Assembly (NCBI GenBank): GCA_016699385.1
Contig: CP064974.1
Span: forward strand, 890,617 to 954,616
Origin: Candidatus Moraniibacteriota bacterium
GTDB lineage: Bacteria; Patescibacteriota; Minisyncoccia; Moranbacterales; UBA1568
DNA length: 64,000 nt
Reading direction: 5' to 3'
Shown: in pieces, positions 1-64,000 of the stretch
Layout: each line of letters opens with the position of its first letter
Position numbering within the stretch: the first letter of the stretch is position 1
Translations under genes and position numbers: made by a program
Notes under the pieces: model-generated
What the model saw: the letters and a program-made list of their open reading frames with translations, nothing else
The model's database searches: none
What the model was told of the DNA's origin: nothing

Positions 1-204
1 CTTCGGGAACAAAAAAAAGTCCCGAAAGAAAAAGAAGTCCAAATCCAAAAAATGTCGTCACCAATTTCATAGTCGCAGTATATCACAAAACCAGAAAACA
101 GAAAAAAGAATCCCCCTGTCAAGAACAGCGCTTTTTTTTGCAAGAGGAGATGCAAACAAACGTTTTTGAAACTGGAACAATGAACATTCCTCACAAATTC
201 GCCA

Positions 205-236
205 AACCAAAACGCCCCCGACAAAAGTGTCGGAAG
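205..236 (-). terminator. Putative rho-independent terminator downstream of the pilin-like gene
   Basis: Hairpin CCGACA-CTTT-TGTCGG on the minus strand followed by a G/T-rich run, just past the stop of the 266..646 gene. Confidence 0.3.
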
Positions 237-265
237 CGCTCCAGAAAGAAACCTTCGAAGAATTC

Positions 266-646
266 TTAGATGCTCGAATTCGAACTCGCATTGAGCCACG
301 AATCCACAGCACTCACGATAACATAACCGATAAGTGCGACAATAACGCCCATGATAGACGCCATCAAAGCACCCTTTGCATTCCCAATACGCTTTTCGTC
401 TCCCGCAGCGGTGAGGTACATGATACCAGCGATTACAAAACCGACAATCGCAATAAAACCCAAAATCGCGAGGAGATAATTCATCGTTGTATGGATGATG
501 TCATACACGCTCGCATTCGGCGTGCCACCACTCTGCGCATTACTGTCCCCGGCAGACCACTGTCCAAACGCTACCATTGGAACCGTCACAAACGTGACGA
601 TAAGCGCGAACGCCCCGATATTTTTCAAAATAAGTGATTTCTTCAT
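266..646 (-). CDS. Small secreted two-helix hairpin membrane protein, VirB2/TrbC-pilin-like (paralog 1)
   Basis: Start chosen at MKKSLILKN with a GGAGGTG RBS 7 nt upstream. Signal peptide, then two hydrophobic helices separated by the charged loop TAAGDEKRIGNAKG. The ORF-track alternative start at 694 would add 16 aa. Confidence 0.6.
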   Translation of the reverse strand: MKKSLILKNIGAFALIVTFVTVPMVAFGQWSAGDSNAQSGGTPNASVYDIIHTTMNYLLAILGFIAIVGFVIAGIMYLTAAGDEKRIGNAKGALMASIMGVIVALIGYVIVSAVDSWLNASSNSSI

Positions 647-731
647 AATATTTCTCTCACCTCCTTTCTGTTTTAATATTGAGCATTTATCCATTCATCA
701 TTCCCGCCTTCGCGAGAATAACGGGAAAATG

Positions 732-1001
732 TTATGCAAAAAATTTCGCTATTGCTCGAACCAACACCAAGGCTCCTAGCCCAATCGCGACACCGACAAT
801 CGCCCATGAGAACGACTTCTTCGCCATATCGAGTCGCGCCGGACTCCCGCTTGCTGTGAAGTACAAAATCCCCGAAAACACTAGTGCAATTATAACAACA
901 AACCCAAATATCGACAACAAAAGGTCAAGCATACGAAAGAGCGCCGTCGCCAAAGTCGGCGCATCATCAATCACTCCAGCAGCTTGTACAATAGGAATCA
1001 T
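732..1001 (-). CDS. Two-helix hairpin membrane protein, VirB2/TrbC-pilin-like (paralog 2)
   Basis: 89 aa with two TM helices and the loop TASGSPARLDMAKKS, which shares the [TS]A[SA]G..(I/L).AK motif with its neighbours. Confidence 0.55.
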   Translation of the reverse strand: MIPIVQAAGVIDDAPTLATALFRMLDLLLSIFGFVVIIALVFSGILYFTASGSPARLDMAKKSFSWAIVGVAIGLGALVLVRAIAKFFA

Positions 1002-1021
1002 AATAAGAAGTACGTGGAAAA

Positions 1022-1744
1022 TTATAATCCGTATTGTTTATTCCTTCTCCACAATTTCACAACTATCCATGCGCCAATGCCAACCAAAACCAGCACAACA
1101 ATCCCAATAATCAAAACAACCACATTCGTCCCACCAGAAGTGCTCGCCACCGTACCCGCCGTCACAACAGGAGCCACCTGAACACCGCGTAAAAGCACTT
1201 CTCCCGACTTCGGATCTTTTATTACATCATTGTTTTGCTTCAGTAGTTTCTGCGTTTCCGGACTGAAATGTACAGCTGTTCCGACACAATCAGGAATGCA
1301 GGTATTCATATTCTCCCCATTCTCATACTCACAGATATTATTCTCATTGCACGTAAGAAATTGGGAAAGATCTTGAGACAGTATAGGAGCACTTATGCCC
1401 GATCGATATACCGCAAGCGAACGAGCAAAGCTCAAATACGGCGCATCAAAAAGAAAGGCACCGTCAGTATCGGGACTGAAATTCTTATGAGCTATTTCTT
1501 CTCCATTTTCAAAAAGAAACACGAGGGAGAAATCCCCGCCAGCACCTTCATCAAAAAATTCTAACGGATTCAAATTCTGGTCAGGATTTACTTGAACAGG
1601 GATACCTTTTGATTCATCAAATATCAGTCGATTCGACCCTTTGTCATACTGAAAGTGTATCTGATAAATAGAAGCATCTGCCCGAGATAATGGGAGAAGC
1701 CCAAGAAACACACTCACCAAAAAAAATACAAAGATATTTCTCAT
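1022..1744 (-). CDS. Secreted hypothetical protein with C-terminal TM anchor
   Basis: N-terminal signal peptide (MRNIFVFFLVSVFLGLLPLSRADA), four Cys in the middle, and a C-terminal hydrophobic anchor followed by WRRNKQ. Confidence 0.6.
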   Translation of the reverse strand: MRNIFVFFLVSVFLGLLPLSRADASIYQIHFQYDKGSNRLIFDESKGIPVQVNPDQNLNPLEFFDEGAGGDFSLVFLFENGEEIAHKNFSPDTDGAFLFDAPYLSFARSLAVYRSGISAPILSQDLSQFLTCNENNICEYENGENMNTCIPDCVGTAVHFSPETQKLLKQNNDVIKDPKSGEVLLRGVQVAPVVTAGTVASTSGGTNVVVLIIGIVVLVLVGIGAWIVVKLWRRNKQYGL

Positions 1745-1771
1745 AACAAATTTCAGAACGTCAAAAACTCA

Positions 1772-3367
1772 CTACTTGCAGGAGCTTGCGTACTCGGAAA
1801 CTCGATCACAATAGGACTTTCCGCTCTGGATCTCCCCACAATCATACCATTTTCCGCCAACATTTCTCGGAGAAATATTGCAATGATACCCTCTATTATA
1901 GCATCCTGCCAAGCTTTTCAATCCATCGATTGTACAATCTATGCGCTTAGATGAATCATCTACACATTTAACATTATGCGAACTCTTGAATCCTGAAGCT
2001 ACCTTCGCACCGCAAGCGATATCCTTATTAACATCCGCCTTCATTGCATCGCAACTAGAGAATCCGCATAACGCTTTGTAGTTACTTGGCATGGTCTGTG
2101 AAACACCACATGCTCCCGTCGGAGAAGACGCTTTCGAACACGTTCCCGTTTGTCCATAATGCTCTCCTGCCTGAAGAATTGCCATATAGTCATTCGCCGG
2201 CATAAATGTCTGATTCTGCACAGCCGCCTTCACAGCGGGGTCATTTGCGCAAGCACCAGTTCCACAGGTCACTGTTCCTCCGCCACCACCCGGCGTTGAT
2301 CCACCACCACTCGTTGCACCGCTAATCCCCGATCGCACATACTTTGACTTTGCATCACAGCTATAGGTAAACCACGATCCATTCGTCTTGAAGGAAAATG
2401 CTGCCGTATCCGTCCCCAAGGCACCATCCGCGAGCACCATGAGAATCACATTGATAGCGACCCATCCCAAAAGCACGATAGCAAATCCATAAAGCGCCGC
2501 CTTGATGCCGCTCTTCGCAAGACTAATCATCTGCGTATTCCCCGCCGAGACAATATAGAGTATTCCCATCGCCACCAAGACGGCGAAGGCAATATATGTC
2601 ATCACCATGAAAATCCAGCTCGTGATATTTTTCATGAGCAAGAAAAGATGGCACAGCGTGCAAATCGCCGACTCGTCCACGTCTCCCGTACTTGGATCAT
2701 CACAAGATCGCCCACATGGGACAATGCCGGAATTTGCCGAAGAACATCGCGGAGCAGTTGATGGATCGACCTGCGTCTTACAGCACGTTTGCCCCGTAGA
2801 ACAGTCAAATTGCCCAAGTGGCGTCCCCGCGCAAGACGTAACCATTTCACAGGTACCTCCCTGATCTTCAACGCATTTCTCTGTTGTAGTCCCAGCAACA
2901 AAACAACACGCCCCTCCACCCGCACACCCCGTCGCACCCGTGAGCGCCGTTCCCGACGAACATGTAGCACTAGCCGAACACGTCCCCGACTGCGTTGCGC
3001 CACTTGCATCCTTGCCAGAACAAGAAGTAGAAGGTGGCGGAGCCGTCGTCTTGCAACAAGCCGTTGTATTATCAGTACAACTCTTGGTAATATCCACCCC
3101 GCCTGAACATGAAGTTTGGCAATTAGTTGTCGGCGTACAGGCACCACTCGTTGGACGAGGAACACAGCACGTTTGAAATGTCGGACAGTTTGACCCTCGT
3201 ATAAACGTCTCCGTCGCTGTATTACAAGGATTTATACCGATTGCGCAATGACCACTCAATTCACTCACACAATCAAATGCCGCCCTTGATTCGAAAGAGA
3301 ATCCAAAAATCCCTGAGAATACGAAAATCCCCAGCAAGAAAAAAAAGTATTTCTTCAAAATTCCCAT
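1772..3367 (-). CDS. Large Cys/Thr/Gly-rich secreted protein with an embedded VirB2/TrbC-like two-helix hairpin (paralog 3)
   Basis: Signal-peptide start MGILKKYFFFLLGIFVF at 3367 (the ORF could extend to 3487). There are more than 50 Cys in low-complexity T/S/G-rich segments. The central segment IFMVMTYIAFAVLVAMGILYIVSAGNTQMISLAKSGIKAALYGFAIVLLGWVAINVIL has the same hairpin and loop motif as the two small neighbours. Confidence 0.6.
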   Translation of the reverse strand: MGILKKYFFFLLGIFVFSGIFGFSFESRAAFDCVSELSGHCAIGINPCNTATETFIRGSNCPTFQTCCVPRPTSGACTPTTNCQTSCSGGVDITKSCTDNTTACCKTTAPPPSTSCSGKDASGATQSGTCSASATCSSGTALTGATGCAGGGACCFVAGTTTEKCVEDQGGTCEMVTSCAGTPLGQFDCSTGQTCCKTQVDPSTAPRCSSANSGIVPCGRSCDDPSTGDVDESAICTLCHLFLLMKNITSWIFMVMTYIAFAVLVAMGILYIVSAGNTQMISLAKSGIKAALYGFAIVLLGWVAINVILMVLADGALGTDTAAFSFKTNGSWFTYSCDAKSKYVRSGISGATSGGGSTPGGGGGTVTCGTGACANDPAVKAAVQNQTFMPANDYMAILQAGEHYGQTGTCSKASSPTGACGVSQTMPSNYKALCGFSSCDAMKADVNKDIACGAKVASGFKSSHNVKCVDDSSKRIDCTIDGLKSLAGCYNRGYHCNISPRNVGGKWYDCGEIQSGKSYCDRVSEYASSCK

Positions 3368-3419
3368 AACAGAGAAAACAAAATGTCTCACATTGCAAGT
3401 GGCACCATCACACTTATCA

Positions 3420-4829
3420 TCATTTCCTTTCCACCTGACCAATCCGGCTTTCAGCAGTCGAGAGCGATTGATTGATAGTTGCTTCACCGAGATTAATGGA
3501 CGTAATCATATCGGCCAAGATTTTCTCGATACTTTCCGGATCAGATTGCTTCCAGTTGCGTGTGATGAGGTTGCCATCAGCAAACGGTCCGAGAATTGGG
3601 TCGGTTTTTTGCTTTTCCACCAAGTCACGGCGAGCTGCTGGTGCACCGGTTTTCTCGAGATAGGTCGCCGCCGGGTCAAATGTGCTTGTAAAATCTTTGG
3701 CATTTCCGGTAATCGCATTTTGCAAATGCACCGTGCCTGTTGGCGGAAACGCCGCATATTTCAAGAACTGCCATGATTCAAAAGTTCGTATCTTGTCAAA
3801 AAGCGCCAAATCTTTCGTTCCCGCTGGAGCCGTCTTGTTCTTGGCAACGACAAATCCCCAGTAGTTTGGGAAATTAAAGGGCTGCGCCCCCGTTGACTGT
3901 GGCAAGGGAGCTACGGCAAAATTCAGTTTCGAGTTTTTGCGCTTGATGGTGTCATAGTGCCATGAATAGTTTATCATCATTGCCGCTGTTCCCTCATAAA
4001 ATGCGTCTATTGAGTAGTGCATACGCGGATTCCACGTGTAGAGCGACGAGGTCGGATTGGCAAACTGCGTATAGAAGGTAAGCGCATTCACGCCTGCCGC
4101 CGCATTCAAGCGGAGATCGCGTCCATTCCCGCGCGGAACCAAGACGCCATTTTGTAAGAGGAGTGCCGAAAGCACATCCGTCGAACGATTAATGTTCCCC
4201 GCTGTCCCGAGTGCCGCGCCTGATTGCGTAATCTCACCAAACGAATTGATGCGTGTGAGGAGTCGCACATCATCCTGAAACTGATCCCATGTAGCAGGAG
4301 GCGCCGTAATACCCGCTGCCCCCAAAAGATCCTTGTTATAGTAGAGCGCGAGCGAATCCGAAGAGAGCGCCACACCAGTAATCTTCCCCTCATCCGTCAC
4401 GAAGTCATCGCCCACTGTATCAACAAACGCATTCCGATAACTTCGCTCATCTATGAGTGTATCGGGCGCCATGACAATCTTGTCGGCAAAAGCGGGCGTC
4501 CACGAATTTCGAATAAGGAAAATATCCGGACCATTCCCCGCTGCAAGCGCATCAAGAAGATCCTGCCGATACGTATCAACCGCGAGCTTCCGATACGTGA
4601 CATTGCCTACATTCGGATTGAGATTCTTGTATTGCCCAATAACCTGACGGAGTGCTTCTGAATCATCAAAAATCCCCCATATCTCGAGGTTCATCTTATA
4701 AGCTGTATCCGTCTGTCGGAGTCCGCATCCGGAAAGCAATAACACTATCGCACCGAGAATCGCTCCTGAAAAAATTCTAGCAAGAATCTTCTTCATACCG
4801 ACATTTTTATTTTTGATTCCCTTTTTCAT
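3420..4829 (-). CDS. ABC-transporter extracellular solute-binding protein (family-1, sugar type) lipoprotein; orphan with no permease/ATPase adjacent
   Basis: 469 aa with lipoprotein signal LLSGCG. The overall sequence resembles periplasmic sugar-binding proteins. Alternative start MKKILARIF at 4796. Confidence 0.75.
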   Translation of the reverse strand: MKKGIKNKNVGMKKILARIFSGAILGAIVLLLSGCGLRQTDTAYKMNLEIWGIFDDSEALRQVIGQYKNLNPNVGNVTYRKLAVDTYRQDLLDALAAGNGPDIFLIRNSWTPAFADKIVMAPDTLIDERSYRNAFVDTVGDDFVTDEGKITGVALSSDSLALYYNKDLLGAAGITAPPATWDQFQDDVRLLTRINSFGEITQSGAALGTAGNINRSTDVLSALLLQNGVLVPRGNGRDLRLNAAAGVNALTFYTQFANPTSSLYTWNPRMHYSIDAFYEGTAAMMINYSWHYDTIKRKNSKLNFAVAPLPQSTGAQPFNFPNYWGFVVAKNKTAPAGTKDLALFDKIRTFESWQFLKYAAFPPTGTVHLQNAITGNAKDFTSTFDPAATYLEKTGAPAARRDLVEKQKTDPILGPFADGNLITRNWKQSDPESIEKILADMITSINLGEATINQSLSTAESRIGQVERK

Positions 4830-4882
4830 TTCCGTAGAGACGAAAATTTTGCATCTCTACAATTCAACGCCATTCCCACCTA

Positions 4883-5452
4883 TCACTTCTGACACACGAG
4901 AGCATAGTGATAGTCCCCCACCAATACATCCTTGACCGGCGAAAATCCTCGTTCGGAAAGCATCTCGATAAGCTTCTCTCGCGAAATACGAAGTGATAGC
5001 TCCGGTCCAAACGACGCTTCCGTGTTATTCCACTCCATGATAAACAAAAATCCGCCCGATTTCAGTACGCGATATGCCTCCCACAGCATTGTTTCCTTGC
5101 CCTTGTTCTGAAAGAGCACATCTTTCATAATCACCCAGTCAAGGCTATCATCCGGCAATCCCGATCCACCCTCTCGTTCCAAATTCACCCGCTTTGCCGT
5201 CACATTGGACAAACCCAATGCCTTGGCGCGACTCGCAACCGCCTCCAAAGATGACGGCAAAATATCAAGTGCATATACACAGCCCGATTTCCCTACTGCC
5301 CTCGCAAACGCAAGAGAAAAGAATCCCGACCCGCACCCAAAATCCGCCACCGACGCATTTTCCAACGCATCAAGCTGTTCAATCACCTCTTCCGGCTTCA
5401 CAAAGTTATTCGTCAGCGTTGTTCCCATAAAAGAATCCCTCAATGAAGACAC
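4883..5452 (-). CDS. Class I SAM-dependent methyltransferase
   Basis: DFGCGSGFFSLAF glycine-rich SAM-binding motif; 189 aa. Confidence 0.75.
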   Translation of the reverse strand: MSSLRDSFMGTTLTNNFVKPEEVIEQLDALENASVADFGCGSGFFSLAFARAVGKSGCVYALDILPSSLEAVASRAKALGLSNVTAKRVNLEREGGSGLPDDSLDWVIMKDVLFQNKGKETMLWEAYRVLKSGGFLFIMEWNNTEASFGPELSLRISREKLIEMLSERGFSPVKDVLVGDYHYALVCQK

Positions 5453-5556
5453 GAGCGTTTAACGCAGAAATGTGCCAAACACGCATATCTAAATAGTTGC
5501 AAAAAGAATAGCCTCATTGTACAACAGAAACACCGAGTCAACAAACAACTCGAAAT

Positions 5557-5672
5557 GGAGAGGTCGCAGAGTGAGCAAGTCCCCGCCGAGGCGGGGCTGG
5601 AAAGCGAGCATACCGCATCAAGGATTTGCCCCAGTATTCGCGGGGCGTCCAGTCGAATGATTGGACGAATCC
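5557..5672 (+). pseudogene. Degenerate tRNA-Ser-like element (pseudo-tRNA / tRNA fragment)
   Basis: Its 5' end GGAGAGGTCGCAGAGTG is near-identical to the intact tRNA-Ser downstream, and GGAAAGCGAGCATACCGCA parallels its anticodon/variable arm. It has extra insertions, a 10-nt T-loop-like GTCGAATGAT and no matching 3' acceptor strand. Confidence 0.4.
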
Positions 5673-5763
5673 TTCTGTACGAAGAGAAAAGAGTATTTCC
5701 CGAAGATAAGAGAAGCAACCTCTCTTGAGACAGCAATTGCGAGATGTTCCACAATCAAATCAC

Positions 5764-5848
5764 GGAGAGGTCGCATAGTGGCCGAGTGCACTCGCTTGGA
5801 AAGCGGGCATACCGCAAGGTATCGAGGGTTCGAATCCCTCCCTCTCCG
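5764..5848 (+). tRNA. tRNA-Ser (anticodon GGA)
   Basis: Acceptor GGAGAGG/CCTCTCC, anticodon loop TTGGAAA, long variable arm ATACCGCAAGGTAT, T-arm GAGGGTTCGAATCCCTC. Confidence 0.85.
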
Positions 5849-6036
5849 CAACGAACAAAGTGGGTGAAGAAGGGAGGAAGGAAGCCAAGTACTTGGCTTC
5901 CTTAGGGATGAGAAAGGCGGAGCGATGTTTTGCGAGTGCGCGAAACCGCAAGCCAGGGTCGACCTTGACATAGAGGGTGTTTAACACTATAGTCCTCGCA
6001 GCACATTCCCAAACCCAAACGAGGAGGATCGAAAAG

Positions 6037-6501
6037 ATGACAACGAAAGTTTCTGTTGAACTACACATCGAGCAGGTTCGTGATGGCAGCCACTACAATG
6101 GCTACATGAAGATCGCTAGCACTAAGCTCGACTATGAGCTCGTGTTCGGAGTTCCGATCGCACAGCTCGGCAGCATGGAGCCCGCCAAGGACGAGAGCGA
6201 AATTCGGCGACTCTTCCAGATTACAGTGAAGCGCGACGCAACGAACGTCGAGCTCACGAAGGAAGAGTACGGCTTCTTCTTCCAAATGCTCGTGACGCTC
6301 GCGATGGATTTCTACAGCAATCCGCAGACTCGCGACAGTCAGGAAGGAATGATAGGTCTGATACTCAACGGAAGAGGCCTAATGGCCGGCTTCGGCGTTT
6401 CAGCCTCGATCGGCATGACAAGCAAAGGGTCGTACAACTTCCCGCCGGAAATCTGCGAGATGTTGAGCGCTCCGAAGTTCGGCTGTGCACTGCTCGCGTA
6501 G
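6037..6501 (+). CDS. Hypothetical protein (compositionally atypical, GC-rich third positions)
   Basis: Start MTTKV with a strong GAGGAGGA RBS. Codon usage visibly differs from flanking genes. Confidence 0.55.
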   Translation: MTTKVSVELHIEQVRDGSHYNGYMKIASTKLDYELVFGVPIAQLGSMEPAKDESEIRRLFQITVKRDATNVELTKEEYGFFFQMLVTLAMDFYSNPQTRDSQEGMIGLILNGRGLMAGFGVSASIGMTSKGSYNFPPEICEMLSAPKFGCALLA

Positions 6502-6989
6502 CGAATCGGCACTTTTACTACCAGAGAGCTCCCTACAGACATGTTCTGCTCGGAGCCCTTTTTCAATACCACCAAACTCGAATGGGAACCACCTCGGTCG
6601 CCGCGAAGACGGAGAAATGAGCGACAAGATATAAATGCAAATGATAGACTATGAATAACTCACTCTGGAGGATGAAGCAACGAAGTAAGACAAAAATTTC
6701 CTTTCCATTTTTTGCGGCTCCCCAGACATCCCTCGCCGAAAATGGATAGGTAAGGAAATTTTTGGTTTTGCTCACGCGAGGTACGAGCGTGGCCGAGGTA
6801 CGTACGTCAGGCGTACGAGTTAGTCTTAAAGCTGTCACCCACTTCGCACGTGCAAAGTGAGTTCGCGCAAAGGTTAACACATCACCACATCTGTGAAATA
6901 TCAGCCGCACCCCCTGCTTTTTCAAGTATCTGGTACGGCTGTTTTAGTTTGTACTAAGCCATATTGCCATTTACAGTGGCGGCGTCCAA

Positions 6990-7028
6990 AAGGACAAAAG
7001 AAAAAGGCTGATCTTGGTGAATCAGCCT
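6990..7028 (-). terminator. Rho-independent terminator of the 7074..7997 gene
   Basis: On the minus strand: AGGCTGATTCACCAAGATCAGCCT hairpin followed by TTTTTCTTTTG. Confidence 0.6.
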
Positions 7029-7073
7029 AATGTTGCCCTGTGTAGAGCAGAAAGTTAAACAATCTCGTGAGCA

Positions 7074-7997
7074 CTATTCTTTCATCACGATGCGCTCTAC
7101 CTGTCTGCGTAGTTGGATCAACTCATGGGTAGCTGGTCCCCAATTTTGAAGGAAAAGCCTTGGATGGAATTCAAAAATGAAGGGGCATTTCGTCTCTCCC
7201 ATAATCTCAACCACACGAACAAGGAAGTTTGCAGGATCGCCTTTTAAGAAACCATCCAGTTCTTCCCGATCGTTTCTTCGCTCGGGTTGGAGTTGAACTC
7301 CGATGAACCGTGTCTTGTTCCATCTAATCCATGTCAGGATTTCTTCGGTAGTGACGCCCTCGAATTTGCGGATGTGATGAGTATCTAACATCAGCGGCAT
7401 TTTAAGGTCAATCAGATCGTTAAGTGAATCGGCATTCTTTGGCGAAGTTTCCTCTGCCGATGTGGCACTGTCCGCCAAAATTCCACGAGTATCGATTTGA
7501 AGCGCGCGAGGATAGTGACGAGACAGATACAGCAACGCCTTCCATGTTCGCTTTCTCCTTGCAGAGAAGAGAATCAAATCGAAGATAGGCCAGTAACCGT
7601 CTATTTTCATGAATATCCAGTGAAGCCGTCTCGGATTGAGATACCATGGTCCCATGCCATCCTGCGCTTTTTCATGAGGAAAGGCTGTTTCCAAAGAGAT
7701 CACCTCGACGCTTTTTGGAAGTATCCACGAAAGTATTGATACCCAAAAACAACGAGTGGGGGTGAGTTGTACGCCCATGTCGGCCCGTTTGATTCTTTGG
7801 AAAATACTCCAATAGCCGAAAACCGGGATGAGGAAACGAGGGAAAAAGGACAAAACAGAGATACCAACACGCGGCTGTTCGCTACTGTGGTGTTGCATCT
7901 GCAAACTCCTCTGTAACTGACGTCTAAATTTGGAAGTTACTGTGTCTCTGCAGTCAATCAGCGATACAAAGGGAATACTGACAACAGGACAATCCAT
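7074..7997 (-). CDS. Hypothetical protein (possibly membrane-associated at the N-terminus)
   Basis: 307-aa ORF followed by a clean terminator. No family recognised by eye. Compositionally similar to 6037..6501. Confidence 0.5.
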   Translation of the reverse strand: MDCPVVSIPFVSLIDCRDTVTSKFRRQLQRSLQMQHHSSEQPRVGISVLSFFPRFLIPVFGYWSIFQRIKRADMGVQLTPTRCFWVSILSWILPKSVEVISLETAFPHEKAQDGMGPWYLNPRRLHWIFMKIDGYWPIFDLILFSARRKRTWKALLYLSRHYPRALQIDTRGILADSATSAEETSPKNADSLNDLIDLKMPLMLDTHHIRKFEGVTTEEILTWIRWNKTRFIGVQLQPERRNDREELDGFLKGDPANFLVRVVEIMGETKCPFIFEFHPRLFLQNWGPATHELIQLRRQVERIVMKE

Positions 7998-8499
7998 TTG
8001 AACATAATTTTAGATCCGTGTCAATGATAGCATATGCATATGTTTTTTCAAAAATTTACCGTACGATCATAGGTACTTGGTGGAGTACTGGATATTGAAG
8101 CACATACGTTCTCACTTCGTCCCACCCCTTCCGCCAATAGCAGATAGCACGAGATTTAAGTTTATGGATGCCTCTAAAAGAAGAAGGGGTCAAACACTAT
8201 CAATGCGGTGGGTGTTTTTTTGTTGCTTTGCCTGATACGTTTTCCAGCGATGCAGCACTGATTAAGAAATCATTAACGAAGTAAGATTTTTGAAAAATAA
8301 AATTGAAAAGTTTGTATACATCTCCTGACGCAATGTATACAAACACATATACTTTGTATACCTTACAGTAAAGATGCCAGCAAACTATGCAAAATATTAA
8401 AATTGGCAAAAATATAGAACAAAAAGAGGGCTTCAAAGCATTTACTCTCAATCCCTTTCCAACAAGAGAAAGTTTTATTTTTGAGCCAAAAATCTTGAA

Positions 8500-9309
8500 A
8501 TGATTAAACCTCATAAACCAATCGACGAAGAAGAATACAAGAATCACCCAGTTTTCTCCAAATTGGATGAAATATTGATTTTCTATAAAATGCTATCATT
8601 TTCAGTATTTGGCCTCTTAAAACAAGGGGCTGGAGCGACTTGCAATTTCAATATCGATTCATACCTTTATTCCTCAGTCCAAGGAACAATAGAATCTATA
8701 AAATACATACTTAAAAAAGGCCGAATTAACGATGCCTATGCTCTACTTAGAAAATACTACGATTCATCAATTATTAACGTTTATTCCAATTTATATCTAG
8801 CCGATAATTTTACCTTAGAAAATTTTGTTGTAGAAAAAATTGATAATTGGTTGAAAGGAAAAGAAAAACTGCCCGAATATAGAATCATGTCTCAATATAT
8901 CCAAGGGTCAGAAAAACTCCGTAAGATAAATGAAGTGCTATACAGGGATGATCGATATAAAGAAATTCGAGATCGGTGTAATGATCATGCACATTACAAT
9001 TTTTATCAGAATGTCCTACTTAACGACAACGAGATATACCTGGAAAACAACATAGAAGCACTAAGTGTTTTTTTAAACGATATCGAACAACTTTTCATTC
9101 TGCATTTAGCATATATATTTTATCTCAATGGGCACTACATGATGTCTAGCGATTACACAGACTGCTTAGATATTGGTATAACTCCTCCAGAAGAATCTCA
9201 GTATTACGTTGCTCCATTTGTACAGAAAGCTTTTGATGATTTTATAAAAGAAAAAAGATTAGATTTAGCCGAAACTATAAGATTAAGTACAGAAATGAAG
9301 TTAACATAG
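8500..9309 (+). CDS. Hypothetical protein in a strongly AT-rich islet; possible HEPN-like R-x5-H motif (RDRCNDH)
   Basis: 269-aa ORF with markedly lower GC than its surroundings. Rich in N/K/Y/I. The motif is only suggestive. Confidence 0.5.
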   Translation: MIKPHKPIDEEEYKNHPVFSKLDEILIFYKMLSFSVFGLLKQGAGATCNFNIDSYLYSSVQGTIESIKYILKKGRINDAYALLRKYYDSSIINVYSNLYLADNFTLENFVVEKIDNWLKGKEKLPEYRIMSQYIQGSEKLRKINEVLYRDDRYKEIRDRCNDHAHYNFYQNVLLNDNEIYLENNIEALSVFLNDIEQLFILHLAYIFYLNGHYMMSSDYTDCLDIGITPPEESQYYVAPFVQKAFDDFIKEKRLDLAETIRLSTEMKLT

Positions 9310-9592
9310 GTGTTTTGAGCTACAGGCATTCACCTATTTAATTCTCCTCTGCTCTTCGCCTAAAACGGAAAACAGAATCGGATTTTTCCTTTGTAAGGAT
9401 AATTTCTTTCAGAAATCAAAGGAAAACATGTACATCATATAACATGGCGTACCTAGTTACGGCTTTTACATAAAAGCTTCCACCTATATTTACCTCCACT
9501 ACACCACGGCAAACATCAAATATGCCGATACGTTATACAAAATTCTGCCCTGCTTGTAGAATATATTCATCATTTAAATTTAAGAAACGTTT

Positions 9593-9883
9593 ATGAAATA
9601 CGGACAATTCACAACTTTCCAGACTGCAGATGGAAAGGTCGAGGAACTGAGAAACATTCTTCTGCAAGCTTCCAAAGAGATGTGCGTTACCAAAAGCTGT
9701 CAGCAATACACAATCGGTAGCGACAAGGAAGCCGCGAATACTCTTCACGTATTCGAAGTATGGGAAACCAAGGAAGATCATGATTCATCTCTGAATTCAG
9801 AAGAAGCCAAAGAACTCATCAGCAAAGCAATGCCACTTTTAGCAGGCAGACCTCAAAGCGTAGCAATGGAAATAAGCGAGTAG
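9593..9883 (+). CDS. Antibiotic-biosynthesis-monooxygenase (ABM/Dabb) domain protein
   Basis: 96 aa. Pattern LHVFEVWETKEDHD...HL is typical of ABM ferredoxin-like fold proteins. Confidence 0.6.
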   Translation: MKYGQFTTFQTADGKVEELRNILLQASKEMCVTKSCQQYTIGSDKEAANTLHVFEVWETKEDHDSSLNSEEAKELISKAMPLLAGRPQSVAMEISE

Positions 9884-9983
9884 AGGCAAAACATCGCCTA
9901 ACAGCATATAAACAACTCGTTCCGTTTGCTCAAATTGACTCATAGTTCCCCTCAGGATATTCTACCGCTGGTCATCTTCATTT

Positions 9984-10922
9984 ATGCACAAACGTTATGA
10001 AGCCCCGCTTCGCGCGTGCGTCGGTCATAAAAATCCCGTTATGCTCCCCTACAAACACGAATACGACGCCTTTGGATCACATTGGGAAATCACGGTGTGG
10101 GACGCGATTTCAGAACAGGATTTCAGAACGATGACACAAGAAATACTTAGAAGATCAGATCAATTCGAACAATATTTCTCTCGTTTCATCCCGACGTCAC
10201 TCGTCTCGCGCATCGCGACCGAGAAGCAGACAGGCGCTCTCGAAGTGCCCGCTGACTTCACAGCAATGCTTCGTCCCTACATACACCTCTATGAGGCGAC
10301 AGCAGGGAAAATCACGCCCCTCGTCGGACACACCCTCTCCGATCTCGGCTACGATGCCGACTACTCACTCACGCCAAGAGAGATCATCCGGCTCTCCCCT
10401 GATCTCTTGGAAACGGTCACCATCCTCGACGACACGAGCATTTCTCTCAAGTGCCCCGTCCTCTTTGACTTCGGCGCGATTGGCAAGGGCTACTTCTGCG
10501 ATCGTATTGCGGACTTCTTGCGTGAGGAACACGTCGAACAATTCCTTGTCAATGGAAGCGGCGACATCGTCTATGAAAGCACTGGCATGCCGATACAGGT
10601 CGGGATCGAGCATCCGGGCGACGCAACCAAAGTCGTCGGATCAGTCGAAATGACCCGAGGCGCCCTGTGTGCAAGTGGCACCAATCGCCGCCGCTGGCGA
10701 AATCATCACCACATCATCGACCCTGACACCACCGAGTCCCCCGAGCAATTCCTCGCTACCTGGGTCATCGCCGAAAATGCCGCGCTCGCCGATATCCTTG
10801 CAACCGCCCTCTTCCTCGCCAAGCCAGACGCCCTCCGAAAGGTCTATCCCTTCGAATACGCCACACTCGACACAGACCTCACCCTCCGCCAATCCCCAGA
10901 CTTCCAAGCAGCAACATACTGA
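9984..10922 (+). CDS. apbE: FAD:protein FMN transferase (ApbE family)
   Basis: GAIGKGY and HHIIDP motifs. 312 aa with an alternative start at 10041 (MLPYKH). No obvious signal peptide. Confidence 0.8.
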   Translation: MHKRYEAPLRACVGHKNPVMLPYKHEYDAFGSHWEITVWDAISEQDFRTMTQEILRRSDQFEQYFSRFIPTSLVSRIATEKQTGALEVPADFTAMLRPYIHLYEATAGKITPLVGHTLSDLGYDADYSLTPREIIRLSPDLLETVTILDDTSISLKCPVLFDFGAIGKGYFCDRIADFLREEHVEQFLVNGSGDIVYESTGMPIQVGIEHPGDATKVVGSVEMTRGALCASGTNRRRWRNHHHIIDPDTTESPEQFLATWVIAENAALADILATALFLAKPDALRKVYPFEYATLDTDLTLRQSPDFQAATY

Positions 10923-11011
10923 TATCAAAGAAATACAATTACATAAGCCAAAACAACAACGGACACTGCCAAAAACAGTGTCCGCCTTTATACCAAAAGT
11001 TTCCGAATACT

Positions 11012-11548
11012 CTATCCCTTTGCCTCTACCTTAATCTTCTCAAGCGCATCCATGAAGCCTTTCGGGGTGAGTGACGAGCCATTCACGACGGCAAGATCGA
11101 GCGAATCTATTGATTTGCCTGTCACAGCAGTCGAAACCCCTTCAGCGAACTGCTTTTGCATATACTGGCTCTTCGGATTCTCGGATTCCTCTGTCGAGGC
11201 AACCTCGGTGACCACTCCACCCTTCAGTGTCAGCGTCACCGTAATATGCTCCGGTCCCGCGGGAGACGTATACTCACCGAGCGCGGTATATGTCCCATCG
11301 GTATACGATACGCCCTCATCAGCCTTCATCATTCTACTTTTTGCATCGGAAGGCTCTTTCTGAGAGCTGTCCGGAAGCATCTTATCATTTGATCGCCCCA
11401 AGAACCAGGCAAGCACTCCGCCAAAAATCGCCACCATTGCGATACCGCCAAACAATCTCGATCCGTTCGAAACCATTTTTCCATTCGATGACATTGACGC
11501 TTCCGAACCTTCTTCCGAAGAAGCCTCTTTCTGTGTATCTTCACTCAT
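11012..11548 (-). CDS. Membrane-anchored FMN-binding-domain protein (likely ApbE flavinylation substrate)
   Basis: Acidic Ser/Glu-rich N-terminus, one TM helix, then an FMN_bind-like domain (YTDGTYTALGEYTSPAGP...LAVVNGSSLTPKGF). Confidence 0.6.
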   Translation of the reverse strand: MSEDTQKEASSEEGSEASMSSNGKMVSNGSRLFGGIAMVAIFGGVLAWFLGRSNDKMLPDSSQKEPSDAKSRMMKADEGVSYTDGTYTALGEYTSPAGPEHITVTLTLKGGVVTEVASTEESENPKSQYMQKQFAEGVSTAVTGKSIDSLDLAVVNGSSLTPKGFMDALEKIKVEAKG

Positions 11549-11765
11549 AAGAAAAACCTAAAGAAATAATATGGGATTTTTTTCCTAAAAGCCCACTAAG
11601 AAACAACGCCAAGATAATGAAACCTTCTTGCAAAAAGAAGAATCGAAGGCGAATGACAGTATACCACACGAAAATATCGATACACAAAAACGCCTTTACA
11701 GAGCCACAGGAAAGATGCTACAGTAACCGGAGACGACAGAAACACAAAGTCTTTTTTCCCTTTCT

Positions 11766-12335
11766 ATGGATAGCACAGCCTTTCTGTTGACTCCCAACAT
11801 ATTGCTCGGAGGAGTCGTATTTGTGGGAATTCTCTGCATTGCACAGTTTTTCCTCATTAGGAAGCTTTTTCGCAAGGCGAGTCAATTCGAGGAACGACAA
11901 AAGATGTTTCTCAAAGGAAAGCGTGGCGCCGACCTCGAAGCCGTCATCTTGCGACACGACCAAGAAGTCGGCAATCTCGACACCGAGATTCAGGAGCTCT
12001 TTGCTATCACCGAAAACATCCGAGCACTCGCTACCATCGGCATACACAAAGTCGGCATCGTCCGCTTTAACCCCTTCCAAGATACCGGAAGCAACCAAAG
12101 CTGGAGTATCGCCCTCCTCGACGGAAATACGACAGGCATCGTCATCTCTTCCCTCCTCTCCCGAGAATCGGCACGCGTCTACGCAAAGCCCGTTGTACAC
12201 GGACAAGCAAAAGACTTCCCCTTCACCGCCGAAGAAAAACACGCCATCGAACTCGCGCAAACATCCAGAGATTCCAAGAAAACTACCCTACCTCTAGCAG
12301 AAACCCCCTCAAAGTCTCAAAGTAGGGCAGATTGA
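11766..12335 (+). CDS. Hypothetical N-terminally TM-anchored protein (DUF4446-like?)
   Basis: 189 aa with an N-terminal TM helix and a central conserved-looking region IVRFNPFQDTGSNQSWSIALLDGNTTGIVISSL. Confidence 0.5.
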   Translation: MDSTAFLLTPNILLGGVVFVGILCIAQFFLIRKLFRKASQFEERQKMFLKGKRGADLEAVILRHDQEVGNLDTEIQELFAITENIRALATIGIHKVGIVRFNPFQDTGSNQSWSIALLDGNTTGIVISSLLSRESARVYAKPVVHGQAKDFPFTAEEKHAIELAQTSRDSKKTTLPLAETPSKSQSRAD

Positions 12336-12394
12336 ATACTTTCTCTAACGTAGATACAATCCAACCGTATCACGTTTGTTTGAAGAAAACTCTC

Positions 12395-12450
12395 TTTTTG
12401 TGGATTTCGAAGCGAGCACGCAAAGACAAGCAAAAAAGGAATTTTCTTCA
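12395..12450. repeat. Short intergenic repeat, copy A
   Basis: Core TTTCGAAGCGAGCACGCAAAGACAAGCAAAAAA is shared with copy B at 16043-16096. Confidence 0.6.
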
Positions 12451-12522
12451 AACAATTCAGACATACAAACGCATTCGCACCCCACAATTCCCATTCGCAT
12501 CAATTTCTAATGTATCATTCCT

Positions 12523-14298
12523 ATGGATGAACCCATCACAACCGACGAGCCGAAGAAAATAGTCAAAATACCGTCATCCGTCAGTGTCAAACACCTTGCG
12601 GAAATCTTTGGTACGCCGGTCTCGACGGTCATCATGGAACTCATGAAGAACAAAATCCTCGCAACCATCAACGAGGAAATCGACTTCGAAACCGCGAGTA
12701 TCATCGCCCAAGACATGGGATTTGAAACCGAAGAAGACCTCGAGACCAGCGGAAGTGAGACCCTCACTCTCGAGCGACTCCTCGAAATTTGCGCCCAAGA
12801 AAAAGCCTCAGGAAAAACCCTCGACACGCGCCCGGCAGTCGTCACTATCTTGGGACACGTCGACCATGGCAAGACGACGCTCCTCGATACCATCCGCACC
12901 ACCAATGTCGCAGGCAAAGAGTCCGGTGGCATCACCCAAGCAATCAGCGCCTACCAGGTCAAGAAGCGTGGCGAACTCATCACATTCATTGATACACCAG
13001 GACACGAAGCCTTCTCTGCTATGCGCGAACGTGGCGTTGCACTCGCCGATATCGCTATCTTGGTTGTCGCTGCAGACGACGGTGTCCGCCCGCAAACCAA
13101 AGAAGTCATCTCCTATATCCGCGAACACCATATCCCTACCATCGTCGCCATCAACAAAGTCGACAAGCCCGAAGCGAATATCCCCCGCGTCAAACAAGAG
13201 CTCGCCGACAACGACATCCTCCTCGAAGAATGGGGTGGCAACTATCCAGCAGTCGAGATTAGCGCCAAGCACGGGAAAAATATCGACAAGCTCCTCGAAC
13301 ACATCATCCTCGTCGCCGAGGTCAATGATTTTCAAAGCGATGCAAAACGCGACGGACTCGCCCTCGTCCTCGAGTCACACCTCGACCCACAAAAAGGACC
13401 CGTCGCCGTTGCCCTCGTCAAGACTGGCACACTCAAGGTTGGACAAGATGTCACCGTTGGTAGTGCCTACGGTCGTATCCGTCGTCTCGAAGACTTCGTC
13501 GGAAAAAACATTCTCTCCGCATTACCGTCAACTCCCGTCCGACTCTATGGTTTGAGCACCGCGCCCAATACCAATGACGTCATCCAAGTCGTGAGCAGCA
13601 AAGTCGCCGCGCGACTCAAGTCTCGCGAACGCATGACCGGTGGCGCCACCAAGAAAGACGTTCAGGTTGTGCTGAATGACGATGTGAAGAAATTCCCCCT
13701 CCTTATAAAAACCGATGTCCACGGCTCACTCGAAGCAATCGAGCAAATCCTCTCAACGATTCCATCAGATGAAATCGTCATCGATATCGTCGCCAAAGGC
13801 GTCGGAAGCATCACCGAGAGCGACGTCCGCATCGCAGCGAGTGCCAACGCACTCATTGTCGGCTTCAATGTAAATCCCACGCCAGTTGCCAGTCGCATCG
13901 CCGAAACCGCCAAAATCGATATCAAGAGCTTCAGCATCATCTACAAGCTCGTCGAATTCGTCAAAGAAAAGCTCTCCGCTCTCCTCCCCCCCGAAGTCAT
14001 TCGCACCGATCTCGGCACACTCTCCGTCCTCGCCGTCTTCAAAACCGGCAAACACGACATGATTGTCGGCGGTCGCGTGAGTGATGGCAAAATCCTCAAG
14101 GGATCGCAAATCGAAATCAAGCGCGAAGGAGAAATCGTCGGCACCGGTCGCCTCGCAAGCCTCCAGCAAAACAAGAAGAACACTGATGAGGTAGGAAGTG
14201 GCAACGAATGCGGGCTCACCATCGACACCACCACCAAAATCCAAGTCGGCGACACCATTCTTTCCTTCACCATCGAAGAAAAGCGCCGCACACTCTAA
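12523..14298 (+). CDS. infB: Translation initiation factor IF-2 (short form)
   Basis: GHVDHGKTTLLD G1 motif, DTPGHEAF, NKVDK; 591 aa. Confidence 0.95.
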   Translation: MDEPITTDEPKKIVKIPSSVSVKHLAEIFGTPVSTVIMELMKNKILATINEEIDFETASIIAQDMGFETEEDLETSGSETLTLERLLEICAQEKASGKTLDTRPAVVTILGHVDHGKTTLLDTIRTTNVAGKESGGITQAISAYQVKKRGELITFIDTPGHEAFSAMRERGVALADIAILVVAADDGVRPQTKEVISYIREHHIPTIVAINKVDKPEANIPRVKQELADNDILLEEWGGNYPAVEISAKHGKNIDKLLEHIILVAEVNDFQSDAKRDGLALVLESHLDPQKGPVAVALVKTGTLKVGQDVTVGSAYGRIRRLEDFVGKNILSALPSTPVRLYGLSTAPNTNDVIQVVSSKVAARLKSRERMTGGATKKDVQVVLNDDVKKFPLLIKTDVHGSLEAIEQILSTIPSDEIVIDIVAKGVGSITESDVRIAASANALIVGFNVNPTPVASRIAETAKIDIKSFSIIYKLVEFVKEKLSALLPPEVIRTDLGTLSVLAVFKTGKHDMIVGGRVSDGKILKGSQIEIKREGEIVGTGRLASLQQNKKNTDEVGSGNECGLTIDTTTKIQVGDTILSFTIEEKRRTL

Positions 14299-14378
14299 AG
14301 ATATACTACGAACCAAAACCAAACAAAATAAACATAAAACTCCAATACATTCTGGAGTTTTGTTGTTATAATGGCACT

Positions 14379-16007
14379 ATGATGACAAGTCAAAAAGGAT
14401 TACAGAAAATCCCCATCCCTGTCGCTGAAACGCTCGCCACTCTCGAAGCGGCCGGATTTGAAGCGTTTGTCGTCGGCGGCAGTGTTCGTGATCTAATCCT
14501 GGGGAGAGAGCCAAAAGATTGGGATATCACCACCAATGCCATTCCCGAAGAAATTCAAAAAATATTTCCCGAGAGTTTTTACGAAAACGTCTTTGGCACC
14601 GTGGGAGTAAAGGTGGAAAAATTCCGCTCATTCTCCCCTGCCCAAGGAAAGATGCCGCGCACTCAAGGCAGAGGAAAGGAAGAAGCTCACGAGACAAAAG
14701 AAACTCCAGCCATCAAAAATAAAAAAGAGCACGACATCATCGAAGTCACCACCTACCGCGCCGAATCCGGCTATGACGACAAACGCCACCCGTCAAAAGT
14801 CTTCTTCGTGCAAACTATCGAAGAAGACCTCGCTCGCCGCGACTTCACCATGAATGCGATTGCTCTCTCGGCAAACGGAACACTTGTCGATCCCTTCAAT
14901 GGTCAATCTGACATTACTGCGAAAACCATCCGAGCCGTCGGGAATCCGGGCGACCGCTTCGGCGAAGATGCTCTTCGTATGCTTCGCGCCGTCCGATTTT
15001 CTGCCGAACTCCGCACGCCGATGCCAATTCCCAAAGACGCTCTCATAGAAGACAACGAGTCCACAAACTTGTTGCACAAAAACGCCGACTGGAAAATAGA
15101 GCCGGAAACATTCTCCGCTATCCAAGCGCATGCGAACGATATCCAACAAATTTCCGCCGAACGCGTTTCGGATGAACTTTCCAAAATCATCCTTTCAAAG
15201 AACCCCGCCGAAGGCATAGACCTCTTGCGCATCACCGGACTCCTCACATATATCCTGCCGGAAGTGACCGCAGGCGTCGGCGTCGGGCAAAACCTCCACC
15301 ATATCTACACCGTCTATGAGCACAATCTCCGCGCTCTCGCCACCTGCCCCTCGTCAAAACTCGATGTCCGCCTCGCCGCCCTCCTCCACGATGTTGGCAA
15401 GCCACAAACCAAACGTGGTAATGGCTATCGATCCACCTTCTACAATCACGACCATGTGGGCGCCCGCATCACCAAAAAGCTCTTGGAGCGACTCCGCTTC
15501 CCCAGCACGGTCATCGAGAAAGCAACACTCCTCGTTGACAACCACCTTTTTTACTATAATGTAGGAGAAGTGACCGCCGCTTCAGTCCGCCGCCTCATCC
15601 GACGCGTCGGTCTTGAGAACATGCGAGACCTCATGGATATTCGTATCGCCGACCGCCTCGGATCCGGCACACCCAAAGGAAAGCCCTACAAGCTCCGGCA
15701 TTTGGAATACATGATTGAGAAGGTCTCCAAAGACCCCGTGTCCGTCAAAATGCTCGCCGTGAACGGTCGAGATCTCATGGGAACTCTCCATCTGTCACCG
15801 GGACCAAAAATCGGCGCCATACTCGACGTCCTCCTCGCCGAAGTGATTGAAGACCCGACAAAAAACACTCGAGAAACCCTCCTCCAACGAGCCGAATTAC
15901 TCGACAAAGAAGACATAGAGCACCTCCGCAACCTCGCCAAAGACCGCATCGAAGAAAAACGCAACCAAGACGACCACCACGTTAAGCAGAAACACTGGGT
16001 ACAGTAA
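14379..16007 (+). CDS. cca: CCA-adding tRNA nucleotidyltransferase with HD domain
   Basis: Start MMTSQ. GGSVRDLILG...DWD pol-beta NTase head, HD motif (LLHDVGK), 542 aa. Overlaps the infB 3' end in the ORF track but the real start is downstream. Confidence 0.9.
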   Translation: MMTSQKGLQKIPIPVAETLATLEAAGFEAFVVGGSVRDLILGREPKDWDITTNAIPEEIQKIFPESFYENVFGTVGVKVEKFRSFSPAQGKMPRTQGRGKEEAHETKETPAIKNKKEHDIIEVTTYRAESGYDDKRHPSKVFFVQTIEEDLARRDFTMNAIALSANGTLVDPFNGQSDITAKTIRAVGNPGDRFGEDALRMLRAVRFSAELRTPMPIPKDALIEDNESTNLLHKNADWKIEPETFSAIQAHANDIQQISAERVSDELSKIILSKNPAEGIDLLRITGLLTYILPEVTAGVGVGQNLHHIYTVYEHNLRALATCPSSKLDVRLAALLHDVGKPQTKRGNGYRSTFYNHDHVGARITKKLLERLRFPSTVIEKATLLVDNHLFYYNVGEVTAASVRRLIRRVGLENMRDLMDIRIADRLGSGTPKGKPYKLRHLEYMIEKVSKDPVSVKMLAVNGRDLMGTLHLSPGPKIGAILDVLLAEVIEDPTKNTRETLLQRAELLDKEDIEHLRNLAKDRIEEKRNQDDHHVKQKHWVQ

Positions 16008-16030
16008 AGAAATCGGAATTGAACACAAAG

Positions 16031-16096
16031 TTTTTCGGGAGGAATTGTTTTTTGCGGCTTTCGGAGCGAGCACGCGAAGACAAGCAAAAAACAATT
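16031..16096. repeat. Short intergenic inverted-repeat element, copy B
   Basis: Arms AATTGTTTTTTGC ... GCAAAAAACAATT flank a core GGCTTTCGGAGCGAGCACGCGAAGACAA like copy A. Upstream GTTTTTCGGGAGGAATTG resembles the motif before copy C. Confidence 0.6.
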
Positions 16097-16299
16097 TCTC
16101 CCGAAAAACAGATTCTACAGATACATTCTTGCAAGTTATTAGAGCCTATCTCAAAGAGAGCTTTCGACACTTTTTAGGAATTTTTGAATGGAAAGTCGTG
16201 AAAAACAAGGAGGAATATCGGGATATTTCGACAAGTTTTGAATGATTTTCCGTCAAAATTTACAAAAAGTAAGACAAAGATTATTTTTGAGATAGACTC

Positions 16300-16370
16300 C
16301 AGAGAATTTCGGGGCATAGTATACCGGTAGTACGCATGATTCGGGTTCATGTAGACTGGGTTCGATTCCC
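16300..16370 (+). tRNA. tRNA-Pro (anticodon CGG)
   Basis: Acceptor CGGGGCA/TGCCCCG, anticodon loop TTCGGGT, T-arm CTGGGTTCGATTCCCAG. Confidence 0.75.
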
Positions 16371-16515
16371 AGTGCCCCGACAGAAGTAAAGCGCAAGGAG
16401 TGGGCAAGCACGCCAACTGCTTGGCGTGCGACTTGGAATCGAAGGGTTGAGTGATGCGTATTCACCACGAAACCCCGGTCCGGAGGAGATTCTCGAGTAG
16501 CTCCGACAAAAAAGT

Positions 16516-16842
16516 ATGAAATTCACAATTCCCTCCATTACCGACAATCCCGTTAATCTCCTGCGACGCGCCGGCTATACCTTTCAGCGCCAAGAAAACG
16601 GTGAGATGAGCTTTATCCGCCCACTTGCGTCCGCTGGCTATCCGCGCTTCCATATGTACACCAAGCTCCGGAACGAAGACCTCGATATCAGCTTTCACCT
16701 CGATCAAAAGAAAGAAACCTACGGCACAGACACCCGTCATCACGGCGAATACGAAGAATCCGGAGTTCTCAAAGAAGAGGCTAATCGCATCAAATCCTTC
16801 CTCACCCCCGTATCTGACGATTCTAGTATGAGTCCAGTGTAA
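16516..16842 (+). CDS. Hypothetical protein
   Basis: 108-aa ORF between two tRNAs; no family recognised. Confidence 0.45.
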   Translation: MKFTIPSITDNPVNLLRRAGYTFQRQENGEMSFIRPLASAGYPRFHMYTKLRNEDLDISFHLDQKKETYGTDTRHHGEYEESGVLKEEANRIKSFLTPVSDDSSMSPV

Positions 16843-16853
16843 AAGAAGAACCT

Positions 16854-16939
16854 GCCGGGGTGGCGAAATGGCAGACGCACCAGCTTTAGGAGCTGGCGAT
16901 GGCAACATCATGGAGGTTCAAGTCCTCTCCCCGGCACCA
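16854..16939 (+). tRNA. tRNA-Leu (anticodon TAG), CCA encoded
   Basis: GCCGGGG acceptor, D-arm GGCGAAATGGCAGACGC, anticodon loop TTTAGGA, long variable arm, T-arm GGAGGTTCAAGTCCTCT, 3' CACCA. Confidence 0.85.
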
Positions 16940-17105
16940 AGAAATCTCTCTCGCTCGGATTGATAAAAATGCAGACTCGCTCAGTTTTGGCTCAAAAATA
17001 TACCGCTACATGTACGTACCACCTCTGCCACAAAAATAGCAAACCGCGCCGAGCTCACAGGAGACTCGGCGCTTTCAATTCCAAAAAAGTTTCATCTCTT
17101 GCGTA

Positions 17106-18140
17106 CTACCACTCGAGTGCCCCTCCAACTTTGTACTCCGTGACGCGTGTCTCGAAGAAGTTCTTTTCTTTGGAGAGGTCGACTGCCTCACTCATCCATG
17201 GGAAGGGGTTCTCCGCATGATACTGTACCGGCAATCCCACACGCTCGAGCCGTCGATCAGCGACATGCTCGATATACTGTTTGAACCCTTCGGCATTCAT
17301 CCCAAATATACCGCGCGGAAATACTTCCTGCGCAAAAGTATATTCCAAAACCACTGCCTTCCGGATGAGATCCACAATATGCTGTTGAAACTCCGGCGTC
17401 CAGAGCTCTGGTTGTTCCTCCTTAATGGAGTTAATCAGATTGATGCCGAAATTGAGATGCTGTGATTCATCGCGCATGATGTATTGTATCTGCTCAGCGC
17501 TCCCAGGCATCTTATTCTGCCGCTGGAAGCCAAACATCACAGCAAATGAGCTATAGAAGAAAATCCCCTCGAGAATAAGTGAAAACACCACCATATTCTC
17601 CAAAAACTTCTGATCTGCTTCAAATGTACCCGTTCGGAAACTTGTATCGAATATTCCTTCATTGAAAGAAAGAATAAATGCATCCTTGTTGTAGATTGCT
17701 TCCACTTCGCGATACATATTGAATATCTCGCTTTCATCAAGCCCGAGCGACTCCACAATATACTGATACGAATGCGTGTGAATCGCTTCTTCATACGCCT
17801 GGCGGAGGAGATACATGCGACATTCCGGACTCGTGATGTGCCGATAGAATGCCAAGACGACATTGTTGGCAGCAATCGAGTCGGCTGTTGTAAAGAATCC
17901 GAGCACGGTCTTGAGCGCCTTTCGCTCATCTTCTGAGAGCACATCGCGCGCTTTCCATTGCTCGATATCCTTCTGCATGGATATCTCCGTCGGAAGCCAG
18001 TGATTGGCATTGCCGACATTGTACGCTTCCCAGGCAAACGTGTGTCGCATCGGATAGAGCTGCATCACATCCGCATCTCCGCCGTTTATCACGCGACGCT
18101 TGTTGATATCGACCGGTTGCGCTCCTTTTTGTATTGGCAT
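17106..18140 (-). CDS. nrdB: Ribonucleotide reductase class Ia beta subunit
   Basis: Di-iron/tyrosyl-radical R2 fold with EEAIHTHSY... motifs; 344 aa. Confidence 0.9.
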   Translation of the reverse strand: MPIQKGAQPVDINKRRVINGGDADVMQLYPMRHTFAWEAYNVGNANHWLPTEISMQKDIEQWKARDVLSEDERKALKTVLGFFTTADSIAANNVVLAFYRHITSPECRMYLLRQAYEEAIHTHSYQYIVESLGLDESEIFNMYREVEAIYNKDAFILSFNEGIFDTSFRTGTFEADQKFLENMVVFSLILEGIFFYSSFAVMFGFQRQNKMPGSAEQIQYIMRDESQHLNFGINLINSIKEEQPELWTPEFQQHIVDLIRKAVVLEYTFAQEVFPRGIFGMNAEGFKQYIEHVADRRLERVGLPVQYHAENPFPWMSEAVDLSKEKNFFETRVTEYKVGGALEW

Positions 18141-18313
18141 AGCAGTATATTAAACACTGAACAAGAAAAACAATCTCTCAGAGCCCGCTAAAGAAATGTC
18201 AAACAGATTTACTATTTGAACTGTTTTTCGGGAAAAACAAACTTTTTTAACAGGTTCTCACACAAAATCCTCATCACAAAACCCAATCTCTCTGCACATT
18301 CAGTAAGACCACG

Positions 18314-21202
18314 CTATCCCTGGCACGCTTCACAATCAGGGTCAGCAATAAGGCAAAGCTTCGGCTCTCCAGTAGAAGATGGGGCGCTCTGTGAAACCGA
18401 ACTTGTCTCCTGAACAGGAAGTGTCGAAGGCGGCACACCGGCAGCCGATTGGGGCGCTATTCCTGACGGCTCCACGAGAGAAGCTGCCAAAGGAGATGCT
18501 CCACCCTTCTCCCGAAGGTGAGTTGAGCCAAATTCAGTCGTCGACACCGTGGACTTCTCTACCTGCGATGCCCCCAGTGTTCGGAGATAATACGTCGTCT
18601 TGAGTCCAAGCTCCCACGCGCGAAAGTAAATATCTGACAATTCGCGCCCAGATACATTGCGGAAGAAGATATTGAGCGATTGAGATTGATCGATCCACTT
18701 CCCGCGCCGCGCCGCCGCTTCCACGAGCCACGATGAATGAATTTCAAACACTTCCTTGTATTTTCCCTTCAGCGCTGCTGGGATACCTTGTATTCCCTGT
18801 ATACTTCCATCCTGATACTTCAGCTGGTTGAGCATATCACGATTCCAAAGTCCGAGTTTCTTGAGATCATTCACCAAATGCTTGTTTACCACCACGAAGT
18901 CGCCTTCTTTGTTCGACTTCACATAGATATTCTTGTATATCGGTTCCATGCAAGGGATACATCCAACAAGATTCGCCGTACTTGCTGTCGGAGCAATCGC
19001 CAATACATTTGAGTTCCGCATACCAAACTTCCGTATATGCTCGCGAACCGGTGTCCAATCAAGTTTCCCCGTTCGCACCAAAGGAATCTTCTCTCCACGC
19101 TCCGCCTCAAGAATGTCTATGGTATCCTGCGGCAAAATATTTCGACTCCACTTCGAACCCTTATAGCTCGTATACGTTCCACGTTCCTTTGCGAGCTCAG
19201 ACGACGCGAGAAGCGCATGGTACGAAACCATCTCCATGGATTCATCCGCAAACTCCACTGCTTCTTTGGAATCAAAGTTGATATCAAGGAGATAGAGCGC
19301 ATCATGATAGCCACGAATGCCGAGCCCGAGCGGTCGATGCCGCATATTGGAACGACGCGCCTCAGGAATCGGATAGTAGTTGACGTCGATGACATTGTCG
19401 AGCATGCGAACCGCAATGCGCGTCACCTTTTCGATAAGATCTCGATCAAAGACCCCATTTGAGACAAATTTGGCAAAGTTGAGCGATCCAAGATTGCACA
19501 CGGCTGTCTCATCTGACGAGGTGTTGAGTGTGATTTCCGTGCAAAGGTTTGAAGAGTGCACGACGCCCACATGATCTTGTGGCGAACGAAGATTGGAAGG
19601 ATCCTTCCAAGTAATCCACGGGTGTCCCGTCTCAAACAACATAATCAACATCTTCTTCCACAAATCCTTCGCGACTACTCGCCGCCAGAGCTTCATCTCA
19701 CCCCGATCAGCCCGACGTTCATATTCCACATAGCGATTCTCGAACTCTTTGCCGTAGAGTTCATGCAAATCCGGCGCCTCATCTGGCGAGAAGAGTGTCC
19801 ACTCGGCATTCTCTCGCACTCGCTTCATAAAAAGATCTGGAATCCAGTTCGCCGTATCGATATCATGCGTACGCCGACGCTCATCTCCGGTATTCTTGCG
19901 AAGTTCGAGAAAGTCTTCGATATCGTAGTGCCACGTCTCCAAATAAACACACCCCGCACCACGACGCTTCCCACTGCGATTGATAGACACATTCACATCA
20001 TTGGCAATCTTGAGAAACGGCACGACACCCTGACTCCCGACGCCCGTACCTTTGATAAACGAGCCTGTCGCGCGAACAGGCGTCCACGACGATCCCGTTC
20101 CACCGCTCCATTTGAGGAGTTGCGCATTATCGGAGTACGTTTTGAAAATAAGATCAAGCGAATCGGACACTACATTGAGGAAACAATTCGAAAGCTGCGC
20201 CTTCACCATACCCGCCTGGAAAAGCGTTCGCCCGCCTGGGGTATAGAGAAATTCCGAGAGCGCCCAATAAAAGTCTTTTGCCACATCATCGCGCTTCGAC
20301 TCCGGTTCAGGGAGACTTGTCCCCATTGCAATACGCATCCAAAACATCTGTGGCGTCTCGAGTGGCAATTTCGTCTCAGGATCCTCCAAGAGATATCGGG
20401 AGGAAAGAATCTCGAGTCCCATATACTCAAAGAGTTGGTCATTCTCGAGCACAAAAAGATTAGCAAGCTTTTCCAGATCGAAACCCAACATACGAGCATC
20501 AAATATACCCTTCTTCACGCCCCAAAGAATATTGCGCTGGAAAATCTGCTTATGCCGCTCCAAGAGCGTCTCTTTGGTCACGTCGGCGCCCAAAACCTCT
20601 CGATACAAACGATCCAAGAGCAAATTGGTTGCCAGTTTCGAATACGCCGGGTCATACTCAATCATTGAGCGCACAATCATCGTGAGAACGCGCGCCACAT
20701 CTTTCGTCGAAATGCCATCATATACCTCGAGACGACACTGGCGAAGTATCGCCTCAAGATCGATATCCTTCTCTATGCCTATCATGTGATAGCCCAGTGT
20801 CCGGCGGATTTTGTCTAGAGAAAACACTTCTTTCTTGCCCGAGCGTTTGGTGACGGAGAGTTCATGCTGCTCGATTTTCCGCGAAATTTCTTGCTTGCGC
20901 TCTTCGCGAATCTTTGCGTGCTCGTATCGATAAATAATATAGGCTTTTGCAACATCAAAAAGCCCTTCAAGCATCAATTCTTTCTCTGCGAAATCCTGCA
21001 CATGTTCGACTGACGGCACCGTACGAGGAAACGCCTGCAAAAGTTTCGAGGCAACCGCGCCGGAAATAGCGTGTATACGAGCATCATCACTCTTTCCCTT
21101 CACCTCTACAAAAGCACCTTTCAGGGCACGCTCTATTTTCCTCGCATCAAAATCAACGATATCTCCGTTCCGTTTCTTTATTTTTTGTGCTGTTTCGGTC
21201 AT
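18314..21202 (-). CDS. nrdA: Ribonucleotide reductase class Ia alpha subunit with ATP-cone and C-terminal Ser/Pro-rich extension ending in CxxC
   Basis: Start MTETAQKIKKRNGDIVDFDARKIERAL (ATP-cone). Catalytic core motifs are present (NLCTEI; PTAST in the PxAxT region). C-terminal tail ...CLIADPDCEACQG. Confidence 0.9.
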   Translation of the reverse strand: MTETAQKIKKRNGDIVDFDARKIERALKGAFVEVKGKSDDARIHAISGAVASKLLQAFPRTVPSVEHVQDFAEKELMLEGLFDVAKAYIIYRYEHAKIREERKQEISRKIEQHELSVTKRSGKKEVFSLDKIRRTLGYHMIGIEKDIDLEAILRQCRLEVYDGISTKDVARVLTMIVRSMIEYDPAYSKLATNLLLDRLYREVLGADVTKETLLERHKQIFQRNILWGVKKGIFDARMLGFDLEKLANLFVLENDQLFEYMGLEILSSRYLLEDPETKLPLETPQMFWMRIAMGTSLPEPESKRDDVAKDFYWALSEFLYTPGGRTLFQAGMVKAQLSNCFLNVVSDSLDLIFKTYSDNAQLLKWSGGTGSSWTPVRATGSFIKGTGVGSQGVVPFLKIANDVNVSINRSGKRRGAGCVYLETWHYDIEDFLELRKNTGDERRRTHDIDTANWIPDLFMKRVRENAEWTLFSPDEAPDLHELYGKEFENRYVEYERRADRGEMKLWRRVVAKDLWKKMLIMLFETGHPWITWKDPSNLRSPQDHVGVVHSSNLCTEITLNTSSDETAVCNLGSLNFAKFVSNGVFDRDLIEKVTRIAVRMLDNVIDVNYYPIPEARRSNMRHRPLGLGIRGYHDALYLLDINFDSKEAVEFADESMEMVSYHALLASSELAKERGTYTSYKGSKWSRNILPQDTIDILEAERGEKIPLVRTGKLDWTPVREHIRKFGMRNSNVLAIAPTASTANLVGCIPCMEPIYKNIYVKSNKEGDFVVVNKHLVNDLKKLGLWNRDMLNQLKYQDGSIQGIQGIPAALKGKYKEVFEIHSSWLVEAAARRGKWIDQSQSLNIFFRNVSGRELSDIYFRAWELGLKTTYYLRTLGASQVEKSTVSTTEFGSTHLREKGGASPLAASLVEPSGIAPQSAAGVPPSTLPVQETSSVSQSAPSSTGEPKLCLIADPDCEACQG

Positions 21203-21293
21203 ATTGAAGAGCAAGAAAGACACGGGCCGCCCCAATCCGCGCCCTCCTCAAAAGAGAATTTAATTTTCTGTTAACCCCCGTCTGACAAGACTC

Positions 21294-21869
21294 CTACAGC
21301 CTTCCCTCAACTACTTCCCAATCAATCGCTTTGAAAAAAGTTTCAATATAATCCGCGCGCTTCAATCCGTAGTCCAGCATAAACGCATGTTCAAATACAT
21401 CCATCACAAGAAGCGGTGTTGCACCCGCCAAGTGTCCGGCGTCATGCTCATTGATCCAGACATTGAAGAGATTGCCACTCTCCGCATCCTTGGCAAGAAT
21501 CACCCAGCCAATCCCTCGCATCGCTCCGACAGCACGGAAATCCTTCTCCCATGCCTCGACACTCCCAAATGACTGCACCAGAGAACCCGAAACAACGCTT
21601 TCATCATGCATCAATGGCTTACTTTCTTTGGTCAAGTTCCCGAAATACAACTCGTGAAGCCGCATACCATCCCACTCCCAGCCAAATCGTCGTTTCAATT
21701 CCGCATATTCCGGCGTGCCCGGCTCCTTACCAGCGAGCAATTCCGCAACCGTATTTGTATTCTTCACATACCCCTCGTAGAGTGTGAAATGATTGCTCAG
21801 AAGCGCATCACTCATCCCCTCCATTCCCAAAAGCCGCTTGAAATCTTGTGGTTGATACGACGTCTTCAT
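21294..21869 (-). CDS. sodA: Fe/Mn superoxide dismutase
   Basis: HH...YEGYV N-terminal region and the C-terminal DVFEHAFMLDYG signature. Confidence 0.9.
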   Translation of the reverse strand: MKTSYQPQDFKRLLGMEGMSDALLSNHFTLYEGYVKNTNTVAELLAGKEPGTPEYAELKRRFGWEWDGMRLHELYFGNLTKESKPLMHDESVVSGSLVQSFGSVEAWEKDFRAVGAMRGIGWVILAKDAESGNLFNVWINEHDAGHLAGATPLLVMDVFEHAFMLDYGLKRADYIETFFKAIDWEVVEGRL

Positions 21870-21946
21870 AGTTGTAGACAGTATTACTTTTTATTTTCTA
21901 TACACTTCCCTCTATTTCATCAGCAAAAACAGGGCGAATCTTCGCG

Positions 21947-22606
21947 CTATATCTTCCCTACCAAATCAAGTCCTGGCTTCAACGTCTTCGCGCCGGGTTT
22001 CCAGTTGGCGGGGCATACTTCGCCACCATGTTCGCGGACAAACTGCGCCGCACGAAGTTTGCGCAGTATTTCTTCTGCAGATCGCCCGATATTATTCGAG
22101 TTCACTTCGTATGACTGCAAAACTCCATCTGGATCAATGATAAAGGTTCCGCGACGTGCATTTCCTTCTTCCTCAATGTATACGCCAAACTCCATCGTCA
22201 ATTCAGCCGTTCGATCAGCAATCATGGGAAATTGCACCTTCTCAATCGCCTTGGAGTGATCATGCCATGCCTTGTGTGTATACACCGTGTCCGTGCTCAC
22301 GCCAAACACTTCCGTATCGAGCTTCTGAAAATCCTCGTAGTGATCCGCCAAATCCTCAAGCTCCGTCGGACACACAAAGGTAAAATCCGCCGGATAGAAG
22401 AACAGTACCGTCCATTTCCCAAAGAAATCCGAGAGCTTCCTTTCCACAATCTTGTCTTTGTGGTAGAGTGTCAAATCGAAGTCGGGAACCTTTTCGCCGA
22501 TTTCAACACCATATCCATACTCACTCATAGACTCCGCATCGTCGCAGCCACATCCGCCGCCGCAACACCCGTCTTTTTCTTCATCGTATTCCTTGTTCAT
22601 ACGCAT
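21947..22606 (-). CDS. Peroxiredoxin (AhpC/Prx1 typical 2-Cys type) with possible Cys-rich N-terminal extension
   Basis: FTFVCPTE peroxidatic Cys motif and C-terminal EVCPANW resolving Cys. The first 26 aa (..DGCCGGGCGCDD..) may be translated, or the start may be MSEYGYG at 22528 (GGAG 3 nt upstream). Confidence 0.85.
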   Translation of the reverse strand: MRMNKEYDEEKDGCCGGGCGCDDAESMSEYGYGVEIGEKVPDFDLTLYHKDKIVERKLSDFFGKWTVLFFYPADFTFVCPTELEDLADHYEDFQKLDTEVFGVSTDTVYTHKAWHDHSKAIEKVQFPMIADRTAELTMEFGVYIEEEGNARRGTFIIDPDGVLQSYEVNSNNIGRSAEEILRKLRAAQFVREHGGEVCPANWKPGAKTLKPGLDLVGKI

Positions 22607-22676
22607 TTCGTTAAATAAATATACGAGAAAACGCTCTTTTTTCGAAAGAAAAACATCTGTCGTTTATTCATAGTAC

Positions 22677-23705
22677 GTGCCGCTTTTTTCACTGTCAACT
22701 CTTCGCTTTTCATACCAAATTCACATGGACGTTTCACTCGAAAACCGACATACCATAACCCCCACTTCGAAAGATTTCGGGAATCGTGTTGATACTTTTT
22801 TGGCTCAATCAAAAGATTTTAAGGATATTATTGGAAGAGAACTCAGTCGAACACATATCGCTCGCGGCATACGAGATGGCGGAGCATTCCTCGGGTCTTC
22901 GCCCGCAAAGCCCCATACCAAAATCTCGAAAGATGCGCTACTCATCATACTCCCCGACAAATTCACGCAAGCAGAAGAAACGCTCACCCCCGAACCAGAC
23001 CTCCCAATCATTGTCATCAAAGAAACGCCGAATTTCATCATTATCAATAAGCCCGCCGGTATACAAGTTCACCCATCAAGCGCTCAGGAATCCGGCACGG
23101 TTGTGCACTGGAGTATAGCGCACTACCCGGAAATAGCGACGATTGGCGATCCTGCCCGCCCCGGCATTGTTCACCGACTTGACCGCGACACCAGCGGACT
23201 CCTCATCATCGCCCGCACCAAGAAGTCCTTCACTGCGCTCAAAAAACGTTTCAAGGAACGCGCGGTGCACAAGCAATATCTCGCGATTGTATACGGCATT
23301 CCGAAAGCAAAAGAAGGCGTCATAGCCACGCCAATTGCCCGATCAACCCGTGGCGACCGCCAAAGCGCCGCCATTCCCGGGCGACGCGTCAAAGGCATTG
23401 TCCGCCCTGCCGAAACCGCCTATCGCCTCATTAAGACCTTCAACAATACCGCACTCATCGAAGTAGAGCCCAAAACTGGTCGGACACACCAGATACGCGT
23501 GCACCTCGCCTCCATTGGTCACCCTGTCCTCGGCGACACACTCTACGCTTCACGAGCCTCGCGCGCGGTTATACCTTCCCCCAAAAGGCAGCTCCTTCAT
23601 GCGGCAAACCTCTCTTTTGAGCTCTTTGGACAAGAATATTCCTTCACAGCGCCCCTTCCAAGCGACTTTTCTGACTGGCAAGAGCTCTTTACAAAGCAAC
23701 AATAA
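22677..23705 (+). CDS. rluD: RluA-family 23S rRNA pseudouridine synthase (RluD-like, S4 domain)
   Basis: HRLDRDTSGLLIIARTKK catalytic Asp motif; 342 aa. Confidence 0.85.
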   Translation: MPLFSLSTLRFSYQIHMDVSLENRHTITPTSKDFGNRVDTFLAQSKDFKDIIGRELSRTHIARGIRDGGAFLGSSPAKPHTKISKDALLIILPDKFTQAEETLTPEPDLPIIVIKETPNFIIINKPAGIQVHPSSAQESGTVVHWSIAHYPEIATIGDPARPGIVHRLDRDTSGLLIIARTKKSFTALKKRFKERAVHKQYLAIVYGIPKAKEGVIATPIARSTRGDRQSAAIPGRRVKGIVRPAETAYRLIKTFNNTALIEVEPKTGRTHQIRVHLASIGHPVLGDTLYASRASRAVIPSPKRQLLHAANLSFELFGQEYSFTAPLPSDFSDWQELFTKQQ

Positions 23706-23808
23706 TACGGTAAGATTCCGAGATAAGAGAGGACGACCGTCCTTTTTTTCATGTACTCGCGCGTTTTTAATTATTATTGCGGACGATCGCGCTCGCCGCA
23801 CACGACCC

Positions 23809-25182
23809 ATGTTTATGCCACTCAAGAAAACGTTAAGCTCACTTCTCGACGAAACACTCGCACTTCACAAGAAGCCAGAAGTTTCAGAAGAAGCACCCGT
23901 CTCGGAAGAAAAAACCGAGAACGCTACCCCAAAGAAGAAAGCATCTGCCAAAAAATCCGCAGCAACAAAGCCACCTAAGAAAGCATCTGAAACAAGCAAA
24001 GTAGCGCCAGAAAAATCAGAAGAAGGAGAGGCCTCGGAAAAAAATGGGGTAAAGAGAGAGAAAAAGACATCGAAAGCCGCCCCCGAAGAAGTCGTGGACG
24101 ATTCTGAAATGGGACGACTTATTGCAGAGCACCCGTTCGAAGTACCGAGTATCGGCGACGTACTCCAGGGAACCATCATCGAGGTTGGCTCCAATTTCGC
24201 ATTGATCGACCTTGGTCCATTGGGGACGGGTACCGTTCTCGGCAAAGAAATGCGCGACGGTCTCGCTGGCGGTGTCAAAGTCAAGAAAGGCGACTCCGTA
24301 AGCGCAACGCTCATCGACCTCGAGAATGACGACGGCGTCATCGAACTCTCCATCCGAGAGGCCTCCTATGACAAGTCATGGGAAGATATCCAGATGAAGC
24401 TTGAGAACAAAGAAGTCGTCCCAACCAAAATACTCGAAGCCAATAAGGGTGGGCTTATGATTGAAGTAAATGGCGTCCCTGGTTTCCTCCCCGTTTCCCA
24501 GCTTGGCAGCGAGCACTACCCACGCGTCGAAGATGGCGACAAGAACAAGATCCTCGACCTCCTCAAACGCCTTATCGGGCAAGAGCTCAATGTCCGCATC
24601 TTGGATGCCGATCGTATCAATGAGAAACTTATCGTGAGCGAAAAGGCAGCTCGAAGTGAAAAGGAGCGTGCTGCCATCTCTTCTCTTCAGGTAGGCGATA
24701 CGGTTTCCGGTGAGGTGAGCGGCGTTGTAGACTTTGGCGCCTTCGTCAAATTCCCTATCCCAGGAAACGAGAAAGAGCGAGTCGAAGGTTTGGTGCATAT
24801 TTCCGAGCTCGCTTGGCAGCTTATTGATGATCCACGAACCGTTGTTCGCACGGGCGATCAGGTGAGTGTCAAGGTAATCGGTATCGAAGACACGCGAATC
24901 TCCCTCTCCATGAAGGCGCTCAAAGACGATCCTTGGGCAAATGTCGCCGAAAAATACACCGTCGGGGACACGGTGAGCGGGAAAGTCGACAAGATTAATC
25001 ACTTCGGCGCCTTCGTCTATCTCGACAAAGATATTCACGGACTCGCCTATGTGAGCGAATTCCAAAACCTCTACCCCGGTCGCAAAATGGAAGAGGTCTT
25101 CCAAGTTGGCGGAAGCTACACCTGGAAAATCCTCTCCATGGAACCCAAGAGTCACCGCATGGGACTCCTCCCAGTGAAATAG
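23809..25182 (+). CDS. rpsA: Ribosomal protein S1 with Lys/Ala-rich N-terminal extension
   Basis: Start MFMPLKK. Repeated S1 domains (GTVLGKEMRDG..., GDTVSGEVSGVVDFGAFVKF, GDTVSGKVDKINHFGAFVYL). The first ~95 aa are a K/A/E/S-rich low-complexity stretch. Confidence 0.85.
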   Translation: MFMPLKKTLSSLLDETLALHKKPEVSEEAPVSEEKTENATPKKKASAKKSAATKPPKKASETSKVAPEKSEEGEASEKNGVKREKKTSKAAPEEVVDDSEMGRLIAEHPFEVPSIGDVLQGTIIEVGSNFALIDLGPLGTGTVLGKEMRDGLAGGVKVKKGDSVSATLIDLENDDGVIELSIREASYDKSWEDIQMKLENKEVVPTKILEANKGGLMIEVNGVPGFLPVSQLGSEHYPRVEDGDKNKILDLLKRLIGQELNVRILDADRINEKLIVSEKAARSEKERAAISSLQVGDTVSGEVSGVVDFGAFVKFPIPGNEKERVEGLVHISELAWQLIDDPRTVVRTGDQVSVKVIGIEDTRISLSMKALKDDPWANVAEKYTVGDTVSGKVDKINHFGAFVYLDKDIHGLAYVSEFQNLYPGRKMEEVFQVGGSYTWKILSMEPKSHRMGLLPVK

Positions 25183-25249
25183 CACTCCCGCACCGAATAG
25201 CGTTCCCAAGGAATACTGCTCGGGGAATAGCAAAAGTTAAGGGAAGCAA

Positions 25250-25288
25250 GAAAAACTCCGCCCATATTTGGGTGGAGTTTTTTTAAAC
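25250..25288 (+). terminator. Rho-independent terminator after rpsA
   Basis: AAAACTCCGCCCATATTTGGGTGGAGTTTTTTTAAA. Confidence 0.7.
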
Positions 25289-25534
25289 CACGAAACTCAC
25301 CATGCGCAAAATAATAAAAATGCTTTTATCTAAAACACTGAACAAAACTCAGCCCTGTCGCTCCGAGTAGAGTCGAGGAATCTCAGACTTTCTGGAAGCA
25401 TTGTCTATCCGGTAAGCCAATGTCCTTCCACCTCACTTCTTCGTCGTTTCGGTCGAGCCGACAAAGAAGTGTCTCGTTCTGCGTAAGGTGAAAATCAAAT
25501 ATGTCGCATCTCTTCGAAGCGCTTTTCCGCCCTC

Positions 25535-26032
25535 TCAGATCAGAAACAATTTCTTGTCCTCGGAAAGATTGATAAAATCGTCGAGTTGTTCAATAAGCTT
25601 GGCACTCGCCGATTCCTTGAATGCCATGCCTTCGACGCGACACCCCGTTGTTGATTGAATATATTCAATGAGCGGTATATAGTCTCCGTCACCTGAAACA
25701 AGGATAATCACATCGAGATTGCGAGCCATTCTCACCGCATCCATCGCAATGCCCACATCCCAATCTCCCTTCTTGGAACCATCGGGGAAAATCTGCAAAT
25801 CTTTCGTTTTCACTTCAAATCCGGATTTCTCAAGCGCTTCAAAGAACTTTTCTTCCATACCCTCGACGGTTTTGATGCCGTAGGCGATGGCACGGATGAG
25901 TTTCCGGTCGGCTGTGCCAGCAAGGAGCACGTTCTTAAAGCTCACTTTCTTACTGAAAAGAATGCGAGCGCTATAATACATATTCTGCACATCGACCAAC
26001 ATGCCGACGCGCTGTTCCTTAAATTTCGCCAT
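25535..26032 (-). CDS. NYN-domain (LabA-like, PIN-related) protein
   Basis: 165 aa; pattern VDVQNMYYS...ILVSGDGDY is typical of NYN/LabA. Confidence 0.7.
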   Translation of the reverse strand: MAKFKEQRVGMLVDVQNMYYSARILFSKKVSFKNVLLAGTADRKLIRAIAYGIKTVEGMEEKFFEALEKSGFEVKTKDLQIFPDGSKKGDWDVGIAMDAVRMARNLDVIILVSGDGDYIPLIEYIQSTTGCRVEGMAFKESASAKLIEQLDDFINLSEDKKLFLI

Positions 26033-26267
26033 AAATCAATACTTGTAAATAAAACTTTTCTGTCATCCCAACCAAAATAGAGGGATTTCAGTTTAATTGT
26101 GTAGAAAGCCTCTTAGCTTAAAAGGTTCGAATTTCCAACTTGCAGAAAAAAGTGTCAATCTTTTGAAAGCAACTAACTCGGAACTACATTCTCACAAAGG
26201 GAGCAGTTGATTGACGTAGAGGAAAAGCCAATCCCGCACCTTGGATACAAAGTGCGGGAGGAAAAAT

Positions 26268-26549
26268 CTAGGCGAGTTTGAGCTTCTTTGCAAGGGCTTT
26301 CGCCGACTTCTCATCTGTTTTCTGGAGATATCCCATCAGGCGCTTCCGCTTCGAGACCATTTTGAGGAGTCCTCGACGAGAATGAAAGTCTTTCTTGTTC
26401 TTCTTGAGGTGATCGGTCAGCTTCTTAATTCGCTCCGTAAACATCGCAATCTGATACTCCGGCGACCCGGTATCCTTCTCATGTCGCTTCACCTCTTTCG
26501 TCGCCTTCACCTTCTGCTTCGTCGTCAACATAGCTTTGTCGTACGGCAT
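26268..26549 (-). CDS. rpsO: Ribosomal protein S15
   Basis: 93 aa; [25 protein letters not shown] signature. Confidence 0.9.
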
Positions 26550-26634
26550 CGGACTCGTTCACAAAAAACCAATCCGAGCTCGTCCCCTATAAATTAATAC
26601 TAAAAGCCTATCATGGAAAGCTTTTCTGCGCAAC

Positions 26635-29100
26635 CTACAGCACTGTAAATGAGGCAACGCCGTCGCTCGTTTGCGGGCGCATGACGCGGACGCCTTGGGT
26701 GACACGGGAGAGGAGCGGGACACTCTTGAGCGGAATGCGGATGATAGTACCCTTTCTCGAAGTCGCCATCAGGTCGCATTCGGAGATATCGTCTTTGTGT
26801 ACCACCTCCGCACCGACAATCTTGCCAATCTTTGGTGTCACCTTGGCAGTTTTCATGCCACTTCCGCCACGATGCTGGAGTTTGTAGTGTTTGAGGTCGG
26901 TGCGTTTCCCGAAGCCACTCCCCGAGAGGATGATAAGCTCAAGATCTTTCCCCTCGGCGCGGACGACATTCATACCCACGACTTTGTCGGACGCAGCAAG
27001 CTTGATACCGCGCACGCCACCGGCACTTCGCCCCATCGGGCGCACATCACTTTCCTTGAAGCGAATCGCCTGCCCTTCACTCGTAGTGAAGATGATATGA
27101 TCAGAGCCAGTTGTCGGCGCAACCCAGCCAAGCATATCGCCCTTTTCGAGGTTGATCGTGATAAGTCCGCTCCGACGCACCGTTTCATAGTCTTCGAGCT
27201 TCGTTTTCTTGATAGTACCCTGCTCTGTCGCCATGAAGAGATATTTGTAATCATCATCCTTATTGAAGGCAATGAGCGCAGTAATGCGTTCGTCTGGCGA
27301 CATCTGGAGGAAATTTACAATCGCCTGCCCCTTCGCCGTACGCGAAGATTCGGGGATTTCATACGCCTTGGTCTGAAACACCTTGCCCGTATCAGTAAAA
27401 AACATGAGATTGTCATGCGTCATAATGCCAAGCACCTTGGCAATCGCATCACCCTCATGCGTCGTCGCGCCAATTACACCCTTGCCGCCACGCTTTTGCA
27501 CGCGATAGACATCTGGATTCATTCGCTTCACATAGCCATCATGAGAAAGCGTGATAATTGCTTCTTCGTTTGGGATAAGATCTTCCTGCCGAAATTCGCC
27601 AATACCAGAGCGAATCACCTTGGTTTTTCTCTCATCGCCATACTTTGCCTTGAGATCGAGGAGCTCGGTCTTCACAAGTTTCATAAGCTTCGTCCGACTC
27701 CCAAGCAGATCTTCGAGCTCAGCGATAAGCCTGCGCTTCTCAGCAAGTTCATCTTCGATCTTCTTACGCTCGAGTCCAGCAAGCGTCTGAAGACGCATTT
27801 CGAGAATCGCATCCGTCTGACGATCAGAAAGGCGAAAGCTCTTCATGAGGCGTGTCTTTGCTGTTTCTTTGTCCGGAGATTTCTTGATAATCGCAATCAC
27901 TTCATCTATATGGTCGAGTGCGGTTTTGAGCCCTTCGAGGATATGCGCGCGATCTCGCGCCTTTTCAAGTTCAAATCGCGTCCGACGTGTCACGACAATC
28001 TCACGATGTGCGACAAATTGCTCGAGAATTGATTTCAAGTTCAACACCTGCGGCTCAATGCCGTTCACTAGTGCCAACATATTCATGTTGAAGTTCTTCT
28101 GGAAATCCGTAAGCGAATAGAGCTTATTGAGCACTTTCTGTGGGAACGCCTCTTTCTTGAGATCAACCACGATACGCACTCCATCCTTATCGGATTCATC
28201 ACGGAGATCTTTGATACCCTGAAGCTTCCCATCCTTTACCAGTTCAGCAATTTTCTGTATCAATGTTGATTTGTTGGTCAAATAGGTGATTTCCGTCGCA
28301 ACAATCTGAAACATGCCCGCCTTGGTCTCGATGATTTCCGCCTTGGCGCGTGTCGTAATCTTCCCGCGACCAGTCGCATAAGCCTCACGAATATCCTTAG
28401 CATTGTAAATAATGCCCCCCGTCGGAAAGTCCGGGCCCTTGATGAATTTCAAAAGGTCTTCCGTACTCGCCTCAGGATTTTCGATAAGATGCGAAATACC
28501 ATCAATCAGTTCTGAAAGATTGTGTGGGGGAATATTCGTTGCCATGCCGACAGCAATACCGACCGTGCCATTGGCAAGGAGTTGCGGCAATTTTGCCGGA
28601 AGGAGCACTGGCTCCTTATGCACGCCGTCAAAGTTCGGAACAAAGTCCACCGTATCTTTCTCGATATCAAAAAGCATCTCCTCAGCTATCGGAGAAAGCT
28701 TCGCTTCGGTATAGCGATAGGCAGCAGCACTGTCTCCATCCATAGAGCCAAAGTTCCCCTGCCCCCACACGAGCGGGTAGCGAAGCGAAAAATCCTGCGC
28801 CATACGCACCATCGTGTCGTACACCGCCGTGTCGCCATGCGGGTGATATTTTCCCAGAACTTCTCCAACAACCGTTGCCGACTTGCGAAACTTCGCGCTC
28901 GCTTTGAGTCCCGTAGACCACATGGAGTAGAGAATGCGACGATGCACCGGTTTCAAACCATCGCGCACATCGGGAAGCGCACGCGACACGATGACACTCA
29001 TCGCATAATCAAGATACGACTTTCGCACCTCATCCGTAATTGGCTGAATATGAATATTCTCTTCCGGCGTCACCAAACTTTCAACAGCATTTTTTTTCAT
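26635..29100 (-). CDS. gyrA: DNA gyrase subunit A
   Basis: N-terminal [25 protein letters not shown]...YHPHGD active-site region plus C-terminal beta-pinwheel repeats; 821 aa. Confidence 0.95.
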
Positions 29101-29184
29101 AAAAGAATGTCAGAACGTATTTTCAGAGATTTCCAAAACAATACCAATTGAAGAAGTACAAAAGTATACTTCTTGCACTGTTTT

Positions 29185-29264
29185 TTGGGAAAAATTGTTT
29201 TTTGCGACTTTCCCATCTATCGACAGGCAGATAGGCACAATTGCAAGACAAACAAAAAACAATT
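29185..29264. repeat. Short intergenic inverted-repeat element, copy C
   Basis: CTGTTTTTTGGGAAAAATTGTTTTTTGCGAC ... CAAGACAAACAAAAAACAATT. Same arms as copy B with a different palindromic interior (CATCTATCGACAGGCAGATAGG). Confidence 0.6.
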
Positions 29265-29322
29265 CTTCCCAAAAAACGCCCTTCTCACCAAGCTTTTACT
29301 CCAAGAACACTGCGACACATAC

Positions 29323-29805
29323 CTACTGATTTGCATCAACCGCCGAGTGCTCAGTCGGCGCAACAGGTGTGGTGTCACTACCCTTTGTTGGCGACACATC
29401 TACCGGTGCGCTTCCAGCAGCGGTGTCTATTGTGTCAGTAGCATCACCGCTCGTCACTGCCGCCGCACTCCCCGGAAGAAAATCCGATGTCTCCGGAGAC
29501 GAAGGACGCGTCGCCTCACTCGGAGATTGCTCCACCACACCTTCTTTGAGCGTTTTCCCTGCCTTCAAAAGGTCTTCCAGGGAAACCGGCGCAGATTCCT
29601 GGATATTCCGAGCATTTTCCCGAACAGCATCCACAGCACCACCTGCATCGTTTTTGAGGAGAGTGCCAAAAGATGCCTGCAAGGAAAATGCCCAGAGTGC
29701 CACAACAAACACGAAGGAAATCCCAACTGAGAAGAACAAGTATCGAACACGAACCGTTTCCGGCTTCTGCCGTATGCGTTCAAAAACCGAAGCAAAAGAA
29801 ATCAT
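29323..29805 (-). CDS. Hypothetical membrane-anchored protein (acidic, Ser/Thr/Pro-rich C-terminal region)
   Basis: One N-terminal TM helix (LFFSVGISFVFVVALWAF); 160 aa. Confidence 0.5.
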   Translation of the reverse strand: MISFASVFERIRQKPETVRVRYLFFSVGISFVFVVALWAFSLQASFGTLLKNDAGGAVDAVRENARNIQESAPVSLEDLLKAGKTLKEGVVEQSPSEATRPSSPETSDFLPGSAAAVTSGDATDTIDTAAGSAPVDVSPTKGSDTTPVAPTEHSAVDANQ

Positions 29806-29965
29806 ACTCGTTTGTATATTTGCTAAGAGCCTGTTAAAAAAGTATCAAAAAGGCATACTTTTCGCACTGTTTTTCTTGACAAACTCTAAGCCTGACACCC
29901 TCATTTATACCCGAAACAAGCCTCAAAGAAAAAGCCCCTCCCAGAAACTCCCAATGGAAACACTC

Positions 29966-30616
29966 TCACGCCCGCTCAAACAGTACCACCTCCATACTCT
30001 TTCCATCGAGATCCTTTTTCTTGAGTGTCAGTTTGGAAACAGCTCCCTCCGGACAATTCCCGATTTCCTTGCAAAATGCCTGTTCATCATCGCTGTCGGT
30101 ATCAAATCCCGGGAAACGGTAGTGCGTCGGAACAACTATCGCCGGCTCTATTTTCCGCACCAATTCATCAATGCGCTGCACCGCCAAAGTGTCCTTGTTG
30201 CCTACTGGAACAAACAAGATATCCACATGTCCAATCTTCTCTATAATACTCGATGAAAGCTCATGACCCAAGGCGCCCAAATGGCACAGAGTCATATCCT
30301 CGCTCTGCAAGACGAATATTGTGTTCTTCCCACGCAGTGCGCCCGATTCCTCATCGCGAAACGACGGAAACCCGAGTACCGATATCCCACGCACATCATA
30401 TTCACCCGGAGAATCCAGAAGTACCGTGTCGCCAGCACTATCGCGATCCTTCTCGCTCATATGTGTCTTCAGTGTGACATCTACCTGTCCTTGTGGTGCA
30501 CGAAGACCTGAGTCTTTCTCACACAAATCAATCACGACCACGACATCATCAGTCGCCCGCCCACCGGGTTTTGTGGTTATTTTGAAGCAAAAATCACCGT
30601 AGTACTGAATATTCAT
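29966..30616 (-). CDS. MBL-fold metallo-hydrolase
   Basis: 216 aa with a metallo-beta-lactamase-like fold pattern (HxHxD-region equivalents ...CHLGALGH...). Confidence 0.65.
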   Translation of the reverse strand: MNIQYYGDFCFKITTKPGGRATDDVVVVIDLCEKDSGLRAPQGQVDVTLKTHMSEKDRDSAGDTVLLDSPGEYDVRGISVLGFPSFRDEESGALRGKNTIFVLQSEDMTLCHLGALGHELSSSIIEKIGHVDILFVPVGNKDTLAVQRIDELVRKIEPAIVVPTHYRFPGFDTDSDDEQAFCKEIGNCPEGAVSKLTLKKKDLDGKSMEVVLFERA

Positions 30617-30820
30617 AGGAGACTGCCAAAAGAAACTCTCGAGAAACTTCTTTCTCGGTGCTTTCTTAGGGTATCATAGCAATTTCTCTTTGTCGAGATG
30701 GATTCTCCCTCATCGTTCACGTCGCTGTTGACGAAATGAGAAATATCTTTTAGAGTGGCTAGTACGGATACGAACCCCTCTCATTGGGTGGTTTTTCTTT
30801 CTTGGTATAACTCTACCGAT

Positions 30821-31285
30821 ATGGATCAGAAACTCATTGCATTCAATCTCTCCCAGCGTCGCACCGACCTCCCTCCAGTCCGGACCGGCGATGTCGTCCG
30901 CGTCACCCGCAAGATCAAAGAAGGCGCCAAAGAACGCCTCCAGGTCTTCGAAGGCATGATTATAGCCAAAAAAGGCGGTCAGAGTGCTTCACAGACCATC
31001 ACTGTTCGCAAAGTCTCTTTCGGTATCGGAGTGGAAATCATTTTCCCGCTCAATTCCCAGCAAGTAGAGAAAATCGACTTCGTAAAGCGCACCAAAGCCG
31101 GTCGTTCAAAGATTTACTATGTCCGCCACAAGTCTGCCAAGGTATTGAGTCGCAAACTCAAAGAAATCCCCGCCAAAGACATTATCATCGAGAAGCCTGT
31201 CAAGAAAGTCGCCAACAAAGCAAAGAAGACCGCTCCCAAAACAGCAGAAACCGCAGCAGAAGAAAAGATTTCAGCCAAAGAGTAG
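30821..31285 (+). CDS. rplS: Ribosomal protein L19 with Lys-rich C-terminal extension
   Basis: Start MDQKLIAF. Core DLPPVRTGDVVRVTRKIKEG...RLQVFEGMIIAKKG. C-terminal KKVANKAKKTAPKTAETAAEEK tail. Confidence 0.85.
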   Translation: MDQKLIAFNLSQRRTDLPPVRTGDVVRVTRKIKEGAKERLQVFEGMIIAKKGGQSASQTITVRKVSFGIGVEIIFPLNSQQVEKIDFVKRTKAGRSKIYYVRHKSAKVLSRKLKEIPAKDIIIEKPVKKVANKAKKTAPKTAETAAEEKISAKE

Positions 31286-31351
31286 AGTAGCAAGAGAAAG
31301 CCCTCAATAGAAACGTGTTATCAAAAATGACACGGAAAATGAAAAGAAAAC

Positions 31352-31436
31352 GGGGATATGGTGGAATTGGTATACACACACGTTTGAGGGGCGTGGCCCT
31401 TGTGGCATGAGGGTTCGAGTCCCTCTATCCCCACCA
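31352..31436 (+). tRNA. tRNA-Leu (anticodon GAG), CCA encoded
   Basis: GGGGATA acceptor, anticodon loop TTGAGGG, long variable arm CCCTTGTGGCATG, T-arm AGGGTTCGAGTCCCT, 3' CACCA. Confidence 0.8.
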
Positions 31437-31440
31437 ATCA

Positions 31441-31476
31441 GAAAAGCCGAGGGATTTCCCCTTGGCTTTTTCTTTA
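31441..31476 (+). terminator. Putative terminator after tRNA-Leu(GAG)
   Basis: AAAAGCCGAGGGATTTCCCCTTGGCTTTTTCTTTATTT. Confidence 0.5.
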
Positions 31477-31503
31477 TTTCTGCTATTCTTCTACCCAGAA
31501 AGC

Positions 31504-31580
31504 GGACGATTAGCTCAGTTGGTTAGAGCGCCTCGTTTACACCGAGGAGGCCGCTGGTTCGAGTCCAGCATCGTCCACCA
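31504..31580 (+). tRNA. tRNA-Val (anticodon TAC), CCA encoded
   Basis: GGACGAT/ATCGTCC acceptor, D-arm AGCTCAGTTGGTTAGAGC, anticodon loop TTTACAC, T-arm GCTGGTTCGAGTCCAGC. Confidence 0.85.
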
Positions 31581-31656
31581 CATTTGATTGGTGATAATTT
31601 CTCTGCTACAGTGTGGAAGTCAGGGAGAGTATTCCCTGTTTTCCGTTGTTCCTTTT

Positions 31657-31728
31657 GCCGAGGTAGCTCAGTGGTAGAGCAGAAGACTGAAAATCTTCGT
31701 GTCGGGAGTTCGATTCTCCCCCTCGGCA
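31657..31728 (+). tRNA. tRNA-Phe (anticodon GAA)
   Basis: GCCGAGG/CCTCGGC acceptor, anticodon loop CTGAAAA, T-arm GGGAGTTCGATTCTCCC. Confidence 0.85.
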
Positions 31729-31752
31729 CAGTAGAAGTTTGAGGTATCAAAA

Positions 31753-31824
31753 CAGAAGAATGAAAATCTTCGTGTTGGGAGTTCCCCGCCTACCGGCAGG
31801 CAGGGATTCTCCCTCTCGGCACCA
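31753..31824 (+). pseudogene. 3'-partial duplicate of tRNA-Phe (anticodon arm to CCA) with a ~20-nt insertion in the T-arm
   Basis: CAGAAGAATGAAAATCTTCGTGTTGGGAGTTC[CCCGCCTACCGGCAGGCAGGG]ATTCTCCCTCTCGGCACCA aligns to the 3' two-thirds of tRNA-Phe. No 5' acceptor or D-arm is present. Confidence 0.6.
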
Positions 31825-31837
31825 TTCACTTCATCCA

Positions 31838-31909
31838 GGGACCGTAGCTCAGCGGTAGAGCAGGGGACTCATAATCTCTTGGTCGCTGGTTCGAATCCAG
31901 CCGGTCCCA
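31838..31909 (+). tRNA. tRNA-Met (anticodon CAT)
   Basis: GGGACCG/CGGTCCC acceptor, anticodon loop CTCATAA, T-arm GCTGGTTCGAATCCAGC. Confidence 0.8.
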
Positions 31910-32063
31910 CGTTAGTATCCTATCTCGAAAGCTTTACTCAACAGAGAATTGATTTTCACCCCTCTAGCCCTCGAAGGAATTGCAAAAAACTGATATTTCC
32001 GATAAGATAAGGGCGATTTGAACAATTCAAAGAATTCCAGTCTCTCAGAAGAGTTCACAACAC

Positions 32064-32135
32064 GCGGGTATCGTATAGCGGCTATTATGTAACCTTGCCA
32101 AGGTTAAGATACGGGTTCGACTCCCGTTACCCGCT
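32064..32135 (+). tRNA. tRNA-Gly (anticodon GCC)
   Basis: GCGGGTA/TACCCGC acceptor, anticodon loop TTGCCAA, T-arm ACGGGTTCGACTCCCGT. Confidence 0.85.
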
Positions 32136-32295
32136 CACAAGAAGTAACGCCGTCCCATTTGGGGCGGTTTTGCTTTTTCGCGGTAAAGAGGAGTCGAACT
32201 GGAAAGGGGTCGGGGAAACATTTGTTTTCCAGTCTGGAATAACAGAGTCTTCGAGGATTAGAGGGCGGAACGGAACCGCCAATTGGCGGTGAGCA

Positions 32296-32321
32296 GTTCG
32301 ATCTTCCCCTTACCCGCTCAC
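32296..32321 (+). repeat. Direct repeat of the tRNA-Gly T-arm/3' end (att-like scar) closing a ~180-nt structured spacer
   Basis: GCAGTTCGATCTTCCCCTTACCCGCTCAC compared with the tRNA-Gly end GGGTTCGACTCCCGTTACCCGCTCAC. 12/12 identity over TTACCCGCTCAC (32127-32138 versus 32310-32321). Confidence 0.6.
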
Positions 32322-32354
32322 TAAACAAAAAATCACTCCGGCTGGAGTAATTTT

Positions 32355-32783
32355 TTAGCTGGAAAGATTTTGATTAATGCAATATTTTCTTAAAATTTCA
32401 TATATAGCTCCCAATACTTGTTCTCTAACGGCGGGGTCGCTTGCTGCTATCCATTTAGCAAAATTATAAAGTTGCTGGTTATCAATCTTTAACCACTTCC
32501 CATTTTTATGAAGAAAATACAATAACGCCATGATGGCTATACGTTTGTTTCCATTTTGGAAGGGGTGGTCTTTGATTATAAGATAAAACAAAATCGATCC
32601 TTTTCTATAAACTCTTGGATAGAGTTGCTTTTTATCAAAAGTTTGTCTAGGAGCGGCCAAACAAGCCTCGAGCTTATTTGGATATCTGCTTTGAAAATCA
32701 GGGATAGGCTCGTTCCAAGACATTAACTCTTTGGCAAGTGTATGGGCTACATATTCGATTTCAGAAACTGAGAGGTACTTCAT
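32355..32783 (-). CDS. Doc/Fic-family toxin (death-on-curing type)
   Basis: HPFQNGNKR matches the Doc motif HxFx(D/N)GNKR. 142 aa, immediately downstream of a small HTH gene with a 2-nt gap. Confidence 0.8.
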   Translation of the reverse strand: MKYLSVSEIEYVAHTLAKELMSWNEPIPDFQSRYPNKLEACLAAPRQTFDKKQLYPRVYRKGSILFYLIIKDHPFQNGNKRIAIMALLYFLHKNGKWLKIDNQQLYNFAKWIAASDPAVREQVLGAIYEILRKYCINQNLSS

Positions 32784-32785
32784 AG

Positions 32786-33046
32786 TTATTCCTTACCAAG
32801 CAACTTGAATGTTTCACCGTATTCTTCAATAGCTTGCTTGACGGCTTGTTCGATTGTTCGTTTATCTTTTTCGTTGAGGTTTCCTATTAAATCACCATAA
32901 CGGATAAGGTAATTTCTACCAATTTTTCTAGCAAGAATAGTCCCCCTCTTAATTCTTTGAAACACAGCAAAACGGCTGATAGCGAGAATTTCAGCTACCT
33001 GTGTCGTCGAGAGGAGGTCGTCATGTTGATAGTTTTTCATACTCAT
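32786..33046 (-). CDS. HTH DNA-binding antitoxin-like protein (excisionase/MerR-type HTH) paired with Doc
   Basis: LSTTQVAEILAISRFAVFQRIKRGTILARKIG helix-turn-helix. Start taken at MSMKNY (alternatives 33040 or 33082). Confidence 0.65.
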   Translation of the reverse strand: MSMKNYQHDDLLSTTQVAEILAISRFAVFQRIKRGTILARKIGRNYLIRYGDLIGNLNEKDKRTIEQAVKQAIEEYGETFKLLGKE

Positions 33047-33174
33047 GTATATGATGTTAACATATGTGTATATATAAGTCAATATGTCACATATGTTATA
33101 TGTACTATAAATTATGTTACATGTAAATTTTTCCGTTTAGATTCAGTTCTTACCGTAGCCACTACCCAGCTCCA

Positions 33175-33213
33175 AAATAAAACAAGCGTCCAATCAGGCG
33201 CTTGTTTTATTTC
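33175..33213. terminator. Bidirectional hairpin terminator-like element
   Basis: AAAACAAGCGTCCAATCAGGCGCTTGTTTTATTT, flanked by A-run and T-run. Confidence 0.45.
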
Positions 33214-33568
33214 TTGGGTTGGCAGTGAGACAAAGACTCCCATTTGCTCGTCCAAAGCGTAAGCGAAGGATGGTTGCCCGCTCCCGAAAAACCAGACTTA
33301 CTAAAGCCTCTTTTATAATATCCAGGAATTTAGTTGGAACTGAAAGACCCCTAAGGAACAAAGCCTCTATTTACAAATCCAGCCTTAACCGCACATACAG
33401 CTCCCGCTCAGCTAAAAACAAGATTCCTCCCTCAATTCTATTCAGAGTCGCACAGTCGAGTCAATTGACGAGATATTTTCTGAGAATTTCATATGGGGAG
33501 ATATTTTTCCCACAAAAAAGCTGTGGTACAATAAAGGCATACAATAGCAATACTTTATAAATATTCCT

Positions 33569-33970
33569 ATGAACGATCCTGCGCCAGAAATGTCGGCCGA
33601 GCGACGAAAAGTCTGTCTTATTGATGACGAGGAGGCTATTCGCGAGGTATACACCGTCGCCCTTACTGCTGAGGGATTTGACGTTGTGTCAGCGGAAAAC
33701 GGCGAAACAGGACTCGATCTCATACGCGCCGAACACCCAGATATCATTCTGCTCGACCTGCAAATGCCCCTCATGGACGGGTTCGACGTACTCAAAACAC
33801 TCGCAACAGACAAAGATATCGCCAAAATCCCCGTCATTATCCTGAGCAATACCGACAATGAAGACGCCTTCAGAAAAGCTGGAACCTTCAATACACGATT
33901 CTTCCTCATAAAATCCCTCACGACTCCCAAAAAGGTTGTCGGCGCCGTACGAGAAGTCTTCACCAGCTAA
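33569..33970 (+). CDS. Stand-alone response-regulator receiver (CheY-like) domain protein
   Basis: VCLIDDEEAIRE...ILLDLQMPLMDGFDVLK phospho-acceptor Asp context; 133 aa. Confidence 0.8.
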   Translation: MNDPAPEMSAERRKVCLIDDEEAIREVYTVALTAEGFDVVSAENGETGLDLIRAEHPDIILLDLQMPLMDGFDVLKTLATDKDIAKIPVIILSNTDNEDAFRKAGTFNTRFFLIKSLTTPKKVVGAVREVFTS

Positions 33971-34254
33971 GACTCGCAGGTCTCACATCCACAAAGAGCG
34001 ATATCCTCCCATTGCCTCGCTGCAATGGGTATTTTTGTCGAAAATATCCAGCAGTGAAACACACTTTGTGGAAAAAATAGCGAGAAAGAAAGCTTTAGCC
34101 ACCAACAAAATTCCGCTCAAAACCATTGACATCTATCACAATATATGCTAATATAGGCAGTCGAGTCCACAGGGGCGAGACACCGGATATATGGCTTTAG
34201 TGAGGGATTGTTCTTCGAAAATTACGAATCCGGGTTAACTAGTAAAGGAACTTT

Positions 34255-34803
34255 ATGCGGTATTTTGGTACCCTTGCCTTCCTTGCGATTCTCTCTCTCG
34301 GTATCACGAGCGAGGCGCAAGCGGCAATCGAGACCAATACCAATACGAAAACAACCCCTGAAACCAAAGAAAATATCACCAAATCCCAGACATTCACGTG
34401 GAGTGCTATTCTCGAGCAGTCCATTGCAGAAGAAACTGCCACGTCGAATGACCCGAGAGATCATTCTCTCATTTCATGGAAAGCCAAACAGGCACATTTG
34501 TGGAATGCGCTTCCGGACGGAAAGTTCACTATCAATGCCTCTGCCTATACGGCAGCCGCTGATGAATGTGGGAAGTCCGACGGCATCACCGCTTCCGGCG
34601 TGAAGGTGCAGGAGAATCGCACCCTCGCTTGCCCACCATCATATCCCTTTGGTGCCAAAGTTGCTATCGAAGGCTATGGCATCTACACCTGTGAAGACCG
34701 TGGTGGCGCAATCAAAAACAATCACTTCGACATCTATATGGAAACCAAAACCCAAGCATTTGCCTTCGGTCGAAAAAATCTCACGGCCGAAATCATCCAA
34801 TAA
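34255..34803 (+). CDS. Secreted 3D-domain (MltA/RlpA-like) peptidoglycan-binding/lytic protein
   Basis: Signal peptide, then ASAYTAAADECGKSDGITASG...CEDRGGAIKNNHFDIYM (3D domain Asp triad context). Confidence 0.65.
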   Translation: MRYFGTLAFLAILSLGITSEAQAAIETNTNTKTTPETKENITKSQTFTWSAILEQSIAEETATSNDPRDHSLISWKAKQAHLWNALPDGKFTINASAYTAAADECGKSDGITASGVKVQENRTLACPPSYPFGAKVAIEGYGIYTCEDRGGAIKNNHFDIYMETKTQAFAFGRKNLTAEIIQ

Positions 34804-34896
34804 AATATTCCGGATGCAAAGCACTCCCACTCTTTGGGAGTGCTTTTGTATTCTTCTCGTTGACGCTTCATCTGGTATTTGATAGGCTTCGAGCAT

Positions 34897-34970
34897 GGTC
34901 GGATGCCCGAGTGGTCAGGGAGAGGTCTGCAAAACCTTGCACAGGAGTTCGATTCTCCTTCCGACCTCCA
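34897..34970 (+). tRNA. tRNA-Cys (anticodon GCA), CCA encoded
   Basis: GGTCGGA/TCCGACC acceptor, anticodon loop CTGCAAA, T-arm AGGAGTTCGATTCTCCT, 3' TCCA. Confidence 0.8.
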
Positions 34971-34993
34971 AATATGCACGAGGAAAATCCATC

Positions 34994-35079
34994 GGGCGAG
35001 TGGCGGAATTGGTAGACGCGGCGGACTTAAAATTCGCTGTCCCTCACCGGACTTGAGGGTTCGAGTCCCTCCTTGCCCA
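34994..35079 (+). tRNA. tRNA-Leu (anticodon TAA)
   Basis: GGGCGAG/CTTGCCC acceptor, D-arm GGCGGAATTGGTAGACGC, anticodon loop CTTAAAA, long variable arm, T-arm GAGGGTTCGAGTCCCTC. Confidence 0.85.
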
Positions 35080-35167
35080 CAGAAAAATATTACTTGAAGA
35101 TTTCAAAGTCAAATCGGTTCTTTACACTTCCATTGAAAATCCATCCAACGGCAAGAAGGAGTACCTC

Positions 35168-35419
35168 ATGAGTACCAAAACCCTGCATTTTCTTGATGTC
35201 CCGAAGCTTATTCAAGATACAACAACGGAGTATGCCAAAGCAAAGGAAAAGAGTATAGAAGAAGTTCGGGAAATAGTAGAGAGCTACATCAACTCTTTCC
35301 TAAATATACCTATAGGTGCTAAAAGAGAATATCCACTTCTTGGACCCGGAAGAGGTAACATCATAAGAATTGATGAAAACACCTATCACATACACCCATT
35401 TCATAGGGTGAGGAAGTAA
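35168..35419 (+). CDS. Hypothetical small protein
   Basis: 83-aa ORF after the tRNA pair; no family recognised. Confidence 0.4.
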   Translation: MSTKTLHFLDVPKLIQDTTTEYAKAKEKSIEEVREIVESYINSFLNIPIGAKREYPLLGPGRGNIIRIDENTYHIHPFHRVRK

Positions 35420-35713
35420 CAAGGAAATATCCTTTAAACTCTTTCTATCGTTTACGCAAACAAGGAACCCTAGGGTTCCTTTCTTATAGCAATTAACAAC
35501 CACCGACTTCCCTGACAATACGCGCATCTTCCCTGGGAACGAGCTTATAAGTACATACAGCAATTCAATCCTGCCCCACCAACTCAAGATTAAAAGAACA
35601 CTTGCAAGGATTCTTTTGCTCGTAAAATAGAGAGAAAAATGACTCACTACCTCTTAAAACGGAAGACCAAGAAGTCTTCCGTTTTTTCCATTTTCTCATT
35701 CAAGAAATCACAT

Positions 35714-36307
35714 TCAATTCCCTTTCTTCAACATTTCCAATACTTTCGGTATCTTTGCGAAATCTTTCATGAGCGTTTCGCGCATACTACCGTTGTAGAG
35801 GGCGGCGGCGGGGTGATAGAGAGCGAAGAAGACATAGGTTCCAAGCTCTGGCACCGTACAACGAAACGCTTTGCCATGTTCGACGGAAATGCGCTTTCCC
35901 GGCACAAACCGCTCAAGAGCGTGCCGACCAAGAAGTATGATAATTTCCGGATCAATAAGCTCCACCTGCGCCCGAAGCCACGACCAACAAGCCGCCACCT
36001 CCTCAGGAAGCGGGTCGCGATTGTTTGGCGGGCGATATTTAACGACATTAGTGATATAAATATCATCCCGATTGAGCCTGATAGATGCAAGCATCTCATT
36101 CAAGAACTTCCCTGCTGCCCCAACAAACGGCTCCCCTATTTCATCCTCCTTCTTCCCTGGCGCCTCTCCGACAAACAAAAGCCGTGCATCCGCATTTCCA
36201 ATACCCGGCACAACATTGCGCGCGGTGTTCTTGAGCTCGCAGGTGCAGGCTGCTGCCATATCACGATTAAGTGTAGCAAGAGCCACTTCTTTCTTTTCAT
36301 TTCGCAT
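35714..36307 (-). CDS. Uracil-DNA glycosylase, family 4
   Basis: Start MRNEKKEV. Family-4 signatures CTCEL..., GEAPGKKEDEIGEPFVGAAGKFL and HPAAAL. Confidence 0.85.
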   Translation of the reverse strand: MRNEKKEVALATLNRDMAAACTCELKNTARNVVPGIGNADARLLFVGEAPGKKEDEIGEPFVGAAGKFLNEMLASIRLNRDDIYITNVVKYRPPNNRDPLPEEVAACWSWLRAQVELIDPEIIILLGRHALERFVPGKRISVEHGKAFRCTVPELGTYVFFALYHPAAALYNGSMRETLMKDFAKIPKVLEMLKKGN

Positions 36308-36428
36308 ATATATCCAAAATCTTTTCTCTAAAATTCTCTCTTCCCCCTCTCTCAAGAGAACGAACAAAAATGTGGACAACCTGTGAAGAAGTTCTCAGGC
36401 GTTTTCTTTTTCGTCATCCTCAATCCCA

Positions 36429-37397
36429 TTATACCACCGCCCAGCCATTTTCTGCTCTCATAATTTTCCCTGGGATCTCAAATCCGCTCGCCAAGCGATG
36501 GCCACCACCGCCAAATCGGTGCGCAATCTCCGAAACATCCACATTGTGTTGTTCCATAGAGCGCAAACTCGCCCGAACTGTCTCATCGTCTTGTTCCGAA
36601 AGCACCATTGCAAATTTCGCTTCCGGAACAGTGCTCAGTATAGATGTCACGTGATAAATATCCTCAACAGATGCCTGACATTCCTCAACATCTTGCTTTG
36701 TCACAGCCGTCACCAACATGCCATTCTTTTCATTGAGCACAGATCGCTCAAATGCCTTTCCCCAGAGCCGCAACGCTGGAATACTCTTATTGGTAAAGAT
36801 TGCATTCACGATTCTATCGAGGGGAGCGCCTCTCTTCATCAACACACCGGCAATATCCATCACGCGAGGTGTTGTGCAAATATGCTGGAAATTGCCCGTA
36901 TCAAATATGATGCCCGTAAGAAGCGCCGTTGCAATCTTCTTGTTGCATTCCGCGCCAATCTTTTCGAAATACGTATAGAGAAGCTCGCACGTTGACGAAT
37001 AACGAGCGTCAACAATCTCGAGATCACTCGGAACGGCGATATCTGGATGATGATCCATGATAACCGTCACCTGTCGACGAGCAACCCTTGCGAGTACACG
37101 ATCAAACCCGCGATCAACGGAATCGCAGGCGATAATAGCTCCGTAGCGGGAAATATCCAGCTGATCTGGATGGAGGAAGGTTTCAGGTGTTTCAGAAAGC
37201 AATGCTGTAAGCTGGGGCGGAAAGGGGTCAAAACAAGCAAGAGAAACTTCTTTCCCTTGGCACCTCAAGAATTCAGCGAATGCTACCGTCGCACCAACTG
37301 TGTCCGCATCCGGACGAGTGTGCGCAAAAAGCAGAAACGACGGCGATTTCTTTATGATATAGGAAAGTGTCCGAAATTCCGAGGAGAAGGTATTCAT
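36429..37397 (-). CDS. nrnA: DHH/DHHA1 phosphoesterase NrnA (oligoribonuclease / pAp phosphatase)
   Basis: HTRPDADTVG, DHHPD and GGGH motifs; 322 aa. Confidence 0.85.
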   Translation of the reverse strand: MNTFSSEFRTLSYIIKKSPSFLLFAHTRPDADTVGATVAFAEFLRCQGKEVSLACFDPFPPQLTALLSETPETFLHPDQLDISRYGAIIACDSVDRGFDRVLARVARRQVTVIMDHHPDIAVPSDLEIVDARYSSTCELLYTYFEKIGAECNKKIATALLTGIIFDTGNFQHICTTPRVMDIAGVLMKRGAPLDRIVNAIFTNKSIPALRLWGKAFERSVLNEKNGMLVTAVTKQDVEECQASVEDIYHVTSILSTVPEAKFAMVLSEQDDETVRASLRSMEQHNVDVSEIAHRFGGGGHRLASGFEIPGKIMRAENGWAVV

Positions 37398-37756
37398 AGT
37401 GAAACGGTCTCGTCCTGTTCTTTCTTCAGCTCAATGAGCATTTCTTCGACAACCTGCGCACTTCGCTCTGTCACGTCGTTCTCAAAGATAATCCGCGGCA
37501 ACGGACGCATATGAAGACGTCGATTAAGGAGCCCTTGAATTTTGTAGAGCTCGTATTCAAGCGACTTCATCACATATTCTGTCTCGTTTTCCGGAAAAGC
37601 GCTCACTGAAACTCGAGCCTGTTTCAAATTTGGCGTAACACGAACCTTGGCAATCGTCACAAAAACACCTGTTTTCAAGGAAACTTCCGCTGAGAGAATC
37701 TTCCCCAATTCCTCTCGCAAAAGTTCATTCACCTTCTCAAGACGCAAAGATGCCAT
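37394..37756 (-). CDS. rbfA: Ribosome-binding factor A
   Basis: 120 aa; RLEKVNELLREELGKIL...VTIAKVRVTPNLKQARVSV signature. Confidence 0.9.
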   Translation of the reverse strand: MASLRLEKVNELLREELGKILSAEVSLKTGVFVTIAKVRVTPNLKQARVSVSAFPENETEYVMKSLEYELYKIQGLLNRRLHMRPLPRIIFENDVTERSAQVVEEMLIELKKEQDETVSL

Positions 37757-38093
37757 ATGTCAAACCAAAAAGCGAAAGAAACTGCAGTATACCAGCTTCC
37801 TCCCATTTCATCAAGAGTACAAGTAACAAGGGATATCCTTTCAAAGCAGCACTGCCAATCACCTCACCATTGCAACACAAGCACATTTATCCCATATGAG
37901 TGCCCCCAGTATGAATCGAACATACATCGCTCCCTTAGGACGGGACCGTTCTATCCGTTGAACTATGGAGGCAGATATGTCAAGAAAATTTTCAGTGGAC
38001 TACCTACTACTCAATTGAAACCCTATCATAGCGGAATTGCAATCTCGGCAGGAATTTGGAATAGCTATTGAGCAAACCAGTTACACATCCCAT

Positions 38094-38672
38094 TTATCTT
38101 AGACACTCCTCGACCAATTCCGAAAACTCCCCTGTTTTCATATCTTTGAGGCAGAAATGTCCGTAGCTGTGAAACTCTTTATAATCAATACCCTTAACCT
38201 TGTCTCGAATAATTTGAACTGATTTATGAATAGTAATATCATCATTGTCCGAATTGAATAGAGTGACACCCTCCGTACGTTCAACTAGTCCCCGGTCTAT
38301 CTCAAACTCAAAGAAATCAGCCGTGTCATAAATAGGATTATTTTCAGGATTGAGCCAAGGTGCAACCAAAACAACCTTACTAACTTTTTTATCTCTATTC
38401 TCACTCAACCAACGAATCAAAAAACCACCTCCGCAACTATGGCCAACTAAGACTGTCTCTGGCGTGATATCAAACCTTTCAAACTCTTTCTTCCAAGTAT
38501 CATAACGAGGCCTCCAAGGTTCTGGCAGCTCAATTGCTACTGCAAACACATCATTAATTTGAAGTTGCTTTGATAACCAAGGAAACCAGTGATTATTACT
38601 ATTCGTTGGACACTTTGGGTCGTAATATTCCTCTTTATCTGGTCTGCCTGGAACTAAAATCGCATTCTTCAT
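38094..38672 (-). CDS. Alpha/beta-hydrolase-fold serine hydrolase (RBBP9/YdeN-like)
   Basis: GHSCGG nucleophile elbow; 192 aa. Low-GC gene. Confidence 0.7.
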   Translation of the reverse strand: MKNAILVPGRPDKEEYYDPKCPTNSNNHWFPWLSKQLQINDVFAVAIELPEPWRPRYDTWKKEFERFDITPETVLVGHSCGGGFLIRWLSENRDKKVSKVVLVAPWLNPENNPIYDTADFFEFEIDRGLVERTEGVTLFNSDNDDITIHKSVQIIRDKVKGIDYKEFHSYGHFCLKDMKTGEFSELVEECLR

Positions 38673-38699
38673 ATTTCGAAATTCTCTCGTTATACCACG

Positions 38700-38772
38700 T
38701 GGACCGTAGGAGAATCGAACTCCTTACCTCTTCCATGCCATGGAAGCGCTCTACCAAATGAGCTAACGGCCC
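38700..38772 (-). tRNA. tRNA-Ala (anticodon GGC)
   Basis: Reverse complement GGGCCGTTAGCTCATTTGGTAGAGCGCTTCCATGGCATGGAAGAGGTAAGGAGTTCGATTCTCCTACGGTCCA. G3:U70 Ala identity pair. Anticodon loop ATGGCAT. Confidence 0.8.
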
Positions 38773-38949
38773 AAACAAACATTTTTCAGGGGATATCCAC
38801 AACTTTTCCACAGAAATCCCATGGTACATCGTAAGATATCGTATCATGTTTCCCTGCTTCGTCAAATAAATACCCAAGAAATACCATAATACTCGCACAA
38901 TCCACAATTGATCTTTATTCCACAGTGTGAAGCAAAAACAAAATTCCAT

Positions 38950-41150
38950 AGATATTGTTCCACATGTTCCACAGCACTCGAACAAAATGTCTATTTTAAA
39001 TGGGCTATCATATCCTAGCGCTTTCACGAAAAATACGCATCGAATGCTCCCCATGAAACAAAATACTACAGCACAAAAAAATGTTTCACAAGAAACATAG
39101 ATTCTTCAAGTACTCCTTCTTCAGCTCTCACAGATATCAAGAACTCATACAAAAAAATCAGAAATGCCCCACCATTAGCAGCCCTGATACACATAAGATT
39201 TGTCTCTACTTCTTCCCATAAAGCTACTTCAATCCTATACATTGTTCCACACGAAACACAATATCGATCGCTATGAAAATAACACATGTGCTTCACGTGG
39301 AACAACATCGTTATTCTCCGATGCCTAAGGAATCTATGTTCCATATGAAACACCACTCAATTCCCTTAAAAATGATTCCGAAAAATGTACAACTAAGAAT
39401 ATTCACAAGGAAAACATATCAGGAGGAAAACAACTCTCCACCGCTATTGGACTAATCAATGTTCCACGTGAAAGAAACAAATATCAAATAATGATTCCTA
39501 GACGTACAAAAGTGTGTTCCACGTGGAAAATATTATCAAGTTCATGTTCATACCGACCCTGATTGCAAAGGCACATTCAGTACTGATTATTCCTGCGATA
39601 GAAAATTATTGTTCCACATGGAAACTTACTTCCGAGACACGCGGCAACTCACACAAAAATGTGTTCCATGTGAAACATAAGAACCACCAATCCACACTGG
39701 ACCAAAAAGAACCACATGAAAGCTAAGAAGAAGATTCATAAAGAAAGCATAGAGATACACCTATAAAGAATGACGAAAAGGAAACCCTTTTCATCAAGAG
39801 ATGCCCTCACCAAAAACAACAAGAAAACGATTGTTTCACGTGGAATATATTTTCAATACATATGAGTTTCACGTGGAACAATTCCAATCATTTAAAGAAA
39901 ATAAACTTGTTGCACGTGAAACGACTAGTAAACAGCAAAGACCTGTTTTTGATACAAGTAGCCACAATTGTTCAGCCGTAAATATCACCTTCTAGGGGCG
40001 CTCGCTACTCATCCAGAAGATATCCTCCTATGCCCGCAATACCCTAAATACCATACTATTACGAAATTGTGGTAAGTGAAATGTTCCACAGAGAACATCA
40101 TGCAAAAAATAACAGAAACAGAAAGTTCCACATGGAACAATACGAAAAACAGATCGAATGAGAACATCAATAAAGAATACTCTTCATAAAGAGAGTCCTC
40201 AGAGAAAACGTAGGGGATATGCAATTTTTCTCTACTCAGAAAAAATCCGAGAAACATAAAAAATACTATTCCACATGGAACAACTCATCGATTCATTTTT
40301 CCTAGCAAACAAACGAGCGATATTTTTAGCAAAATTACCACTAATTATACAAAGGGTATCTCTTCTTAAAATTGGAGTGATTGTTCTACGTGAAACAGAT
40401 ACTCCAAGAAATTCATTAAGAAATGTTTTTTAGAAAGTAGAATGTTCCACAAAGAACATCATTCTCACAACAATCGTTCGGATGAGCGCGTTACTTTTGG
40501 TATATCTACTATGAAAAGGGCTTTCTTTGTGAAACAAAATAAGATATCTAGCATTGTTCCATGTGAAACAATTCTAGAGAGACTAAATATCAATATTGTG
40601 ACATCTAACTCGGAATCCTACCGAAATCCTAAGTGCAGCACTGAAAGAAAATCTCTGTCCGTCTAGAAGATTCACCTATTTTTTATTCCACTCTTCTTTA
40701 AAAACTCAATAGCCTTATCTAAAGACTCTGCATGTTCCATGTGGAACTTTACACTAAAATGTAAAGTGTTCCAGAAAAACTTCAAAGATATCATAGAACA
40801 AGGAGAAAACCTTTCAAAAAGCATCTTTTGCTGCAAGATTTCCAAATTTTGAGAAAAATTCTAAAAACGAGTCTACCTGTATCGCTGCGTGGAACATTGC
40901 AGACGGGAAAGACAACCAAAAAAGATATCCTGACGAAATACACATATCTTGCCTGCAAACAGGCAAGCAAATTTTGAAAATCAAAGCAAAGCATGAAGCT
41001 ATCGGACGAACTCTAAATGCCTTAGATTTCCGTTCCAACTTCAACATTTTCCAAACAATGCTTGCCCTACAAAAAAGCCTCAACATTGTTTAGACAGACT
41101 ATGAAAACGCACAAACCTTAATTAAGAGAAGCATGCGTTCCATAATCGCT
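38950..41150. repeat. Dense array of about 18 parS-like 16-bp palindromes (TGTTCCACGTGGAACA and variants) in a 2.3 kb ORF-free AT-rich region; candidate centromere / ParB-loading region
   Basis: Copies centred near 39251, 39300, 39345, 39467, 39523, 39618, 39670, 39838, 39874, 39915, 40090, 40130, 40275, 40389, 40451, 40562, 40738. At least 8 are within 0-2 mismatches of the canonical parS TGTTNCACGTGAAACA, e.g. TGTTCCACGTGAAAGA, TGTTCCATGTGAAACA (x2), TGTTCTACGTGAAACA, TGTTGCACGTGAAACG, AGTTTCACGTGGAACA. Spacing is irregular (35-176 bp). Flanked by divergent genes. Confidence 0.75.
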
Positions 41151-41390
41151 GTTGATATTCCTTTCAAACAAAAATCTATCGAAAAATATATTCGCTGTAG
41201 ATACCTTCCTCTATTTAAAGAAAAAATCAAAAAGTGGAAGAAAAGAAAATGGCGTCATTTATAAAGGGTATCGTTATTCTCGTTACAAACATTGAATTCA
41301 AGTTCAGGAAAAGCACTCGCATATGTTGCAAAAAAAATTATTTTAAAAAAAGTATGCTATACTATTAAAAGTATTTCGCTTCGAAACTTT

Positions 41391-42449
41391 ATGTCGCGTT
41401 TCTTTTCTTCTTTGATTCGCACAAAGAGGCTTCAGTTGCCTACTTTTGTATTTTTTGCACTCATTTTTACAAGCTTTGGATTCTTTTCTCTTGCTTCCGA
41501 AAACTTTTCTGGAAAAAACATTTTTCAAGATGCTGACCAGGACGGACTGACAAATGAAGAAGAACAACTATACGGTACAGACCCACAAAAAGCAGACACT
41601 GATGGAGACGGCTACAGTGATGGAGCAGAGGTGCGAAGCGGATATGACCCGCTCAAACCGTCACCAGGAGACAAAATACTCCCCCCAAAAAAACCGGCAG
41701 AAACACAGAAAACTCCCCCACAAAAAGACACAGCTACCTCGGGGACTCCCTCACAGGAAACACCCGATGTTGGAGGATCCAATGAAGACAACCTAACAAC
41801 ACAGGTTTCACAGCAGATTGCAGACATTCTCAAGAGTTCGTCCGAAGATAGCTCAGGAAAGGCAGTCTCAGTGCAAGACATGCAAGACAGTCTCCAGAGT
41901 CTCCTCAGCGAACACGGCACTGACACCGTTAAACTTCCCGAAATCGATGAGTCTGAAATAAAAATACTGAAACAAAATTACAAAGACCTCTCAGATGAGG
42001 ATCGGAAAGCAAAGATTAAGCAAGACACGCTTGAATACGTCACCAAGGTGTCCTATATCTTAGCAAGCAACTCACCAGAAATCATCACAAAACCCGAAGA
42101 CATGGAGAATATGGCAACAACGATAATGACGAGCGCCATGACTTCGATAGAAAGTGGGAATGCAACATACCTGAAAGATTTGAGCGAGAAAGGCAAAAAA
42201 GCGCTTGTTGAATTACAAGATGTTGAAGTGCCAGAAAATATGCTCGAATCACACAAAAAAGCCCTACAGCTCTTCCAGTATGCGTCATCACTCCCGGATG
42301 AACTAACATCATTTGAAACAGATCCGCTCGCGAATGTTGTTGTCCTCTCCAAAATGCAAGGCTTGCTCAGTTCTCTTTCGAGTTTTGTCAGCAATATTGA
42401 TTCAACCCTGAAAGAAATTGGGATCGAAGAGATTCCAGTCAATCTGTGA
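41391..42449 (+). CDS. Secreted protein with thrombospondin-type-3-like Ca-binding Asp-rich repeats
   Basis: Start MSRFF... with signal peptide FVFFALIFTSFGFFSLASE. DADQDGLTNEEEQ and DTDGDGYSDGAE repeats. The ORF could start at 41292. Confidence 0.6.
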   Translation: MSRFFSSLIRTKRLQLPTFVFFALIFTSFGFFSLASENFSGKNIFQDADQDGLTNEEEQLYGTDPQKADTDGDGYSDGAEVRSGYDPLKPSPGDKILPPKKPAETQKTPPQKDTATSGTPSQETPDVGGSNEDNLTTQVSQQIADILKSSSEDSSGKAVSVQDMQDSLQSLLSEHGTDTVKLPEIDESEIKILKQNYKDLSDEDRKAKIKQDTLEYVTKVSYILASNSPEIITKPEDMENMATTIMTSAMTSIESGNATYLKDLSEKGKKALVELQDVEVPENMLESHKKALQLFQYASSLPDELTSFETDPLANVVVLSKMQGLLSSLSSFVSNIDSTLKEIGIEEIPVNL

Positions 42450-43620
42450 CGAGACGTTGTTTGAAAATTTCCAAGTCAGCTCTGGTCATGATTCATTCCG
42501 TGTGAACAAAACAAAATACAAAACATCATACTTCCAATACCTCCAAAAGGGGTTGTTTGTCGTGGCGATTCTTTTCTTTGGAATTTTCTCAACCACGCCA
42601 GCTCGAGCTGGGTACTGGGGAGAGCCGACGGCGGCGAATATGATGCTCTTCAATCTCGATCAAATCGCCGATAAGATAAAAGGCGTCACTTTGAGTGTCG
42701 TTAAAAATGCTGCCATACGAACCATCAACCAACAGGTGCTTCGACTCGTAAATGGCACTGGCGGACAAGGATCACTCATTATTTCGGATTGGAGACAATT
42801 TATCTATGTTGAATCCTCAAAAAAGGCGAGCGATGTCGTATTGAATGACTTTTTTCCAAAAATGTTTAGCGGAAAGGGATCTGGTGGAAACTATGTCGCC
42901 TCTTCCGAAGGGGTAAATACGGTAAAGAATCTTTCTTCATCGGTTAATACGATTAAAAACTATCCCGAATATCTCTCGACCATCGGAAAAAACACCCTGA
43001 AAAATCTTCAAACAGACGCGACAAAATACACGCTCGACCAGGTTTGTCCAGATCCATCCGGATCACTCGCTAAGGGAGACTATCGCTGCTTTTCAGAGAT
43101 TATGAAGCCACAAAACAATCCCCGCGGAATACCACTTCTCACGGAACAGAAATATGCCGAGGAAAATGCAAAAAACCAAGCTGTCGCACAAACACAAGCA
43201 GGAATAACAGGCTACAAACCGCAAACAAATGCCCAAGGCCTTGTCGTCACGCCGCCGCAAACCATCTCAGATATCGTCTCAGCTGTTCAAACCCTTCCAG
43301 CAAAAGCCCTTGCCATTGCTCAAAACCCTTCGGAACTTATAACGGGAGTCATTCAAACATACGTAAATTCACTCATTCAACAAACACTGAGCAAAGTAGG
43401 GCTCGGACCCGTTGGAGCAAGCTTTGCGCAAAATCTTGGAGGCGAACTCTCAAGAGAGTCCGACGCTCTCATTTCAGAGAACGTTGGCGCCATGTTTAAC
43501 ACGGATGGCTCAGGCACAGACATCGTAGGACCCAACAATGTCGGTCAGCAAGCGACGAGCTCACCAGCAACCGCATCATCCGAAAACAACTGCGGCACAA
43601 ACTGCCGTATGATAAACTAG
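42418..43620 (+). CDS. Hypothetical secreted/membrane-anchored protein
   Basis: 400-aa ORF with a hydrophobic segment LFVVAILFFGIFSTTPARA about 45 aa in. The true start is probably internal or non-ATG. Overlaps the upstream gene by 32 nt. Confidence 0.5.
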   Translation: MGSKRFQSICDETLFENFQVSSGHDSFRVNKTKYKTSYFQYLQKGLFVVAILFFGIFSTTPARAGYWGEPTAANMMLFNLDQIADKIKGVTLSVVKNAAIRTINQQVLRLVNGTGGQGSLIISDWRQFIYVESSKKASDVVLNDFFPKMFSGKGSGGNYVASSEGVNTVKNLSSSVNTIKNYPEYLSTIGKNTLKNLQTDATKYTLDQVCPDPSGSLAKGDYRCFSEIMKPQNNPRGIPLLTEQKYAEENAKNQAVAQTQAGITGYKPQTNAQGLVVTPPQTISDIVSAVQTLPAKALAIAQNPSELITGVIQTYVNSLIQQTLSKVGLGPVGASFAQNLGGELSRESDALISENVGAMFNTDGSGTDIVGPNNVGQQATSSPATASSENNCGTNCRMIN

Positions 43621-43886
43621 TACCACAACCACTCTATCGAACGAAAAACTTCCTAACGTAAGGGAAGTTTTTTCATATATACAAAGGGTTGACCCTATTC
43701 ACGAATAAATAACCTAAAAATATCCTCTCTGTGTATGCGTGTGGAGACACAGGGGAAGCAATTATTTCCAATTCTCTGTTTCGCAGAGACAAACTCCCTC
43801 ATGATGATATAAAAAGAGCCCATATTACTACGAAAAAATCCCAGCAATAGAATATTGTTGGGACAAAAAAGGGATATTTCCTTTTG

Positions 43887-43960
43887 TGGGTCTGTCCAGA
43901 CTCGAACTGGAGACCTCTACAATGTCAATGTAGCGCTCTAACCAACTGAGCTACAGACCC
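43887..43960 (-). tRNA. tRNA-Val (anticodon GAC)
   Basis: Reverse complement GGGTCTGTAGCTCAGTTGGTTAGAGCGCTACATTGACATTGTAGAGGTCTCCAGTTCGAGTCTGGACAGACCCA. Anticodon loop TTGACAT. Confidence 0.85.
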
Positions 43961-43976
43961 CACAGATACCTCGCAT

Positions 43977-44975
43977 CTACGCCTTATCCAGGCTCACAGC
44001 ACTTTCTTGTTGTAGCATGGTTTCTGATTTTTGCAAAACAGGCTCTGGATCCTTTGGGAGGGCAATCATGCGAAAAAATGAGGTCCATGATGTCCACGTC
44101 CACGCTTCGAGTAAAGAAAGTACTCCGAGCATGCCTATCCACTCGACAATCGTCCCATATACAAGAACTGCCGGAGAAACATTTGTTTCGAAGAAATTCC
44201 ATACAAGGGAAAAGCTCATTGAAAAAAATGAAAGGGTAAGAAATTCTATACAAAATAGCGCAACAGTCAAAAGAAATGTCTCTCGCATATGAAGACGAAA
44301 AAGTCGGGAAGCGTTTTCGAGAGCTGATCGTACAGAAATTTTCGAAAGAGAGAGATAGAGAGCAGCGTATTGACGAAGAAAGAACAGTAAAAGGGAGATA
44401 GAGAGAAGGAGTCCAAGCGCCGAATAGGACAATGCGCGCGAAAGACTCGCGAGTCCGCGGGAAAGCGCTATGTCTGCCGGTACCGAAAGAATACTCCCAA
44501 CAATCACAACAAATGCAATAAGAAGGATTTCAAGTATCACGAGATTCTTCGTCTGATGTCGCACGACTCTTCGAAGAGCAGAGAAGGAAGGGGTTTCGCC
44601 GCTTTCATGCCGATTCATCAAAAATACGAGTGCAACAATGCCGAATGAACTTACGATAAGTGCTATGCCTGCAAGAAGCAGAAAAAGTATCACTCCCCAA
44701 GGAAAGAGAACTCCTCCCTTGCTTTGCAGCCACGAAAACATATCTCCAAACTCCGCACCGCCCAATACAAAAAACTGTATCAGTCCTTTCGGTATGGCAA
44801 TAGCGGCGCCAAAGACGGCAAATACCGGACTGGAAAATACCGCTCGGAAGCCATTCTTGAGTGGAACACGAATATCTATACGCTTGTTCATAACACGATA
44901 AAAATATTCCTCTGAATTTTCCTTCAGAAATAAAGAACTTGCGAGAATCAAGCCTTCAAGAACACGGGCGATCAA
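43977..44975 (-). CDS. Hypothetical polytopic membrane protein
   Basis: Multiple TM helices. Possible start MNKRIDIRV at 44891. Confidence 0.55.
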   Translation of the reverse strand: MIARVLEGLILASSLFLKENSEEYFYRVMNKRIDIRVPLKNGFRAVFSSPVFAVFGAAIAIPKGLIQFFVLGGAEFGDMFSWLQSKGGVLFPWGVILFLLLAGIALIVSSFGIVALVFLMNRHESGETPSFSALRRVVRHQTKNLVILEILLIAFVVIVGSILSVPADIALSRGLASLSRALSYSALGLLLSISLLLFFLRQYAALYLSLSKISVRSALENASRLFRLHMRETFLLTVALFCIEFLTLSFFSMSFSLVWNFFETNVSPAVLVYGTIVEWIGMLGVLSLLEAWTWTSWTSFFRMIALPKDPEPVLQKSETMLQQESAVSLDKA

Positions 44976-45013
44976 CGAAACCTCGCAGCTATAAAGCAGT
45001 CAGCCAAGTCTTT

Positions 45014-46888
45014 CTATTTCTTCACTCCCTCTTCCTGAGGAGATGCCGACACTATCGCTTCTCCGCGAACCAGGGCAGCGAATTCATCTTTCTCGAGAGT
45101 TTCCTTTTCGAGGAGTGTCCTGGCAATACGATTCAATGTATCGCGCTTTTCGGTCAGAATATTCGTCGCCTGTGCAAAGGCGTCACCAACCAATCGAGAA
45201 ACTTCAGCATCAATCGCCTCGGCGGTTTTCTCCGAATAATTGCGTTCTTCATGCATTTCGCGACCCAGAAATATCATCTCATCCTTCTTGCCAAATGTGC
45301 GCGGACCAAGGGTGCTCATACCGAAGCGCGTCACAATATTGCGCGCCATTTGCGTTGCACGTTCAAGATCACTTGATGGACCAGTCGTCACATCACCAAA
45401 AACCAGCTTTTCACTTGCATAACCACCAAGAAATGTCGCCAGTTCATCTCTGAAGTGACTAAATGACTGGAGCGTCTTGTCTTCGGTCGGGACAGCAAGT
45501 GTATACCCACCCGCATGTCCGCGAGAAATAATGGAAACTTTGTGGACAGGATCAGCGTGAGGGAGGCTCGCCGCAACCAAAGCATGTCCGCCTTCATGAT
45601 ACGCGATGATTTCTTTTTCCTTTGGATTGATGGCGCGACTCCGTCGTTCAGGTCCCAAAATTACCTTTTCAATCGATTCGGCAAGCTCTACAGCTCCGAT
45701 TTCCTTCTTGTCCCGCCTCGCGGAGAGAATAGCCGCTTCGTTTACAAGATTGGAGAGGTCAGCACCAGAAAAGCCGGGGGTACGCTCAGCGATAGTACGC
45801 AGGCGAACTTTTTCTTCCACTGGCTTGTTTTTGACGTGAATATCGAGTATCGCTTCACGCTCATTAATGTCCGGGAGGTCCATCATAACCCGACGATCAA
45901 AGCGACCTGGACGAAGGAGCGCTGGATCAAGGACATCCGGGCGATTGGTTGAGGCAATGACAATAACATTTGTTTCTGTTTCAAAGCCATCCATCTCAAC
46001 GAGAATCTGATTGAGCGTCTGCTCACGCTCATCATGTCCGCCACCCAAACCAGCACCGCGATGTCGACCAACCGCGTCTATCTCATCGATAAACACGATG
46101 GCTGGCGCGTTCTTCTTCGCCTGTTTGAAAAGATCACGGACACGACTTGCTCCTACACCAACAAACATCTCCACAAATTCCGAGCCGCTAATATTGAAGA
46201 AGGGAACTTTTGCCTCGCCAGCAACCGCTTTTGCCATCAAGGTCTTCCCAGTTCCGGGAGAACCCAGAAGAAGCACCCCTTTCGGAATACGTGCCCCAAT
46301 TGCGAGAAATTTCTTAGGATGCTTCAAAAATTCAACGACTTCCTGAAGCTCATTCTTTGCCTCTACCGCGCCAGCAACATCAGCAAAGGTGACGCGTTTT
46401 TTCTTGTTCTTGGGATCGAGCATACGCGCACGGCTCATGCCAAAAGAAAGCGCTTGAGCATTGCCCCGCTGTGCCTGCTTCATCATAAACCAAATAAAAC
46501 CAGCGATCAGGAAAAATGGCAAAAGAAAAGGAAGGATGGCGCCAAGCCACAGCGTCGCACCCGAATCCTCCTTAACGGTTATCTTCACGTCTTTCAATTT
46601 GTCTGTATCAACGCCATAATTGCGAAGCGTTTCCGTGAGCGATCCTTCGGTCTCTTTGGTCGCCTTTTGTTTATCGCCGCCTTTGAGCTCTATAGCAAGA
46701 GAATTCCCACTCACGTCTACCGTAGATACTTTTGCATCGTTTATTTCGGATACCAGCTCGTTGAGGGAAATGTCTGCGGGACGCCCCTTGGGAGACTGAT
46801 AGAGAATAATAATGCCGGAAACAAAAAGGAAAGTAATAACAATAGCACCGATATTTTTGAAAAGCTTGTTCATGAACGTAGATTGCAC
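45014..46888 (-). CDS. ftsH: ATP-dependent zinc metalloprotease FtsH
   Basis: Two N-terminal TM helices, AAA Walker [12 protein letters not shown] region and Zn motif HEGGHAL; 624 aa. Confidence 0.95.
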
Positions 46889-46983
46889 GAATTATTATTT
46901 CGGACACACTTAATTGCGTGCCACTCAAGGAAAACACCCTTAGCAACGGGGTATTTGGCAAAGAAACTTTGCACACACCTGTC

Positions 46984-48030
46984 CTACTTTTTCTCAAGAA
47001 GTACAGACACCTTAGCACCTCTTCGAGTGAATTTCAAGCCGTGAAAGGACTTTTCCGCCATTTTGTTCTTCGTACTTGCGATGAATTTCCGAATTTCTTC
47101 AATCACTGAAAAAGAAGGGGGAAACTCACATACACCACTAACTTCCTCGATAAATGCTCGCAGAAACGCCCTTTGGGATGCAATGGAAAGCATTCCAAAA
47201 GCCGATGCATCGAGAACAAAGGCTCTGTTTTCATCATTCTTTTGAAGAACTCCTGATTGATTGAGACTCGTTGTGAGCACATCCGCATCATCCGCAAGTG
47301 ACAGTGCTGATCGGGCAAGTGTCGATCGAATATTTGGATTGAAAGTTTCAAGGAGAGGCAGAAGTTCGTGCCGAATACGATTGCGAGTGAAACGCGAATC
47401 AGTATTGCTTTGATCGATGCGAAAGGGAAGGGACTTTTCTTCAAGATAGCGGAGAATATCTGATTTTGTCACAAAAAGAAACGGCCGAATAACAACACCT
47501 TCTCGAAAACGCATCGCTCCCAGACCACGAAGCCCTGCACCACGAAGAAGCCTTAGGAGCACCGTCTCCGCTTGATCATCTTGCGTGTGCGCGACGGCAA
47601 TAGCGTCAAAACCAAGCTGTATCCGAAGTGTTTCAAAAAATTCATACCGAATCGTTCGCAGACGTGCTTCAAGATTACTCGTATCGCTCGAAACTTCTGG
47701 ATGAAGCACAGTAAGTGGGATGCCGTAAAAATCAGCACGTTCTCGAACAAGCTTTTCATCTGCATCGGATTCTTCACCACGAAGCGAATAATTCACATGA
47801 GCAATATGAAGCCTCCACTCGTATTTCTTTCCGAGAAGAACCAAGCAATCGAGCAAGCACATACTGTCCGGACCGCCAGACACAGCAACCACAAAAGCGT
47901 CTCTGCGTTTCCAGAGCGCGAAGTGATGAGCTGTATTCTGAATATTTTTCAAAAAAGACGACATTTCAAACATGCTTCTGGATGATGTCAAGGGTTTGCT
48001 GGACAGCATCATCGAGTCGTCCTTCTCCAT
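46984..48030 (-). CDS. tilS: tRNA(Ile)-lysidine synthetase
   Basis: PP-loop VAVSGGPDSMCLL. The true start is probably internal (e.g. MFEMSS at 47973), which would remove the overlap with gmk. Confidence 0.8.
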   Translation of the reverse strand: MEKDDSMMLSSKPLTSSRSMFEMSSFLKNIQNTAHHFALWKRRDAFVVAVSGGPDSMCLLDCLVLLGKKYEWRLHIAHVNYSLRGEESDADEKLVRERADFYGIPLTVLHPEVSSDTSNLEARLRTIRYEFFETLRIQLGFDAIAVAHTQDDQAETVLLRLLRGAGLRGLGAMRFREGVVIRPFLFVTKSDILRYLEEKSLPFRIDQSNTDSRFTRNRIRHELLPLLETFNPNIRSTLARSALSLADDADVLTTSLNQSGVLQKNDENRAFVLDASAFGMLSIASQRAFLRAFIEEVSGVCEFPPSFSVIEEIRKFIASTKNKMAEKSFHGLKFTRRGAKVSVLLEKK

Positions 48031-48529
48031 TCACGACTGTGTAGTCGTAAATATCGGTATGCCGGAGCCACTCGCGCGTATAGTCCATGCGCTCGGCAAT
48101 ATAGGCATCGGTCACATGTGGATCACGGCGACGAATACGCGCCTCGAGAATATCGAGCGATGGCACCGTGACAAAAATAGCGACAATATCAGGAAAGAGC
48201 TTCTTGGCAGCGATGACGCCTTTCCATTCTATCTTCCAAATACCAATCTTGCCGGAATTCCGCACGCGTTCAATTTCGTCAAAGGTGACGCCGTAGAGAT
48301 TGCCATTGTATTGGCGCGTGTATTCGAGAAATCTCTGCTCCCGAATACCCGCTTCAAACGCGTCTTCGGAAAGAAAATAGTAGGGATTTCCCTCGGATTC
48401 ACCCGCTCGAGGAGCACGCGCCGTCGTCGTAATAACACGCTCAATGGAAAGCTTGATTTCCAATCGAGAAATAATAGAATCTTCCCCAGCGCCGGACGGC
48501 CCGGAAACAATAAAAAGTTTCGATTTCAT
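47966..48529 (-). CDS. gmk: Guanylate kinase
   Basis: Start MKSKLF. P-loop SGPSGAGE(D) variant. Typical gmk length and fold pattern. Confidence 0.75.
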   Translation of the reverse strand: MKSKLFIVSGPSGAGEDSIISRLEIKLSIERVITTTARAPRAGESEGNPYYFLSEDAFEAGIREQRFLEYTRQYNGNLYGVTFDEIERVRNSGKIGIWKIEWKGVIAAKKLFPDIVAIFVTVPSLDILEARIRRRDPHVTDAYIAERMDYTREWLRHTDIYDYTVVNGEGRLDDAVQQTLDIIQKHV

Positions 48530-48925
48530 ACCCACAGACTAGCGCGATTCCCCCAGAGAATCAAGGATTGAAGATAAAAAAACTCCTCCTCGAAGAGCTC
48601 TTGTTAAGAGATTCAAGAAGGAGGGTTGACCCACGCTTTCTGCGAGCAAAGCTAGCATTTTTCGCTCGCTATCGCAGACGGTGAGTACGGTTTTTGAACA
48701 TCCGCTAAGCTTTCCTTAATCCTTCCGTGGGCTTTCCATAGAGGAGAAAACTTGCGGGTCGTATGCTCACCGCTTCGCGCAATGGAGGACTTTCCCCCAA
48801 TGAAGCGGCAAGCAGAGTTGCGCCAAGTCTCGTGCGGAAGGTTATATCCGCGCCGGCGAGAACAATGCGCAACTCAATTTGGCTGCTGACTAGCGGCTAG
48901 GAGATGCCTAGCATTGCGGTAGTTG

Positions 48926-49075
48926 CTAGCTCGCCGCCGAACCGAGGCCGACCAGGCCGGAGGAGATAATCGAACCCACATTCTTCATTGCCACACTGGG
49001 CTTGGGCCGACACTTGGCACCGGCACCGATGGTCACCTTCGAAAAGATCTCGTTATTCATGTACTTCTTCTTCAT
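48926..49075 (-). CDS. Small peptide (49 aa), function unknown
   Basis: MKKKYMNNEIFSKVTIGAGAKCRPKPSVAMKNVGSIISSGLVGLGSAAS. Strong AAGGAGGG RBS 6 nt upstream of the ATG. Confidence 0.55.
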   Translation of the reverse strand: MKKKYMNNEIFSKVTIGAGAKCRPKPSVAMKNVGSIISSGLVGLGSAAS

Positions 49076-49400
49076 AGCACAACCCTCCTTTTGAGGTTTG
49101 CCTTTCGTTTGACCAAAAGTCACAAGGAAATCTTGGACATCGGCCTCTTGTGTTGAGTCGATACAAGCTATCAAACTGACTCAACAATGAACAAGCTAGC
49201 ATACCCTTGAAATCTTGTCAAGTGCATTTGGAACTATTTCTGATATATTGGCTTTTTAAAGGAAAAAACTCAACATTTTTCTCGTGATTTTTTCGCTATT
49301 TTACCGACACAATCCGGTAAAATTTACAAGAAAGAGACCGGGCAGAAAAAGCGAGAAATCACAGAACAAGATTCCTCAATATTTCTCAAAAAATCCGGAA

Positions 49401-51269
49401 TTATTCCACGGTCACGCTTTTGGCGAGATTCCTCGGGCGATCGATTGCCTCACCGCGTGCCGCGGCGACAAAGTAGGCAAAGAGTTGAAGCGGGATGATA
49501 GAAAGGAGAGGGGAAAGAGGTTCGATTGTCTCGGGAATGAAGAAACACTCGTCTGCAAGCCCTTTGTCGAGAAGCTCCGTATTGCCTTGGGTCGTAACGG
49601 CGATGATTCGCCCCTTTCGCGCTTTGACTTCCTGCATATTGCTCACGGTTTTCTCATACACACTGTCCTGCGGAACCACGAAAACGCAGGGGAAGCCGTC
49701 TTCGACAAGTGCCAATGGCCCATGCTTCATCTCTCCTGCCGGATAGGCTTCGGCATGAACATAGGCGATTTCTTTAATCTTGAGCGCGCCTTCAAAGGCA
49801 ACCGGCGCACTGTACCGACGCCCGAGATAAAAGAAGTCATCGCAACTCGAGAAGTGCTCCGAGACACTCCGTATCGCATCTGTCTGTGTAAAAATCTGTT
49901 GTATCTTGTCAGGAATCTGCCGGAGATGTCGAGCAAAGTCCTTGCCAGCCGCAAGCGAGAGTGCTCCGCGACGCCCGAGAGAGAGTGCTAAGCACGAAAG
50001 CACCGCGAGCTGAGACGTGAACGCTTTGGTCGACGCCACAGAGATTTCCGGCCCGGCATGCGTGTATATACCAGCATCGGTCTTCCTGGCGATGGTCGAG
50101 CCGACAACATTGACAATGCCAAGTGCCAAGGCACCCTTCCGCTGCGCCTCTTCGACTGCCGCAAGTGTATCGGCTGTTTCGCCGGACTGCGAAAGCGCAA
50201 TAAGCGCCGTTTCCGCGTCGAGCACCGGGTTCTTGTAGCGAAATTCCGAAGCAGGTGTCGCCTTGGCAGATTTCCCAGCAATATCTTCCAGAAGATATTC
50301 GCCCACCATCCCCGCATGAAGTGATGTCCCACACGAAACAAACTGAAATGAGCGAATCTTCCCCAAAGTTTTGTCCACACTCGTTAGCCCGCCGAGCCGA
50401 GCCGTCGCCGCGCCTTCTGTGAGTCGCCCGCGAAGCGCATCTTCGATAACGCGAGGTTGTTCCATGATTTCCTTGAGCATGAAGTGCGGATAGCCACCCT
50501 TCTCCGCTTCTTCGAGCGACCATTCAAGCGTCTCAATGGCTTTTGTCGCTGCATAGCGTCCATCAAGACGCGAGAGCGTATGGTTATTTTCCGTTATATG
50601 GCAGAGCTCGCCATCTTCGAGGAAGAACACGTCACGTGTCCGTGACAATATCGCCGATGGATCCGACGCGACAATATATTCGTGTTCTCCCACGCCCACA
50701 AGAAGAGGACTCCCTTGTTTCGCTACAAAGAGACTCTTTGGCTCATCTGCTCCGAGTACCAAGAGACCGTATGTGCCCCGCAATCGCACAAGCGCTGTTC
50801 GTATTGCCTCCAAGAGCGAAGGCGTTGTTTTCCGTGATTCCTCTATGAGGTGCGCAATGACTTCCGTATCGGTTTCCGACTGAAAGGTGTGGCCGAGAGC
50901 CACAAGTTCATCTTTGAGCTCACGATAGTTCTCGACAATGCCATTGTGAACAACCGCTATCCGCCCCGAACAATCCGCATGCGGATGCGCGTTGGCATCC
51001 GTCGCTCCACCATGTGTCGCCCAACGCGTATGAAGAATGGCAATCGGCGCAACAGAAGGGAAGTCTCCCGACGATTGTTGCTCGCTGATTTCCGGAACGA
51101 GCCCTTCATTGATACCACCTTTCTTCTTGGCAATATGGAGCACTCCGCCAGAGAGTGCGGCAATGCCCGCGCTATCATATCCGCGATACTCGAGCTTCAA
51201 CAACGCATTCACTCCCGCCTCGACCGCATCTCCTCCAGACGCTGCCATATAGCCCACGACTCCACACAT
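49401..51269 (-). CDS. glmS: Glutamine--fructose-6-phosphate aminotransferase
   Basis: Start MCGVVGY (N-terminal nucleophile Cys), two SIS domains, C-terminal ...RNLAKSVTVE. Confidence 0.95.
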   Translation of the reverse strand: MCGVVGYMAASGGDAVEAGVNALLKLEYRGYDSAGIAALSGGVLHIAKKKGGINEGLVPEISEQQSSGDFPSVAPIAILHTRWATHGGATDANAHPHADCSGRIAVVHNGIVENYRELKDELVALGHTFQSETDTEVIAHLIEESRKTTPSLLEAIRTALVRLRGTYGLLVLGADEPKSLFVAKQGSPLLVGVGEHEYIVASDPSAILSRTRDVFFLEDGELCHITENNHTLSRLDGRYAATKAIETLEWSLEEAEKGGYPHFMLKEIMEQPRVIEDALRGRLTEGAATARLGGLTSVDKTLGKIRSFQFVSCGTSLHAGMVGEYLLEDIAGKSAKATPASEFRYKNPVLDAETALIALSQSGETADTLAAVEEAQRKGALALGIVNVVGSTIARKTDAGIYTHAGPEISVASTKAFTSQLAVLSCLALSLGRRGALSLAAGKDFARHLRQIPDKIQQIFTQTDAIRSVSEHFSSCDDFFYLGRRYSAPVAFEGALKIKEIAYVHAEAYPAGEMKHGPLALVEDGFPCVFVVPQDSVYEKTVSNMQEVKARKGRIIAVTTQGNTELLDKGLADECFFIPETIEPLSPLLSIIPLQLFAYFVAAARGEAIDRPRNLAKSVTVE

Positions 51270-51418
51270 AAACATGTTTATTAGTGCGCATCTAAAAACA
51301 TCGGCATTCTCCTTGAGGTGTAGCAAAGAAGTGAGAAAAAAACAATGCAAAAAAATATCCAAAAATATTGACACCCTATTTAGAATCCCCTACACTGCCC
51401 AGTCAATAAAAGATATCT

Positions 51419-51601
51419 ATGTCTTCCAAGGAAATTCTTACTCTCTTCATCCTCCTCACAAGTGGTGCCGGTCTTTCTATGGCGGTTGATTTGGCACTTG
51501 GCATTCGGTGGCAGAGGTTCAAAGTCTGGAAATGGCTCATTCACATTACCACCCTCATTCTTTACGGCGCCATAATCGCCGCTTATATGATTCTGAATTG
51601 A
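51419..51601 (+). CDS. Possible small two-TM membrane protein
   Basis: 60 aa with two hydrophobic helices. No clear RBS. Confidence 0.3.
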   Translation: MSSKEILTLFILLTSGAGLSMAVDLALGIRWQRFKVWKWLIHITTLILYGAIIAAYMILN

Positions 51602-51765
51602 CGAATCATCTGAAACGCCGTATACTTCGCTCGAAGATACGGCTTGTTTTTCCTTAATATACGCCCAAAGGAATCGCCCTCGGCACAGAAGAATACCCAA
51701 GATTTTCAATATGATTTCTTGGTGACTCTCCCGTGTTTAGCGGCTTCCCGACGGGCAAAACAGCT

Positions 51766-53877
51766 ATGCAAGAACAGAAATGGTCCCTCCAAATCGGAGG
51801 ACGCGTCCTTGAGCTCTCGACTGGACTCCTCGCAGGACAAGCAAATGGCGCTGTTCGCGCTCAATATGGCGACACTGTCGTCCTCGCAACCGCCGTCATG
51901 GGCAAGAATCCCTCGAATATTTCGGGGTATTTCCCACTTCTCGTCGACTACGAAGAGCGCTATTACGCTGCCGGAAAAATAAAAGGGTCTCGTTTTGTAA
52001 AGCGAGAGGGGCGTCCCTCTGATGATGCCGTCCTCACCGGACGTGCCGTCGACCGCACAATTCGCCCACTCTTTAATGCGCGAATGAGAAACGACGTACA
52101 GGTTATCGTTACAACACTCTCATTTGACGGTGAGAATGATCCCGATACGATTGGTATGATTGCCGCTTCCGCCGCACTCGCCCTCTCAGATATTCCTTGG
52201 AATGGACCAATTGGTGCTGTCCGCGTCGGCAAAATAAATGAGAATTTCATTCTCAATCCCATAAACGGCGAGCGAACCGAGAGTGACCTTGACCTTCTCA
52301 TCGCTGGAACAAACGAGAAGGTGAATATGATGGAAGTTTCCGCCAAAGAAGTGCCGGAATCTATCATGATAGAAGCCTTTGCCTTTGGTTTCGAAGCTGT
52401 CAAGAAAATCGCCGATTTTGTCGAATCGATACAGAAAGAGGTTGGAAAAGAAAAGCTTGTGCCAACACTCCTCGAAGCACCAAAAGAAGTCGAAACCGAC
52501 ATCCGTCGATGGTTTGAAGAGAAAGGTCTCGCTCAAGCACTCTATCTCAAAGGGAAGAAAGAGACCTACGATCAACTTCGCGAGATTCGCGAGTATGTCG
52601 ATGAAAAAATAGGTGAAACCTACGCGAATATTCCAAAAATCCGCGAAGTCACTGAACAGGTCTTCGAAGAGCTCTCCGATGAAATCGTGCATGAAAATGT
52701 CTTAAAAAATGAGAAGCGCCCAGATGGACGCGCACTCACCGAGATTCGACCCATCTCGTGCCAGGTTGGTATACTTCCGCGCACACACGGCACGGGACTC
52801 TTTACCCGCGGTGAGACACAAGCGCTCACTGTCGCCACTCTCGGCTCCCCAGGCGATGAGCAAATCATCGACACTATGGAAGTCGACATGAAGAAGCGAT
52901 ACATCCACCACTACAATTTCCCCCCATATTCTGTTGGTGAAGTAAAGCCGATGCGCGGTCCTGGACGGCGCGAAGTGGGACATGGTGCCCTTGCTGAGAA
53001 GGCGCTTGTTCCGGTGCTTCCCAGCAAAGAAGACTTCCCATATACCATACTTTTGGTTTCTGAGATACTCTCCTCTAATGGATCATCATCCATGGCATCA
53101 ACCTGCGGATCAACACTCGCCCTCATGGACGCTGGCGTGCCGATATCAGCACCTGTCTCCGGCATCGCTATGGGCATCATTGTTGGCGACGAGAAAAACT
53201 ACAAAGTACTGACCGATATCCAGGGACTCGAAGATCACTACGGCGACATGGACTTCAAAGCCGCTGGAACCACCAAGGGACTTACAGCAATCCAAATGGA
53301 TGTAAAGGTAGATGGCGTCACGCTCGAAATGCTTGAAGCTGTACTCATGCAAGCAAAGGGAAATCGTGCCGACATCCTCGGAAAAATGCTCGCGACACTC
53401 CCTCAGGCACGCACCAACCTTTCACCATACGCACCACGCATCATCGTACTCCATATCAATCCAGAGAAAATCCGCGATGTTATCGGGCCAGGTGGCAAGA
53501 TGATCAATCGCATCATCGATGAAACCGGCGTCGAAATCGATATCGAAGACGACGGCTCCGTCTTCGTCACATCTCCAGATGAAATAAGCTCCAAAAAGGC
53601 TGTTGAATGGATCAACAATCTCACGCGCGAAGTAAAGCCGGGCGAACTCTTCCAAGGTCGAGTCACGCGTCTCATGAATTTCGGGGCTTTTGTTGAAGTA
53701 CTCCCAAATCAAGAAGGGCTTGTCCATATCTCCGAGCTCGCCGAGCAACGAGTCGAGCGCGTCGAAGATATTGTACAAGTGGGCGATATTATCCCTGTCA
53801 TTGTGAAGAATATCGACGACCAAGGTCGCATCAATCTCTCAAGAAAAGCCGCTTTGGGAAAAACGATTACTGAGTAA
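51766..53877 (+). CDS. pnp: Polyribonucleotide nucleotidyltransferase (PNPase)
   Basis: Start MQEQKWSL. Two RNase PH domains followed by C-terminal KH and S1 domains ([15 protein letters not shown]). Confidence 0.95.
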
Positions 53878-53955
53878 GCCTCACAACTCTTGATAGCTCG
53901 TCCAGAGTAACAACTTGTGATAGAATAGAAGACGGAAGAAGTTCCGTCTTCTTTC

Positions 53956-55407
53956 TTGCTCAAAAACAAAAATGCTATGGGTTTCTTCTCAAAAAAAATA
54001 TCCGCCGGAGATAAAAACGATACGCACGAAATGGTTGACGCAAAAATCCACGTCATGCAACATGACTTGGATGAAATCGCCAAGAACGGTCATGTCGAAA
54101 TAGAACCGGATCATCAAGAGAAGTCCGCACAACAAAAGCCAGTTTCTTCGAAACCTCCAGAAGAGGAGTCGCTCCCTGTAGACAGTCCATTTTCTCAATC
54201 AATATACCCTCCCACTACACCGGAGACACCAGCACTGTCCCTTGAGACACCTCAAGCACCTTCCGATGCACCACAACAAGAATCCCTGCCGGAGGATGTC
54301 CAAGCAGTGCCGCCCGCACGTCCATCAGAACCTCTTAATCTCCCGACATTTCAAGGAGCGCAAGTTCCCGCACCTCGCGAGTTCATGCACCTCAACATCG
54401 AAAAACAAGCTTCATCGACAGCGTACGAAAAGCCGCCTGAACCAGAACCTGCCCCAACAGAAAGTCTCAAATCACCTTCCGCGTCACAGGAATCATTGCG
54501 CAGCGGCAATTGGCCAGTCGAAGCGCCCGCAGAAACGACTTCAACCAAAAAGGGAGCACTCAAGAAAACAACACCGAAAAAGATTTCTTTGCGGAAGACA
54601 CCCACAGACAAGAAGGTGATGTCTGACAACATTATTTTGAAAGAGCGCTGGGGATGGAAGCATTTTCTCCTAATAGTTGTCATACTCGGGACTATCAGTG
54701 GTGGAGCGTTCTATTTTTGGAAAACGCGATTTTTCCAGGAGAGAATGGACTCATTAGCAATCACGCACCCAAATATTCCCGATATTTCCAGCAATGATAC
54801 GACTGATAAACTCCGCAATAAACCAGACGCATCTTTTCCATTCTCAACAACCAATGCAAATCCATTCCTGGTTGATGTCGAAACAGAGACTGTATCAACA
54901 CTCCGAGAACAACTCATGAAAAACGCGGAGACAATGAGACAGGCGAATATGACCGGACCCGTGCCATTCTCCGTCGTCGACAAAACCAACACGCCAATTG
55001 CCTTCTTCATATTCGCTTCCATATTCAATCTCGGGCTTTCTGGCGATCTTCTCAATAGCCTCGACAATAGCTTCACCCTCTCACTCTTCCTCGACAATGG
55101 AGAGCCCCGAACAACGCTCACCATCACTACAAAAAATCCCACCGATGCCCAGAAATATCTTACCGCGTCCGAGAAGACACTTCCGCTCAGTCTCAAGAAT
55201 ATTCTCCTTGTAGACACTCCGCCAACCGTACCAGCAGCAACTTTTTCCACCACTTCCTACAAGAGTACCACAATACGCTATTTCAACCTCTCCATAGAGA
55301 CACCTCTCTCGTTTGATTACACATTTATCGACAACACACTCATCATTGGCACAAGCAAGAACGCAGAACGCGCTAGCATCGATGTAATACTCGATTCAAA
55401 GAAGTAA
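53956..55407 (+). CDS. Hypothetical bitopic membrane protein with Pro/Glu-rich N-terminal region
   Basis: 483 aa. Single TM (HFLLIVVILGTISGGAFYFW) after a low-complexity P/E/S/T-rich region, then a C-terminal globular domain. Confidence 0.55.
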   Translation: MLKNKNAMGFFSKKISAGDKNDTHEMVDAKIHVMQHDLDEIAKNGHVEIEPDHQEKSAQQKPVSSKPPEEESLPVDSPFSQSIYPPTTPETPALSLETPQAPSDAPQQESLPEDVQAVPPARPSEPLNLPTFQGAQVPAPREFMHLNIEKQASSTAYEKPPEPEPAPTESLKSPSASQESLRSGNWPVEAPAETTSTKKGALKKTTPKKISLRKTPTDKKVMSDNIILKERWGWKHFLLIVVILGTISGGAFYFWKTRFFQERMDSLAITHPNIPDISSNDTTDKLRNKPDASFPFSTTNANPFLVDVETETVSTLREQLMKNAETMRQANMTGPVPFSVVDKTNTPIAFFIFASIFNLGLSGDLLNSLDNSFTLSLFLDNGEPRTTLTITTKNPTDAQKYLTASEKTLPLSLKNILLVDTPPTVPAATFSTTSYKSTTIRYFNLSIETPLSFDYTFIDNTLIIGTSKNAERASIDVILDSKK

Positions 55408-56157
55408 GTCAAAAAGATTCTCTGAGAGATTTTGGCTCAAGTGAAAGATAAAAAAAGAATTTCTTTTCTTTTCCAACGAATATTTTTCGAAAATACCTCA
55501 AAAAAAATGCTGATGGGATTAATCGAAGAATGCTTTTGTAGAGACATTCTCCAAAAAAACTTCTCCCGCGTTGACCCAGCACTTTTTTTCTGTTATACTG
55601 AGATTGTTATCAAGTGAAAGAGCAGTTCATTAAAAAACAAAAGTACTCACTAGTTGACCCGTCCGGCGAAGTCCTCTCTTCATCGAACGGTAGCGGGGTT
55701 CCAATCGCAATTTCCCCCTATTTGCGATTGGACTCCCCCTACTGTTCCTCCTCGAAAAATTTCGAGGCTCTCCTTCATCCGACAAGGAGAAACCAAAAAA
55801 CAAAAACAAATTTTCCTGTCGAACAAAAATAAAGACAGAAAAATAAAAAGAAAAAACAAAAAAACAGTTCTTTCAAAAAGGAATCAAAAAAAGGATTCCA
55901 AAAAACCAGGCTAAATGCCAAGGACACGGTACGGGCGATACTCAATCGGAAGAGTGTTACAACTTACATGCGATCATATCACGCGAAGTTCTTAATGGAT
56001 TACTGATGCTCCTCACCCGTGCTAGGTAACCGGAACACGCGTTGGCGCATGGCCGGGGGCTACCCACCAACTTATTCATATTTGGGTGCGCGTAGCACCC
56101 GGCAACCAACTCTTTTATACTTTTCACTCACAACTTCTCATTCTCGAAAGTCCCGAA

Positions 56158-56183
56158 AAACCCGAAAGGGTGTTTTTTATTTG
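56158..56183 (+). terminator. Weak terminator-like hairpin plus T-run ending a long noncoding stretch
   Basis: ACCCGAAAGGGTGTTTTTTATTT. Confidence 0.3.
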
Positions 56184-56256
56184 AAGAAATTCGCGTTTCA
56201 GCTTAAAATATCGACTACACAGTAAACAAACGAGCATATCGCCGTCTCCGCCCCAT

Positions 56257-56658
56257 ATGAAAATACCGAGTTTCTCCATTTTTCAAGACAAACATGGCTC
56301 CATTGGGAAAAAGGGTGAGAATATCGCAGCGACGTATCTCAAGAAAAAAGGGTTTAAAATTCTCAAAATGAACTATATAAATCCCAAAGGAAAGCAGCTT
56401 GGTGAAATAGATATCATCGCGCAAAAAGAGGAGATACTTGTCTTTGTAGAGGTAAAAACACGAAAGGGAGAAACAAATAAGGTCTTCCCAGAAGACAATC
56501 TGACACCAAGTAAGCTCCACAAACTCGAGAAAATCGCCACGCATTATCTTCAATCGCATCATCTCCAAGACAAGTCCTATCACTTCGATGCGATTACTGT
56601 CCTCTTTGACGAAAAGCAAACTGCAGTCATACGCCACTTCGAACATATTTTCGTATAA
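56257..56658 (+). CDS. yraN: YraN-family (UPF0102) endonuclease-fold protein
   Basis: GENIAATYLKKKGFKIL...GEIDIIAQK..ILVFVEVKTRKG pattern; 133 aa. Confidence 0.8.
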   Translation: MKIPSFSIFQDKHGSIGKKGENIAATYLKKKGFKILKMNYINPKGKQLGEIDIIAQKEEILVFVEVKTRKGETNKVFPEDNLTPSKLHKLEKIATHYLQSHHLQDKSYHFDAITVLFDEKQTAVIRHFEHIFV

Positions 56659-56724
56659 ACTTCCATCTAGACAGCATCTCTATTCCCTCGTATACTCCAA
56701 GTACAAGCTATTAAAACAATCCCT

Positions 56725-57075
56725 ATGCCCCTCGATGCCACAACACTCACCGAACTCAAAGAAAAACTCCTCACCGAAAAGACTCGGCTCGAGGAGGCGC
56801 TCTCGAAGTTTGCCACCAAAACCGATGTCCCTGGCGAATATGAAACGCGCATGGAGGCAATTGGCACCGACATGGACGACAATGCAACCGAAGTTGAAGG
56901 ATACGTCGACAATATTGCCGTCGAGTCCAATCTTGAGAAAGAGCTCCGTGACGTCCTCGATGCGCTCGAAAAGATGGAAACTGGAACCTATGGCATTTGC
57001 GAAAACACCGGCAAAGAAATCTCCCTCGATCGACTCCGCGTCTATCCAGCTGCCCGCACCACCATCAACAAATAG
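56725..57075 (+). CDS. DksA/TraR-family protein lacking the full Cys4 zinc finger
   Basis: Coiled-coil N-terminus and C-terminal GTYGICENTGKEISLDRLRVYPAARTTI (a single Cys where the C4 finger is expected). Confidence 0.6.
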   Translation: MPLDATTLTELKEKLLTEKTRLEEALSKFATKTDVPGEYETRMEAIGTDMDDNATEVEGYVDNIAVESNLEKELRDVLDALEKMETGTYGICENTGKEISLDRLRVYPAARTTINK

Positions 57076-57079
57076 CCTT

Positions 57080-57520
57080 ATGATTGTCCGAAGCAAGGCT
57101 TGGCATATATGTGTCTCAAGCCTTGTTTTTTTTGTCGTGTGCCAAATCTCAACACTCGCTCTTTTGCCAAAGACACTTGTCTGCAATAGCGGTATCAGCT
57201 TCAGCATCAATATTCCCGTATTCGTGCTGATTCCGGCAATCATCATCTCCCTTTTCTTCATTGCGGGTACGCTCCAGGCAATGCTGCAAGGGAAAACATT
57301 GGGGCATTTAGCCATACTCGGTGGAAGTCTCGTGTTTGGCGGGGCATTTTCAAATATCACCGATCGCCTCTTCCGGGGTTGTGTTCCTGACTTTTTTCAT
57401 ATATTCTTCTTTCCAACGTTCAATGTGGCGGATATGGGAATAAGTATGGGGGCTATTTTACTCCTCATACCAATGTTTCAAAAAGACAAAGAAACAAATA
57501 ATCCAGTGAAAAAATTCTAA
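57080..57520 (+). CDS. lspA: Lipoprotein signal peptidase II
   Basis: Start MIVRSKAW. Four TM helices and the FNVAD active-site motif. Annotated within the longer 56588..57520 ORF. Confidence 0.8.
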   Translation: MIVRSKAWHICVSSLVFFVVCQISTLALLPKTLVCNSGISFSINIPVFVLIPAIIISLFFIAGTLQAMLQGKTLGHLAILGGSLVFGGAFSNITDRLFRGCVPDFFHIFFFPTFNVADMGISMGAILLLIPMFQKDKETNNPVKKF

Positions 57521-57554
57521 AATTCATTCGAAATTTGCCCTTCACATTACCGTC

Positions 57555-59081
57555 ATGCCTGCCAAGATATTCTCTGCTGCAACACTCGGACTCGAAAGTG
57601 AACTCGTCGAAGTGGAAGTTGATGCTTTCAATACCGGCATGCATCACTTCACCGTCGTCGGACTTCCCGATACCACCATCAAAGAATCCCGCGACCGCGT
57701 AAGCTCCGCCCTCAAAAACAGCGGCTTTCTCCCTCCGCATCGCTTTGGTCGCATCACGGTCAATCTTGCTCCCGCTGATTTGCCCAAGAACAGCCCTGTC
57801 TACGATGTTCCCATGGCACTCGGATTTCTCCTTGCGACCGAACAGCTTTCGTTCGACTTTCGCGACAAGCTCTTCATCGGAGAACTCTCCCTCGACGGCA
57901 AAGTCCGTCCTGTAGGAGGCGTCCTCCCTATCGCTCTCCTCGCCAAGAGGCTCGGCATGACCGAGCTCTATGTGCCAGAAAAAAATGCCGATGAGGCCGC
58001 GATGGTAAAAGGTATTCGAATCATTCCCATTACTTCGCTTTTTGAAACCGCACAACATCTCTCGGGCGCCAAGACACTCGCACCCACTCCCGATATTGAT
58101 ATGGAAGCAATGTTTCGGGAAGAATCCTTTCTCCTCGATATGAAAGACGTACGAGGACAAGAGCATGCCAAGCGCGCCTTGGAAATTGCCGCTGCCGGCG
58201 GGCACAATATCCTCATGAGCGGTCCCCCAGGAAGCGGCAAGACTGTCCTCGCTAAGACACTTCCGTCTATCCTTCCAAAACTCAACTTCGAGGAAAGCAT
58301 CGAAATTACCAAAATATTCTCCATTGCCGGATTCCTCACGCGAAGCAATACGCTCGTGACAACGCGCCCCTTTCGTTCGCCACACCACAGCGCAAGTGCC
58401 GTTTCGCTTGTGGGAGGCGGGTCATTCCCTAAACCCGGAGAGATCAGCCTCGCGCACCGAGGCGTCCTCTTCCTCGATGAGTTCGGCGAATTTTCCAAAA
58501 ACGTTCTAGAAAACCTCCGCCAACCGCTCGAAGACGGACACATCACCGTCTCCCGTGCCAAAGGATCACTCCATTTCCCGGCGCGATTCATCTTGGTCGC
58601 CGCAATGAATCCCTGTCCCTGCGGCAATATGGGCGATCCCGATCGATTGTGCTCGTGCTCACCCCGCGAAACCCTGCGATACAAGACGCGCATTTCCGGT
58701 CCCATTATGGATCGCATCGATCTCCACATCGAAGTCCCGCGCATTCCCTTTGAGAAACTCGAAGCACCAGAAAACGCCGAGACAAGTCTCTCCATCCGGG
58801 AGCGAGTTGAAAAAGCCCGTGACATACAACGCGAACGATTTGTTGGAAAGGGCATATTCACCAATGCTGAAATGGGATCCGCTCTCATCCGCGAGGTCTG
58901 CCCACTCGACCAGCCTTCCAAAGACCTCTTACGTCAAGCCGTTTCCTCCATGCATCTCTCCGCCCGTGCCTACTACCGCCTCATTAAGCTCGCCCGCACC
59001 ATCGCCGACCTCGAGTCCGCCGAACACATCCTCCCCAAACACCTCGCCGAAGCCATACAATATCGGTTTAAGACGGAGTAA
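57555..59081 (+). CDS. comM: YifB/ComM Mg-chelatase-like AAA+ ATPase
   Basis: Lon-like N-terminal domain, Walker A GPPGSGKT and a C-terminal ChlI-like region; 508 aa. Confidence 0.9.
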   Translation: MPAKIFSAATLGLESELVEVEVDAFNTGMHHFTVVGLPDTTIKESRDRVSSALKNSGFLPPHRFGRITVNLAPADLPKNSPVYDVPMALGFLLATEQLSFDFRDKLFIGELSLDGKVRPVGGVLPIALLAKRLGMTELYVPEKNADEAAMVKGIRIIPITSLFETAQHLSGAKTLAPTPDIDMEAMFREESFLLDMKDVRGQEHAKRALEIAAAGGHNILMSGPPGSGKTVLAKTLPSILPKLNFEESIEITKIFSIAGFLTRSNTLVTTRPFRSPHHSASAVSLVGGGSFPKPGEISLAHRGVLFLDEFGEFSKNVLENLRQPLEDGHITVSRAKGSLHFPARFILVAAMNPCPCGNMGDPDRLCSCSPRETLRYKTRISGPIMDRIDLHIEVPRIPFEKLEAPENAETSLSIRERVEKARDIQRERFVGKGIFTNAEMGSALIREVCPLDQPSKDLLRQAVSSMHLSARAYYRLIKLARTIADLESAEHILPKHLAEAIQYRFKTE

Positions 59082-59304
59082 AAAGATAAACTTTTTGTTT
59101 TCAAAATAACGGGCATGATACAGAAAGTATCATGCCCAAATACATGCGCCTCTCTAGGGAGACCTTACCCTCTTCTTTTCTTCACAGACACCTCAAACCA
59201 TATGTAGAAATGCATCTGCAATAGACACACCATCAAAGATGAAGCTTTGACGAATCGTGTAATCAACGCTGGGATTTCTAACAGCTAATTATACACACAT
59301 TATA

Positions 59305-60303
59305 TTGACGGTTCATACTTCTCTCCGGCACAATACGGAGGTGAAACGACCCTCCAATACAAAAAGCGTCATTCTCCTTTTCGGTGCTATTGGCATCGGA
59401 TGGGCTGTATTCCTCTTTTTTCACAGCGACACCTCCACAAAACAAACAACCAAAAAACCAGAAACATTTCCCATAACTTTTATTCTTGATCAGCTGACAC
59501 TACCAGAACAAGCACATGCCGGCGAGACTGTCGGAGAAATCCTCAAACGTGTCGGTATTTCCTATACAAAAGGGGATGATCTCATTCCATCCAAAGAAAC
59601 GCAATTGACGACGAATATGCTCGTAAGTCTTGTGTCTACCAAGAAATATTCCATCGACACCAAGGATGGGAAGCGCGAAGGCAAAACAACGCTTCGCACT
59701 GTCGGACAACTCCTCAATGAGCAAGGAATATCACTTGGGAAGAATGATCTCGTCACACCAGACACCGAGAAAGCGCTCACTGACAATGTTCACATTTCCG
59801 TCATTCAGGTTGATATCCGAAGCGAAGTGATACGTAAACCCATTGCCTTCACGGTGCAAGAATCCGAAGATGCGACACTTTCTTGGAGGAAGCGTCTCAT
59901 TACCCAAAAAGGCGAAAAGGGAATTCGTGAGCTCACCTACGAAGTCGTTTCTCATGATGGAAAAGAAATAAAGAGAACGCTCGTAGAAAGTAAAATAACC
60001 AAAGAGCCTCTCCCGGAAATCGCCACCCAAGGCACCAAGGTCGAAGTCGGCAAGAAACACACAGGGCTCGGATCATGGTATAGTTTCACCGGAACCCTCT
60101 CTGCCGCCAATCCATGGCTCCCAATCGGCAGCTATGTCCGCGTCACCAACACCGAGAATGGCAAATCCGTCATTGTCCGCATCAATGACCGCGGTCCCTT
60201 CGGCAAAAATCGCATTATAGATCTCGACCGCGTCGCTTTTGAGAAAATCGCCTCAATCGGCGCCGGCATCATCCCGGTAAAAGTCGAGGAAATCACCAAC
60301 TAA
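59305..60303 (+). CDS. DUF348-G5-RlpA-like (double-psi beta-barrel) cell-wall protein (YabE-like)
   Basis: N-terminal TM anchor, a G5 domain, and a C-terminal GLGSWYSFTGTLSAANPWLPIGSYVRVTNTENGKSVIVRINDRGPFG RlpA/DPBB signature. Confidence 0.7.
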   Translation: MTVHTSLRHNTEVKRPSNTKSVILLFGAIGIGWAVFLFFHSDTSTKQTTKKPETFPITFILDQLTLPEQAHAGETVGEILKRVGISYTKGDDLIPSKETQLTTNMLVSLVSTKKYSIDTKDGKREGKTTLRTVGQLLNEQGISLGKNDLVTPDTEKALTDNVHISVIQVDIRSEVIRKPIAFTVQESEDATLSWRKRLITQKGEKGIRELTYEVVSHDGKEIKRTLVESKITKEPLPEIATQGTKVEVGKKHTGLGSWYSFTGTLSAANPWLPIGSYVRVTNTENGKSVIVRINDRGPFGKNRIIDLDRVAFEKIASIGAGIIPVKVEEITN

Positions 60304-60305
60304 GA

Positions 60306-61127
60306 ATGCTCAATTTTGAATCTGAAATTTCCCTTATGTTCCCAAAAAAATCGTTCAGCCAAAATTTCCTCCACGATGAAAAAGTGGTGAGCAATATCGT
60401 TCAACTCGGGCAAGCAAACACTTTTGACTGGATTGTAGAAATTGGCGCGGGCGAAGGAGTCCTTACAGAAGCACTTGCGCAAGAAGGAGCGCACATCGTT
60501 GCGCTCGAGTTTGACCGCGACCTCATTCCTGGACTCCTCAGACGCTTTCCACTCGCTTCACCGGTATCTCTTGTAGAGGCGGATATTCTCCGCGCCAATA
60601 TCCCAGAGATACTCCAACAGAAAGGATATGAAGTGGGTGATTCTTGGGCAGTATTTGGCAATATCCCCTATGCGATTACCGGAAAAATTCTCCGGATACT
60701 TGTTTCGCTTGCGGATATCCCCGACTCCATCGTGCTCATGATGCAAAAAGAAGTCGCCGAACGAATCGTTGCACACAACCATCGTCAGTCACTCCTCTCC
60801 CTCTCAGTTGCTCTCTTTGGAGAAGCTGAGATACTTTTTGCTGTCCAAAAAGAAGCTTTTTTTCCCGCGCCACAAGTAGAGAGCGCTGTCATTCGCATCA
60901 CCCCAAACAAACACTGCCTCCCACTTGAAGAGCGCGAACACATCCTCCGCCTTGCCAAAATCGGTTTTGCCTCCAAGCGGAAAACACTGCTCAATAATTT
61001 CTCGGCACACCATGCCTATTCAAGAGAACTGCTCATACACTTCCTTGAGAGCATCGGGAAAACTCCCTCCGCTCGCGCTGAAGAGCTCTCGGCAGAAGAA
61101 TGGAAGCAGTTTGCACAGCATTTTTGA
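60306..61127 (+). CDS. rsmA: 16S rRNA (adenine1518/1519-N6)-dimethyltransferase
   Basis: GQNFL, VVEIGAGEG SAM motif and FGNIPY; 273 aa. Confidence 0.9.
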   Translation: MLNFESEISLMFPKKSFSQNFLHDEKVVSNIVQLGQANTFDWIVEIGAGEGVLTEALAQEGAHIVALEFDRDLIPGLLRRFPLASPVSLVEADILRANIPEILQQKGYEVGDSWAVFGNIPYAITGKILRILVSLADIPDSIVLMMQKEVAERIVAHNHRQSLLSLSVALFGEAEILFAVQKEAFFPAPQVESAVIRITPNKHCLPLEEREHILRLAKIGFASKRKTLLNNFSAHHAYSRELLIHFLESIGKTPSARAEELSAEEWKQFAQHF

Positions 61128-61137
61128 GAGACATCAA

Positions 61138-62775
61138 CTAGAGCAATACACTTACTGCCAAAAATCCATAGCCGGAAACGAGCGCAAGTATCCACCAAAA
61201 CACTGATCGGTAGGTTATCCTGCCGGTTTTTTCTTTCATGGAAAGCACGGTCCAAAATGACGCCCCACCAAAAAGAAGTGCCGGGAGAAACAATGAAGAA
61301 GCGTGAAACACGAAAACACTCGCTATAAAAGAGAGGAAAATGCCAGAGGCTACGGCCAATTTCGCCCATCGGACACCGAGCAATACCGGAAGCGTCCAGA
61401 CAGAATTTTTCCCATCACCCGAGACATCTTTGAAGTCTTTGAGCGGAATGGAAACCGCGTAGGCAAAAATGAAAAGGCTGATAAATGACGTGGGGAGATG
61501 AGCAATTGTCCCCTGAGGGGCAAAAAGCATGAAACCAAGGAACAGAATCAGCACACTCGCAACCGCACTCGCAAACGACGCCACCACCGGAAATCGCTTA
61601 AGTCGAAAGGGTGGCGCAGAATATACCCACGCAAGTGCCTGATACACTAAGAGGAGAAGAGCGCTCTTCATATTTACAATTGCTGGAAGAAATATCGACG
61701 CCACAAAAAAACCACTCCCAATCGCTCCATAGAGCGCAGGGGACACATCCCCCATTGGGAGTGGACGAGAAGTATTTGTCTCACAATCAATCGCTCTGTC
61801 AAAAAAATCATTTGCCACAACCGACGCAAGCCATGCTGAAACTATCCCCACTAGCAAAAGGAAAAGCGCAAAAATATCGAAGAGCCCGAGAGCTGAAAGA
61901 GAGAATGTCGCATCTGTCACAACAAATGAGAGCCCCATACCAACAAAAAAAAGTCCGGCATGGTACACCGCCTGCGGAAGGCGCGCATTTCGAAACAGCG
62001 CGTAAAAAATTTTCCTGTGAGAAAAAAAGAGCCATATTCCCACGACAAAAGGGAGCATCGCACCATACGTCAGACTCATCTTGATATTCAAGACTGACCG
62101 AGGATCTGAAATTGTGTGCAAAAAGAGAGAAAGTGGCGACAAGAAAATTGCCGCCACATCGGGAGAACGAAGCGTCCATTGTCCTTTGGAGACTCCATCA
62201 ATAAGAAGTGCCGCCCATGAAGGGAATGTCCCCAGAAAAAAGAGGAGGGTATACGCCGAAAGAGCTGCCCAACAAGACCAGAGCACTCGGCGCGTCTTCC
62301 AGAAAACATAGAGCCCAAAGCATATCGTCACCAGAGCCACTTCCGCGCGAACGCCATAGGTAATACCAAGATCCGGTCGATCCCCAAAAAAGGTGAGATA
62401 CCGCCCAAGGAGCCCAGAGAATCCATCAAAAATATAGAAACTCCAGAGTCCCGTCCCGCCAGAAACAAAGAAGTCAATAATTGGAGGTGAAAGAATAATA
62501 AGGAAACCAAACAACAGCATATTCGACGCAACCGCCAACGAAACACGTGTAAAATGCTGAAATATCGGAAGAAACAGCAAGAAAGACAAGAGAAAAAACA
62601 AAACGTTGTGCGTCCATTCAAAGAAAAGAAATCCTACTGAAAGACTTCCGAAGTCAAAAAGCCATGACTCCACCAAAAGCCGCAGAGTAATAAGACCAAA
62701 AAAGGCGCCGAGCCACAGTCCGAGACTTGTCTCAGACTTCTCAATCGCTTGAATAAGCGCTCGCGGAAATTTCAT
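61138..62775 (-). CDS. Polytopic membrane protein with C-terminal UbiA-family prenyltransferase domain
   Basis: Start MKFPRALIQ. About 300 aa of N-terminal TM domain, then NDFFDRAIDCETNTSRPLPMG (UbiA NDxxDxxxD motif) and further TM helices. Confidence 0.65.
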   Translation of the reverse strand: MKFPRALIQAIEKSETSLGLWLGAFFGLITLRLLVESWLFDFGSLSVGFLFFEWTHNVLFFLLSFLLFLPIFQHFTRVSLAVASNMLLFGFLIILSPPIIDFFVSGGTGLWSFYIFDGFSGLLGRYLTFFGDRPDLGITYGVRAEVALVTICFGLYVFWKTRRVLWSCWAALSAYTLLFFLGTFPSWAALLIDGVSKGQWTLRSPDVAAIFLSPLSLFLHTISDPRSVLNIKMSLTYGAMLPFVVGIWLFFSHRKIFYALFRNARLPQAVYHAGLFFVGMGLSFVVTDATFSLSALGLFDIFALFLLLVGIVSAWLASVVANDFFDRAIDCETNTSRPLPMGDVSPALYGAIGSGFFVASIFLPAIVNMKSALLLLVYQALAWVYSAPPFRLKRFPVVASFASAVASVLILFLGFMLFAPQGTIAHLPTSFISLFIFAYAVSIPLKDFKDVSGDGKNSVWTLPVLLGVRWAKLAVASGIFLSFIASVFVFHASSLFLPALLFGGASFWTVLSMKEKTGRITYRSVFWWILALVSGYGFLAVSVLL

Positions 62776-62839
62776 ACACGAAGCATAGCAAATCAAAAGC
62801 CACTCGCACAACTTTCGGCAATCATGATAGAGTGTATCC

Positions 62840-64000
62840 ATGACTCCACTCGCCTCAAACCTCAATCCAGAACAACGTCGTGCCGTTGAAACAACCGAGG
62901 GTCCTGTGCTCATTGTTGCGGGCGCCGGAAGCGGCAAGACAAAAACCCTCACCCATCGCGTCGTCCATCTCATGCAAGAAAAGGGCGTTTCGGCACAACA
63001 CATACTCGCCGTCACTTTTACCAATAAAGCGGCCGAGGAAATGAGAGGGCGCGTGGCATCACTCCTCTCGCAAACAACGAAAAAACCACCTCTCTTTGGA
63101 AAACAGCCTGTCGGACTGCCACACATTGGCACTTTTCACAGCATTTGTTCACGCATTCTCCGCAAAGATATCGCTGTACTCGGATACAAGACAACCTTTA
63201 CCATACTCGACAGCGATGATCAGCTCGCCCTCATGAAGCGCACCATGAAATCCCTCGAGATTGACCCAAAAAACATTCATCCTCGTGCGCTTCTCGATGC
63301 CGTCTCCAGAGCCAAAAACCAGCTCCTCGACGAGCTCGTCTTCGAATCCCGAGCCGGAAGCTATTACGAAGAACTCGTCGCCAAAGCCTATCGGAAATAT
63401 CAGGAAGAGCTTCGCAGCAATCACACACTCGACTTTGACGATCTCTTACGGCTCACCATACAGATCTTTCACACACATCCAGAAACCCTCAATCACTATC
63501 GAAATCTCTTCCACTACATCATGGTGGATGAGTATCAAGATACCAATCACGCACAATATACCCTCATTCACCTTCTCGCTGAAAAACACCGCAATCTCTT
63601 TGCAATTGGCGACGACTACCAGTCTATATACGGCTGGCGACAGGCAGATATCCGAAACATTCTCAACTTCGAAAAAGATTATCCCGAAGCTACTATTGTC
63701 ACGCTCGATCAAAATTACCGATCAACGCAAACAATCCTCGATGCCGCCGGAAGCGTGATCGCCAAAAACGCCAACCAGCGACACAAAAAACTCTGGACAT
63801 CGCAAGAGGGAGGAGCGCCGCTCACTATTTTCGAAGCCGAAGACGAACGAGGCGAGGCAGACTATGTCATCCGAAAGATTCAGGAGACTGCCAAAAATGC
63901 CAGTAAAGACATAGACGCAAAACAAACTCGATCATTCTCGGAGTTTGCCATTCTCTATAGAACCAACGCACAATCCCGAGCACTCGAAGAAGCCTGCCTC
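62840..64000 (+). CDS. uvrD: UvrD/PcrA-family DNA helicase (5' partial, runs off the window)
   Basis: MTPLASNLNPEQRRAVETTEGPVLIVAGAGSGKTKTLTHRV (helicase motif I), ...FTNKAAEEMRGR and later DEYQDTN-type motifs. No stop codon before the window end. Confidence 0.85.
   Translation, partial: MTPLASNLNPEQRRAVETTEGPVLIVAGAGSGKTKTLTHRVVHLMQEKGVSAQHILAVTFTNKAAEEMRGRVASLLSQTTKKPPLFGKQPVGLPHIGTFHSICSRILRKDIAVLGYKTTFTILDSDDQLALMKRTMKSLEIDPKNIHPRALLDAVSRAKNQLLDELVFESRAGSYYEELVAKAYRKYQEELRSNHTLDFDDLLRLTIQIFHTHPETLNHYRNLFHYIMVDEYQDTNHAQYTLIHLLAEKHRNLFAIGDDYQSIYGWRQADIRNILNFEKDYPEATIVTLDQNYRSTQTILDAAGSVIAKNANQRHKKLWTSQEGGAPLTIFEAEDERGEADYVIRKIQETAKNASKDIDAKQTRSFSEFAILYRTNAQSRALEEACL

Follow-up and report, generated by a model that had tools for sequence, protein, structure and literature searches.

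A dense, gene-free array of parS-type sites as the probable chromosomal centromere of Candidatus Moraniibacteriota

In ParABS systems, ParB dimers bind a 16-bp palindrome, parS, form sliding clamps in a CTP-dependent manner and then spread, and the resulting complex is moved by ParA and can load SMC. In the sopC centromere of the F plasmid, a ParB-family protein binds tandem identical 43-bp units that carry a 16-bp inverted repeat. CTP-dependent clamp loading at parS and the targeting of SMC to ParB/parS are described in PMC8494293 and PMC4785775. Typical chromosomal sets, such as those of B. subtilis, Caulobacter and Pseudomonas, comprise 1-10 sites over tens to hundreds of kb and are often intragenic, according to Livny et al. 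2007 as summarized in PMC3899335. Myxococcus xanthus carries 22-24 parS in ~3 kb of its chromosome (Iniesta 2014, PMC3899335; Harms et al. 2013, PMC3778016), and its ParB shifts a 22-parS fragment in vitro (PMC3899335). In P. aeruginosa, ParB binds half-parS motifs that are dispersed genome-wide (PMC5961200, PMC10419367).

Here, we describe an array of parS-type sites in a 64-kb stretch of DNA (the window, i.e., the whole stretch analysed, 64,000 nucleotides) from Candidatus Moraniibacteriota, a CPR bacterium for which the complete genomes of related organisms suggest a genome size of ~1 Mb. On the basis of its sequence, the gene-free interval with ~20 such sites is probably the chromosomal centromere of this organism, at which ParB is predicted to bind. 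The array belongs to a known kind of system and does not reveal a new one. As in M. xanthus (consensus TGTTCCACGTGGAACG), many canonical 16-bp parS are packed into a few kb at one locus, and the M. xanthus cluster is origin-proximal, ~35 kb from oriC, rather than at oriC, as may also be the case for the window array. However, the M. xanthus cluster is ~4 kb upstream of parAB whereas parAB does not occur within tens of kb of the window array, and the window array lies between tRNA-Ala and the gene of a secreted protein and has only imperfect sites. With the typical chromosomal sets, the array shares the consensus and, presumably, ParB-CTP clamp loading, ParA-dependent segregation and SMC loading; unlike in these sets, all detectable sites lie in one dedicated non-coding array. 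Similarly, sopC has multiple close copies of a 16-bp inverted repeat, but the spacers in the window are unique and irregular, the locus is chromosomal, and housekeeping genes flank it. The initial annotation had considered the density of sites exceptional and reminiscent of an iterated plasmid-style centromere. The array is dense indeed, but not exceptionally so, because M. xanthus has 22 parS in 3 kb (PMC3899335) and other metagenomic lineages also have dense arrays; most loci in the metagenome sample have only 2-4 parS, just upstream of parA. The plasmid comparison had to be abandoned: Tandem Repeats Finder detected no array-wide period, which rules out a plasmid-style iteron or tandem repeat, the spacers are unique, and the housekeeping flanks are conserved.

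Architecture of the array and its gene-free interval

The array and its surroundings comprise the following features (no strand is assigned to the interval or the array):
38699..38772, minus strand, tRNA-Ala(ggc), the left boundary of the array, conserved in all relatives
38773..41390, non-coding interval holding the array, 2,618 bp, GC ~0.36-0.38, reaching from tRNA-Ala to the TSP3-repeat gene
38956..40748, parS-like array comprising 20 sites that match TGTTNCACGTGNAACA at ≤3 mismatches (1.8 on average), spaced by 33-178 bp, with spacers that are all unique
41391..42449, plus strand, secreted bacterial TSP3-repeat protein, conserved as the gene next to the array on its right, found downstream of the dnaA block in a sister lineage
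42562..43620, plus strand, conserved secreted or membrane protein of unassigned function, which invariably accompanies the TSP3 gene

The initial annotation had described the region as AT-rich, essentially devoid of ORFs and flanked by divergent genes, and our data agree on all three points. The GC content is 0.36-0.38 compared to ~0.47-0.50 in the flanks, no ORF in the interval exceeds 96 aa, and the tRNA-Ala together with a hydrolase gene on the minus strand lies to the left while the TSP3 gene starts at 41391 on the plus strand. In a Pfam scan of the interval, no match passed the threshold, and in tblastx comparisons with relatives, the interval was not conserved apart from ~100 nt adjoining tRNA-Ala. 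Thus, a coding region or pseudogene is ruled out. A structured RNA is likewise ruled out because the Rfam scan returned only the tRNA and sub-threshold chance matches. A locally encoded binding protein was also rejected since the three conserved neighbouring ORFs code for membrane or secreted proteins.

About 18 copies of the palindrome TGTTCCACGTGGAACA and close variants had initially been noted. The dense array is real; however, exact TGTTCCACGTGGAACA does not occur in the window and every copy has at least one mismatch. A scan of the window gave 11 matches to TGTTCCACGTGGAACA at ≤2 mismatches, all in 39289-40748, with 0.00 expected from shuffles. Using the symmetric consensus TGTTNCACGTGNAACA, we identified 20 sites at ≤3 mismatches in 38956-40748, compared to ~0.1 calculated to occur by chance in 2.6 kb; 15 of them have ≤2 mismatches, nine have ≤1, and none is perfect. 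For the canonical parS consensus TGTTNCACGTGAAACA, 12 sites in the window match at ≤2 mismatches, again none perfectly. The claimed match to parS therefore stands, as a non-random, non-coding array of parS-type sites, and the claim of at least eight near-perfect sites in ~1.3 kb is matched by the nine sites at ≤1 mismatch within 1.28 kb (39289-40570). The extent originally given, 38950-41150, holds for the array but not for its right end, as the last site ends at 40748. The sites, listed without strand and with mismatches counted against TGTTNCACGTGNAACA, are:
38956..38971, TGTTCCACATGTTCCA, 3 mismatches; in fact two tandem half-sites TGTTCCACA
39045..39060, TGCTCCCCATGAAACA, 3 mismatches
39082..39097, TGTTTCACAAGAAACA, 2 mismatches
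39243..39258, TGTTCCACACGAAACA, 2 mismatches
39289..39304, TGCTTCACGTGGAACA, 1 mismatch
39337..39352, TGTTCCATATGAAACA, 2 mismatches
39460..39475, TGTTCCACGTGAAAGA, 1 mismatch
39515..39530, TGTTCCACGTGGAAAA, 1 mismatch
39610..39625, TGTTCCACATGGAAAC, 3 mismatches
39662..39677, TGTTCCATGTGAAACA, 1 mismatch
39832..39847, TGTTTCACGTGGAATA, 1 mismatch
39865..39880, AGTTTCACGTGGAACA, 1 mismatch
39908..39923, TGTTGCACGTGAAACG, 1 mismatch
40082..40097, TGTTCCACAGAGAACA, 3 mismatches; one of the initially noted 18-bp palindromes, paralogous to the copy at 40443 (family D8)
40124..40139, AGTTCCACATGGAACA, 2 mismatches
40267..40282, TATTCCACATGGAACA, 2 mismatches
40382..40397, TGTTCTACGTGAAACA, 1 mismatch
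40443..40458, TGTTCCACAAAGAACA, 3 mismatches; one of the initially noted 18-bp palindromes (family D8)
40555..40570, TGTTCCATGTGAAACA (second copy), 1 mismatch
40733..40748, TGTTCCATGTGGAACT, 2 mismatches

The column consensus over the 20 sites is TGTTCCAC(G/A)TG(G/A)AACA, with at least 80% conservation at every column except 5, 9 and 12. The central CG is gone from half of the sites in the window; in approximately half of the sites, this CpG has become TpG or CpA, and the asymmetry of these changes between the strands agrees with the replication skew. The half-site heptamers GTTCCAC and GTTTCAC together occur 21 times in 2.6 kb (~8 per kb) compared to ~0.3 per kb outside. These half-sites belong to full sites that are clustered and degenerate, whereas the half-sites in Pseudomonas are spread genome-wide; by analogy with the latter, they could retain ParB where the full palindrome is damaged. 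The 18-bp palindromes, previously suggested to form a second class of sites, are instead parS copies in which the inner right half is mutated; two of them are paralogous and share a 46-nt flank. The only tandem-repeat structure reported by Tandem Repeats Finder in the array is 2 x 9 bp of TGTTCCACA at 38956-38973. As a side observation, the spacing of the sites has a weak helical-phasing signal (R = 0.16 at 10.5 bp, n = 161, from non-independent data).

Conservation of the array and its relation to the replication origin

An array of 5-22 parS sites is present at the same syntenic place in 19 related GTDB species genomes, whose FtsH is 70-95% identical. This is the conservation expected of a centromere or ParB-loading hub, as initially proposed. 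In these relatives, the order is ftsH, tRNA-Val, two genes for secreted or membrane proteins, the array and tRNA-Ala, and the array is 0.5-2.4 kb long, with ftsH 3.5-6 kb upstream of it and tRNA-Ala(ggc) following after 100-300 bp. Several relatives have perfect sites only (L021, 12/12; L038, 10/10; L033, 9/9; L029, 8/8); the spacers in L021 are unique, and the sites in L025 are spaced by 60-69 bp. By contrast, the window and its subclade relatives L005, L007 and L008 have 0-1 perfect sites and a mean of 1.6-2.3 mismatches, while more distant relatives have mostly perfect sites. Nevertheless, 17-20 recognizable sites persist in each of the window, L005 and L008; L007 has seven, within sequence of 23% GC. 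At four-fold degenerate sites in ftsH, identity to the nearest species is only 41%, and to the remaining ones 27-36%; these positions are, thus, saturated, and the spacers of the window array cannot be aligned with those of L005, L007 or L008. Saturated synonymous sites and unalignable spacers imply that selection acts on the motif itself, and to judge from these sequence comparisons, it is the parS motif alone that is under selection across the clade. The imperfect sites of the subclade fit continued maintenance, either under weak selection on each redundant site or with a ParB of relaxed specificity. Within the species, contig L001 has no SNPs in 38478-40978, which covers the whole array, and one SNP in the 40978-41477 bin; because SNPs are missing across the array, this strain comparison is uninformative about constraint.

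In another Moranbacteria lineage, represented by loci L153, L211, L220 and L221, 4-15 parS, all of them perfect, lie 0.4-1.4 kb upstream of dnaA-dnaN, and in the two loci whose flanks are long on either side, L211 and L221, the GC skew flips from ~-0.2 to +0.2 at the array. Genes for UbiA, a TSP3 protein and a ~300-aa protein follow downstream of dnaA-dnaN. These arrays resemble that in the window in belonging to the same phylum, sharing the motif, being non-coding, and having the TSP3 pair, UbiA and the CCA-adding enzyme nearby. They differ in that they are at dnaA with only perfect sites, whereas the window array is detached from dnaA, off the skew switch and degenerate.

The initial annotation had also pointed to an oriC-like geometry. 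Accordingly, the interval could be oriC itself, an AT-rich gap flanked by divergent genes in which the TCCAC-containing repeats serve as DnaA boxes. The composition and non-coding nature of the gap, the divergence of its flanking genes, two DnaA boxes with one mismatch each at 38793 and 38804, and the sister-lineage array at dnaA and the skew switch speak for this reading; we nevertheless regard it as extremely unlikely. The GC skew is negative over all 64 kb, the cumulative skew falls monotonically, and the skew does not change sign at the array in any of the 19 related loci. The DnaA-box-like 9-mers that had been taken as a sign of an origin are not enriched: boxes matching TTATCCACA at ≤1 mismatch number 11 in the window compared to 12.4 expected, and the two mentioned are the only ones near the array. 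The suggested check for a skew minimum, dnaA and parAB came out negative for all of them in the 64-kb window, and dnaN is missing there as well. Specifically, dnaA and dnaN are absent from the 39 kb left and the 23 kb right of the array, and also from extensions of ~10 kb per side, which came from same-species contigs on the left (T4SS pilins, nusA, tig) and, as the contigs at the right end are all short, from a same-clade relative on the right (uvrD, xerC, LysM-CHAP and T4SS genes). The broader idea that the array is origin-proximal retains tentative support from the sister lineage and from the same-clade relative L008, which has a weak skew minimum at a distance of ~31 kb from the array. The array in the clade of the window appears to have become separated from dnaA and is perhaps 30 kb away from a weak candidate origin.

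Proposed centromere function and alternative explanations

We infer from the motif and its clustering that ParB binds the array. ParB dimers would recognize the 16-bp palindrome, undergo CTP-dependent closure into sliding clamps and spread from there into the adjoining DNA; the partition complex would then be moved by ParA and might also load SMC. Having many sites in 1-2 kb would multiply the rate of ParB loading at one locus. We suggest that the array is a feature common across the phylum, which in one Moranbacteria lineage directly precedes dnaA and coincides with the skew switch. In the lineage of the window, the dnaA-to-UbiA block no longer separates the array from its TSP3 neighbour, and the array now has its place upstream of tRNA-Ala near ftsH, away from any skew switch. 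The cognate ParB is assumed. Neither parA nor parB was found in the window or in any of the Moranbacteria loci examined; the tblastn queries were sequences of Spo0J, Soj and DnaA, and they detected ParA/ParB in many non-CPR loci and in no CPR locus. The DUF4446 gene is commonly the one after parB: in other lineages, it is directly downstream of parB (L133, L190) or 1.3 kb downstream (L149), and the Moranbacteria DUF4446 adjoins infB, without parB. A more far-reaching version of the model is possible but, in our judgment, somewhat unlikely: the centromere of this subclade would be uncoupled from both dnaA/oriC and parAB, ~20 defective sites would work as a "collective" through weak or half-site contacts or a relaxed-specificity ParB instead of relying on a handful of perfect sites, and the array would mark the ancestral oriC flank after the dnaA-UbiA block moved.

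The degeneracy of the sites raises the alternative that the array is a decaying relic, i.e., a former centromere beside dnaA that fell out of use in the subclade, either through loss of ParB or because better sites are present elsewhere, with the imperfect sites as mutational debris. The scarcity of perfect sites in the window, L005, L007 and L008 compared to distant relatives, the loss of the central CpG with its skew-like asymmetry and the reduction to seven sites in AT-rich sequence in L007 would all agree with decay. However, with neutral positions saturated and spacers unalignable between subclade genomes, an unselected 16-mer would by now carry ~8 mismatches rather than the ~2 seen, and three independently diverged genomes keep 17-20 sites at the same place. 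We therefore consider a relic distinctly unlikely. Even less likely is that the sites serve another DNA-binding dimer, for instance a transcription factor or a ParB paralogue resembling Noc or KorB, and that this protein controls the adjacent tRNA-Ala/tRNA-Arg genes or the TSP3 operon. While the array always immediately precedes both tRNA-Ala and the divergent TSP3 gene, and ParB was not seen in the loci examined, the sequence in the relatives is exactly canonical parS and not a Noc site, and 5-22 copies over 0.5-2.4 kb are unlike an operator. Moreover, in the sister lineage, the array is upstream of dnaA and not of tRNA-Ala; thus, the partner changes while the array persists.

Some relatives, e.g., L025, have short palindromes with unique spacers of ~40-50 bp, as might be expected of another repeat family, be it MITE/REP, CRISPR-like or a TIGR guide array. 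We give this explanation virtually no weight. The repeat is only 16 bp long, is irregularly spaced, has no Rfam match and holds a fixed syntenic position across species. The initial annotation had named dispersed copies as the mark of a MITE or REP family; outside the array, the other 61 kb of the window contain just three sites, each with three mismatches, which is at chance level (~2.4), and copies are also absent from the flanks (~45 kb of additional same-species or same-clade sequence). CRISPR arrays have repeats of at least 23 nt and accompanying cas genes. TIGR units are 36 nt, with 8-12-nt repeats and 9-nt spacers (PMC12045711). In the window, the neighbourhood of the array has neither cas nor Nop-domain genes, and both types of array are ruled out by unit size and the missing associated genes.

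Implications for chromosome biology in CPR bacteria

In the literature searched, we found no discussion of parS in CPR/Patescibacteria. A probable chromosomal centromere in Candidatus Moraniibacteriota offers a first look at this element in the CPR, i.e., in a group of ultra-small and for the most part uncultured bacteria in which chromosome biology is virtually unexplored. That a dedicated parS array is conserved throughout the lineage in genomes of ~1 Mb predicts that these bacteria use canonical ParABS. In practical terms, the array is an easily recognized landmark with which to orient and check CPR genome assemblies. Finally, the array is at dnaA in one lineage, perhaps ~30 kb away in another and made up of imperfect sites only in one subclade, and this natural experiment asks how much distance between centromere and origin is tolerated and how far parS can degenerate before function is lost.

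Conservation of the parS array

The parS-like sites (parS, the 16-bp ParB site) lie in an interval with a GC content of 0.36 to 0.38 compared to ~0.47 to 0.50 in the surroundings.

Array interval and neighboring genes (window coordinates)
38773–41390, gene-free interval holding the array, between tRNA-Ala(ggc) and the TSP3 gene
38699–38772, minus strand, tRNA-Ala(ggc), left boundary of the interval
from 41391, plus strand, gene for a secreted TSP3-repeat protein (TSP3 gene), right boundary of the interval
45014–46888, minus strand, FtsH gene, query that retrieved the relatives

The interval has no ORF longer than 96 aa, its longest small ORFs had no Pfam match over threshold, tblastx against related genomes gave no signal beyond ~100 nt adjoining the tRNA, and Rfam detected only the tRNA in this region. 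Allowing ≤2 mismatches, TGTTCCACGTGGAACA has 11 matches in the window, all inside 39289–40748, while shuffles expect 0.00. The symmetric consensus TGTTNCACGTGNAACA with ≤3 mismatches identifies 20 sites at 38956–40748 (15 with ≤2 and 9 with ≤1 mismatches); the remaining 61 kb contain three sites, each with 3 mismatches, which is chance level. The heptamers GTTCCAC or GTTTCAC occur 21 times in the 2.6-kb interval versus ~0.3 times per kb outside. These motif counts agree with the initial annotation, which described ~18 palindromes at 38950–41150; however, the exact palindrome is absent, the sites stop at 40748, and the gene-free interval measures 2.6 kb. The 18-bp palindromes previously considered a second site class are mutated parS copies: in all three, the outer arms TGTTC...GAACA are whole and the inner right half is mutated. 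The copies at 40082 and 40443 are duplicates of each other, as their flanks are similar over 46 nt (family D8).

The gene content of the window is typical of CPR (Patescibacteria), with T4SS pilins, TSP3 repeats, many proteins without a family and 13 tRNAs. FtsH retrieved MAGs of Candidatus Moraniibacteriota/Moranbacteria with 70 to 95% identity. In 19 of the species genomes retrieved in this way, a syntenic parS array is present 3.5 to 6 kb downstream of ftsH, giving the array the conservation that the initial annotation had left to comparison. The conserved order is ftsH, a membrane protein gene, tRNA-Val(gac), two secreted/membrane protein genes on the other strand, the array, tRNA-Ala(ggc), tRNA-Arg(cct) and rbfA. 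No array was present near ftsH in four loci with FtsH ~70% identical. The relatives' arrays comprise 5 to 22 sites spanning 0.5 to 2.4 kb, and in many of them every site is a perfect palindrome separated by spacers of unique sequence.

Relatives with perfect sites only
L021, 12 of 12 sites, TGTTCCACGTGGAACA
L038, 10 of 10 sites, TGTTCCACGTGGAACA
L033, 9 of 9 sites, TGTTCCACGTGGAACA
L029, 8 of 8 sites, TGTTTCACGTGAAACA

Across arrays L011 to L045, L153 and L211, center-to-center spacing peaks at 50 to 65 bp, and a 10.5-bp periodicity is weak (resultant 0.16, n=161, data non-independent).

An inversion of the tRNA-Ala–array–ftsH segment (window 38700–48000) sets the window and L005 apart from L007, L008 (all three of the window's subclade) and most other relatives. 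The GC-skew sign relative to ftsH is opposite, and UbiA is on the side of ftsH in the window and on that of the array in L008. tRNA-Ala and tRNA-Arg are usually adjacent in the relatives examined (8 to 250 bp apart); in the window they are separated by a Ser_hydrolase (alpha/beta hydrolase) gene (38094–38672, minus strand), which looks like a lineage-specific insertion next to the array. In 7 of ~21 relatives (L011, L017, L019, L020, L024, L027 and L061), the contig ends at most ~0.5 kb from the array or tRNA-Ala, suggesting that assemblies break at the array via strain heterogeneity there or repeats. Elsewhere in the window, a second low-GC stretch (0.35 to 0.40) at 7000–10000 has ORFs without a family match, and in another strain a large serine recombinase gene (L086:259–1998) lies beside the counterpart of the methyltransferase gene at window 4883–5452.

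Maintenance and degeneracy of the sites

At four-fold degenerate sites of ftsH, the window is 41% identical to the nearest species (L005) and 27 to 36% identical to others; thus, neutral sites are saturated. Outside the motif itself, no alignment is possible between the array region of the window and those of L005, L007 and L008. Nevertheless, the window, L005 and L008 have kept 20, 20 and 17 sites, respectively, with a mean of 1.6 to 2.1 mismatches, whereas an unconstrained 16-mer is expected to drift to ~8 mismatches. This difference indicates, at the level of sequence comparison, that the motif is under maintenance in the window's own lineage and that the array is more than a fossil.

Perfect sites are nearly absent from the window's subclade, which also has longer arrays than the rest and a median spacing of 77 to 218 bp versus ~51 to 64 bp in most tighter arrays. 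Because A occupies position 9 in 10 of the 20 window sites and T occupies position 8 in 4 of them, the central CpG is frequently lost (about half of the sites). On the plus strand, G-to-A changes (10/20) thus exceed C-to-T changes (4/20), in line with the A- and C-rich replication skew of this strand. We read this pattern as mutation pressure on sites that are numerous, redundant and each under weak selection; alternatively, ParB may have relaxed specificity. P. aeruginosa ParB binds half-sites (PMC5961200, PMC10419367) and, by analogy, half-site binding could let damaged window sites still contribute.

Compared to the same-species contig L001 (13.7 kb, 99.0% identical), the window has 134 SNPs, of which 109 are inside 46978–48478. 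This 1.5-kb stretch spans tilS plus the first part of the following gene and looks like a recombination tract; the remaining ~12 kb have 25 SNPs, and the array region has none.

The array and the replication origin

The initial annotation also considered the array a possible oriC, citing DnaA-box-like 9-mers. Every 2-kb bin across the 64 kb has negative GC skew, cumulative skew falls monotonically without a minimum at the array, and the skew sign is identical on both array flanks in 19 of 19 related loci. The DnaA box TTATCCACA with ≤1 mismatch occurs 11 times in the window versus 12.4 expected, and near the array only at 38793 and 38804. Pfam scans of ~55 ORFs identified no DnaA, DnaN, ParA or ParB in the window, and tblastn with Spo0J, Soj and DnaA found none either; dozens of other loci did yield ParAB and DnaA with the same queries. 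The one-sign skew, the unenriched DnaA boxes and the lack of dnaA and dnaN in the window rule out the array as oriC. A DUF4446 gene is present at 11766–12335 (plus strand). In two loci from other phyla (L133, L190), DUF4446 is directly downstream of parB, and in a third (L149) it is 1.3 kb downstream; in Moranbacteria (window, L214, L216), it adjoins infB with no parB nearby.

By contrast, in the sister lineage (L153, L211, L220 and L221) the array sits at oriC: 4 to 15 perfect parS are located 0.4 to 1.4 kb upstream of dnaA, and in L211 and L221, which have long flanks on both sides, the skew flips at the array from ~−0.2 to ~+0.2.

parS arrays of the sister lineage
L153:1044–2027
L211:8794–9137
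L220:9041–9649
L221:8243–8559

L153 is a Moranbacterium, since its DnaA is 81% identical to an NCBI-labelled Moranbacteria protein. After the array, the order in L153, L211 and L221 is dnaA, dnaN, dciA, UbiA, TSP3 and a gene for a ~300-aa protein (the L220 contig stops at dnaA), and the gene for the CCA-adding enzyme is on the opposite side of the array. The window has homologues of the UbiA, TSP3, ~300- to 400-aa protein and CCA genes. The array of the window's lineage still adjoins the TSP3 pair, but the dnaA-to-UbiA block no longer separates the two.

A lead to the origin of the window's clade comes from L008 (FtsH 90% identical), whose contig also carries the UbiA homologue, 24 kb past the array. 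Next come uvrD, xerC and a LysM-CHAP gene, then an intergenic stretch in which the skew reaches a local minimum, and finally T4SS genes, the same ones that flank the dnaA block in L221.

Local GC-skew minimum
L218:4361–5293 (JBPOHW010000007.1, ~108–109 kb), intergenic, between the LysM-CHAP gene and T4SS genes (TrbL, PrgI, TraC)

This minimum is ~31 kb from the L008 array on the same contig; the region has one perfect DnaA box at L218 5173 and no dnaA. Its equivalent would lie 4 to 5 kb past the right end of the window, consistent with the uniformly negative skew of the window. No dnaA is present in the 4.4 kb beyond the minimum, which is all the sequence there. We regard this minimum as a candidate oriC for the clade, a lead rather than a result.

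Proposed ParB loading and related arrays

In established ParABS systems, ParB dimers that recognize parS become closed, CTP-dependent clamps, which slide along to adjoining DNA and form the partition complex; this complex is moved by ParA and recruits SMC (PMC8494293, PMC8367383, PMC4785775). By analogy, a putative ParB of the present organism would recognize the array, clamp, slide and form a partition complex for ParA and SMC; many parS in one array would multiply ParB loading at a single locus.

Chromosomal parS clusters are a known kind of element, and the density that the initial annotation called exceptional has a precedent in M. xanthus, the closest described case, in which 22 parS in 3 kb, ~4 kb from parA and ~35 kb from oriC, are bound in vitro by ParB (PMC3899335). 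Scanning metagenomes for pairs of perfect parS within 15 to 45 bp gave at least 120 loci. Among the matches listed, most have 2 to 4 sites directly upstream of parA-parB or close to dnaA, and six loci, including L153 with 15 perfect sites, have at least 7; thus, dense arrays occur in several lineages, yet are a minority among these matches. Unrelated, higher-GC metagenomic lineages have dense arrays, with 7 to 10 parS in ~0.3 to 0.9 kb.

Dense arrays in higher-GC lineages
L168:280–1146, directly upstream of parA-parB
L182:3977–4327, directly upstream of parA-parB
L123:854–1080
L193:761–1038

Our literature search on parS in CPR/Patescibacteria found no paper mentioning such sites. What is new is, therefore, a conserved, dedicated noncoding parS array in the CPR phylum, two alternative positions of the array inside one phylum, its detachment from parAB, and the maintenance of imperfect sites alone in one subclade.
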